From NCBI GenBank assembly GCA_002269645.1, contig NIVC01000106.1:372001-436000 (forward strand): a stretch of 64,000 nt of DNA. The letters are read 5' to 3'. Under the pieces are notes generated by a model. That model worked only from the letters and a program-made list of their open reading frames with translations. It did not search any database and was not told the DNA's origin. Origin of the DNA: Macrostomum lignano (taxonomy: Eukaryota). Below are positions 1 through 64,000 of this stretch, in pieces (the stretch's first letter is position 1; every line of letters begins with the position of its first letter). The position numbers and the translations under genes were made by a program.

Positions 1-400
1 CCACCAATCCATTTACATAGAGCTCTATTCGGCTTTTTTCATTGAAGATCGAGTAGTAGGAAAATGAAAAGCGTCAAATATTTCTTTTTTTTGTCTAATT
101 AGCTTAATTACTTCTCAAAGGATAAAAACATTTTCATTTAAAATCTAGAAACTAGTATTCTTTTGAAATGTTTGAAATGTTATTTCAAATTCGTCCTTTC
201 GTTTCTATAGAAATACGATAAAAGATCGAGAAAATTTCTCGAACCGAATTCCAGAATCGGATCGCGGTTTTGGAACCGACTATGAAAACGGAACAGACAA
301 TATGAAAAGCTTCGAACCGATTCTGGTCCTGGAATCGGTCATATGAAAAGCCCGTATATTTCGCTCTCCGACCCCCCCCCATGGAAATTCCGTGGCTTTC

Positions 401-496
401 CCTGCGGCAGAGTCCACCAATGCATTTACATAGGCGCTATGTTTACACACTATAGCCCCGTGGTTTTCCCACGGAAATTCCTGCGGCAGAGTCCAC
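401..496. repeat. 17-bp direct repeat pair CCTGCGGCAGAGTCCAC
   Basis: Identical 17-mers at 401-417 and 480-496, each near an upstream GGAAATTC. Bases 1-20 also resemble 415-434. Function unknown. Confidence 0.6.
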
Positions 497-1439
497 ATTT
501 CCCCTACTACTCTAGCACAATACTGTTCTGTCCGGCATGTGGAAAAGTATTTGCCCCGCCTTCGCTTACTCATACTGCACACAGACAAAGCTTATCTGTA
601 TTAGCAATCTGTTCGTGGTGGTTTAGAAGGATACTGTCTTCCTGTATATAGCTCTCTATCCCTTCATCACTCGTAATAACTTCATAAATGCTCGCTTGAC
701 CAATGGCTGGTACTGAACTAATAATTCATACGATACATAATGGTTAATACTTTCTAACTCCGTACAGCTCACAAGTTTCTACTCTCTACCTTAACAGTAA
801 CATTAAAATAAAAAAGGTAAAATTTGCTGCTTTTGTGCCTTGTTTGCTTACTTTTCTATTAAAATACTTGCGGTTTATAATTGAAAATGTCTGCTTTTTA
901 TTCAATTTTATGTGGTTTGAAGGTTTATTTTTGCTAAAATGCCTGGTTTCTTATAAAAATTTCTACTCTCGACAATGATTGTGTCAGCTATTTCATTAAA
1001 ATAACCTACTTTTTGAATAAAACGTTGTATTTAAGCCCCTAGTTTTTTCAAAACATAATGGAAACCCTCACAACGCCCTTGGAACCTCCTCAAGCAGCTT
1101 ACATAGAGCATGCAGACCCCGAAACCCCCTCTAGTGTGCCCTGATTTCAGCGGTCTGACGGTTAACATCTGTATTTTTACACTATATTTTCCTTCATACA
1201 GCAATACAGGAGGGTTTGGAAGAGTGAATCTGGCGGGAGAGGGGGCTTGTGGGGTGATGAGGATGCGTACACACAGTTTAGCCTGTTTTAGCCTACCTTT
1301 TGGGCTAATATACTTACTATTATTACTACCATTATACCTACTATGTACATACTATTATACTACCCACTATTAAATATGCTGCACTAAAACCAACTTTTGA
1401 TAATACATAGCGTGTTTTGGTCGATTCTCCCTCACGTCT

Positions 1440-2250
1440 CTGCGCCTACACATGTGCTCTGCTCGCTTTGTTCTCTGTTTGTGTACCTCTCTGTAACGTC
1501 TCTGTACGCTCAGACTGGTTTCTCCGTCCCCGCACGCACCTCTACTAAAGTTTGCTGTTACCTACCCCTACACACTGCTCTCTGTCTCCCTCCGCGCACA
1601 CCTCTCTGGCCTTGCATGCAACTTGCATGTCTACTCCCCTGTCCTGCCCTCGCGTGGGTCCCTGTCTATACATGGCTACCGGACCCTACCTCTCTGTGCC
1701 TTGCTCGGAACTCTGTCCCAGGCCCCCTTCACACTTCTCTGTCCCGGGCTGCAACTGGCTACACGCGCCTCTGTTCCCTGCCAGCGTGGCTGCCTACCCC
1801 TGCACACTGCTCTCTGTCCCTCCTATCCGCGCCTCTCTATCATCCTATTCCTGCAGCTGACCATGCCGTTCAGCTCTGTCCACGCACGGCTCCACCCCTG
1901 CCCGTGTCTCACTGTACCGCCCTGTGTGGCTCCCTTACCCTGCGCGTTTGCTTCCTATCTCCCTCCTGCTCCATATGTTTCTGTTCCCTCACACTACGCA
2001 CGCGTGGCCTGCTCTCTGTCCATACACATCTCTGCTCCTCCATTCTATCCTCGCGTGGCCCCTTGACTGTTCGCATGCCCCTGCATACCCTGCCTGCCTC
2101 TCTGTCCCCTGCAACTGGGGAGGGAGCTCTCTATCCTCTGTACGGCTCTCTCTGTGGGTGTGTGTGTGACTCACACTGTCTCTCTGTCCTAGCATGCGCC
2201 TCTCTATCCGGCTCCTGCAGCAGGCTGTGTTATTCACATCTCTTTCCACC
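1440..2250. repeat. Degenerate CTCTGT-rich low-complexity region
   Basis: Recurrent CTCTGT/CTCTCTGTCC motifs; the overlapping ORFs are L/S/C/P-rich with no recognisable domain. Confidence 0.55.
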
Positions 2251-2254
2251 CACC

Positions 2255-2439
2255 CTCTGCCCGTACACGCTCACTGTACAGGGCTGCGTCAGCATCGGGG
2301 TTAAAACTTCTCGCTCCCTATGCTTCAACAGTATAACAACCTAGTGGCTGGTTCTCTGTCCGCCCCACCCCTCTCTGCCCGTACACGCTCACTGTACAGG
2401 GCTGCGTCAGCATCAGGGTTAAAACTTCTCGCTCCCTAT
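2255..2439. repeat. 67-bp direct repeat, 2 copies, 118-bp period
   Basis: CTCTGCCCGTACACGCTCACTGTACAGGGCTGCGTCAGCATC(G/A)GGGTTAAAACTTCTCGCTCCCTAT at 2255-2321 and 2373-2439. Confidence 0.9.
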
Positions 2440-2580
2440 ACCCCAAACCGTGTAGTGGCCTAGTATGGGCGCGACCTGGGTTCGATTTCGCTAGTTGAGA
2501 TGTGGGTGAGAGAGGGGAAGAGGCTAGGTGGGGGCAGGGCGTGAGGTATAGGGTGCCTGCGGGGTACGTATCGTTGACTA

Positions 2581-2720
2581 CATATCGGGAGAGTGTACAC
2601 CTGTATTGGGCGAGTGTACACCCATATCGGGAGAGTGGGAGAGTGTACATATCGGGAGAGTGTACTGGGGAGAGTGTACTGGGGAGAGTGTACCTTTGGC
2701 TCGGGAGAGTGTACACTCGG
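2581..2720. repeat. GGGAGAGTGTAC minisatellite
   Basis: About 7 imperfect copies of (ATATC)GGGAGAGTGTAC. Confidence 0.8.
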
Positions 2721-2760
2721 GGCGCCTGCGGCATGGGCGTCTGCGGCTCAGGAGGGTGCG

Positions 2761-2840
2761 CTTGGGATCTGATTGATTTGGGATCTGATTGATTTGGGAT
2801 CTGATTGATTTGGGATCTGATTGATTTATTGGGATCTAAT
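2761..2840. repeat. 16-bp tandem repeat TTGGGATCTGATTGAT
   Basis: 4 near-perfect copies plus a partial copy. Confidence 0.9.
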
Positions 2841-3022
2841 ATCGGGAGGGTGCGCCTGCGGCTGGACGGCGCTTGGCGCCACGCGCCTGCGGCGCGCGCG
2901 CCGAGCGCCGATATCGATACGGGTATCGATCACCTAGTGATCGGGGCGCCAGCCAATGAGAGGCGAGGAGGGTTGACACCCACCCCCCTCCCAAAATCAA
3001 CACATCTGCCAGTCCTTAGTAG

Positions 3023-3640
3023 TCAGGATTGAGGATCAGGATTGGAGATCAGGATTGGAGATCAGGATTGGGGATCAGGATTGGAGATCAGGATTGGGGA
3101 TCAGGATTGGGGATCAGGATTGAGGATGAGGATTGGGGATCAGGATTGAGGATCAGGATTGGGGATCAAGATTGGGGATCAGGATTGAGGATCAGGATTG
3201 GGGATCAGGATTGGGGATCAGGATTGAGGATCAGGATTGGGGATCAGGATTGGAGATCAGGATTGGGGATCAGGATTAGGGATCAGGATTGAGGATCAGG
3301 ATTGGCGATCAGGATTGGAGATCAGGATTGAAGATCAGGATTGGAGATCAGGATTGAAGATCAGGATTGGAGATCAGGATTGAAGATCAGGATTGGAGAT
3401 CAGGATTGGAGATCAGGATTGGGGATCAGGATTGGGGATCAGGATTGGAGATCAGGATTGAAGATCAGGATTGGAGATCAGGATTGAAGATCAGGATTGG
3501 AGATCAGGATTGGAGATCAGGATTTGGGATCAGGATTGGAGATCAGGATTGGGGATCAGGATTGGGGATCAGGATTGGGGATCAGGTTTGCGGATCAGGA
3601 TTGGCGATCAGGATTGAAGATCAGGATTGGGCATCAGGAT
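3023..3640. repeat. 12-bp satellite (GGGATCAGGATT)n
   Basis: About 50 tandem units with GGG/GGA/GAG/GAA variants; source of the IRIGDQDW-type ORFs. Confidence 0.97.
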
Positions 3641-4287
3641 CGACCGTCCTCGCAGCGGTGCTAAAAACCAAATAATTAAGAGTTTTGGTGACTTAATTGC
3701 AGCCTTGGGGACAACAGTGTTAACGATTTCGAGTCGTTAGCAGTTGTGGCCATCAATGCCAACATTTACACGTGAGCGAGTTTGAAGCGGTGGTTCAAGA
3801 ATCGAAGCAGTTAGGCTAATGATTGCCAAACTGGAGAACTCAGTTTTTTGCCTCATGTGTACATTAAATTTAAGAGCCAGATTTGAATCCATTTGATTAA
3901 CCGGATGCATGTAGCTAGCGATTAGATTTTTTGTACAGATCCTGCTGTAGATGCATGGAATTACAGTTTAATTTTGTCAAAGCCTAGGCATTCAATACTG
4001 AAATTTACACTCGAAAATTACACGCCATTCACTTCAGTTCAGGACGAAACCAATTAATGTAGGTTCAAGCCAGGAGCCTGCGGCCTGATGTGGCCAGGCC
4101 GCAAAGCCTCGATCTAGATCCGGCCCGGCCCGGGGTCCTTTTGAAGAATTCAACTTAGCAATGCCCGGTCTGCTCATGAGTTCATTTAACTCTATTTTTA
4201 ATCCTCTTAGATATGTAGCTTCTGGCTCACTTCGACCTCTCTCGACTCGATCGCCTCGACTCTCTTCGCTTCTCTTCTAAACTCCTC

Positions 4288-4460
4288 CAGTGGCGCAACC
4301 AGAAATCTTTTGAGGGGGGATTCCGCAGAGGGTATAAAAGACCTATTACTGTAATAGAGGGCGGAAGGGAAGGCTCTCTATTTTGGCGTAATGCGCTTGA
4401 TTACCCCTGTCGTCATTTCTCAGGCCTCTGCAAAAAGGAGGCACCCTGAGTGCGCCCCTG
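4288..4460. mobile_element. Putative hAT-like MITE, 173 bp
   Basis: Ends CAGTGGCGCA and TGCGCCCCTG form a 9/10 inverted match. Flanks AACTCCTC and ATTTCCTC match at 6/8, consistent with a decayed 8-bp TSD. No ORF. Confidence 0.45.
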
Positions 4461-5950
4461 ATTTCCTCTCTCGCCTCTGCTTTCTTCTCTAATGATCATC
4501 TCCTCTGTCCGATCTTCTCAAGCCCTCTTACCTTTTCTTTCTCATCTGTCCCACTTATAAGCTATAGATTCTTTACATGGTCATTGAGGTAAAATCGGCC
4601 GGGTTAAAACCCTTTGTCTGGGGCATCGCCACCGGTTGGAGCTGGGGGTCATGCATGTCCCACCAGAAAAACTGTGGGGGACATGCGAGTGTTTTGTCCC
4701 TCACGCCCCATCTTTGTGACCCGTTGTGGAAATCAAAATATTGTTTCAATTCAGGATTTTGGCTACACAGTAAAGGTTATATATAATTTTTAAAGCACTT
4801 AAAAACTTGTTACATGAAACTATGTCACAAAAACTTAAACTATATAAATTTGTTATAAAGCAACTTTACATCTTCCGGACTTTTTGAAGCTTCAATGTAT
4901 TGCCGCAGTGCACCGGCCGAGTCCGAGTCCTGTGGATGTGGACCAACCACTTTCCAATGATAAATTCGCTTAGCTGCTCAGAAAAATGTGATTGAATCGT
5001 GCTCAAGGCAACCAATTGTGCGCAAAAGGTGTAGCAGCAAGCTGTGAAACAACACTGATGGCTGCATTTTCGGAAGTTTCGAATGTGATTTTAAAAAGTT
5101 GGTTGACTTTGTTACAACCTGAGCTTGCCGGAACTGTAAATGCCATGCAGGGTCGAACAGTAATGTGTCCGAATGCCGATCCAACGATTTGGATGATACG
5201 GGTGAGTCGTGCAGTCACACCGTTGGTATTTCGTGTACATGCGAATGTACGCATAAAGTATGAATTGTTGCTCACTGGGTTGCACGATGGAGCCGATTTT
5301 AGTGCAGAAACTTTCATGCTCACTTTGAATATCAAAACTGTGAGTATCTACCGGCGCTCGGATGTTGGAGGCGGCGGTCACATTTGGCTGTGACTTCACG
5401 CGTCATCACGAACCCAAGCACAATGTAGCAATCATCTATGCTAAAACTTACAATATCCGCACGCGCTGCTGTGCATTGAAACTGCTGCGTGGCTTGCAGA
5501 AAAAACTGTTTAAACGACACACAGAAAATAGCCTGCACAAAACCTTTGAGTTCAACTAAAGTGCCATCCTTTTTGCGATCTCTCTCTACATCTGTCTACC
5601 TATCTACTTCTCTCTCCTCCTCTCTACCTCTCTCTCTCTCCCTCTCTCTATCACTCTCCCCCTCTCTCTACCTGTCTCTCGAGCGTTCTCGGAGAAACTG
5701 ACGGCCCGCAGCCAAAGAATCCTTTGCGCATCTTTCGTACGAGCGGATACAGGCTGCAGTTGACAACGCCGTCCGGTCAATCACAGCAGCCGTTCGGACA
5801 CTGGCGGGGCGCAAGAGGCGCCTGGCGCTGAACCTGGCCGGCAGAGAAGCGCAGGAAAAACTGCGTCACAATTCTTCACCGGTATTGAGAACGCCGCCGC
5901 TGCCCGCCAACTTTGCTTTACCGACACACATTCTGAGGAGAAGTTCTGCA

Positions 5951-6125
5951 TAAGGGGTGGGTGTTCGGGGTTCGGGGTCGGCTTTTGGTTCCTGGGTTCG
6001 GGGTTCGGGATTTTGGATAGGGGTACCGGGTTCGGGTTTCGGGATTTGGGGTACGGGTACCGGGTTCGGGTTTCGGGATTTGGGGTACGGGTACCGGGTT
6101 CGGGGGTTCGGGTCGGGATTGGCCA
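5951..6125 (+). repeat. G-rich minisatellite (GGGTTCGGGATTT/GGGTACC), copy A
   Basis: Tandem GGG tracts separated by short loops. Confidence 0.9.
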
Positions 6126-7009
6126 CCGGGTATTTTTGGGGTTTTTGGGTTTCACGCAATTATCACTTTTAAGTTAATTTCTCGCAATGTTAACTTATTC
6201 TTTAAATAAGATTCTTTAATTCTATCTTTAGATTCTTTAAAAAGAGTCAAATCTGGCTGACAACTGACCTCCAGACCTTCAGATATATTTAAGTTGCCTA
6301 TGGCATCGGGAAAGAAGTAAAAATAGCAAGCTGTACTACAAATTGTTTTGGAAATAACGAAATTCCTTGATGTTGATGCCTAAAAAGTCATGTGGAATTA
6401 TTTTAACACGTGTTTTTATCAGTCTTTATGCACCAGCCATCAGTATTTAATTGCAAAAAATTAATTGCTCCTATCAGCATACAGCTATATGTAATTACGA
6501 GCTTTGTACATAGCAGTTGTTTCATAGTAAGCCTTCCACTGACTGTCTTACTGCTGACTACGAGCTGAGCTACATGGAATTTCCATACAATGATCGAATC
6601 TTCATTTTTTCCAAAGAACATTTCTGTAAAATTGTAAAGACCAGCTGTTAGAAATCCATTACGTATAAAAAACTTGGGGCTGTATTATTTTCAAGCCTTT
6701 TGGCTTTGGACACAAGTTTTTGGAGGCAAGGAATTACCCAACACATTATTATCCGTCATTATTAGCTGTGTACTAGCAATCTAGTGCGGCCCCCCTTCGG
6801 TCGTGAAAAATAGTTCATGGAAAACAATTAAAAAAGCACATTTCCTTAAGAACCAATTCCTTATTTAGTTTTATAAATCACCTTATTCATGTAAATTGTC
6901 ACGGACAAAGATGTTTGCTATGAATGTCTTTTTTTCTAAAATTAACAAACAGACATCAAAATATGGCTTTCACAAAGATAACAGGCATTTCCCCTAAATA
7001 TAAAATATT

Positions 7010-8490
7010 CCCAAGACAGCAAGCATCCACCCAGATAGAAAGCATCCACCCAGATAGCAAGCATTTTGCAGATAGCAAGCATCCCCCAGATATTGTTGAA
7101 GCATCCACCCAGATAGCAAGCATTCTGCAGATAGCAAGCATCCCCCAGATATTGTTAAAGCATCCACCCAGATAGCAAGCATTCTGCAGATAGCAAGCAT
7201 CCCCCAGATATTGTTGAAGCATCCACCCAGATAGCAAGCATTCTGCAGATAGCAAGCATCCCCCAGATATTGTTAAAGCATCCACCCAGATAGCAAGCAT
7301 TTTGCAGATAGCAAGCATCCCCCAGATATTTTTGAAGCATCCACCCAGATAGCAAGCATTCTACAGATAGCAAGCATCCCCCAGATATTGTTAAAGCATC
7401 CACCCAGATAGCAAGCATTCTGCAGATAGCAAGCATCCACCCAGATAGAAAGCATCCACCCAGATAGCAAGCATTTTGCAGATAGCAAGCATCCCCCAGA
7501 TATTGTTGAAGCATCCACCCAGATAGCAAGCATTCTGCAGATAGCAAGCATCCCCCAGATATTGTTAAAGCATCCACCCAGATAGCAAGCATTCTGCAGA
7601 TAGCAAGCATCCACCCAGATAGAAAGCATCCACCCAGATAGCAAGCATTCTGCAGATAGCAAGCATCCCCCAGATATTGTTAAAGCATCCACCCAGATAG
7701 CAAGCATTCTGCAGATAGCAAGCATCCCCCAGATATTGTTAAAGCATCCACCCAGATAGCAAGCATTCTGCAGGTAGCAAGCATCCCCCAGATATTGTTG
7801 AAGCATCCACCCAGATAGCAAGCATTCTGCAGATAGCAAGCATCCCCCAGATATTGTTAAAGCATCCACCCAGATAGCAAGCATTCTGCAGATAGCAAGC
7901 ATCCCCCAGATATTTTTGAAGCATCCACCCAGATAGCAAGCATTCTGCAGATAGCAAGCATCCCCCAGATATTGTTAAAGCATCCACCCAGATAGCAAGC
8001 ATTTTGCAGATAGCAAGCATCCCCCAGATATTGTTAAAGCATCCACCCAGATAGCAAGCATTCTGCAGATAGCAAGCATCCCCCAGATATTGTTAAAGCA
8101 TCCACCCAGATAGCAAGCATTCTGCAGATAGCAAGCATCCCCCAGATATTTTTGAAGCATCCACCCAGATAGCAAGCATTCTGCAGATAGCAAGCATCCC
8201 CCAGATATTGTTAAAGCATCCACCCAGATAGCAAGCATTTTGCAGATAGCAAGCATCCCCCAGATATTTTTGAAGCATCCACCCAGATAGCAAGCATTCT
8301 GCAGATAGCAAGCATCCCCCAGATATTGTTGAAGCATCCACCAAGATAGCAAGCATCCTGCAGATAGCAAGCATCCCCCAGATATTGTTGAAGCATCCAC
8401 CAAGATAGCAAGCATTCTGCAGATAGCAAGCATCCCCCAGATATTGTTGAAGCATCCACCAAGATAGCAAGCATCCTGCAGATAGCAAGA
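7010..8490. repeat. 59-bp satellite, copy A (~25 units)
   Basis: Unit GCATCCACCCAGATAGCAA-GCATTCTGCAGATAGCAA-GCATCCCCCAGATATTGTT(A/G)AA, made of three related subunits of 19+18+22 bp. Confidence 0.97.
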
Positions 8491-8599
8491 ATCCCTAAAT
8501 AGCAAGCATCCCTGGATAGTAAGAATCCAATACATGTAGCCAGTACCCCCCTCTCCCAAATAGCAAGTACCCCCTCGAGAGCAAGCATCCACCAGACAG

Positions 8600-9360
8600 C
8601 AAGTAGCTAGTGCAAATGTTACCTCCGCTAATGCAATAATCGCTTTCTCAGGTTGTGCAACAATCCACGTCTCAGCGAGCGCAATAATCTCTTTTTTAGA
8701 CAGCGCAATAATCAGCTTCTCAGCTAGTGAAATAATCATTTACTCATCTAGTGCAATAATCCTTTACTCATCAAGTCCAAAAATTAATGTCTCAGCTAGT
8801 GCAATAGCCCTTTCTAATCTAGTGCAGTAATCCTTGGTTTATCAAGTGCAGTAATCCTTGGTTTATCAAGCGCAGTAATCCTTGGTTTATCAAGTGCAAT
8901 GATCCTTGGTTTATCAAGTGCAGTAATCCTTGGTTTATCAAGTGCAGTAATCCTTGGTTTATCAAGGGCAGTAATCCTTGGTTTATCAAGCGCAGTAATC
9001 CTTGGTTTATCAAGCGCAGTAATCCTTGGTTTATCAAGTGCAGTAATCCTTGGTTTATCAAGCGCAGTAATCCTTGGTTTATCAAGCGCAGTAATCCTTG
9101 GTTTATCAAGTGCAGTAATCCTTGGTTTATCAAGTGCAATAATCCTTGGTTTATCAAGTGCAGTAATCCTTGGTTTATCAAGTGCAGTAATCCTTGGTTT
9201 ATCAAGTGCAGTAATCCTTGGTTTATCAAGTGCAATGATCCTTGGTTTATCAAGTGCAGTAATCCTTGGTTTATCAAGCGCAGTAATCCTTGGTTTATCA
9301 AGTGCAATGATCCTTGGTTTATCAAGTGCAAAAATTTTTAGTTTATCAAGTGCAGTAATC
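8600..9360. repeat. 24-bp satellite AAGTGCAGTAATCCTTGGTTTATC, copy A
   Basis: About 23 homogeneous units at 8815-9360, preceded by strongly diverged units at ~8600-8815. Confidence 0.95.
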
Positions 9361-10029
9361 CAGCAAGTCTCTATTGGTTACGCAATATAAATCAAGTATT
9401 GAGCTATGCTTCCACACTGCGTTTTCAATGCAGTGACGCAATTCAATTCAGCGTTAAAATTCAGCCAGTGCACAGACGATAAATAAAAAGCCTGTTGTGA
9501 TGCAATCTTTTTTAGAATCAGAATTCAACCAGTCAGTTTTTTCTCTAGCATTCTTACAATGCATTTCAAGTCGAAAGAGCTGCTTGACCTTTGCAAAGAA
9601 AGCATGTTTTTCGAATATTTGATCCCTTTAGCATCGAGCAATTTCTTAGCCACGTTGCATGTACCGTCACGGAAAATTTTCTGATCAAACAGTGCAAGTT
9701 CGAACAAAATCGGTTGAGCCATTTTAGTATATAGGATTTTGATTTATTTTTTATCTTAGTCGGCGCCAAAAATGTTTCCAAATAAAGTAAAACACAAAAA
9801 GCGCTGTAGTTTAACCAACAGTGTGTTTATTGCAATCGTTACTCTCTGATTAAGGTGTGTTAGACGCTCCGGGGGGTGCCGCTGCACATGCTTCTGTACT
9901 CTGGCGGGGATTGAGGTGTGGGGGTGTTGGCCGCGCCGGCCGGCTTAAGCCCCTGCAACCGGCCCGGCTTGTCTCCGCTTCCATTTCACAATATTTTTTA
10001 ATTTTATTGTTTTTTACGAACCAATAAAT

Positions 10030-11115
10030 AAATACTCGCCTAAACAAATAAATAAGGAGTCGCCTAAACAAAGAAATAAACACTCGCCTGAACAAATAAA
10101 TAAACACTCGTCTAAACAAATAAATAAACAGTCGCCTAAACAAATAAATAAACACTCGCCTAAACAAAAAAATAAATACTCGCCTAAACAAATAAATAAA
10201 CACTCGCCTAAACAAATAAATAAACACTCGCCTAAACAAAAAAATAAATACTCGCCTAAACAAATAAATAAACACTCGCCTAAACAAATAAATAAACACT
10301 CGCCTAAACAAATAAATAAACACTCGCCTAAACAAATAAATAAACACTCGTCTAAACAAATAAATAAACAGTCGCCTAAACAAATAAATAAACACTCGCC
10401 TAAACAAAAAAATAAATACTCGCCTAAACAAATAAATAAACACTCGCCTAAACAAATAAATAAACACTCGCCTAAACAAATAAATAAACACTCGCCTAAA
10501 CAAATAAATAAACACTCGCCTAAACAAAGAAAAAAACATTCGCCTAAACAAGTAAATAAACACTCGCCTAAACAAATAAATAGACACTCACATCAACAAA
10601 TAAATAAACACTCGCCTAAACACATAAATAAACACTCGCCTAAACAAACAAATAAAACACTCGCCTAAATTAAAAATATATTCAATCGCCTAAACGAATA
10701 AATAAAAGCTCGCCTAAACAAATAAATAAACACTCACATCAACAAATAAATAAACACTCGCTTAAACATAAAAATTTAAACTCGCCTAAACGAATAAATA
10801 AACACTAGACTGAACAAATAAATAAAAACTCGCCTAAACACATAAATAAACACTCGCCTAAACAAATAAATAAACACTCGCCTAAACAAATAAATAAACA
10901 CTCGCCTAAAAAAATTAATAAACACTCGCCTAAACAAAATATTAAACACTCGCCTAAACAAAATAATAAACACTCGCCTAAACAAAATAATAAACACTCG
11001 CCTAAACAAATAAATAAACACTCGCCTAAACGAATAAATAAACACGCCTAAACAAATAAATAAACACTCGCCAAAACAAAGATATAAACACTCGCCTAAA
11101 CAAAATAATAAACAC
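10030..11115. repeat. 24-bp satellite TAAACACTCGCCTAAACAAATAAA, copy A
   Basis: About 45 units; source of the LFRRVFIY-type ORFs. Confidence 0.95.
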
Positions 11116-11239
11116 TTCGCTTGATTCCGTTGGGTTCCGCTTTTTCGGCCGCTGCCAACTTTTTCGCAACCTCTTTGTCTTCTTTGGCTCCTTCCGGCTT
11201 CTTCCGGGAAACCGGAAACCCCGAACCCCGAAAAATTTG

Positions 11240-12470
11240 CCGTCACGAACAGCCCTACATGCACCAAAACAATCACCACGGAGGACGTTGTGCTGCTCGC
11301 TCAGAGAACACCAGGCAGGCAGCAAGGCGCTCGGCCCAGACGAAGTTCCAGTCGAGGCGTTGCGGCTCCGCTATGAGGCTTCTCAAGTCACTGGCGTCAT
11401 GAACCGCGGGCTTGCCGGCGGCTACTTGCTCACCGAATCGACCGTAGCGCACCTCGTGCCAGCGAGGCACCTCACTGATTTCCTGTACACGTGAAGCTTT
11501 TGATTGACTGCTGCTCGACCGTCTGCAGTCAGTGCTGGAGCCGTGTTTGCAGGTCTCCGAACTCCGCCGTGTCATCGAGGAGGTTCCCAACCACCAGACA
11601 ACGCTGATCATTGTATTTGTCGACTTCCGGAAGGCGCTAGACTGAGTGCTGAGAGCCGCCGCGCTGCCTTTCGTCCTGCGAGCCTATCGGACCGCAGCCG
11701 CTGGACGTCGCTGTATCGCGAGTCCGACCTGTTTGAAACTCCGTCAGGAGTGCTTCTGAACTCCCCGCAGCAGGCGACGGCTTCCTGCGGCGCAGACGCA
11801 TTGGTCCGTCGCTGGGCTACACCGGCGACCTACCGATGATCTTGACCTGTCCTCAACTGATGAAGGCGCCCAGCGCCAGACGGACAGGTTGGTCGAAGTG
11901 GCTTCAAGCGTCGGCCCAGTTCTCAACACGCTGAAGATCGAGGTGCTGACCATCCCAGCCGATATCCGAGCGGTGCAGACGGACAGACGACTGAACCAGA
12001 GCGCTTGCCAGCGGTTCACCTACCTCGGCGGTCCGGTGCCCATCGTTGTGGACGACATCCGGCGACGCAGAGGACTCGCCTGGGCGGCCTGACGGTCGTC
12101 GATTTGCGCCCGATCGCCCGAGGCCGCGCCAGAGTTTCAGCTGGACTCGGCGTACTCGGTGCAACTTTTCAAGCTGACGAGAGCGGCCGGTTTGAGGCCC
12201 TGTACGAGAGCTGCAGCACCCATCCACCATCCTGCGCCGGCGGCGACTCCAACTGGCAGGCCACGTGATCCGGGCTGAGAGCTGTTGCCCCCAGCCTGTC
12301 CAAAATGTCGTGCTGCTCACTTTGCCGGGACCGATCAGGCGGGGTCAAGCGAGGACCCGGAGATACGTGGACTGCATCCTGAGCGACGCTGGGGCGCCCG
12401 ACACCGTCAAAAGGCGCGCGCCAGACTTTGTCCGCTCGCTGACGTTTCGGCGCGCCATCCACTGACTTAC
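11240..12470 (+). mobile_element. Degraded non-LTR retrotransposon RT relic (RTE-like), copy A
   Basis: Broken frames give IIVFVDFRKALD* (RT motif VDFxKAFD), SGVL, TDDLDL (decayed YADD), then EGAQRQTDRLVEVASSVG..LN..K.EVL and RFTYLGG..RRRGLAWAA, typical of the RTE-clade RT C-terminus. Many stops and frameshifts. Boundaries approximate. Confidence 0.75.
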
Positions 12471-13052
12471 TGGGGCTGCGTGTTTTGCTGTTGTCTCTCT
12501 AACGCTTTCCATCTCTCTAACTAATCTTTCTGTTTAGGTTGAGAAGATTTAGAGAGAATCCTCTGCTTCTCTCTCTCTCTCTCTCTCTCTACCTTCTTTA
12601 CCTGTCTGTACCTCTCTTTACTTGTCTCTCCATCTCTCCAGCACGGATGCTTCTGGCATTTTTCCTCAGTCGATAGTAATGAATAATTTTTAGAGCTGAA
12701 TAGGAAATCTTGGAATCAAATCGACCTCTCACCCAAAATTGAATATCATTAATAAAAATAGCTACCCAACAGCAATCGCACATTCTGGGGCGAAGTAACA
12801 AGAGCTGCAGAACTTTTTAGGAATGAAGGCTTATTGGTAATATCAGATTTTTGGCATGATCAAGCTGAACTTTTGATTTCTAAACGGCTGTGATTTGCTT
12901 TAAATTGCTCTTTGAATAGCGCTGAATGGGGGCTTCACCAGTGACCGGATTTTGAGGCTATTGAAGAATTCGTGTAGGAAAACGTCACCAAAATTTTAAT
13001 TTTAAATTACATAATGTGCATTTCATGTTTCTGAATTACATTTATTAAGCCT

Positions 13053-14540
13053 ATGAGAGAGTGAGTGTGAGAGAGTGAGTGTGAGAGAGTGAGTGTAAGA
13101 GAGGGAGTGTGAGAGAGTGAGTTTGAGAAAGTGAGTGTGAGAGAGTGAGTGTAAGAGAGGGAGTGTGACAGAGTGAGTGTGAGAGAGTGAGTGCGAGAGA
13201 GTGAGTGTGAGAGAGTGAGTGTAAGAGAGTGAGTGTAAGAGAGTGAGTGTGAGAGAGTGAGTGTGAGAGAGTGAGTGTAAGAGAGGGAGTGTGAGAGAGT
13301 GAGTTTGAGAAAGTGAGTGTGAGAGAGTGAGTGTAAGAGAGGGAGTGTGACAGAGTGAGTGTGAGAGAGTGAGTGTGAGAGAGTGAGTGTAAGAGAGTGA
13401 GTGTGAGAGAGTGAGTGTGAGAGAGTGAGTGTGAGAGAGTGAGTGTGAGAGAGTGAGTGTAAGAGAGTGAGTGTAAGAGAGTGAGTGTGAGAGAGAGTGT
13501 AAGAGAGTGAGTGTAAGAGAGTGAGTGTGAGAGAGTGAGTGTGAGAGAGTGAGTGTAAGAGAGGGAGTGTGAGAGAGTGAGTTTGAGAAAGTGAGTGTGA
13601 GAGAGTGAGTGTAAGAGAGGGAGTGTGACAGAGTGAGTGTGAGAGAGTGAGTGCGAGAGAGTGAATGGGATAGAGGGAGTGTAAGAGAGTGAGTGGGATA
13701 GAGTGAGTGTGACAGAGTGAGTGTGAGAGAGTGAGTGTGAGAGAGTGAGTGTGAGAGAGTGAGTGGGATAGAGTGAGTGTGACAGAGTGAGTGTGACAGA
13801 GTGAGTGTGAGAGAGTGAGTGTGAGAGAGTGAGTGTAAGAGAGTGAGTGTGAGAGAGTGAGTGTGAGAGAGTGAGTGTGAGAGAGTGAGTGTGAGAGAGC
13901 GAGTGCGAGATAATATTTGAGTGTAAGAGAGTGAGTGTGAGAGAGAGTGTGAGAGAGTGAGTGTAAGAGAGTGAGTGTGAGAGAGTGAGTGTGAGAGAGT
14001 GAGTGTAAGAGAGTGAGTGTGAGAGAGTGAGTGTAAGAGATTGAGTGTGATAGAGTGAGTGTAAGAGATTGAGTGTGATAGAGTGAGTGTAAGAGAGTGA
14101 GTGTGAGAGAGTGAGTGTAAGAGATTGAGTGTGATAGAGTGAGTGTAAGAGAGTGAGTGTGAGAGAGTGAGTGTGAGAGAGTGAGTGTAAGAGAGTGAGT
14201 GTGAGAGAGTGAGTGTGAGAGAGTGAGTGTGAGAGAGTGAGTGTGAGAGAGTGAGTGTAAGAGAGTGAGTGTGAGAGAGTGAGTGTGAGAGAGTGAGTGT
14301 GAGAGAGTGAGTGTGAGAGAGTGAGTGTGAGAGAGCGAGTGCGAGATAATATTTGAGTGTAAGAGAGTGAGTGTGAGAGAGTGAGTGTGAGAGAGTGAGT
14401 GTAAGAGAGCGAGTGCGAGATAATATATGAGTGTAAGAGAGTGAGTGTGACAGAGTGAGTGTGAGAGAGTGAGTGTGACAGAGTGAGTGTGACAGAGTGA
14501 GTGTGATAGAGTGAGTGTGAGAGAGTGACTGTGAGTGTGA
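13053..14540. repeat. 12-bp satellite (GAGAGTGAGTGT)n, copy A
   Basis: About 120 units with recurring variants, including GCGAGTGCGAGATAATATTT; source of the SHTHSLTL ORFs. Confidence 0.97.
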
Positions 14541-15905
14541 ACTGCAACACCGACAGGGAAGATGAAGGCGAGCGAAAATGGGCCAATTACATCCTTGAAC
14601 TACCTTGACCTGCGTTGCCAAGCAGCCAAGAGACTTCACCTGCCTAACCGTGCTGTGATTGGTTCGTAAAATGGGTTGCGTGCGCGGCCTAGGAGGGGAT
14701 CAAAATGGGAGGTCACGAGACTGGGAGGAAAACAGCTTACGGGAGTGGGGGTCGTTAGGTGCGTTTCGCTTGGAAGATTTTGAACAGCAGCACGGGAGGT
14801 GGGGCTGGGCGACAAAGGAGTGGCTGGGAGTAGCTAGGGAGTGAGTCATCCGATGAGTCATCCAGGGAAGGAAAAGTTTGAGATCGGGTAAAAAATATAC
14901 TACACATTTTAGTAGGGTCATAGACTCCGGAAATACCCAGTTGGTCGGGGCACAGGGAGTTCCGTCAATATTTTGTATCTGACGGCTCCTACACACTCGG
15001 CTGGGGTTCTGCAGTGTCGGCCGGGGATGAAGCGGCCGCCATTTCCTACAGCGACACACCCTGCTGCCCCTTTTTCATTTCTCCAACGCTCCAAATTGCG
15101 CAATTCCGCCTATCATAAAATTGTAGAATGCACAATGCAAATGCATAAAAGGTAGTTTAGGACACTCAGTTCGCACTCCAATAATCACAAAAACTCCCTT
15201 TTTATCTGCACACCCCAACTGCTCACGCAGTCCTTCCTTCTATTGTTTGTTCCCACTCACGTCAATGTCCATATTATTATGCTATTACTCTTAGTGCTCA
15301 CTCGCGTTGTCCTCCCTGACTCTCTTTTTCACTCAAATGTGAAAGAGTGCTTAAGAGCGCTTTTAATACGAGCAGATTCGCACACTCTACCCGTGTGATC
15401 ACCCCTGCACCACCCTCTCCATTTCCTCATTTTCCAATATCCGCTCAATTGGGCATCTCATTGTTCTCCAATCCCTCTATTGTTCTCAATAGTGTTATAT
15501 CGTTTGTTCTCGGACCTCAATCTACCAGACTCTCATAATTTGTGTCACTTTCTACTACCTGAATTCGTCCGCCCACTCAAAAGTCCCCATTTTTCCCCAT
15601 TTTCCCCATTTTTAGAAACTGGTCCGTGACGTCAGAAGACTAAAGGCCAATCAGAGAGAGGGGGAGTTAAGGTAACGACCTCTGAGAGCATCACATGACC
15701 GAACTTTGGACTCGATTCAGTCTGAGGATTTGACCGACGACAGAGCGTGTCGCTCCTGACTCCAGTATGAGTCCATGCAGTCCGCTCCTTCTGCTCCTAC
15801 TTTTGCAGCTGCCATTCTGACGTGTCAATCAACTTAAAAAAACAAAAATAGGCTGAAATAATTTTCAGTTACAAAAATTTCGCCAAAGCGTTAATAGCGT
15901 TAAGT

Positions 15906-16253
15906 TTTGTACGATATGTACTTTAAATCATTGTAGGTAAAAATCGATCAGGAAATAAAAATGGATCAGCAAACCAGCTCACATCTGAGCATACCAGTCT
16001 ACAAGAGCAAAAACAGGCAGTTATGTACGATATGTACTTTAAATCATTGTAGGTAAAAATCGATCAGGAAATAAAAATGGATCAGCAAACCAGCTCACAT
16101 CTGAGCATACCAGTCTACAAGAGCAAAAACAGACAGTTATGTACGATATGTACTTTAATTCATTGTAGGTAAAAATCGATCAGGAAATAAAAATGGATCA
16201 GCAAACTAGCTCACATCTGAGCATACCAGTCTACAAGAGCAAAAACAGGCAGT
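15906..16253. repeat. 116-bp tandem repeat x3, copy A
   Basis: TGTACGATATGTACTTTAA...GAGCAAAAACAG(G/A)CAG, with units starting near 15906, 16020 and 16136. Confidence 0.95.
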
Positions 16254-18141
16254 CGCTGACACTAAGGGAGGCCGGGAGGTCGCTGGCAGCAGCGGGTCCG
16301 GTCGGTCGCAGTTCACGGAGCAGTCGGTGCCGCTGGCCCAGCAGAAGCTGGCGACAATTTTGGCCAGTAAAAGAAATCGGGGAGGTCAGCCTCATGGGAA
16401 CGGTCAGAGAGGGCAAGTGCAAGTGCATGGTAGCGATGAAGCTGCATTGCAGATTCCCATTGACGCCTCGAAAGGCGGAAAAGCAAAAATTGGGATTGGA
16501 GGGTGGGGAAGCTTATCCAAGAGCATGCATCACGTGACTGCTGAACAGACCTTGAACTCCGCTGCTTAAGCAACCAGTGACGTCATCACACGAGTGCAGC
16601 CGCGATTGGCTGGGGTGCGATGAGAGTTCGGGATCGTGGCACCATCAAGGCGTGCAAATAAAAGTTCGCTACACAGAGTAAAACAAATGTGGGCATAAAA
16701 TTGATTAATAAATAGTCATACAAATCTGAATAAGCATGCGTAAGCCTGGGTAAAACAAACGGAGGTTTAATATTTTAGTCAAAAGATTCGTTCACACTGC
16801 CACAAGATGAACATCGTTTTTGAGTGCAGATTCCACGTCTTTTAAATATTTTCTTGTTTCTCTTTCTGTGCATAAGTCGCATGGCTTGGTGGCACTTTTC
16901 ACTTTTCATGGCAGTCGAAACGCGTCTTTTTACATGCCTAGGTGGGTCATGTTAGTAGTGAGTTGCGTGCACTCAGTGTCAGACACCCAGTGTCTGAGGC
17001 CACTGTAAATAAGAGCATGAGTTTTACGAGCAGACAGCAATCAGTCAACAAAAAATAAACAACTTGGCATTAGCGATGCACAAAACGGATTAAATTAATC
17101 TGTGTCACCAAAAGTTATTACTGCGATTATTTATAGAACTCTTTAAATATTGGGAGGTCTAACGAAACAAAATCTTTATTAAAAAATTTCATGGCTTCGG
17201 TACACGACAATCAGAAAATCAGAAATCTCAATTTAGAAATTAAATATAAAAGGAAACTTAAGTGCTCATGAGTAGTGTCGCCATGAATTCCAAGAATCTA
17301 GGTGTAGGTAGCAGCGAACTAAGGTACCAATAACCTACCAGGTACCAGGCACCAATTAGAATATGATTAAAGATCACGATAAAGCGATCGAATAAATGTA
17401 ACAAACAAAATGAAGGATATCAAGATCCATTTAAAGCAAAAAACCTAACTTCACACTACAACAGGGTCTGAGATATTTTTTGAAAAAGTCTTCAAAAGTT
17501 GTGTTAGATAATAAACAAAGCAAAGGCAAAAGCTGGGGAATACTCATATGAGTACACATTGAATCAGTATATTAGAAACTAATGGAATTCTACCGCACTT
17601 ACTAGTATACCTACTCCGCAACCATTATTTAGAAGTAAATTCTGGTGAAAAACCAAATAGGACTCCCAGTGCCAATGAGAACTTCCGCATTTGAAAGTCC
17701 TATATAGCAGCATTTTGCAGTGTCAACCACAGAAATACACAGAAACGTCAGCCAGCACTCGCACAGACCTTGCTGACGTTCGCTTTCTACGAGCTACCTC
17801 TATTGATGAGAAGCCATGCTCAACAATAAATTATACCAGCTGAATTCGCTTGGCGGTTCAACCGGATAATAATTATTGAAGTTATCTTACTTGTACCTCA
17901 TTGTTGAATCCAAGAATGTCAACGAATCTATTGGGACTGCTTATAAGTTATCATCATCCGTCGAAAAAGTGGGCTAATTACGGGAAAAGTAAATAGACCA
18001 ATCCGTGCATATTCTTCGGTATGTGAGCGTAACCATGGAATTAAACAACACCACTAACATAAAACGCGTGTTGCCTTGCCAATAGCGTAAAATATGCACT
18101 ATTAACATAAAAACAGTTGTAAGTGCGCAGAAAAGCAGATT

Positions 18142-20439
18142 TTAGCGAACTAATCTTGACAGTCGATCGAAAATTTGCCTGCTCTGATGTAGTTTGCAGA
18201 TTGATAAAGCAGAGAAACTTGAACCATCTCTGTCAGTGAGACAGTCTGGTCCGAGCTCGTTCACCAGCCACTCGAGTGCTGAGCTGCTCACTTTATTGAA
18301 AGCAGCACGGTGCACTGCAGTCATGTTTTGCCTTCCTCTCAGCTTGAAACACTCGACTCCATTCATCTTCTCTTTGATGAACTGCATTGATTCCGCCTTC
18401 TGGAACTCAGCCGCAGTGTGGATGACTGTCCAGTTCTCTGCATCTCTGTCAGTGAGACAGTCTGGTCCGAGCTCGTTCACCAGCCACTCGAGTGCTGAGC
18501 TGCTCACTTTATTGAAAGCAGCACGGTGCACTGCAGTCATGTTTTGCCTTCCTCTCAGCTTGAAACACTCGACTCCATTCATCTTCTCTTTGATGAACTG
18601 CATTGATTCCGCCTTCTGGAACTCAGCCGCAGTGTGGATGACTGTGTTATTGTTTGCATCTCTGTCAGTGAGACAGTCTGGTCCGAGCTCGTTCACCAGC
18701 CACTCGAGTGCTGAGCTGCTCACAGCATTGAAAGCAGCACAGTCCACTGCAGTCTTGTTTTGCCTTCCTCTCAGCTTGAAACACTCGACTCCATTCATCT
18801 TCTCTTTGATGAACTGCATTGATTCCGCCTTCTGGAACTGAGCCGCAATGTGGATGACTGTGTTATTGTTTGCATCTCCGTCAGTGAGACAGTCTGGTCC
18901 GAGCTCGTTCACCAGCCACTCGAGTGCTGAGCTGCTCACAGCATTGATAGCAGCACAGTGCACTGCAGTCTTGTTTTGCCTTCCTCTCAGCTTGAAACAC
19001 TCGACTCCATTCATCTTCTCTTTGATGAACTGCATTGATTCCGCCTTCTGGAACTGAGCCGCAATGTGGATGACTGTGTTATTGTTTGCATCTCTGTCAG
19101 TGAGACAGTCTGGTCCGAGCTCGTTCACCAGCCACTCGAGTGCTGAGCTGCTCACTTTATTTAAAGCAGCACAGTGCACTGCAGTCTTGTTTTGCCTTCC
19201 TCTCAGCTTGAAACACTCGACTCCATTCATCTTCTCTTTGATGAACTGCATTGATTCCGCCTTCTGAAACTCAGCCGCAATGTGGATGACTGTGTTATTG
19301 TTTGCATCTCTGTCCGTGAGACAGTCTGGTCCGAGCTCGTTCACCAGCCACTCGAGTGCTGAGCTGCTCACAGCATTGAAAGCAGCACAGTGCACTGCAG
19401 TCATGTTGTTCACTCCTCTCAGCTTGAAACACTCGACTCCATTCATCTTCTCTTTGATGAACTGCATTGATTCCGCCTTCTCGAACTTAGCCGCAATGTG
19501 GATGACTGTGCTATTGTTTGCATTTCTGTCAGTGAGACAGTCTGGTCCGAGCTCGTTCACCAGCCACTCGAGTGCTGAGCTGCTCACAGCATTGAAAGCA
19601 GCACAGTGCACTGCAGTCCTGTTGTTCATTCCTCTCAGCTTGAAACACTCGACTCCATTCATCTTCTGTTTGATGAACTGCATTGATTCCGCCTTCTGGA
19701 ACTCAGCCGCAATGTGGATGACTGTGTTATTGTCTGCATCTCTGTCCGTGAGACAGTCTGGTCCGAGCTCGTTCACCAGCCACTCGAGTGCTGAGCTGCT
19801 CACAGCATTGAAAGCAGCACAGTGCACTGCAGTCTTGTTTCGCCTTCCTCTCAGCTTGAAACACTCGACTCCATTCATCTTCTCTTTGATGAACTGCATT
19901 GATTCCGCCATCTGGAACTGAGCCGCAGTGTGGATGACTGTGTCATTGTCTGCATCTCTGTCAGTGAGACAGTCCGCTTCGAGTTCGAAGATCAGCCATT
20001 GGAATGTCGATCCATGATCTGTGAGATTCTCAGCTGCCCTATGCATCACTGTTTTCTGCCTGCTATCTCTTGCTTCGAATGGGTTCCAGTCCACTTCTAT
20101 TGACTGCAGCAGCTGTTTCAGGAACTCCATCGTCTCCGCAGTCTGACTCTTTGCTGCCAGGTGAGTCACCGAGTCGCCATCGCTATCAACCAGCCGAAAT
20201 ATGTCGACCCCGTGCCCCATCTCCAGTAATCGAAGAACCGGCAGTCCGTCTCTGTGCCGAGCTGCAGCAAATATGACGCCTTTGGCGAAGTCTTCTCCAG
20301 GTCCGACGATGTTCTCGGACACCTGGAACAGCAGATCATCAGTGAGCCGTTCGTCTCCGGCTGCTACCGCCTGCTTGATCTGACTGTAGAGACTCTGGGA
20401 GGCCTCGTATTCGCTGGACTCGCTGGGACTCTGAGGTCT
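18142..20439 (-). CDS. Ankyrin-repeat protein, terminal exon, 8 x 72-aa two-ankyrin modules (paralog A)
   Basis: The frame is open upstream of the listed GTG start to a splice acceptor CTAATCCGATTTCAG|AGA (exon starts at 20439; 2298 nt = 766 codons including the stop). Ankyrin-like motifs TVIHxAA, TAVHCAA, SVTHLAA, TVMHRAA. 216-bp periodicity. Confidence 0.9.
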   Translation of the reverse strand, partial: RPQSPSESSEYEASQSLYSQIKQAVAAGDERLTDDLLFQVSENIVGPGEDFAKGVIFAAARHRDGLPVLRLLEMGHGVDIFRLVDSDGDSVTHLAAKSQTAETMEFLKQLLQSIEVDWNPFEARDSRQKTVMHRAAENLTDHGSTFQWLIFELEADCLTDRDADNDTVIHTAAQFQMAESMQFIKEKMNGVECFKLRGRRNKTAVHCAAFNAVSSSALEWLVNELGPDCLTDRDADNNTVIHIAAEFQKAESMQFIKQKMNGVECFKLRGMNNRTAVHCAAFNAVSSSALEWLVNELGPDCLTDRNANNSTVIHIAAKFEKAESMQFIKEKMNGVECFKLRGVNNMTAVHCAAFNAVSSSALEWLVNELGPDCLTDRDANNNTVIHIAAEFQKAESMQFIKEKMNGVECFKLRGRQNKTAVHCAALNKVSSSALEWLVNELGPDCLTDRDANNNTVIHIAAQFQKAESMQFIKEKMNGVECFKLRGRQNKTAVHCAAINAVSSSALEWLVNELGPDCLTDGDANNNTVIHIAAQFQKAESMQFIKEKMNGVECFKLRGRQNKTAVDCAAFNAVSSSALEWLVNELGPDCLTDRDANNNTVIHTAAEFQKAESMQFIKEKMNGVECFKLRGRQNMTAVHRAAFNKVSSSALEWLVNELGPDCLTDRDAENWTVIHTAAEFQKAESMQFIKEKMNGVECFKLRGRQNMTAVHRAAFNKVSSSALEWLVNELGPDCLTDRDGSSFSALSICKLHQSRQIFDRLSRLVR

Positions 20440-20859
20440 CTGAAATCGGATTAGGCAGATAGTTCTAATTAGTCTACGTTAATTAAAGGCCTATGATATT
20501 GGCAGTGAAACTTAAGGACATATAGGTAAATTGCGAAGGGCAGAGCGGAAACATTTCCGCTCGGTTTGATCGTGAGTGTCGTGCTATGTGACTGCAAAGT
20601 GGCAGAGTAGTTGTTTTCCGCTATCATGTTGATGGGCTGCCGTGTCATCACCTTGCAGCCTCTCCGACTTTTTGATCTATGATCTTTGTAGGTAAAGCGC
20701 GATATATGAGAAAGCACCATTTCTGTTTGTCCGTTGCTCAACTTGGTGGTGCCGCTATCTACACTTCCTATCAACGACATCTACTCTGCTTCGGCGGGGT
20801 GTGTGCAGAAACTAGCAGAATGCGCGAGAGACAGACGGTGTGTTTGTCTAGGCCGATGA

Positions 20860-21670
20860 TATCGCCCTGCTGTCCTTTAACCTCTACGTGACGAGTGGTG
20901 CTTGGCCTCACCCTTGTTGCCAACGGCTGTGCCGAAATCGGAACATAGACTATTTGACAGTCGCTACGAACAATTTTGTTAGTTTTCCTAGGAGCCACGT
21001 TGAAATCAATCAGACCATGGCCGGGTTCCATTTGATCGCCGAACTGCCACATGTCATTGGTGTTATCGACTGCACAAATGTCGCTATAAAGAGTCCAACT
21101 AACAATGAGTATGTTTTTGAGAACAGAAAATCGTTTTCTTCTATTATTGTTCAAGCTGTGTGCAGTGTCGCAATGTCATTCACGAACATTCTAGTACTCT
21201 GGCCGAGAAGTACACACGATTCTTTCATGTTCAACAACTCTGCATTAAAGGAGATTCTATCAGAAGGGTTAGTGGCAAGATTCCTCGTCGGAGATAGTGG
21301 ATATCCTCTGAGACCATTTCTCATGAAGGTTTTCGACACTCCAAGAGATGCAAGAGAGACCGACTTCAACCGGAGGCTGCGACAAACTTAGGTGAAAATA
21401 GAATGTTCATTCGGGATTCTAAAGTCTCGATTTTAATGCCTGAATCGTCATTCCGCAAGTCTCCGATTCCATCCGAGCAAGTTTTGCTTGATAATAAGCG
21501 CCTGTTTTGTGCTGCACAACATTGCGATCAACAGAGGAGTTCCACTGGTTGTGCCGATCCAGCTTGACATCAAAGACGAACCGGAGGATGTTGGCGTCGA
21601 TGATATTGGAGCTGGAAGAGCCGAGAGAATACGCATTGTAAATGTGATACAACATGCAAGTAATCAGTAA
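20860..21670 (+). pseudogene. PIF/Harbinger (DDE_Tnp_4, HARBI1-like) transposase relic, copy A
   Basis: Motifs VIGVIDCTNV, NRKS, WPRSTHDS, LVGDSGYPL, FN, IECSFGILKSRF*CL and IISACFVLHN; in-frame stops at 21389 and ~21434. Confidence 0.9.
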
Positions 21671-22557
21671 AGAGGCCCTGGAGCTGGGCCATGGTGGGCA
21701 CGAGGGGCAGCCCGTTGGCGGCGCGGTTGTTCCGGATTTCGGTCTGGAGCTCGAGCGGGAGGCGGTTCCAGAGTGCGTAGACGCGGCTGTCGAGGGTGCA
21801 CGCGAGCTCACCTAGGCGGAGTAGCTGGCCGGTAGCGAGTTGGAGGGCGTCGGTGTAATTCTCGAGCTCGTCCAAGTCGGAGGCGGAGCTGCAGTGAAGA
21901 GCGAAAAGGATCTGGAAGAAGGCGTTTTTCTGCTCCTGGGCATCGGCGTAGTTGGCCTGGAGGACGCGGCAGGCTTCGGCGTAGGCGTTGGGCTGGCAAG
22001 CGTCGAGGGCGCCAAGCTTCCGGAGTGCCGGGCCAGAGTGAAGACCGCGGAGCGCCTCAAACTTATCGACGTCGTTGAGATTGGATTGGTCGACGCGGTA
22101 GAGGAAGGCGTTCCAGAACCCTGGGAATGCGGTGGGGTCGGTGCCGTCGAATGTCGGGAGACGAACCTTCTGGAGAACAGTGGAGTGGATGAGAGCGGCC
22201 GGATCGCTATCGCTGGTTGCGGACGATGACGCAGATGTCAGGGCAGGATGGGCATTAGCGGCGAGCTGTTGTATGAGCAGCTGATTCTGCTGCATCATCG
22301 CGGTCATAGCGGTCAGGAGGGCGTTGATATCAACGGAGGCAGCTGGAGCTGCTTCAGGGATTGCAGTCGTGGAAGGAGAAGCGGGAAGAGCAGATGTCGC
22401 GGCTGCTGGCTGCTGAAGCAGCAGGCGGCGGGTCACTGGCTTCGACGTGCGGCTGCTCCGCGTCGATTGGCGCTTCAGCAGAGGCTGTGCTGTGGTCGTT
22501 CTTGGACTGCTTGATCTGGTCGCCAGATAGGTCAGTTGTTGATATCGTGATAACCAT
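21660..22557 (-). pseudogene. BEL/Pao gag relic (DUF1759-like), 3'-truncated, copy A
   Basis: KVRLPTFDG...FPGFWNAF...V....LNDVDKFEAL...G.A.......Y.EA...L..NY pattern. ATG at 22557 is put out of frame by a 7-nt duplication (GGCTGCT, ~22401-22414). Confidence 0.8.
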
Positions 22558-22615
22558 GGTAATCCGGACGCTCTGCTACCAATTTGTCGAATCGATTACT
22601 CGAGGAAGAGAAAGG

Positions 22616-22633
22616 AACCACGCTCTGCTACCA
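22616..22633 (-). promoter_or_regulatory. Primer-binding site, tRNAi-Met-like, copy A
   Basis: TGGTAGCAGAGCGTGGTT, 3 nt after the LTR end; complements the ...CUCUGCUACCA 3' end of metazoan initiator tRNA. A second partial copy lies at 22568-22581. Confidence 0.8.
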
Positions 22634-22636
22634 ACT

Positions 22637-23168
22637 TGTGGAAGTTGACAATAAACTACATTGAACGAGCGGTTAGCGGGGAAGGAATCAGTAGAAGAGA
22701 AGCAGAGGTGAAGGGCCGAGGCCGCGAGTTGAACTTGTATTTATACTAACATAGCGAACAGGGTAGCTGAAATGTCTGTGGCAAATTAACGGTTATGCTA
22801 GTCTGTGGGAAAAGCGTGGTAGACGAAGGGAGCCAGCTAACTGATAAGTACGAGTCTGTATTGCAAAACAGAAAGTAGAAATATTTGAAGGATGAAATCG
22901 CCAAGACCTCGAATTTGACAAACTTGCTCAGATAGCTAATGAAGTCAGTGTTGCTGCCTGCAAGATAGGTGACAAGCAGGTCATTAACATGGAACTCTAT
23001 CGCATCGCAGAACTGACACGGTGTCTTCGGCTGCGTCGACGGTCTCACCCTGCTATTCTCAACAACAACAACAACAACTGTTCTCAACTAGTGATGAGGC
23101 GCTAACGAATGATGCTCGCCAATGGTGCCTCATTCCTTTGGTTATTGCGCTTGTACTTTGCTTCCACA
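22637..23168 (-). mobile_element. 5' LTR of the BEL/Pao-like element, 532 bp, copy A
   Basis: Perfect 8-bp terminal inverted repeat TGTGGAAG...CTTCCACA, TATAAATA on the minus strand at ~22738-22745, followed by the PBS and gag. Confidence 0.75.
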
Positions 23169-25327
23169 GCTTCTACTTAATAATTAATAATTAATAATAA
23201 TTAATAATTAATAATATAACTACTTAATAATAATAAGTCAAAGACTTTCTGCCACCCAGCTCAGCCTCAGACACTTCGAGATGTTAAATCAGCAAGCAGT
23301 GCGACTTGATAAATATTGGCTTTCATGCTGACCTGACATCCTTGATGCTGGATGCCATCAGAGTCCCATAACCTTTTAAATATCTCGCTCGAGTGCAGGA
23401 AGGAAAGTCGCGTTGCAAGAACAGGACTTCAGGAAAGCTTGAATAAATAAGCAACGCAATAATTGTACTTAATATCGACAATCATTTATTTATTTTGGAT
23501 AAACGCAATAAAATATACTTATTACCAGTCAATGGGGTAGTGGGTGCATAATGTACAGAGAAACAGCTTAATGATAATACGAGCTAAGTCGTAACCAAGT
23601 TACCAAGAACACAGGTGAGTCAACAATGACTAAACGCATCCAGTCTTAGCGCGTTCATACGCTGGTGTGACATGCTGAACTTCTCAACACTTCTTGCAAG
23701 TCGCTCAGGCAACAGCCGAATGGTTGACATTTGATGTCATGTGATCGCCCTTGCGAATCATGCAGGTCTGAAATGCTGCGACTCCGAGACGTCTCAAAGC
23801 GCCACTGAAATTCTTGTCATTGTCAACTTCGCGGCAGCTGTTGAGTACATCGCGCATAACACAAAAAGCAGAAACTGCGGTGATTCTCAGCCAAAGATGC
23901 AAAAATTATATTTCGTAATATTGCAGATGGTGGACCCAAGTATAAGTACAAATCCTAAGAAAAAACTGCTTAGTTTTTTAATCTGAAAATGGATTCTGAT
24001 TACCTCATCACTATGAGAAACCGTGTATTTAATAATGGCAATTATGCCGAATTTACGTAAAAATCAAAATACAGAACTTTGATGCTTTTATTACTGTAGA
24101 GATGAGGTATTAAAAGAGCAAAGCGCACATTTTATGGATCAATTATGGAATAAGCTGAGCCGCTTCATCAAGCTCGCACTGGCGCAGTCACGGCTGTGAA
24201 TGTTTTGTCAAAGTCTGGCGCAATCATCGAGCGAGCAAACTTTAAGTGACGCAACAGCGCAGTGCAAACTGCGTCAGCGCTGGCAAAAGTGCGCAATAAA
24301 ATTCAGTAAATTTTGCACTGCGTTCAAAACGGAGCAGCGAATTAAAGGCGCCCGCCTTCGCCAGTGCGCGGTTGCGAGAGCGACTGCTGTTCTCAGGCTC
24401 TCAGGCTACAGCAGCCTGGCCAATTATCGTGGAGGAAGGGATGACGGCAGGCAGTAAGGGGAGCAAAACTGGATGATTGCGGTGATATTGAAGGTCAAAC
24501 CTGAGCAAGATCTAATGAGTTTTGATTGCTTTGTAGAGGTTCATTCATTGAATGTTACTGTAAGTAGAACAATGCACACATTCGCAGCAAAGTTAAACTT
24601 AAACGTTACGCTCCAAAGATCTTAAGCTTGCTGGAGCAGCTAAGCGAGGCTACATCTCTGAGGGAAATAAATAGCGTTTGGTAAGCCTTTGTTCGAGTCT
24701 TCGTTATTTGATTATTGAGAGCGATTTTATTGCCGGCTATTACTGATCAGTTGAATTACTGAATTAATTGAATTTGAGGCCTCCCTATTCCTAAGGGATT
24801 GAATAGGATCTGCGGACCCTTTAAGGATTATCGATTTAATTGATTTTGATACCCTAGAGTAACCGATAGGGGCACACGACTCCGATTCCGTTATTTCTAG
24901 AAGAAGACGCCCTTTCTGGAGGACGTCGTTATTGTTATGGAGTTGACTTTGTTATTAGGGCGCATCTCTGATAATTGACTTCTGCACTCGAGGAATTCTT
25001 CGACGTCGACGGATTAAATTGTAACGCTCTCACATTCGGCCGATTTTTAGAATTCAAGAAGACTACTCCGGAGGAAGACTCCATAGAAGACTACGAGCCC
25101 TACGAACCTGCTCGACAAAGAAGAGGAGCCCGCACCCGTGAGTGATCACTGAATTTTGTTCCCAGGCTTAAGGTCTGGAAGTGAGAGTTTTCGTGTGACT
25201 GATCACCACCCGATTAAACTCTTCAGCTTGATGGCTTGATAATTTTGATAGTTCTTGTAGATAAATGCAAATATTCAATTTCTACAGCACGGCATACACA
25301 ATAGACAGCCAGCTGCTTAGTACTCAC

Positions 25328-25430
25328 CTCAGCCATGGAGCTGCACGAGTGCCTTCGGCTGCTCAAGGGCGGCTGAGTCGCTGCGGAGGTGCTGACAGAG
25401 CTGATGTGCTGCGCTGAGTTTGAGATGCGT
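25328..25430 (-). CDS. Candidate upstream exon of ankyrin paralog A, ending ATG-GCT-GAG (M-A-E)
   Basis: Acceptor CCATTCTCAG at 25431, 103-nt exon, donor GAG|GTGAGT. It ends in phase 0, matching the phase-0 acceptor at 20439; the other two frames contain stops. The ATG (25336) is in a TCCATGG context. Confidence 0.5.
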
Positions 25431-25469
25431 CTGAGAATGGAGGAGGGACTTAAAATGACGGTGGTGTAC

Positions 25470-27140
<1,671 letters not shown>

Positions 27141-27930
27141 GCACTCACCGGTTACTCTTTGTGAACTGTGCTGTGAGGATTCAGAAGCAAAACAGTAAAG
27201 TTATGCCTGTAGCTTCTGTAGCTTCTCTGCTCCAAAAAGCCAATGCAGTCGAAGAAAATTCTCGAGTCTGCCTGAGGCCGATGTGAGCTGAGGCGCTCCA
27301 AGAGGCCCCTTCTGCATCTCTTAAAGAGAAGCTCGAAACGAAGAAAGGCAGAAAAGAAGGCAGACAGAGAGGGCTGCAAGCAGATGGAGAACAATAGCGA
27401 GCTCAGCATCCATGCCCGCCTCTGTGCACCCAGCCTGATGAAGCTACTGTATTGAATTGAGCCGAACTGTTTTCAGATGCTGGGACAGGTAAAGGGCTGC
27501 CACTGCACTCATACGGTCTTGAGCATAGAGACAGCTCTGGCCCCCTATGCTGTTGCTAGGCAGCTCAGACCCCAACCTCACAGCGGTGGAATCGAGCTCG
27601 GACACGGAATGCTATGGGGGACCCCAAAGGCATCGCTTGAATGTTCAGTTAAAATGACAGCAGTGCATAGTTTTAAAGCACTGTTGCACAGTTTTAAAGC
27701 GCAAATTTGAAAATAATAATGCTGCACATACTGCTTGCCATTCTTGCTCCTGAGAGCTGTCTTGGTGGGTGCATTCGATAAAGGGCTGCAGGTCGGGAAT
27801 GCGGGTGTCTGTTACGTGTAGATACGATATCAGTCAAGGTTCCCCACATGTATTTCATGTACTTGACTCGCTAAAGCAAAAATTTCATGAATATTCCCTG
27901 CGCTCAGAATCGGGAATTAGAATTTTTAGG

Positions 27931-28980
27931 GTTCAGGATTGCTGATCAAGATTGGGGATGAGCACTGCGGATCAGGATTGGGGATCAGGATTGGGGATCA
28001 GGATTGGGGATCAGGATTGGGGATCAGGATTGGGGATCAGATGGGGATGAGCACTGAGGATCAGGATAGGGGATCAGGATTGGGGATCAGATGGGGATGA
28101 GCACTGAGGATCAGGATTGGGGATCAGGTGGAGATGAGCACTGAGGATCAGAATTGGGGATCAGGATTGGGGATCAGGATTGGAGATCAGGATTGGGGAT
28201 CAGGTGGAGATGAGCACTGAGGATCAGGATTGGGGATCAGGATTAGGGATCAGGATTGGGGATCAGGCTTGCGGATCAGGATTAAGGATTAGGATCGGGG
28301 ATCAGGATTGGGGATCAGGATTGGGGATCAGGATTGGCGATCAGGATTGGGGATGAGCACGGAGGATCAGGATTGGGGATCAGGATTGGGATCAGGATTG
28401 GGGATCAGGATTGGGGATGAGCACGGAGGATCAGGATTGGGAATCAGGATTGGGGATCAGGACTGGGGATCAGGATCGGGGATCAGGATCGGGGATCAGG
28501 ATCGGGGATCAGGATTGGGGATCAGGATTGGGGATCAGGATTGGGGATCAGGATTGGGGATCAGGATTGGCGATCAGGATTGGGGATGAGCACGGAGGAT
28601 CAGGATTGGGGATCAGGATTGGGGATCAGGATTGGGGATCAGGATTGGGGATCAGGATTGGGGATCAGGATTGGGTATCAGGATTGGGGATCAGGATTGG
28701 GGATCAGGATTGGGGATCAGGATCGGGGATCAGGTTTGCGGATCAGGATTGAGGATCAGGATCGGGGATCAGGATTGGGGATCAGGATTGGGGATCAGGA
28801 TTGGCGATCAGGATTGGCAATCACTTAATGGGGATCAGGATCGGGGATCAGGATTGGGGATCAGGATTTGGAATCAGGATTGGGGATCAGGATTGGGGAT
28901 CAGGATTGGGTATCAGGATAGGAAATCATGGCTGATGATTAGGATCGAGAATCAAGAATGGAAATCATGATTGGGAAAAA
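27931..28980. repeat. 12-bp satellite (GGGATCAGGATT)n, second array
   Basis: Same family as 3023-3640, plus an ATGAGCACTGAG variant; decays at its right end. Confidence 0.97.
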
Positions 28981-29627
28981 TGATTGGGGATCATGAATGG
29001 GAATCATATGATTGAGATCAAGATTATTAGTTGTTTCCCAGGGGTTCACGCCCCGCATGTGTTCAAGGCAGCTCTAGGGCTGCTGGACTGACTGGGCTCC
29101 GGCGGCGGCAACCCATCTGTGGCCTGCTGGCCAATTTGGGTACGGGCCCCGCCCGGAAGTGAACCTGTGCGTATCAGGTACCTCTGGCCACGGCTCTGAG
29201 GAACAGGTATCACCCTCTGACCTTAACAGGGTATGCGGCCAGTCCGCAAGTTCCGGGGACGGTCTCTTGTCCCCCTAAAGGGCCCAGTGTAGTACCGCGC
29301 TGATGGACCTTTGGTTCGGCCTCTGGTTTTTCCAAGCCGGGCCCTTAGCCGGGGAGTTTCTCGGTTGCCAGCGGTCGGGCCGGTAAGGGCTTAAGCCACC
29401 CCCGGTCGCTACCTCTTGGCCTGGCTGGTGGGTTTGGGGCTACGGCCCAGCGGCTTTTCACCTTTAGTCCCCATTCGCCTTTCAGCGACTCATTCATTTA
29501 CATCCACACGTCCGAGGCTGCTGGAGCACCAACCGAGGTTGGTACCGCGGTCCAGCCGGACATTCGCAACACCGGAACCCCCGGTGCCTCCCAGTCAGCC
29601 CCTGCCGCCGCTCAGGACAATACCGGA

Positions 29628-30959
29628 GTGGCTGGACAACAGGACAGCGGACCTCAGCCCTCTAAGAAGAAGGCCCGTAGCATTGCTCGCTACAAAGCTT
29701 TTCTCCAGCGCAAAGCGGAGGAACGGAGGAGTGCGAAAGCCGCCCCTCCGGCCGCCTCCGAGGAGGGTGCCGGTAACTCTGCAAATCCCGCGGAGGAGCC
29801 GACATCCGACAAGGGGGTGGACCCCGCGCGCCGGTCAGATGCGTCAGGTGTCGCCGAAGCTCCTGGTGCGGCTGGCCCCTCCCGTGACGGTCCCTCTGCC
29901 CGTGTGGAAGCTCCCACGGCCGTGGAGGGATCCAAAGCGGTGGGTGCTGGCCAAACCACAAGCCGAAGCGCACCTATGCGGCTATGGCCAAGAGGCAGCC
30001 GGCCCTGATCATTCAAGGCCAGGAGATGCCTCTTACGGCTGAACAGCTCGACCAAATCTGGCGCAGGTTGGACTCCCACCTGGTCAAGATGGCCTTGAGC
30101 GGCACTACTATTCGAGTCCAAAAGACGAAAGTCGAGGACCAAGCCCTCCATATCCAGCCCGCCGACAGCCAGTCTGGGCAGCAGCTCCTCGAGATGCTGA
30201 AAGCCTTCGACTGGGGTACGGAGCTGCAAAACCTGTTTATCTACAGGGAGGACGAGCGACCCCGGACACACCGGCACCGTGCCTGGATTCCGGCTCGCAG
30301 CTGCATCACCAAGGCCGACGAGCTGCGTCGCCTGCTAGTGGCTACCAACCCGGAGCTACCGGCCAATGGCGTCGTAGTTCACGAGACCATCTCCAAGCCG
30401 GGTGGAGACGGTTTCATGGCTATTTTTGGACTGTCGGATAGCTGGATGCTCCACTATCCGGACTTGTCCATCATCTCTGTCGAGCTGATGCAGATTCAGC
30501 TCTTTAGCTTTGAGTCTGACGCCACTCGCCCACCGCCCCCAGAGAAGCGAAAGCGGGCGAGCGGGGGCTCTGCCGGGCGGAAACGCTCAGGAAAAGAAGC
30601 TTCCGTTCGTCACAACCCTTCCGAGGACGTGGACCCTGTCAGAGGGAAAGCCGCGAAAGCTGCAGCAACAGACGGACGTGGAAAGGGCCGGAAACCCGCC
30701 CGGAATACTATCCGCTCTGGTCTGACTCAGCGCGCGAAGCAGCTGCTGGACACCGCCAAGGCCAACAACCGCAGCAACCCCCAGCCCAGTGTCACCACTG
30801 CTGCCCCCCCCCCCGGAAAACCGGATCGAGAGACAGAATGCCGCCCAGGTGGCGGCCCCGGCCTCGACCATGGAGACCATGCGGGAGGAGCCCATGGAAC
30901 TGGAGTCTGGAGCTATCGGCGGGGCAGAAGAGGCGGCTCTCCTGCACAACTCGCCTTGA
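29628..30959 (+). pseudogene. LINE ORF1 (DUF4780-like by recalled pattern), frameshifted
   Basis: TYAAMAKRQPALII...QIWRRL..HL core. The likely native C-terminus (MREEPMELES...HNSP*, stop 30957-30959) is reached only after an indel at the C11 run 30804-30814. A second shift lies near 29970. Confidence 0.65.
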
Positions 30960-34515
<3,556 letters not shown>

Positions 34516-37024
34516 CTGCCCGTGGTCGCCAGGGGTTAGAGAAATGGGCGGCAATGCCTCCTTGCTGTTTCCGGACGCACGGAACCCCCTGCAGCTAAGT
34601 CAAGTAAGTCAAGGGCAGCAATGCCGCAGTGCACCGGCCGAGTCCGAGTCCTGTGGATGTAGACCGACCACTTTCCAATGATAAATTCGCTTAGCTGCTC
34701 AGAAAAATGTGATTAAATCGTGCTCAAAGCAACCAATTACATTTTAGCAGTTTAGTGTTTTAACATTCTTTTACATGTTGTAGCCTATACTATACAGTAC
34801 AGTGTGATTATGTAGTAGCTAACGGAAGTGGGGCTTACTGGCCTGGCCAGAGGGCTACCAGCTGGCTGGATTGGAGTGGTTGACAGTTAGAGGCCTATAA
34901 AAGCCCACTATGCCCTATGGCATTATAGTTTTTTGAAAATGAAAGCCCAGTGGAGGCTGGAATAGTTAATATATAAATTGAAACTACTATATTGACAATA
35001 TTGTAAGCCCTATTGGCCATAAATTAAACCTAGTAGTATGGTATTAGGGCCTATTGTTAATATTGAAAATGAAATTGAAAATGCATTCACTATGTTCATT
35101 ATAGGCCCTTGCTTGGCCTTAGGCCTAGGCATTTATAGCATACTACTGAAGTACATAAGTTGAAGCCTTGAGGCCTAACATTTCAATCTCAAAAAACATT
35201 TTTACAGACAACCATATTGACCTTGTGGTAGCTAAGACCTAAAACTGATAGCTTTAGGCCTACTGTTTTGAGTATTCTTTAAGAACCATTATTAGTCAAT
35301 TTTAGGCTTAAATTTGCGGTCCGTGTAAACACGAAATAATTTTTCCCCAAAACTACTTTAACACCGGAAACATTGTAAATAAATTCATTTGCTCGTGATT
35401 AAGCATGCTGAATTCGGTCCAATTTAAAGTTTATTCACCAAAAATTAATTTGCTATTCTCCTATTGTATTCTTTTTGCGAGCCTCGAGCAAAATGTTCCG
35501 CTGAGGAAAGTAAAAGGGCAGTGGAATTGTCCTAAAAGCAAACAAGCTGCACCCAATTTACTAACAGTTAACAATGTGATGTGAAGCAGGCCGTGCCCGT
35601 CAGGCCCTATTTATGGCTACATGCACAGCCATTGAATGGGAAGGACTTTGACCGACTTCCCACGGGCACAAAAGCGGGCACTGCCGATGTGATACGCAGC
35701 CATGCAGGTCGCGAAACACTTGCGCTCTGTTCTGATGAGGAGCGCAGTGACTCAGAAGAGGGTGGCTGTTTTAAACTTTGACTAATTATGCACTAATACT
35801 CGTACTTACATTTGCGCGTACATACTGTACATCTACATGTACTTGTAGTACACGCGCTCTCGTATAAATATAAATATACAGCTACTTGAACATCATGTAT
35901 TCGATGAAACCCTGAAACCCGCCGAGCGGCTGTACAGCTCCAACCAAGGGCTCTAGGCCTAGTACGCACACTAGGGCCTCGGTTAATCCGCTGGCCACCA
36001 GCACCAAGACCAAGCTAGGGGATCTACGCCTCCAAGTTCCAACGGCCAAAATTCCAGCCATCATCTACAGCGAGGATTGCAAACTCAACGACGCTAGGCG
36101 TATCGTTGATGCTGAGCTGATCGAGCTGTCCATGGAGGAACACTTCGTTGACGTCGTCAACTCAGCAAAGGCAGATGGCTGTATCTTCGTTTGGGGCAAA
36201 AACCAATTAAGAAAGCAGCCGCGTGTGCTTCGCGATCGCTTGCCCTGTTTCAAATGTTTTAAATCTCGGCAAAATCGCATTTACTACTGAAGACCAGCGC
36301 CCGCGATCTCAGCACTATACCGCTTCTGAGTTCCCTCTGCTAGCGCTATCAGATCTGGCGACCAGCTTCAGTGCATCGTGCCAATTAAGCAGTTCCCGGA
36401 GGAGAAGAGTGGCAGCTGGTTCACCATGGCACTATCCGCAAAGGAGTGGAAGGTTCCACACACAGTGCTCCTGGGCGACGCGTGTTCCAAACGGCTCCCG
36501 CACAAATCGCTAACTAGCTAATCAGATACGCTCGTAAATATCCTGAAATGCCAAGAACGGGATGACAACAGAGGCAAGACCGGCAGGCGCACTGCGTCCG
36601 GTTTTGGAGCCAAGGCACCATCGGCAAAGCGGCAGACGCAGTCGGTCGACCCAAATCCCGGCAAAGCCGTCCGCGCTGCGGAATCGGCTCCGGGAAAACG
36701 CCGGTCCACTCGCGGCACCCGTAAATCGGGTCTGATCAGGCGAGCTCTAGAATCCAAAAATTCTCTGAGGGCACACCTCGAGAGAACACGCGCAGCGAGA
36801 GCGACACGCAAACAACTCGCAACCCCTCCGGCTCACTGCAGAATGAGACTGCCGCGCTTGCAACCCGGAACCTTCCGGTGAGGTTTTGGCTGTCGACAGC
36901 GACCAAAACTAAAACTAGAAACCTAGAGTCTATAATCCAAAACTAGAAAAGCCTCCGCGATGCTAGCGAAGTTGCGTCGGGTTGTTGGCACCAGTTGAGG
37001 CCCCAAACTTTGACCCCAAAATGT

Positions 37025-37313
37025 CTCTGGTGGGTCTACCACCGCTATAGTCAGACCGCTATTACATGTTGTAAGACCGGCCATCCCTTTCGCCGGCTTT
37101 ATCTGGAATAGTGACCTGCAAGTCAAGGGAGTTCTTGCAGCCTTAAACAGAGTGCAGCCCTTGTCGAGCCATCATAAGTGCTGCGCCCTCCACCTCTTTC
37201 GCCGGCATGAACTCGATCCTTTCCGGACCGGAGGGCGGCGACGCCTCTCTGCTGCATCCGGATGGAGCCCCCTGCAACTACAAGTAATTAAGTTTAAGTA
37301 CACGTAAGTCAAG
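37025..37313 (+). mobile_element. Short, internally deleted relative of the 29-34.6 kb LINE
   Basis: 37025-37220 aligns by eye to 33117-33300 (LWW.YTAIVRP...FAGFIWNS...FAGMNS), then joins a 3'-UTR-like segment ending CCCCCTGCA..TAAGTCAAG. Confidence 0.8.
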
Positions 37314-38294
37314 GCTACGAGTCATACATTGTACATGTACCTCCAAGACTGGCACACACGCTTACAAGAAAATGACTATAATTTTCACGTTAAAATAATA
37401 ATGCGGTTTCATGGAAATGATGGGTTTCGGCCTTTTCAGCATAAAAGCAATTCAGGGCCTCAGGCCTCAGAAAAGAATCAATCAGAGTTCTGGCCTCCCA
37501 CTCCTGTCAGATGGTCTGCCCATAGCTAGGTAGCTTGATCAGTGGGCGAGCAGTCTAGGTCCCATATCTATAAAAAGGGACAGCGAGAGACAAGCAGGGA
37601 AACTTTAAAAGGACAGAGATTAGCTAATCCGAGGATTAACTACATGTATAACCTGCAATCGCCAACCCGTCCGAACTGGTTCATCAAACCAGATCTCTCA
37701 AATCGGGCTTCCGACTAAATAATATGGTAGGTCGAAGAGCCGGGTGGAAGCTCCTGCACAGAGGCTGGGGACGTTAGGCTAGCAACAGCGGTGCTAACCT
37801 AGAATGAGTTGCAGCGTGTGGCGGAGGTTGGTCCAATGCTGGGGCCGAAAGGCGAGACCCCTGTAATTGCAAGTTTAATACATACTGCATTTGGAGTGCA
37901 GTTAAGGTATGTAATTGAACGCGCAAAAACCGGTGCACTCATCAGCAAGCAATAGCTGCAATCTGCCTGGCAATGTCTCCATAGGCTGGACTTGTGCACT
38001 ACCAGAGCTACGTGAGGGGAATTACCAAGGAGTTGTTTGCGCGTTCAATTACACCTTAACTGCACTCCAGATGCAGTACTTGTGCAGACTCTAAGAAATC
38101 CCACTCTTCTGTCTTCAAATTGAGTGCAGTTTGCCGAAATTGAATATACGATGTCGAAATTGAATGCGGTTTGTCGAATTTTAATATCAGTTTGTCTAAA
38201 TAGAAACTCGAGTTGTCGAAATTGAGTGCAATTTGCCGAATAGTTTCTCGGTTTTTCGAATTCGAATGCAGTTTGGATGTGCGGCCATAGCTGA

Positions 38295-38385
38295 TGCCGA
38301 AGATGAAAGCCAGTTTGCCGAAGATGAAAGCCAGTTTGCCGAAGATGAAAGCCAGTTTGCAGAAGATGAAAGCCAGTTTGCCGAA
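38295..38385. repeat. 21-bp tandem repeat TGCCGAAGATGAAAGCCAGTT, ~4.3 copies
   Basis: Directly visible; lies at the right edge of the B-specific segment. Confidence 0.9.
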
Positions 38386-39320
38386 ATAGAACGCAGAAAG
38401 GTGTAGCAGCAAGCTGTGAAACAACACTGATAGCTGCATTTTCGGAAGTTTCGAATGCGATTTTAAAAAGTTGGTTGACTTTGTTACAACCTGAGTTTGC
38501 CGGAACTGTAAATGCCATGCAGGGTCGAACAGTAATGTGTCCGAATGCCGATCCAACGATTTGGATGATACGGGTGAGTCGTGCAGTCACACCGTTGGTA
38601 TTTCGTGTACATGCGAATGTACGCATAAAGTATGAATTGTTGCTCACTGGGTTGCACGATGGAGCCGATTTTAGTGCAGAAACTTTCATGCTCACTTCGA
38701 ATATCAAAACTGTGAGTATCTACCGGCGCTCGGATGTTGGAGGCGGCGGTCACATTTGGCTGTGACTTCACGCGTCATCACGAACCCAAGCACAATGTAG
38801 CAATCATCTATGCTAAAACTTACAATATCCGCACGCGCTGCTGTGCATTGAAACTGCTGCGTGGCTTGCAGAAAAAACTGTTTAAACGACACACAGAAAA
38901 TAGCCTGCACAAAACCTTTGAGTTCAACTAAAGTGCCATCCTTTTTGCGATCTCTCTCTACATCTGTCTACCTATCTACTTCTCTCTCCTCCTCTCTACC
39001 TCTCTCTCTCCCTCTCTCTATCACTCTCCCCCTCTCTCTACCTGTCTCTCGAGCGTTCTCGGAGAAACTGACGGCCCGCAGCCAAAGAATCCTTTGCGCA
39101 TCTTTCGTACGAGCGGATACAGGCTGCAGTTGACAACGCCGTCCGGTCAATCACAGCAGCCGTTCGGACACTGGCGGGGCGCAAGAGGCGCCTGGCGCTG
39201 AACCTGGCCGGCAGAGAAGCGCAGGAAAAACTGCGTCACAATTCTTCACCGGTATTGAGAACGCCGCCGCTGCCCGCCAACTTTGCTCTACTGACACACA
39301 TTCTGAGGAGAAGTTCTGCA

Positions 39321-39610
39321 TAAGGGGTGGGTGTTCGGGGTTCGGGGTCGGCTTTTGGTTCCTGGGTTCGGGGTTCGGGATTTGGGATAGGGGTACCGGG
39401 TTGGGGTTCGGGATTTGGGATAGGGGTAGCGGGTTCGGGGTTCGGGATTTGGGATAGGGGTAGCGGGTTCGGGGTTCGGGATTTCGGATAGGGGTACCGG
39501 GTTCGGGATTTGGGATAAGGGTACCGGGTTGGGGTTCGGGATTTGGGATAGGGGTACCGGGTTGGGGTTCGGGATTTGGGATAGGGGTACCGGGTTGGGG
39601 TTCGGGTCGG
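39321..39610 (+). repeat. G-rich minisatellite, copy B (longer than A)
   Basis: Tandem GGGGTTCGGGATTTGGGATAGGGGTACC-type units. Confidence 0.9.
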
Positions 39611-40457
39611 AATTGGCCACCGGGTTTTTTGGGGGTTTTCGGGTTTCGCGCAATTATCACTTTTAAGTTAATTTCTCGCAATGTGTATTCTTTAAAAAGA
39701 GTCAAAACTGGCTGACAACTGACCTCCAGACCTTCAGATATATTTAAGTTGCATATGGCATCGGGAAAGAAGTAAAAATAGCAAGCTGTACTACAAATTG
39801 TTTTGGAAACAACGAAATTTCTTGATGTTGATGCCTAAAAAGTCATGTGGAATTATTTTAACACGGGTTTTTATCAGTCGTTATGCACCAGCCATCAGTA
39901 TTTATTTGCAAATAATTAATTGCTCCTATCAGCATACAGCTGTATGTAATTACGAGCTTTGTACATAGCAGTTGTTTCATAGTAAGCCTTCCACTGACTG
40001 TCTTACTGCTGACTACATGGAATTTCCATACAATGATCGAATCTTCATTTTTTCCAAAGAACATTTCTGTAAAATTGTAAAGACCAGCTGTTAGAAATCC
40101 ATTACGTATAAAAAACTTGGGGCTGTATTATTTTCAAGCCTTTTGGCTTTGGACACAAGTTTTTGGAGGCAAGGAATTACCCAACACATTATTATCCGTC
40201 ATTATTAGCTGTGTACTAGCAATCTAGTGCGGCCCCCCTTCGGTCGTGAAAAATAGTTCATGGAAAACAATTAAAAAAGCACATTTCCTTAAGAACCAAT
40301 TCCTTATTTAGTTTTATAAATCACCTTATTCATGTAAATTGTCACGGACAAAGATGTTTGCTATGAATATCTTTTTTCTAAAATTAACAAACAGACATCA
40401 AAATATAGCTTGCACAAAGATAACAGACATTCCCCCTAAATAGAAAATATTCCCAAG

Positions 40458-41030
40458 ACAGCAAGCATCCACCCAGATAGCAAGCATCCACCCAGATAGC
40501 AAGCTTCGCCCAGATATTGTTAAAGCATCCACCCAAACAGCAAGCATTCTGCAGATAGCAAGCATTCCCCAGATATTGTTGAAGCATCCACCCAAACAGC
40601 AAGCATTCTGCAGATAGCAAGCATTCCCCAGATATTGTTAAAGCATCCACCCAGATAGCAAGCATTCTGCAGATAGCAAGCATCCCCCAGATATTGTTGA
40701 AGCATCCACCCAGATAGCAAGCATTCTGCAGATAGCAAGCATCCCCCAGATATTGTTGAAGCATCCACCCAGATAGCAAGCATTCTGCAGATAGCAAGCA
40801 TCCCCCAGATATTGTTGAAGCATCCACCCAGATAGCAAGCATTCTGCAGATAGCAAGCATCCCCCAGATATTGTTAAAGCATCCACCCAGATAGCAAGCA
40901 TTCTGCAGATAGCAAGCATCCCCCAGATATTTTTGAAGCATCCACCAAGATAGCAAGCATTCTGCAGATAGCAAGCATCCCCCAGATATTGTTGAAGCAT
41001 CCACCAAGATAGCAAGCATCCTGCAGATAG
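40458..41030. repeat. 59-bp satellite, copy B (~9-10 units)
   Basis: Same unit as 7010-8490. Confidence 0.95.
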
Positions 41031-41334
41031 CAAGAATTCCTAAATAGCAAGCATCCCTGGATAGAAAGAATCCAATACATGTAGCCAGTACCCCCCTCTC
41101 CCAAATAGCAAGTACCCCCTCGAGAGCAAGCATCCACCAGACAGCAAGTAGCTAGTGCAAATGTTACCTCCGCTAATGCAATAATCGCTTTCTCAGGTTG
41201 TGCAACAATCCACGTCTCAGCGAGCGCAATAATCTCTTTTTTAGACAGCGCAATAATCAGCTTCTCAGCTAGTGCAATAATCCTTTACTCATCAAGTCCA
41301 AAAATTAATGTCTCAGCTAGTGCAATAGCCCTTT

Positions 41335-44300
41335 CTAATCTAGTGCAATAATCCTTGGTTTATCAAGTGCAGTAATCCTTGGTTTATCAAGCGCAATAAT
41401 CCTTGGTTTATCAAGTGCAATGATCCTTGGTTTATCAAGTGCAATGATCCTTGGTTTATCAAGTGCAATAATCCTTGGTTTATCAAGTGCAATAATCCTT
41501 GGTTTATCAAGTGCAGTAATCCTTGGTTTATCAAGTGCAATGATCCTTGGTTTATCAAGTGCAAAAATTTTTAGTTTATCAAGTGCAGTAATCCTTGGTC
41601 TATCAAGTGCAGTAATCCTTGGTTTATCAAGTGCAATGATCCTTGGTCTATCAAGTGCAATAATCCTTTGTTTATCAAGTGCAGTAATCCTTGGTCTATC
41701 AAGTGCAATAATCCTTGGTTTATCAAGTGCAATGATCCTTGGTTTATCAAGTGCAATAATCCTTGGTTTATCAAGTGCAATAATCCTTGGTTTATCAAGT
41801 GCAGTAATCCTTGGTTTATCAAGTGCAATGATCCTTGGTTTATCAAGTGCAAAAATTTTTAGTTTATCAAGTGCAGTAATCCTTGGTCTATCAAGTGCAA
41901 TAATCCTTGGTTTATCAAGTGCAATAATCCTTGGTTTATCAAGTGCAATGATCCTTGGTTTATCAAGTGCAATAATCCTTGGTTTATCAAGTGCAATAAT
42001 CCTTGGTTTATCAAGTGCAGTAATCCTTGGTTTATCAAGTGCAATGATCCTTGGTTTATCAAGTGCAAAAATTTTTAGTTTATCAAGTGCAGTAATCCTT
42101 GGTCTATCAAGTGCAATAATCCTTGGTCTATCAAGTGCAATAATCCTTGGTTTATCAAGTGCAATGATCCTTGGTCTATCAAGTGCAATAATCTTTTGTT
42201 TATCAAGTGCAGTAATCATTGGTGTATTAAGTGCAGTAATCCTTGGTTTATCAATTGCAGTAATCCTTGGTCTATCAAGTGCAATAATCTTTTGTTTATC
42301 AAGTGCAGTAATCATTGGTGTATTAAGTGCAGTAATCCTTGGTCTATCAAGTGCAATAATCTTTTGTTTATCAAGTGCAGTAATCATTGGTGTATTAAGT
42401 GCAGTAATTCTTGGTCTATCAAGTGCAATAATCTTTTGTTTATCAAGTGCAGTAATCATTGGTGTATTAAGTGCAGTAATCCTTGGTCTATCAAGTGCAA
42501 TAATCTTTTGTTTATCAAGTGCAGTAATCCTTGGTTTATCAAGTGCAATAATCCTTGGTTTATCAAGTGCAGTAATCCTTGGTTTATCAAGTGCAATGAT
42601 CCTTGGTTTATCAAGTGCAAAAATTTTTAGTTTATCAAGTGCAGTAATCCTTGGTCTATCAAGTGCAATAATCCTTGGTTTATCAAGTGCAATAATCCTT
42701 GGTTTATCAAGTGCAATGATCCTTGGTTTATCAAGTGCAATAATCCTTGGTTTATCAAGTGCAATAATCCTTGGTTTATCAAGTGCAGTAATCCTTGGTT
42801 TATCAAGTGCAATGATCCTTGGTTTATCAAGTGCAAAAAGTTTTAGTTTATCAAGTGCAGTAATCCTTGGTCTATCAAGTGCAATAATCCTTGGTCTATC
42901 AAGTGCAATAATCCTTGGTTTATCAAGTGCAATGATCCTTGGTCTATCAAGTGCAATAATCTTTTGTTTATCAAGTGCAGTAATCATTGGTGTATTAAGT
43001 GCAGTAATCCTTGGTTTATCAAGTGCAGTAATCCTTGGTCTATCAAGTGCAATAATATTTTGTTTATCAAGTGCAGTAATCATTGGTGTATTAAGTGCAG
43101 TAATCCTTGGTCTATCAAATGCAATAATCTTTTGTTTATCAAGTGCAGTAATCATTGGTGTATTAAGTGCAGTAATCCTTGGTCTATCAAGTGCAATAAT
43201 CTTTTGTTTATCAAGTGCAGTAATCATTGGTGTATTAAGTGCAGTAATCCTTGGTCTATCAAGTGCAATAATCCTTTGTTTATCAAGTGCAGTAATCCTT
43301 GGTTTATCAAGTGCAATGATCCTTGGTCTATCAAGTGCAAAAATTTTTAGTTTATCAAGTGCAGTAATCCTTGGTCTATCAAGTGCAATAATCCTTGGTC
43401 TATCAAGTGCAATAATCCTTGGTTTATCAAGTGCAATGATCCTTGGTCTATCAAGTGCAATAATCTTTTGTTTATCAAGTGCAGTAATCATTGGTGTATT
43501 AAGTGCAGTAATCCTTGGTTTATCAAGTGCAGTAATCCTTGGTCTATCAAGTGCAATAATCTTTTGTTTATCAAGTGCAGTAATCATTGGTGTATTAAGT
43601 GCAGTAATCCTTGGTCTATCAAGTGCAATAATCTTTTGTTTATCAAGTGCAGTAATCATTGGTGTATTAAGTGCAGTAATCCTTGGTCTATCAAGTGCAA
43701 TAATCTTTTGTTTATCAAGTGCAGTAATCATTGGTGTATTAAGTGCAGTAATCCTTGGTCTATCAAGTGCAATAATCTTTTGTTTATCAAGTGCAGTAAT
43801 CCTTGGTTTATCAAGTGCAATAATCCTTGGTTTATCAAGTGCAATGATCCTTGGTTTATCAAGTGCAATAATCCTTGGTTTATCAAGTGCAATGATCCTT
43901 GGTTTATCAAGTGCAAAAATTTTTAGATTATCAAGTGCAGTAATCCTTGGTCTATCAAGTGCAATAATCCTTGGTCTATCAAGTGCAATAATCCTTGGTT
44001 TATCAAGTGCAATGATCCTTGGTCTATCAAGTGCAATAATCTTTTGTTTATCAAGTGCAGTAATCATTGGTGTAATAAGTGCAGTAATCCTTGGTCTATC
44101 AAGTGCAATAATCTTTTGTTTATCAAGTGCAGTAATCCTTGGTTTATCAAGTGCAATAATCCTTGGTTTATCAAGTGCAGTAATCCTTGGTTTATCAAGT
44201 GCAATGATCCTTGGTTTATCAAGTGCAAAAATTTTTAGTTTATCAAGTGCAGTAATCCTTGGTCTATCAAGTGCAATAATCCTTGGTTTATCAAGTGCAA

Positions 44301-46590
44301 TAATCCTTGGTTTATCAAGTGCAATGATCCTTGGTTTATCAAGTGCAATAATCCTTGGTTTATCAAGTGCAATAATCCTTGGTTTATCAAGTGCAGTAAT
44401 CCTTGGTTTATCAAGTGCAATGATCCTTGGTTTATCAAGTGCAAAAATTTTTAGTTTATCAAGTGCAGTAATCCTTGGTCTATCAAGTGCAATAATCCTT
44501 GGTCTATCAAGTGCAATAATCCTTGGTTTATCAAGTGCAATGATCCTTGGTCTATCAAGTGCAATAATCTTTTGTTTATCAAGTGCAGTAATCATTGGTG
44601 TATTAAGTGCAGTAATCCTTGGTTTATCAAGTGCAGTAATCCTTGGTCTATCAAGTGCAATAATCTTTTGTTTATCAAGTGCAGTAATCATTGGTGTAAT
44701 TAGTGCAGTAATCCTTGGTCTATCAAGTGCAATAATCTTTTGTTTATCAAGTGCAGTAATCATTGGTGTATTAAGTGCAGTAATCCTTGGTCTATCAAGT
44801 GCAATAATCCTTGGTTTATCAAGTGCAATAATCCTTGGTTTATCAAGTGCAGTAATCCATGGTTTATCAAGTGCAATGATCCTTGGTTTATCAAGTGCAA
44901 AAATTTTTAGTTTATCAAGTGCAGTAATCCTTGGTCTATCAAGTGCAATAATCCTTTGTTTATCAAGTGCAATAATCCTTGGTTTATCAAGTGCAATGAT
45001 CCTTGGTCTATCAAGTGCAATAATCTTTTGTTTATCAAGTGCAGTAATCATTGGTGTATTAAGTGCAGTAATCCTTGGTTTATCAAGTGCAGTAATCCTT
45101 GGTCTATCAAGTGCAATAATCTTTTGTTTATCAAGTGCAGTAATCATTGGTGTATTAAGTGCAGTAATCCTTGGTCTATCAAGTGCAATAATCTTTTGTT
45201 TATCAAGTGCAGTAATCATTGGTGTATTAAGTGCAGTAATCCTTGGTCTATCAAGTGCAATAATCTTTTGTTTATCAAGTGCAGTAATCATTGGTGTATT
45301 AAGTGCAGTAATCCTTGGTCTATCAAGTGCAATAATCTTTTGTTTATCAAGTGCAGTAATCCTTGGTTTATCAAGTGCAATGATCCTTGGTTTATCAAGT
45401 GCAATAATCCTTGGTTTATCAAGTGCAATGATCCTTGGTTTATCAAGTGCAAAAATTTTTAGTTTATCAAGTGCAGTAATCCTTGGTCTATCAAGTGCAA
45501 TAATCCTTGGTCTATCAAGTGCAATAATCCTTGGTTTATCAAGTGCAATGATCCTTGGTCTATCAAGTGCAATAATCTTTTGTTTATCAAGTGCAGTAAT
45601 CATTGGTGTAATAAGTGCAGTAATCCTTGGTCTATCAAGTGCAATAATCTTTTGTTTATCAAGTGCAGTAATCCTTGGTTTATCAAGTGCAATAATCCTT
45701 GGTTTATCAAGTGCAGTAATCCTTGGTTTATCAAGTGCAATGATCCTTGGTTTATCAAGTGCAAAAATTTTTAGTTTATCAAGTGCAGTAATCCTTGGTC
45801 TATCAAGTGCAATAATCCTTGGTTTATCAAGTGCAATAATCCTTGGTTTATCAAGTGCAATGATCCTTGGTTTATCAAGTGCAATAATCCTTGGTTTATC
45901 AAGTGCAATAATCCTTGGTTTATCAAGTGCAGTAATCCTTGGTTTATCAAGTGCAATGATCCTTGGTTTATCAAGTGCAAAAATTTTTAGTTTATCAAGT
46001 GCAGTAATCCTTGGTCTATCAAGTGCAATAATCCTTGGTCTATCAAGTGCAATAATCCTTGGTTTATCAAGTGCAATGATCCTTGGTCTATCAAGTGCAA
46101 TAATCTTTTGTTTATCAAGTGCAGTAATCATTGGTGTATTAAGTGCAGTAATCCTTGGTTTATCAAGTGCAGTAATCCTTGGTCTATCAAGTGCAATAAT
46201 CTTTTGTTTATCAAGTGCAGTAATCATTGGTGTAATTAGTGCAGTAATCCTTGGTCTATCAAGTGCAATAATCTTTTGTTTATCAAGTGCAGTAATCATT
46301 GGTGTATTAAGTGCAGTAATCCTTGGTCTATCAAGTGCAATAATCCTTGGTTTATCAAGTGCAATAATCCTTGGTTTATCAAGTGCAGTAATCCATGGTT
46401 TATCAAGTGCAATGATCCTTGGTTTATCAAGTGCAAAAATTTTTAGTTTATCAAGTGCAGTAATCCTTGGTCTATCAAGTGCAATAATCCTTTGTTTATC
46501 AAGTGCAGTAATCATTGGTGTATTAAGTGCAGTAATCCTTGGTTTATCAAGTGCAATGATCCTTGGTTGGTTTATCAAGTGCAGTAATCC
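41335..46590. repeat. 24-bp satellite AAGTGCA(G/A)TAATCCTTGGT(T/C)TATC, copy B (~219 units, higher-order structure)
   Basis: Strict 24-bp phase over 5.2 kb; marker variants recur at 768-bp and 1536-bp offsets. Confidence 0.98.
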
Positions 46591-47254
46591 AGCAAGTCTC
46601 TATTGGTTACGCAATATAAATCAAGTATTGAGCTATGCTTCCACACTGCGTTTTCAATGCAGTGACGCAATTCAATTCAGCGTTAAAATTCAGCCAGTGC
46701 ACAGACGATAAATAAAAAGCCTGTTGTGATGCAATCTATTTCAGAATCAGAATTCAACCAGTCAGTTTTTTCTCTAGCATTCTTACAATGCATTTCAAGT
46801 CGAAAGAGCTGCTTGACCTTTGCAAAGAAAGCATGTTTTTCGAATATTTAATCCCTTTAGCATCGAGCAATTTCTTAGCCACGTTGCATGTACCGTCACG
46901 GAAAATTTTCTGATCAAACAGTGCAAGTTCGAACAAAATCGGTTGAGCCATTTTAGTATATAGGATTTTCATTTATTTTTTATCTTAGTCGTCGCCAAAA
47001 ATGTTTCCAAATAAAGTAAAACACAAAAAGCGCTGTAGTTTAACCAACAGTGTGTTTATTGCAATCGTTACTCTCTGATTAAGGTGTGTTAGACGCTCCG
47101 GGGGGTGCCCCTGCACATGCTTCTGTACTCTGGCGGGGATTGAGGTGTGGGGGTGTTGGCCGCGCCGGCCGGCTTAAGCCCCTGCAACCGGCCCGGCTTG
47201 TCTCCGCTTCCATTTCACAATATTTTTTAATTTTATTGTTTTTTACGAACCAAT

Positions 47255-48130
47255 AAATAAATACTCGCCTAAACAAATAAATAAGGAGTCGCCTAAACAC
47301 ATAAATAAACACTCGCCTAAACAAAGAAATAAACACTCGCCTAAACAAAGAAAAAAACACTCGCCTAAACAAATAAATAAACACTCGTCTAAACAAATAA
47401 ATAAACACTCGCCTAAACAAAGAAAAAAACACTCGCCTAAACAAATAAATAAACACTCGCCTAAACAAAGAAATAAACACTCGCCTAAACAAAAAAATAA
47501 ATACTCGCCTAAACAAATAAATAAACACTCGCCTAAACAAATAAATAAACACTCGCCTAAACAAAAAAATAAACACTCGCTTAAACAAAGAAAAAACACT
47601 CGCCTAAACAAAGAAAAAAACACTCGCCTAAACAAGTAAATAAACACTCGCCTAAACAAATAAATAGACACTCACATCAACAAATAAATAAACACTCGCC
47701 TAAACACATAAATAAACACTCGGCTAAACAAACAAATAAAACACTCGCCTGAACGAAAAAATAAACACTCGCCTAAATAAAAATATAATCAATCGCCTAA
47801 ACGAATAAATAAAAACTCGCCTAAACAAATAAATAAACACTCACATCAGCAAATAAATAAACACTCGCCTAAACAAAGATATAAACACTCGCCTAAACAA
47901 AATATTAAACACTCGCCTAAACAAAATAATAAACACTCGCCTAAACAAAATAATAAACACTCGCCTAAACAAATAAATAAACTCTCGCCTAAACGAATAA
48001 ATAAACACTCGCCTAAACAAATAAATAAACACTCGCCTAAACAAAGATATAAACACTCGCCTAAACAAAATAATAAACACTCGCCTAAACAAAATAATAA
48101 ACACTCGCCTAAACAAATAAATAAACACTT
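47255..48130. repeat. 24-bp satellite TAAACACTCGCCTAAACAAATAAA, copy B
   Basis: About 36 units. Confidence 0.95.
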
Positions 48131-48304
48131 CGCTTGATTCCGTTGGGTTCCGCTTTTTCGGCCGCTGCCAACTTTTTCGCAACCTCTTTGTCTTCTTTGG
48201 CTCCTTCCGGCGTGTTAAATGATTAATAATCAATTTGGCTACCGGGTTTTGGTGCCGGGTTCGGCGCTCGGAGTAGGGGTAAACCCCGAACCCCGAAAAA
48301 TTTG

Positions 48305-49535
48305 CCGTCACGAACAGCCCTACATGCACCAAAACAATCACCACGGAGGACGTTGTGCTGCTCGCTCAGAGAACACCAGGCAGGCAGCAAGGCGCTCGGC
48401 CCAGACGAAGTTCCAGTCGAGGCGTTGCGGCTCCGCTATGAGGCTTCTCAAGTCACTGGCGTCATGAACCGCGGGCTTGCCGGCGGCTACTTGCTCACCG
48501 AATCGACCGTAGCGCACCTCGTGCCAGCGAGGCACTTCCCTGATTTCCTGTACACGTGAAGCTTTTGATTGACTGCTGCTCGACCGTCTGCAGTCAGTGC
48601 TGGAGCCGTGTTTGCAGGTCTCCGAACTCCGCCGTGTCATCGAGGAGGTTCCCAACCACCAGACAACGCTGATCATTGTATTTGTCGACTTCCGGAAGGC
48701 GCTAGACTGAGTGCTGAGAGCCGCCGCGCTGCCTTTCGTCCTGCGAGCCTATCGGACCGCAGCCGCTGGACGTCGCTGTATCGCGAGTCCGACCTGTTTG
48801 AAACTCCGTCAGGAGTGCTTCTGAACTCCCCACAGCAGGCGACGGCTTCCTGCGGCGCAGACGCATTGGTCCGTCGCTGGGCTACACCGGCGACCTACCG
48901 ATGATCTTGACCTGTCCTCAACTGATGAAGGCGCCCAGCGCCAGACGGACAGGTTGGTCGAAGTGGCTTCAAGCGTCGGCCCAGTTCTCAACACGCTGAA
49001 GATCGAGGTGCTGACCATCCCAGCCGATATCCGAGCGGTGCAGACGGGCAGACGACTGAACCAGAGCGCTTGCCAGCGGTTCACCTACCTCGGCGGTCCG
49101 GTGCCCATCGTTGTGGACGACATCCGGCGACGCAGAGGACTCGCCTGGGCGGCCTGACGGTCGTCGATTTGCACCCGATCGCCCGAGGCCGCGCCAGAGT
49201 TTCAGCTGGACTCGGCGTACTCGGTGCAACTTTTCAAGCTGACGAGAGCGGCCGGTTTGAGGCCCTGTACGAGAGCTGCAGCACCCATCCACCATCCTGC
49301 GCCGGCGGCGACTCCAACTGGCAGGCCACGTGATCCGGGCTGAGAGCTGTTGCCCCCAGCCTGTCCAAAATGTCGTGCTGCTCACTTTGCCGGGACCGAT
49401 CAGGCGGGGTCAAGCGAGGACCCGGAGATACGTGGACTGCATCCTGAGCGACGCTGGGGCGCCCGACACCGTCAAAAGGCGCGCGCCGGACTTTGTCCGC
49501 TCGCTGACGTTTCGGCGCGCCATCCACTGACTTAC
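48305..49535 (+). mobile_element. Degraded RTE-like RT relic, copy B
   Basis: Near-identical to 11240-12470 with the same lesions. Confidence 0.75.
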
Positions 49536-50894
49536 TGGGGCTGCGTGTTTTGCTGTTGTCTCTCTAACGCTTTCCATCTCTCTAACTAATCTTTCTGTTT
49601 AGGTTGAGAAGATTTAGAGAGAATCCTCTGCTTCTCTCTCTCTCTCTCTCTCTCTCTACCTTCTTTACCTGTCTGTACCTCTCTTTACTTGTCTCTCCAT
49701 CTCTCCAGCACGGATGCTTCTGGCACTTTTCCTCAGTCGATAGTAATGAATAATTTTTAGAGCTGAATAGGAAATCTTGGAATCAAATCGACCTCTCACC
49801 CAAAATTGAATATCATTAATAAAAATTGCTACCCAACAGCAATCGCACATTCTGGGGCGAAGTAACAAGAGCTGCAGAACTTTTTAGGAATGAAGGCCCC
49901 GATCGCCGCTAGCGTGATCGGCCAAGTGTCTCAGGCCAATTATTTTAAATCAAGACAATAAGCAACTGCTGAAGAAATACAACAGCTGTTCCGAACGCTT
50001 TTACCACAGACCAATGAGTGCAGCTTGACTGCGCAATTGGGGCAAAAAATGTGCGCCTCTCTCCCAGTAGAGAAAATGGCAGCCCAGCTTCCACCCCCTC
50101 ACGATCGGTAGCAGTGCCTTCCCTTCCCCTCCTAAACTGATGGTTTAAATTCTTCACGAAATTCGCAGCATCCCCACTTTGCGTACTTCAGAAATACGAA
50201 CGGATCAAGCAACTCGTATATGCATGTGTAGCAACTGAGAAAGGAAGAAGGCAGAGCTAGGCGGTGGTTCGCCTTTGTTTTTGCTTCTTTGTGTTAGCAC
50301 TTGAGCTGCTTGAGTATCGAAGAGGCTTGGAGAAAAATGCTGATTCGGATACTGTATATTTATGCTGTAATTTGGTCTTCCGGAAATTTCTGGAATCGTT
50401 CTAGTGCAGTAAAACAAACTCTATAGTTAGTATCGTACGTATGGTATTCATATTTAGCATGATCATAAATTACAGTAATTAAATATCTATTGAGTAGAAA
50501 TATTTACTACAAGATTAGAAATAGCTAATAAAAGAAGTTTCTAGAATTTAACTCGTGTTCTATTGCAGAATTTTCTAGAAAAAAACATCGTACAGTATAG
50601 AACTTTCGCGAAGGTCGCTACACATGCGTTCTGCCCGAGGTTTATTGGCAAGATCGTCAAGAAGAAAATGATTATTGGTAATATCAGATTTTTGGCATGA
50701 TGAGGCTGAACTTTTGATTTCTAAACGGCTGTGATTTGCTTTAAATTGCTCTTTGAATAGCGCTGAATGGGGGCTTCACCAGTGACCGGATTTTGAGGCT
50801 ATTGAAGAATTCGTGTAGGAAAACGTCACCAAAAGTTAAATTTTAAATTACATAATGTGCATTTCATGTTTCTGAATTACATTTATTAAGCCTA

Positions 50895-52050
50895 TGAGAG
50901 AGTGAGTGTGAGAGAGTGAGTGTGAGAGAGTGAGTGTAAGAGAGGGAGTGTGAGAGAGTGAGTGTGAGAGAGTGAGTGTGGGAGAGTGAGTGTGAGAGAG
51001 TGAGTGTGAGAGAGTGAGTGTGAGAGAGTGAGTGGGATAGAGTGAGTGTGACAGAGTGAGTGTGAGAGAGTGAGTGTGAGAGAGTGAGTGTGAGAGAGTG
51101 AGTGTGAGAGAGTGAGTGTGAGAGAGAGTGTGAGAGAGTGAGTGGGATAGAGTGAGTGTGACAGAGTGAGTGTGAGAGAGTGAGTGTAAGAGAGTGAGTG
51201 TAAGAGAGTGAGTGTGAGAGAGTGAGTGTGAGAGAGTGAGTGTGAGAGAGCGAGTGCGAGATAATATTTGAGTGTAAGAGAGTGAGTGTGAGAGAGAGTG
51301 TGAGAGAGTGAGTGTGAGAGAGTGAGTATAAGAGAGTGAGTGTGAGAGAGTGAGTGTGAGAGAGTGAGTGTGAGAGAGTGAGTGTGATAGAGTGAGTGTG
51401 AGAGAGTGAGTGTGAGAGAGCGAGTGCGAGATAATATTTGAGTGTAAGAGAGTGAGTGTGAGAGAGTGAGTGTGAGAGAGTGAGTGTAAGAGAGTGAGTG
51501 TGAGAGAGTGAGTGTGAGAGAGTGAGTGTGAGAGAGCGAGTGCGAGATAATATTTGAGTGTAAGAGAGTGAGTGTGAGAGAGAGTGTGAGAGAGTGAGTG
51601 TAAGAGAGTGAGTGTGAGAGAGTGAGTGTGAGAGAGTGAGTGTAAGAGAGTGAGTGTGAGAGAGTGAATGTGAGAGAGTGAGTGTAAGAGAGTGAGTGTG
51701 AGAGAGTGAGTGTGAGAGAGTGAGTGTGAGAGAGTGAGTGTGAGAGAGTGAGTGTGAGAGAGCGAGTGCGAGATAATATTTGAGTGTAAGAGAGTGAGTG
51801 TGAGAGAGTGAGTGTGAGAGAGTGAGTGTGAGAGAGCGAGTGCGAGATAATATATGAGTGTAAGAGAGTGAGTGTGATAGAGTGAGTGTGAGAGAGTGAG
51901 TGGGATAGAGTGAGTGTGAGAGAGTGAGTGTGACAGAGTGAGTGTGAGAGAGTGAGTGTGACAGAGTGAGTGTGAGAGAGTGAGTGTGACAGAGTGAGTG
52001 TGACAGAGTGAGTGTGATAGAGTGAGTGTGAGAGAGTGACTGTGAGTGTG
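50895..52050. repeat. 12-bp satellite (GAGAGTGAGTGT)n, copy B
   Basis: Same family as 13053-14540, with rearranged variant order. Confidence 0.97.
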
Positions 52051-52864
52051 AACTGCAACATCGACAGGGAAGATGAAGACGAGCAAAAATGGGCCAAATA
52101 CATCCTTGAACTACCTTGACCTGCGTTGCCAAGCAGCCAAGAGACTTCACCTGCCTAACCGTGCTGTGATTGGTTCGTAAAATGGGTTGCGTGCGCGGCC
52201 TAGGAGGGGATCAAAATGGGAGGTCACGAGACTGGGAGGAAAACAGCTTACGGGAGTGGGGGTCGTTAGGTGCGTTTCGCTTGGAAGATTTTGAACAGCA
52301 GCACGGGAGGTGGGGCTGGGCGACAAAGGAGTGGCTGGGAGTAGCTAGGGAGTGAGTCATCCGATGAGTCATCCAGGGAAGGAAAAGTTTGGGATCGGGT
52401 AAAAAATATACTACACATTTTAGTAGGGTCATAGACTCCGGAAATACCCAGTTGGTCTGGGCACAGGGAGTTCCGTCAATATTTTGTATCTGACGGCTCC
52501 TACACACTCGGCTGGGGTTCCGCAGTGTCGGCCGGGGATGAAGCGGCCGCCATTTCCTACAGCGACACACCCTGCTGCCCCTTTTTCATTTCTCCAACGC
52601 TCCAAATTGCGCAATTCCGCCTATCATAAAATTGTAGAATGCACAATGCAAATGCATAAAAGGTAGTTTAGGACACTCAGTTCGCACTCCAATAATCACA
52701 AAAACTCCCTTTTTATCTGCACACCCAACTGCTCACGCAGTCCTTCCTCCTATTGTTTGTTCCCACTCACGTCAATGTCCATATTATTATGCTATTACTC
52801 TTAGTGCTCACTCGCGTTGTCCTCCCTGACTCTCTTTTTCACTCAAATGTGAAAGAGTGGTTAA

Positions 52865-54223
52865 AACCACTTCGCGCCCAGGCTTGGTTCTGTAAGATCG
52901 CTTAAAATCCCAAAGGCCTGCAGAGCAGTCCATAGACAAATTTGCCCTTTTTTCTGAATTGAGTGCACACCCTAGAAGCTCAGAAGTAAAGTATACCACA
53001 GAGTTTTTCTGCTAGCTCCTGTTCAAACCTTCCTACTCACAAATGGCTTCTACGCGCCCGAAAAGGACAGCTAATAGTGACGCCTTGCGCAGACTGGGAC
53101 TCGATTCCGATTCGGAAGACGCTTTATCAAGCGATGAGTCGACAGTTTTTGAGTCAGAAACGGAGTCGGAAAGCATGGATCCAGAAACTGATCAGAGCCA
53201 AGATGAGGCGGCCGCGGAATGGGTTGAAGTAGCCCCTGGAAATGACAACTCGTTTGACCACGACGGGGTGCTGGAATTCCGAGGGTTTTCGACCATCAAT
53301 TGAACAAATTGATCAGTTGAACAAATTCCGCAGCCAACGGCTGTCATCCAGTACAATCGCAACATGGGCGGTGTTGATCGACTTGATGCGTCCGTGCATC
53401 TCTACCATCCAAATCGTAAGTCCTACAAATGGCTCCAGAAAGTCGCGTTTCACCTGATTCTCACGCTTGTACGAAACGCTTGGACGCTGTACAAGAAGTG
53501 CGGTGGGACAGCCAAATTTTTTACTTTCCTAGAGAATAGTATCAAGACGCTGATCCGCGACTCAGAACCGGGACGCGCTCGGCCACCGACTCAGGTTCCA
53601 GCCCCGATGCAGGCTAACCGTCCAATTCATTCACTAATAAGACTCCCAGCAACGGAAGCCCAGGCTCGCCCAAGCAAACGATGCCGAATGTGCTCTTTGA
53701 AACCTGACGTTCCAGCTAAGAAGACAGTATTTTGCTGCAGCCACTGTCCCGGAAATCCTGGTCTCTGTCCAGACCCATGCTTCAGGATCTGGCATGAGAT
53801 ACATTGCAGTCCCACGAGCGATCCTGCATTGGCGTCTCCTAACTTGAACCCTGTTACACATTTCTTTTCATGTCCTTGTTTTGTTTGGAACCATGCAGTT
53901 AAGTTTTGTATTTGTTTAATACTAGTTATAATACTCGTAGGTCAGTAGTGAAGAGATTAAAATTTAATACGACCATACATTTGTGCATCACCTCATGTTT
54001 TCACTGTGCACGCTTTTTTCACATTTAACATTTGAGTGAAAACATAACGGAAATGTGTAATGCAGGGCTTCTTTAAATTAATCATGACCTGCACAGCAGG
54101 CCATACTGGGCACTTGCTTTAGTGACTGGGAGATGGTTTTTGATGCCATAGACATTTTTCAATATCTGGGTTTTCGAGCCGTTTCGGTATGGCCTGCAGT
54201 GCAGGCCTTTGGCTTCCAAATGG
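52865..54223 (+). mobile_element. Internally deleted piggyBac transposon, 1359 bp, TTAA TSD
   Basis: TTAA at 52861-52864 and 54224-54227; single TTAA empty site at 15351-15354 in copy A. 13-bp subterminal inverted repeat CCAAAGGCCTGCA (52910-52922 / 54200-54212). Transposase N- and C-terminal fragments inside. Confidence 0.93.
53043..53948 (+). pseudogene. piggyBac transposase remnant (acidic N-terminus + C-terminal helix and Cys-rich domain)
   Basis: 53043-53303 is the acidic SDSED-type N-terminus. From ~53328: PTAVIQYNRNMGGVD, W..K..FHL, NAW.LY, then CRMC...CCSHC...LC...CF..WH. The central catalytic region is missing. Confidence 0.9.
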
Positions 54224-54777
54224 TTAAGAGCGCTTTTAATACGAGCAGATTCGCACACTCTACCCGTGTGATCACCCCTGCACCACCCTCTCCATTTCCT
54301 AATTTTCCAATATCCGCTCAATTGTGCATTTCATTGTTCTCCAATCCCTTTATTGTTCTCAATAGTGTTATCCCGTTTGTTCTCGGACCTCAATCTACCA
54401 GACTCTCATAATTTACATCACTTTCTACTACCTGAATTCGTCCGCCCACTCATCAGTCCCCATTTTTCCCCATTTCCCCATTTTAGAAACTGGTCCGTGA
54501 CGTCAGAAGAAAAAAGGCCAATCAGAGAGAGGGGGAGTTAAAGTAACGACCTCTGAGAGCAACACATGACCGAACTTTGGACTCGATTTAGTCTGAGGAT
54601 TTGACCGACGACAGAGCGTGTCGCTCCTGACTCCAGTATGAGTCCATGCAGTCCACTCCTTCTGCTCCTACTTTTGCAGCTGCCATTCTGACGTGTCAAT
54701 CAACTTAAATAAACAAAACATTGGCTGCAATAATTTTCAGTTCCAAAGTTATCGCCAAAGCGTTAATAGCGTTGAGT

Positions 54778-55124
54778 TTTGTACGATATGTACTTTAATT
54801 CATTGTAGGTAGAAATCGATCGGGAAATAAAAATGGATAAGCAAACCAGCTCACATCTGAGCATACCAGTCTACAAGAGCAACAACAGACAGTTATGTAC
54901 GATATGTACTTTAATTCATTGTAGGTAAAAATCGATCAGGAAATAAAAATGAATCAGCAAACCAGCTCACATCTGAGCATACCAGTCTACAAGAGCAAAA
55001 ACAGGCAGTTATGTACGATATGTACTTTAATTCATTGTAGGTAAAAATCGATCAGGAAATAAAATGGATCAGCAAACCAGCTCACATCTGAGCATACCAG
55101 TCTACAAGAGCAAAAACAGGCAGT
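54778..55124. repeat. 116-bp tandem repeat x3, copy B
   Basis: Matches 15906-16253. Confidence 0.95.
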
Positions 55125-57084
55125 CGCTGACACTAAGGGAGGCCGTGAGGTCGCTGGCAGCAGCGGGTTCGGTCTGTCGCAGTTCACGGAGCAGTCGGTG
55201 CAGCTGGCCCAGCAGAAGCCGACGACAATTTTGGCCGGTAAAAGAAATCGGGGAGGTCAGCCTCATGTGAAAGGTCGGAGAGGGCAAGTGCAAGTGCATG
55301 GTAGCGATGAAGCTGCATTGCAGATTCCCATTGACGCCTCGAAAGGCGGGAAAGCAAGACTGGGATTGGAGGGTGGGGAAGCTTATCCAAGAGCATGCAT
55401 CACGTGACTGCTGAACAGACCTTGAACTCCGCTGCTTAAGCAACCAGTGACGTCATCACACGAGTGCAGCTGCGATTGGCTGGGGTGCGATGAGAGTTCG
55501 GGATCGTGGCACCATCAAGGCGTGCAAATAAGAGTTCGCTACACAGAGTAAAACAAATGTGGGCATAAAATTGATTAATAAATAGTCATACAAATCTGAA
55601 TAAGCATGCGTAAGCCTGGGTAAAACAAACGGAGGTTTAATATTTTAGTCAAAAGATTCGTTCACACTGCCACAAGATGAACATCGTTTTTGAGTGCAGA
55701 TTCCACGTCTTTTAAATATTTTCTTGTTTCTCTTTCTGTGCATAAGTCGCATGGCTTGGTGGCACTTTTCACTTTTCATGGCAGTCGAAACGCGTCTTTT
55801 TACATGCCTAGGTGGGTCATGTTAGTAGTGAGTTGCGCGCACTCAGTGTCAGACACCCAGTGTCAGAAGCCACTGTAAATAAGAGCTTGAGTTTTACGAG
55901 CAGACAGCAATCAGTCAACAAAAAATAAACAACTTGGCATTAGCGACGCACAAAACGGATTAAATTAATCTGTGTCACCAAAAGTTATTACTGCGATTAT
56001 TTATGAAACAGCTAAAATATTGGGAGGTCTAACGAAAAAAAGTCTTTATTAAAAAATTCATGGCTTCGGTACATGAAACGGATTTCAAAATCAGAAATCT
56101 TAATTTAGAAATTAAATATAAAAGGAAACTCATGAGCTCAGTAGTCTCGCCATGAATGCCGAGAATCTAGGTGTAGGTAACAGCGAACTAAGGTACCAAT
56201 AACCTTAAATGTCATCTTTAATTCAAAATTAATACACTATATGAATTAAAAAGTAAATTCCGTTGGCTACACAAACACGATGATCAGGAAAGCAAATTTA
56301 CCATAGTTAAACTGAGTAGCGAGAAATAAGAATAGGATTAAAGATCACGATAAAGCGATCGAAATTAATGTAACACACAAAATAAAGGATATCAAGATCC
56401 ATTTAAAGCAAAAGCCGGATATTTTTTAAAAAGTCTTCAAAAGTTTGTAAGATAATAAACAAAGCAAAGGCAAAAGCTGGGGAATACTCATATGAGTACA
56501 CATTGAATCAGTATAAGAGAAACTAATGGAATTCTACCGCACTTACTAGTATACCTACTCCGCAACCATTATTTAGTAGTAAATTCTGGTGAAAAACCAA
56601 ATAGGACTCCCAGTGCCAATGAAAACTTCCGCATTTAAAAGTCCTATTTAGCAGCATTTGCAGTGTCAACCACAGAAATACACAGAAACGTCAGCCAGCA
56701 CTCGCACAGACCTTGCTGACGTTCGCTTTCTACGAGCTACCTCTATTGATGAGAAGCCATGCTCAACAATAAATTATACCAGCTGAATTCGCTTGGCGGT
56801 TCAACCGGATAATAATTATTGAAGTTATCTTACTTGTACCTCATTGTTGAATCCAAGAATGTCAACGAATCTATTGGGACTGCTTATAAGTTATCATCAT
56901 CCGTCGAAAAAGTGGGCTAATTACGGGAAAAGTAAATAGACCAATCCGTGCATATTCTTCGGTATGTGAGCGTAACCATGGAATTAAAAAAAAACACCAA
57001 CAAAAAAACGCGCGTTGCCTTGCCAATAGCCTAAAATATGCACTATTAACATAAAAACAGTTGTAAGTGCGCAAAAAGCAGATT

Positions 57085-58302
57085 TTAGCGAACTAATCTT
57101 GACATTCGATCGAAAATTTGCCTGCTCTGATGTTGTTCGCAGATTGATAAAGCAAACCGACGTGAACTATCAGTATCAGTGAGACAGTCTGGTCCGAGCT
57201 CGTTCACCAGCCACTCGAGTGCTGAGCTGCTCACAGCATTGAAAGCAGCACAGTGCACTGCAGTCATGTTTTGCCTTCCTCTCAGCTTGAAACACTCGAC
57301 TCCATTCATCTTCTCTTTGATGAACTGCATTGATTCCGCCTTCTGGAACTGAGCCGCAATGTGGATGACTGTGTCATTGTTTGCATTTCTGTCAGTGAGA
57401 CAGTCTGGTCCGAGCTCGTTCACCAGCCACTCGAGTGCTGAGCTGCTCACTTTATTGCATGTAGCACAGTGCACTGCAGTCTTGTTTTGCCTTCCTCTCA
57501 GCTTGAAACACTCGACTCCATTCATCTTCTCTTTGATGAACTGCATTGATTCCGCCTTCTGGAACTGAGCCGCAATGTGGATGACTGTGTCATTGTTTGC
57601 ATCTCTGTTAGTGAGACAGTCTGATCCGAGATCGTTCACCAGCCACTCGAGTGCTGAGCTGCTCACTTTATTGAAAGCAGCACAGTGCACTGCAGTCCTG
57701 TTGTTGAATCCTCTAAACTTGAAACACTCGACTCCATTCATCTTCTCTTTGATGAACTGCATTGATTCCGCCTTCTGGAACTCAGCCGCAATGTGGATGA
57801 CTGTGTCATTGTTTGCATTTCTGTCAGTGAGACAGTCCGCTTCGAGTTCGAACATCAGCCATTGGAATGTCGATCCATGATCTGTGTGATTCTCAGCTGC
57901 CCTATGCATCACTGTTTTCTGCCTGCTATCTCTTGCTTCGAATGGGTTCCAGTCCGCTTCTGCTGCCTGCAGCTTCTGTTTCAGGAACTCCATCGTCTCC
58001 GCAGTCTGACTCTTTGCTGCCAGGTGAGTCACCGAGTCGCCATCGCTATCAACCAGCCGAAATATGTCGACCCCGTGCCCCATCTCCAGTAATCGAAGAA
58101 CCGGCAGTCCGTCTCTGTCCCGAGCTGCAGCAAATATGACGCCTTTGGCGAAGTCTTCTCCAGGTCCGACGATGCTCTCGGACACCTGGAACAGCAGATC
58201 ATCAGTCAGCCGTTCGTCTCCGGCTGCTACCGCCTGCTTGATCTGCCTAAAGAGATGCTGAGAGGCCTCGTATTCGCTGAACTCGCTGGGACTCAGAGCT
58301 CT
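57085..58302 (-). CDS. Ankyrin-repeat protein, terminal exon, 3 x 72-aa modules (paralog B)
   Basis: Same acceptor CTAATCCGATTTCAG|AGA (exon starts at 58302; 1218 nt = 406 codons including the stop). Exactly 360 aa (5 modules) shorter than A; frame intact. Confidence 0.9.
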   Translation of the reverse strand, partial: RALSPSEFSEYEASQHLFRQIKQAVAAGDERLTDDLLFQVSESIVGPGEDFAKGVIFAAARDRDGLPVLRLLEMGHGVDIFRLVDSDGDSVTHLAAKSQTAETMEFLKQKLQAAEADWNPFEARDSRQKTVMHRAAENHTDHGSTFQWLMFELEADCLTDRNANNDTVIHIAAEFQKAESMQFIKEKMNGVECFKFRGFNNRTAVHCAAFNKVSSSALEWLVNDLGSDCLTNRDANNDTVIHIAAQFQKAESMQFIKEKMNGVECFKLRGRQNKTAVHCATCNKVSSSALEWLVNELGPDCLTDRNANNDTVIHIAAQFQKAESMQFIKEKMNGVECFKLRGRQNMTAVHCAAFNAVSSSALEWLVNELGPDCLTDTDSSRRFALSICEQHQSRQIFDRMSRLVR

Positions 58303-58699
58303 CTGAAATCGGATTAGGCAGATAGTTATAATTAGGCTAGGGTAATTAAAGGCCTATGATATTGGCTGTGAAACTTAAGGACATATAGGTAAATTGGGAA
58401 GGGCAGAGCAGAAACATTTTCGCTCGGTTCGGTCGTGAGTGTCGTGCTATGTGACTGCAAAGTGGCAGAGCAGTTGTTTTCCGCTATCATGTTGATGGGC
58501 TGCCGTGTCATCACCTGGCAGCCTTTCCGACTTTTTTCGACATGATCTTTGTAGGTAAAGCGCGATATATGAGAAAGCACCATTTCTGTTTGTCCGTTGC
58601 TCAACTTGGTGGTGCCGCTATCTACACTTCCTATCAACGACGTCTACGAGTACTCTCTGCTTCGGCGGGGTGTATGCAGAAACTAGCAGAATTCGCGAG

Positions 58700-59525
58700 A
58701 GACAGCCGATGATATCGCCCTGCTGTCCTTTAACCTCTACGCGACAGGTGGTGCTTGGCATCACCCTTGTTGCCAACGGCTGTGCCGAAATCGGGACATA
58801 GACTATTTGACAGTCGCTACGAACAACTTTGTTAGTTTTCCTAGGAGCCACGTTGAAATCAATCAGACCATGGCCGGGTTCCATTTGATTGCCGAACTGC
58901 CACATGTCATTGGTGTTATCGACTGCACAAATGTCGCTATCAAGAGTCCAACTAACAATGAGTATGTTTTTGAGAACAGAAAATCGTTTTATTCTATTAA
59001 TGTTCAAGCTGTGTGCAGTGTCTCAATGTCATTCACGAACATTCTAGTACGCTGGCCGAGAAGTACACACGATTCTTTCATATTCAACAACTCTGCATTA
59101 AAGGAGATTCTATCAGAAGTGTTAGTGGCAGTATTCCTCGTCGGTGATAGTGGATATCCTCTGAGACCATTTCTCATGAAGGTTTTCGACACTCCAAAAG
59201 AGATGCAAGAGAGACCGACTTCAACCGGAGGCTGCGACAAACTCGGGTGAAAATAGAATGTTCATTCGGGATTCTAAAGTCTCGATTTTAATGCCTGAAT
59301 CGTCATTCCGCAAGTCTCCGATTCCATCCGAGCAAGTTTTGCTTGATAATAAGCGCCTGTTTTGTGCTGCATAACATTGCGATCAACAGAGGAGTTCCAC
59401 TGGTTGTGCCGATCCAGCCTGACATCAATGACGAACCGGAGGATGTTGGCGTCGATGATATTGGAGCTAGAAGAGCCGAGCGAATTCGCATCGTACATTT
59501 GATACAACATGCAAGTAATCAGTAA
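58700..59525 (+). pseudogene. PIF/Harbinger transposase relic, copy B
   Basis: LYATG, VIGVIDC, NRKS.YSINVQ, WP.STHDS, GDSGYPL, ACFVLHN; frameshift near 59195 and a stop near 59289. Confidence 0.9.
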
Positions 59526-60396
59526 AGAGGCCCTGGAGCTGGGCCATTGTGGGCACGAGGTTGGCGGCGCGGTTGTTCCGGATTTCGGTCTGGAGCTCGA
59601 GCGGGAGGCGGTTCCAGAGTGCGTAGACGCGGCTGTCGAGGGTGCACGCGAGCTCACCTAGGCGGAGTAGCTGGCCGGTAGCGAGTCGGAGGGCGTCGGT
59701 GTAATTCTCGAGCTCATCCAAGTCGGAGGCGGAGCTGCAGTGAAGAGCGAAAAGGATCTGGAAGAAGGCGTTTTTCTGCTCCTGGGCATCGGCGTAGTTG
59801 GCCTGGAGGACGCGGCAGGCTTCGGCGTAGGCGTTGGGCTGGCAAGCGTCGAGGGCGCCAAGCTTCCGGAGTGCCGAGCCAGAGTGAAGACCGCGGAGCG
59901 CCTCAAACTTATCGACGTCGTTGAGACTGGATTGGTCGACGTGGTAGAAGAAGGCGTTCCAGAACCCGGGGAATGCGGTGGGGTCGGTGCCGTCGAATGT
60001 CGGGAGACGAACCTTCTGGAGAACAGTGGAGTGGATTAGAGCGGCCGGATCGCTATCGCTGGTTGCGGACTACGACGCAGATTTCAGGGCAGGATGGGAA
60101 TTAGCGGCGAGCTGTTGTATGAGCAGCTGATTCTGCTGCATCATGGCGGTCATAGCGGTCAGGAGGGCGTTGATATCGACGGAGGCAGCGGGAGCTGCTG
60201 CAGGGATCGCAGTTGTGGAAGGAGCAGCGGGAAGAGCAGATGTCGCGGCTGCTGAAGCAGCAGGCGGCGGGTCACTGGCTTTGACGTGCGGCTGCTCCGC
60301 GTCGATTGGCGCTTCAGCAGAGGCTGTGCTGTGGTCGTTCTTGGACTGCTTGATCTGGTCGCCAGATAGGTCAGTTGTTGATCGCGTGATAACCAT
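59515..60396 (-). pseudogene. BEL/Pao gag relic, copy B
   Basis: Homologous to 21660-22557; no 7-nt duplication but an in-frame TAG at 60070-60072. Confidence 0.8.
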
Positions 60397-60454
60397 GGTA
60401 ATCCGGACGCTCTGCTACCAATTTGTAGAATAGATTCGTCGAGGAAGAGAGAGG

Positions 60455-61024
60455 AACCACGCTCTGCTACCAATTTGTGGAAGTTGACAATAAACTAATA
60501 TTGAACGAGCGGTTAGCGGGGAAGGAATCAGTAGAAGAGAAGCAGAGGTGAAGGGCAGAAGCCGCGAGTTGAACTTGTATTTGTACTAACACAGCGAACA
60601 GGGTAGCTGAAATGTCTGTGGCAAATTAACGGTTATGCTAGTCTGTGGGAAAAGCGTGGTAGACGAAGGGAGCCAGCTAACTGAAAAGTACGAGTCTTTA
60701 TTGCAAAACAGAAAGTAGAAATATTTGAAGGATGAAATCGCCAAGACCTCGAATTTGACAAACTTGCTCGGATAGCTAATGAAGTCAGTGTTGCTGCCTG
60801 CAAGATAGGTGAAGAATTTCTACTTTCTAGACAAGCAGGTCATTAACATGGAACTCTATCGCATCGCAGAACTGACACGGTGTCTTCGGCTGCGTCGACG
60901 GTCTCGCCCTGCTGTTATCAACTACAACAACAACTGTTCTCAACTAGTGATGAGGCGCTAACGAATGATGCTCGCCAATGGTGCCTCATTCCTTTGGTTA
61001 TTGCGCTTGTACTTTGCTTCCACA
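60455..61024 (-). mobile_element. BEL/Pao-like PBS (60455-60472) and 5' LTR (60476-61024), copy B
   Basis: TGTGGAAG...CTTCCACA termini, same PBS, second PBS-like copy at 60407-60420. Confidence 0.75.
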
Positions 61025-63166
61025 GCTTCTACTTAATAATTAATAATATAACTACTTAATAATAAAAAAGTCAAAGACTTTCTGCCACCCAGCTCAGCCT
61101 CAGACACTTCGAGATGTTAAATCAGCAAGCAGTGCGACTTGATAAATATTGGCTTTCATGTTGACCTGACATCCTTGATGCTGGATGCCATCAGAGTCCC
61201 ATAACCATTTAAATATCTCGCTCGAGTGCAGGAAGGAAAGTCGCGTTGCAAGAACAGGACTTCAGGAAAGCTTGAATAAATAAGCAACGCAATAATTGTA
61301 CTTTATATCGACAATCATTTATTTATTTTGGATAAACGCAATAAAATATACTTATTACCAGTCAATGGGGTAGTGGGTGCATAATGTACAGAGAAACAGC
61401 TTAATGATATTACGAGCTAAGTCGTAACCAAGTTACCAAGAACACAGGTGAGTCAAAATGACTAAACGCATCCAGTCTTAGCGCGTTCATACGCTGGTGT
61501 GACATGCTGAACTTCTCAACACTTCTTGCAAGTCGCTCAGGCAACAGCCGAATGGTTGACATATGATGTCATGTGATCGCCCTTGCGGATCATGCAGGTC
61601 TGAAATGCTGCGACTCCGAGACGTCTCAAAGCGCCACTGAAATTCTTGTCATTGTCAACTTCGCGGCAGCTGTTGAGTACATCGCGCATAACACAAAAAA
61701 CAGAGACTGCGGCATGACTCTCAGCCAAAGATGCAAAAATTACATTTCGTAATATTGCAGAGGGTGGACCCAAGTATAAGTACAAAGCCTAACAAAAAAC
61801 TGCTTAGTTTTTTAATCTGAAAAATGGATTCAGATTACCTGATCACTATGAGAATCCGTGTATTTAATAATGGCAATTATGCCGAATTTACGTAAAAATA
61901 AAAGTACACAACTTTGATGCTTTTATTACTGTAGAGATGAGGTATTAAAAGAGCAAAGTGCACATTTTATGGATCAATTATGGAATAAGCTGAGTCGGCT
62001 GAGTCGCTTCATCAAACTGGCGCAGGCGCGGCTGTGAATGTTTTGTCAAAGTCTGCCGCAATCATCGAGCAAACAAACTTTAAGTGACGCAACAGCGCGT
62101 CAGCGCTGGCAAAAGTGCGCAATAAAATTCAGTAAATTTTGCACTGCGTTCAAAACGGAGCAGCGAGTTAAAGGCTCCCGCCTTCGCCAGTGCGCGGTTG
62201 CGAGAGCGACTGCTGTTCTCAGGCTCTCAGGCTACAGCAGCCTGGCCAATTATCGTGAAGGAAGGGATGACGGCAGGCAGGGAGGGGAGCAAGACTGGAG
62301 GATTGCGGTGATATTGAAGGTCAAACCTGAGCAAGATCTAATGAGTTTTGATTGCTTTGTAGAGGTTCATTCATTGAATGTTACTGTAAGTAGAACAATG
62401 CAAAAATGCGCAGCAAAACTTAAACTTCTTTAAGTTAAACTTAAACGTTACGCTCCAAAGATCTTAAGCTTGCTGGAGCAGCTAAGCGAGGCTACATCTC
62501 TGAGGGAAATAAATAGCGTTTGGTAAGCCTTTGTTCGAGTCTTCGTTATTTGATTATTGAGAGCGATTTTATTGCCGGCCATTACTGATCAGTTGAATTA
62601 CTGAGTTAATTGAATTTGAGGCCTCCCTCCTAAGGGATTGGATAGGATCTGCGGACCCTTTAAGGATTATCGATTTAATTGATTTTGATACCCTAGAGTA
62701 ACCGATAGGGGCACACGACTCCGATTCGGTTATTTCTAGAAGAAGACGCCCTTTCTGAAGGACGTCGTTATTGCTATGAAGTTGACTTTGTTATTAGGGC
62801 GCATCTCTGATAATTGACTTCTGCACTCGAGAAATTCTTCGACGTCGACGGATTAAATTGTAACGCGCTCACATTCGGCCGATTTTTAGAATTCAAGAAG
62901 ACTACTCCGGAGGAAGACTCCATAGAAGACTACGAGCCCTACGAACCTGCCCGACAAAGAAGAGGAGCCCGCACCCGTGAGTGATCACTGAATTTTGTTC
63001 CCAGGCTTAAGGTCTGGAAGTGAGAGTTTTCGGGTGACTGATCACCACCCGATTAAACTCTTCAGCTTGATGGCTTGATAATTTTGATAGTTCTTGTAGA
63101 TAAATGCAAATTTTCAATTTCTACAGCACGGCAAACACAATAGACAGCCAGCTGCTTAGTGCTTAC

Positions 63167-63269
63167 CTCAGCCATGGAGCTGCACGAGTGCCTTCGGCTG
63201 CTCAAGGGCGGCTGAGTCGCTGCGGAGGTGATGACAGAGCTGATGTGCTGCGCTGAGTTTGAGGTGCGT
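63167..63269 (-). CDS. Candidate upstream exon of ankyrin paralog B, ending M-A-E
   Basis: Same acceptor and 103-nt length as in A; donor GAG|GTAAGC. Confidence 0.5.
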
Positions 63270-63309
63270 CTGAGAATGGAGGCGGGACTTACGATGACGG
63301 TGGTGTACA

Positions 63310-64000
<691 letters not shown>

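Follow-up and report, generated by a model that had tools for sequence, protein, structure and literature searches.

Two tandemly duplicated genes of Macrostomum lignano encode ankyrin-repeat (ANK) proteins built from near-identical 216-bp units, and in these units amino acid replacements outpace silent changes several-fold at just those positions where ANK repeats canonically contact their target, while the outer helices and linkers evolve at an approximately neutral rate. The units are of very recent common ancestry, with a silent divergence of ~3%, and swap segments by recombination or gene conversion. All coordinates refer to the window, a stretch of 64,000 nucleotides of contig NIVC01000106.1 analysed at its full length.

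Two duplicated ankyrin genes

Gene A lies on the minus strand in two exons, from an ATG at 25336 to a stop codon at 18142, and encodes a 768-aa ankyrin-only product. The coding end of its exon 1 (ATG GCT GAG, 25328–25336) adjoins a GTGAGT splice donor (...ATGGCTGAG then gtgagt); the 5′UTR reaches at least 138 nt upstream of the ATG, to ~25474, and the upstream in-frame stretch is matched by UTR read-through in protein P0006. Beyond a ~4.9-kb intron (20440–25327) and a tttcag acceptor, at a splice junction (MAE/RPQSPSES) that agrees with protein P0001, exon 2 opens with a helical N-cap and a single double-ANK module that has diverged, 'module 0' (19975–20439), a part collinear with paralogue P0015. 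Eight 216-bp units follow (18247–19974), each of 72 aa or two ANK repeats, and the gene closes with a half-module that caps the C terminus (DCLTDRDGSSFSALSICKLHQSRQIFDRLSRLVR), together with the stop codon (18142–18246), all on the minus strand; in the copy-B model this half-module folds as a beta-turn and two helices.

Gene B (63175–57085, minus strand) is a second copy, a tandem segmental duplicate of gene A with three units. Its exon 1 coding end (ATG GCT GAG, then a gtaagc splice donor) lies at 63167–63175; exon 2, aligned with copy A, carries the N-cap and module 0 (57838–58302), the array (57190–57837, from TRF and ORF translation), and the C-cap with stop codon (57085–57189, from ORF translation and the model). 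Duplication block A (5021–26143) pairs with block B (~38392–64000), which extends past the window end. Both blocks are satellite-rich and, outside the satellites, 93–99% identical, with a substitution divergence of 0.0225–0.040 (intron, 3′ flank); the two introns are 97% identical. Two ORFs inside the gene A intron (20888–21391, plus strand; 21570–22436, minus strand) appear transposon-like, judged by eye and from the chimeric P0013, and a family search of them matched no TE family. The sole reverse transcriptase (RT) encoded in the window is part of a LINE-like element at 32.0–32.9 kb, 9 kb off.

Near-identical ankyrin modules, eight in A and three in B, had been reported in a preliminary description of this DNA, and both TRF and the reading frames bear this out. 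TRF delimited two arrays of 216-bp period, one at 18225–19974 with 8.1 copies, 96% matches and no indels, the other at 57176–57837 with 3.1 copies and 94% matches, and the minus-strand ORF A (18142–20322) and ORF B (57085–58185), intact at 2.3 and 1.2 kb and with canonical splice sites, hold eight and three in-register 72-aa units, each starting DCLTD. Gene A units are 93–99% identical in DNA (~96%), yet all eight amino acid sequences are unique. Highly internally conserved (HIC) repeats are defined as more than 85% identical over at least 100 aa in one protein; here identity is 96% over 1750 bp. The best 72-aa self-identity is 0.97 in A, 0.93 in B and 0.99 in P0013, a related copy apparently interrupted by or fused to RT sequence. 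Unit number runs from three (B) through eight (A) to at least nine (P0013), values taken from paralogues or separate assemblies; other arrays of the family count 2.4 units (P0030) and ~7 (P0018, a similar ANK-kinase). An exact look-up of ORFs A and B in public assemblies, for alleles or transcripts, returned no record.

As first described, the products of both genes are ankyrin-repeat proteins, a class in which tandem ~33-aa repeats of helix-turn-helix plus beta-turn, with a TPLH/AA-type motif, stack into a solenoid. A phmmer search of the PDB returned NOMPC (1e-19) and ankyrin-1/2 (~4e-11), and Pfam PF12796/PF13637 were found on P0001–P0005. An AF2 model (pLDDT 92.1, pTM 0.86), in which the N-cap forms helices 5–27 and 30–44 with ANK repeats after, matched ANK solenoids in Foldseek (Espin1-AR, AnkB, NOMPC, DARPins). 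The earlier term 'receptor' overreaches: gene A protein is caps and ANK throughout, and lacks a signal peptide, any transmembrane segment and any signalling domain. NACHT, NB-ARC or NTPase domains gave no match to it in the PDB or NCBIfam and none occurred in the family members inspected; its NCBIfam matches were spurious, sub-threshold and repeat-summed (e.g. 'precorrin-8X methylmutase', with 0 passing stretches). We also considered a hidden kinase, caspase or NOD exon 3′ of the arrays and found none within the window: the ORFs stop at the C-cap, a tblastn search of the window with the P0017 caspase domain gave no significant match, and the kinase domains of P0022 and P0030 gave nothing below E=0.36.

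Replacements at the contact positions

Aligning the 11 units (8 A + 3 B) revealed 37 variable nucleotide columns of 216, confined to 24 codons, 21 of which change the amino acid; the clustering of variable bases into codons is significant (P=1.8e-4). The lists of variable and invariant residues in the preliminary description match this alignment exactly. Its count of two kinds of silent change needs correcting: purely silent differences number three (ACT/ACG at codon 4, AAT/AAC at codon 10, TTC/TTT at codon 20), and the threonine pair is ACT/ACG, not ACA/ACG. Its near-invariant outer helices hold broadly, not strictly, given the singletons K22M, E31Q, L41F, E69D and P72S. Several replacements are codon swaps of two or three bases (GCT/AAA, CAA/AAC, AGG/TTC) between identical neighbouring codons.

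In DARPins (Binz et al. 2003), a consensus framework flanked by N- and C-caps is randomised at positions 2, 3, 5, 13, 14 and 33. The natural arrays are alike in their near-consensus invariant framework, their capping repeats and their variability at 2, 3, 5, 13 and 33; eight of the 12 DARPin-mapped codons vary in the window, and 10 of 12 with P0013 included. They differ in being evolved rather than designed, in alternating 36-aa repeats of two types, in repeat number (16–18 versus 2–3 internal repeats), in a nearly fixed position 14 and in extra variable positions 1, 10 and 15. On the secondary-structure map of the model, the variable positions fall in the beta-turn, the inner-helix end and the adjoining loops; alignment and map thus agree with the earlier assignment of these sites to the DARPin-randomised ones. 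From canonical ANK geometry and the modelled secondary structure, the variable residues are predicted to line the concave, ligand-binding face.

Over the whole unit, dN/dS is 1.83 (5.5 synonymous versus 35.5 nonsynonymous changes, P=0.24; 11 units), not distinguishable from neutral, and we therefore used an a-priori site-class test in its place, with 12 codons preset as DARPin-randomised ANK positions by alignment to the ANK consensus. These 12 codons hold 21 of the 35.5 nonsynonymous changes (P=5e-8); omega is ~5.6 there versus ~0.8 (0.82) elsewhere, and dN at the face exceeds dS (P=3.5e-5), in tests that are count-based on 11 (+8) units. The contact positions at which replacements outrun silent changes are 2, 3 and 5 of the beta-turn and 13 at the inner-helix end, and also 10 and 15. 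The pattern recurs in three independent arrays: in the hold-out array P0013, where 10 of 12 face positions vary versus 15 of 60 others (P=2.4e-4), in a kinase-fused array (7/12 versus 5/58, P=3.6e-4) and in a caspase-fused array (7/12 versus 9/59, P=3.5e-3). The ANK-kinase P0030, whose 2.4 units afford few counts, is consistent with this: four of its codons change silently and five by replacement, and face positions 9, 19 and 20 account for three of the latter. The positional pattern of variation is statistically solid, and the diversifying selection first proposed for these sites is upheld by the count-based excess of dN over dS.

The framework tells a different story from the one first drawn. 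Its third-position identity had been read as a sign of constraint, but it is no evidence of it, because omega there is ~0.8, with dN close to dS and no departure from neutral; on the same value we rejected purifying selection as what conserves the framework. Its invariance is accounted for by recent common ancestry or homogenisation rather than by any demonstrated constraint. Between A and B, the N-terminal region shows 17 nonsynonymous to 3 synonymous changes and the C-cap 9.8 to 2.2, both with dN/dS of at least 1, so the whole gene may be weakly constrained.

The arrays could instead be a neutral by-product, in which a dispensable ANK gene was amplified of late within unstable, satellite-rich DNA and its variable sites are merely the least constrained part of the surface, with neither adaptive diversification nor a role in recognition. 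The whole-unit ratio, not significantly above 1, the framework omega and the ratios in the N-terminal region and C-cap are consistent with this, as are the satellite- and TE-rich surroundings, the RT sequence fused to or interrupting P0013, and the lack of expression evidence in the literature and public-assembly look-ups. Relaxed constraint, however, caps dN at dS, yet dN is several times dS at the 12 preset positions; swaps of two to three bases stand beside identical neighbours; three other arrays also vary at these positions; and both ORFs are intact with canonical splice sites. We consider a neutral origin unlikely.

Exchange among units and the source of the variants

Testing the units for recombination showed that 66 of 100 site pairs are incompatible under the four-gamete test, multi-nucleotide codon states included, with Rm=6 (at least six events) within 216 bp; all four combinations of GCT/AAA (codon 57) and CAA/AAC (codon 45) are present. 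The preliminary description had already noted shuffled variants, and RQNK is indeed paired with FNA, INA, LNK and CNK (in A6, A5, A4 and B2). It had also proposed concerted evolution, of which exchange between units is supported and strict, array-specific homogenisation after the duplication is not: silent divergence between units (pS 0.032) equals that between the segmental copies (intron 0.030). Nor are A units mutually closer than to B, as the strict form would have them, since B3 is as near A5 and A6 as A units are among themselves.

The multi-nucleotide codon replacements and mosaic structure could also arise through gene conversion templated by diverged paralogues resembling P0015 or P0003, or through a targeted mutator (DGR- or AID-like), instead of through selection on point mutations. 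Conversion is disfavoured because the paralogues are only 36–52% identical, so that each tract would carry silent differences into the codons alongside, where the alignment has none. There is no adenine bias (consensus A in 9 of 37 variable columns versus 30% A overall), CpG context occurs in 0 of 37, and the only RT is that of the distant LINE-like element. Diversity-generating retroelements, in which a template/variable repeat pair with adenine-specific substitutions lies beside an RT, differ likewise, the consensus at variable columns here being A 9, C 11, G 9 and T 8, with no adjacent RT. VLR-like somatic receptors start from an incomplete germline gene that is completed by copying flanking cassettes; the window genes are complete and spliceable in the germline, which argues against somatic assembly. 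Templated conversion and a targeted mutator both strike us as very improbable.

We attach similarly little weight to an assembly artefact, in which collapsed or chimerised units of paralogous or allelic arrays would fake the shuffling. Many recent duplicates exist in M. lignano, and older family gene calls (P0007, P0017, P0018) contain frameshifted units. Against this, no indels or frame breaks occur across 1.7 kb, the variation is codon- and position-specific, and units of the same kind recur in independent assemblies; an artefact could yield shuffling, not positional bias.

The gene family and a possible role in recognition

Among the sequences compared, the family of gene A occurs only in M. 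lignano. Its members are built on one plan of cap and modules, followed by no further domain, by an STE-type kinase (E=2e-36 in one paralogue) or by a caspase (E=1e-16 in P0017, A0A1I8F2E4); several have near-identical units, and some vary at the same positions as gene A. P0017, which has the N-cap and a 71/72-aa module in common with the window gene, carries behind its ANK pro-domain the caspase p20/p10 domain with a QACxG active site that marks platyhelminth ANK-caspases. P0015 (PAA58540.1, BOX15_Mlig034366g1) is collinear with gene A end to end at 50% identity (767 versus 765 aa), with the same caps, nine modules, an ANK-only product and a single coding exon, but its own modules are mutually only ~37% (up to 54%) identical. 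P0015 thereby represents the ordinary diverged state of the gene A architecture; no single ancestral source module stands out in it, the A consensus being identical at 36–45 of 72 positions to every P0015 module. The gene A pattern also appears in at least one mollusc protein. In the literature, no paper came up under the UniProt or locus identifiers of the family, and a search on Macrostomum ankyrins yielded only a study of apoptosis (PMC11463336).

ANK, TPR and WD arrays of fungal NOD-like receptors have highly internally conserved repeats (PMC4986451), an analogy drawn at the outset that proved apt; PMC5100051 is a further precedent. The likenesses are, firstly, repeats more than 85% identical in one protein; secondly, repeat number, which here differs between paralogues or assemblies, with recombination or shuffling between repeats; and thirdly, a concave ANK face whose beta-hairpin and inner helices bear residues that are hypervariable or under positive selection. 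The window genes, in contrast, are animal genes without NACHT/NB-ARC or an N-terminal effector, their unit is a 72-aa double ANK, and their relatives carry a C-terminal kinase or caspase as opposed to the N-effector/NOD layout; the window gene would work like fungal HIC arrays but is not an NLR. The same survey classed only 0.8% of ANK/TPR/WD repeats in metazoans as having high internal conservation, none of them described or analysed (PMC4986451). PRDM9 zinc-finger arrays (PMC8925151) are likewise an animal coding minisatellite of near-identical units with unequal exchange and fast change at ligand contacts, but consist of DNA-binding C2H2 zinc fingers of unrelated fold, with KRAB/SET domains and a role in meiotic recombination. 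Closer in phylogeny are the platyhelminth ANK-caspases (PMC11463336), called unique to parasitic flatworms save for one annelid ANK-caspase (Alitta virens); that study also describes an M. lignano caspase with a kinase-like pro-domain. P0017 is an ANK-caspase, of the same phylum and with an ANK array joined to a caspase, whereas the window genes lack the caspase, as they lack the C-terminal kinase domain (HRDxKxxN, DFG) of the ANK-STE-kinase paralogues; the study is silent on internal repeat conservation and hypervariable sites.

Immunity, allorecognition or reproductive conflict had been put forward at the outset as candidate roles; the only functional pointer to emerge is the kinase or caspase domain on paralogues. 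Because paralogues end in these effectors, the family ANK array most likely senses a ligand for, or regulates, effectors of signalling and cell death. We favour, as the probable reading, a cytosolic ANK-only solenoid in which the N-cap, one diverged double-ANK module, eight (A) or three (B) near-identical modules and the C-cap would present a rapidly diversifying binding groove, likely in a sensor family of innate-immune or non-self type. Unequal crossing-over would duplicate, delete and shuffle units into new combinations of contact residues, selection would favour novelty at those residues, and the protein may therefore track a fast-changing ligand; the ANK-only window genes would be free sensors, adaptors or decoys.

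Diversifying selection might instead be real but non-immune, directed at an endogenous or reproductive ligand: the product could be a decoy or inhibitor of the ANK-kinase and ANK-caspase paralogues or, the animal being a hermaphrodite, a factor of sperm, egg or sexual conflict or a selfish element of toxin-antidote type. An ANK-only product with no effector suits such roles, as do a multicopy, copy-number-variable locus and paralogues whose common N-cap and modules could hetero-associate; DARPins, moreover, are known to bind caspases (cited in PMC11463336). Nothing specific speaks against it, although a secreted seminal protein is unlikely because there is no signal peptide, and overall we regard a non-immune role as rather unlikely.

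Near-identical repeats with diversifying contact residues are a recognised route to fast new specificities (fungal NLRs, PRDM9), a signature documented so far mainly in fungal immune receptors; our literature search found no description of it for animal ankyrin repeats. Its recurrence in caspase- and kinase-fused paralogues and in at least one mollusc protein points to an unrecognised flatworm sensor-effector family, and the arrays, as a natural experiment with ANK binders on a consensus framework, are of interest for protein engineering. RNAi, transgenesis and in-situ hybridisation all work in M. lignano, which opens the hypothesis to direct test. ANK-caspases are themselves an unexplained novelty in a phylum that has lost FADD and the DED caspases of extrinsic apoptosis (PMC11463336). 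More tentatively, and less likely than not, Macrostomum and perhaps other lophotrochozoans may possess NOD-less intracellular sensors of non-self or danger, whose hypervariable double-ankyrin arrays are diversified by unequal exchange and positive selection and either wired to a caspase or STE-type kinase or left as free sensors or decoys. If true, these would parallel, in an animal, the HIC-repeat NLR repertoire of fungi.

Gene structure within a duplicated locus

The window, of eukaryotic DNA rich in satellites, includes a tandem segmental duplication exceeding 21 kb, in which block A (~5021–26143) pairs with block B (~38392–64000) at 93–99% identity outside satellites. The entire ankyrin (ANK) gene and several satellite arrays (59-, 24-, 14- and 13-bp units) lie inside the duplication; satellite copy number differs strongly between the blocks, with a 24/72-bp array occupying 0.5 kb in A versus 5.2 kb in B. 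Between the blocks is a LINE-like retroelement (29400–34500, plus strand) with endonuclease-, reverse transcriptase (RT)- and RNase H-like ORFs, the RT ORF giving an NCBIfam RT match (E=1e-15).

Both gene copies carry a minus-strand array with a 216-bp period, for which TRF reported 8.1 copies in A (18225–19974; 96% matches, no indels) and 3.1 in B (57176–57837). ORF A (minus strand, 18142–20322) spans eight in-register units of two ANK repeats each and ORF B (minus strand, 57085–58185) spans three. Predicted antisense ORFs of 67–215 aa also cross array A on the plus strand (18194–19921), the unit being free of stop codons in that frame. Among 5.8 billion proteins searched, no more than five relatives reached E<1e-5, and each of them comes from Macrostomum lignano, a free-living flatworm. 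Two of these, P0001 and P0002 (90–95% identical), have a longer N-terminus in which SSMAE is joined to RPQSPSES, and we therefore located a short upstream exon. The gene structure of both copies is as follows: on the minus strand, the coding part of exon 1 of gene A begins with the ATG at 25336 (ATG GCT GAG, then gtgagt) and is followed by a 4.9-kb intron with its acceptor (tttcag) at 20439; gene B, likewise on the minus strand, is built in the same way, with its ATG at 63175 and acceptor at 58302. Gene A encodes 768 aa and gene B 408 aa; neither product contains a signal peptide or a non-ANK domain, and tblastn with the domains of paralogues found no kinase or caspase domain in the window. 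By eye, the introns hold a Harbinger-type transposase look-alike (plus strand) and a gag-like ORF (minus strand), at 20679–22557 in gene A and 58618–60473 in gene B; an older gene call, P0013, wrongly joins such intronic ORFs to the ANK exon.

Amino acid replacement at binding-face codons

Aligning the 11 units revealed 37 variable columns among 216, spread over 24 codons (21 amino-acid changing, three purely silent); every unit, and every signature at the face positions defined below, is unique. Variable bases cluster by codon (37 in 24 codons versus 31 expected, P=1.8e-4). The preliminary description had proposed near-identical modules that are hypervariable at DARPin-like binding positions; its residue lists and examples of shuffled variants agree with our alignment, while its two kinds of silent change proved to be three, the threonine pair being ACT/ACG. 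It also took the scarcity of silent change as evidence, an argument that fails over the whole unit: the minimum of 5.5 synonymous versus 35.5 nonsynonymous changes does not depart from an expectation of 20% synonymous sites (P=0.24), at a whole-unit pairwise pN/pS of 1.83.

DARPins are randomised at ANK positions 2, 3, 5, 13, 14 and 33. By alignment to the ANK consensus we mapped these positions, before any counting, to 12 face codons of the unit (8, 9, 11, 19, 20, 42 and 44, 45, 47, 55, 56, 6). The face codons received 21 of the 35.5 nonsynonymous changes, as compared to 17.6% expected (P=5e-8), and omega (dN/dS) is ~5.6 there and 0.82 at the remaining, framework codons. Because dN exceeds pooled dS at the face (P=3.5e-5) and does not differ from dS in the framework (P=0.6), the diversification signal at the binding-face positions, as first claimed, is real, and the near-identity of the framework stems from a recent common ancestor of the units, not from any constraint that can be demonstrated. 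Relaxed constraint on the gene as a whole is a live alternative, in that the N-terminal region (17 nonsynonymous to 3 synonymous differences) and the C-cap (9.8 to 2.2) both evolve at a dN/dS of at least 1 between A and B; however, relaxation cannot account for dN above dS at the face.

The 90%-identity cluster of P0001 and P0002 contains further copies, among them P0013, a chimeric call in an older assembly whose sequence includes a third array, with eight complete units and a truncated ninth. In this hold-out array, variation affects 10 of the 12 face codons versus 15 of 60 others (P=2.4e-4); across the 19 units of this array and of A and B together, seven different residues occur at position 44. 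The same bias appears in two paralogues that are more distant and also have near-identical units, one fused to a kinase (7/12 versus 5/58 variable, P=3.6e-4) and one to a caspase (7/12 versus 9/59, P=3.5e-3). Replacement in four arrays is thus reproducibly concentrated at canonical ANK contact positions, where it outpaces silent change. In the part of P0013 (UPI0007A303B3) from residue ~1010, the ninth unit of this B-like copy, which has at least nine, leads straight into RT-like sequence, through either a retroelement insertion that cuts the copy short or an error of assembly or gene calling.

An AlphaFold2 model of the copy B exon-2 protein (mean pLDDT 92.1, pTM 0.86) is an unbroken ANK solenoid with the C-terminal tail as a capping repeat; its best PDB matches by Foldseek are Espin1-AR, ankyrin-B, NOMPC, latrotoxins and DARPins. 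Placed on the secondary structure of this model, positions with at least three states fall in the beta-turn (7, 9–11), the inner helix including its end (16, 19, 22), the turn leading into the second inner helix (43–45, 47), that helix itself (49, 52) and the loop past it (55, 57), the sole remaining one being position 72, in the linker that joins successive units. In the outer helices (23–33, 61–70), no position has more than two states. From canonical ANK geometry, the variable positions would lie on the concave face.

Exchange among units and its timescale

The shuffling of variants noted earlier was borne out by recombination tests. All four gametes are present in 66 of 100 pairs of informative sites from different codons, and the Hudson-Kaplan minimum is six events inside the 216-bp unit. 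The four-gamete pairs include multi-nucleotide states (GCT/AAA at codon 57 with CAA/AAC at codon 45), combinations that recurrent mutation cannot explain. The near-identical units recombine, and their number differs among copies. Variable columns of the 11 units show no adenine or CpG bias, which, together with an excess of transversions over transitions (24:17), argues against a targeted mutator.

Of the concerted evolution originally suggested, exchange between units is supported. A strict, array-specific form since the duplication is unsupported, because silent divergence between units (pS 0.032) equals that of the segmental copies (intron 0.030, 3' flank 0.0225–0.040, N-terminal pS 0.028) and A units are no closer to each other than to the third B unit, B3. 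Recent unit amplification with ongoing inter-unit exchange fits equally well.

Protein family and candidate function

When 1.84 billion representatives were scanned in full with HMMER, 45 proteins had E<1e-30, the closest members with a readable source being from M. lignano. They share an N-cap (...ALEAGD...), double-ANK modules of 70–72 aa and a C-cap, after which follows nothing further (P0015, P0003, P0004), an STE-group kinase (P0016, P0018, P0019, P0022, P0030; best PDB matches SLK, STK10, MAP3K2 and MAP3K5, E ~2e-36) or a caspase (P0017; QACRG motif, caspase-8/-3 matches, E ~1e-16). Two members again show high internal conservation, P0017 (0.92) and P0030 (0.94), the latter from an independent NCBI assembly. 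Gene A and its ANK-only paralogue P0015 are collinear over their full length (50% identity, 765 versus 767 aa, the same nine modules). The modules of P0015 average only ~37% identity among themselves, and the gene A consensus unit, with no single conspicuous source among them, is 50–63% identical to each; because it is closer to every P0015 module than these are to one another, it resembles a natural 'consensus design', and gene A looks like a homogenised version of the ordinary family architecture.

Several further observations concern the family. P0020 (M. lignano PAA90912.1, 1967 aa) has the same N-cap and ~71-aa double-ANK modules, and its C-terminal half resembles, by eye, a multi-pass transmembrane, TRP-channel-like region, which suggests that an ion channel uses modules of this type as well. 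Directly downstream of the ANK-kinase gene P0030 is a 261–266-bp tandem repeat (4.2 copies, 91% identical; positions 8755–9872 of locus L002, M. lignano NIVC01000368.1). Near-identical double-ANK arrays (67–70-aa period, self-identity 0.85–1.0) also occur in mollusc and unnamed proteins (P0034, Patella vulgata XP_055957569.1; P0023, Potamilus streckersoni KAK3588331.1; P0025; P0050), with variable residues of the Patella protein once more located at the beta-turn and just past the inner helix. This pattern may extend widely across Lophotrochozoa.

The best-known animal analogue is the PRDM9 zinc-finger minisatellite. The closest described phenomenon is that of the highly internally conserved (HIC) ANK, TPR and WD arrays of fungal NLRs, which are polymorphic in repeat number, are shuffled and show positive selection at the concave face; such repeats are rare in metazoans (0.8%) and were not analysed there (PMC4986451). 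Concerted evolution is rare among metazoan domain repeats and has been tied, speculatively, to arms races between hosts and parasites (PMC5100051). Earlier work described ANK-caspases of platyhelminths, as well as a caspase of M. lignano whose pro-domain is kinase-like, and mentioned neither repeat conservation nor hypervariability (PMC11463336); we found no paper mentioning the identifiers of family members. Unlike NLRs, the window genes lack a NOD domain, the defining NLR feature, and unlike their caspase- and kinase-bearing paralogues they lack both of those domains; they therefore fall outside all of these families, although by analogy they would work like HIC recognition arrays.

We regard the following explanation, taken as a whole, as rather probable: the array would form a fast-diversifying binding groove, arrays across the family would act as ligand sensors for downstream kinase or caspase effectors, and the ANK-only genes may act as free sensors, adaptors or decoys.
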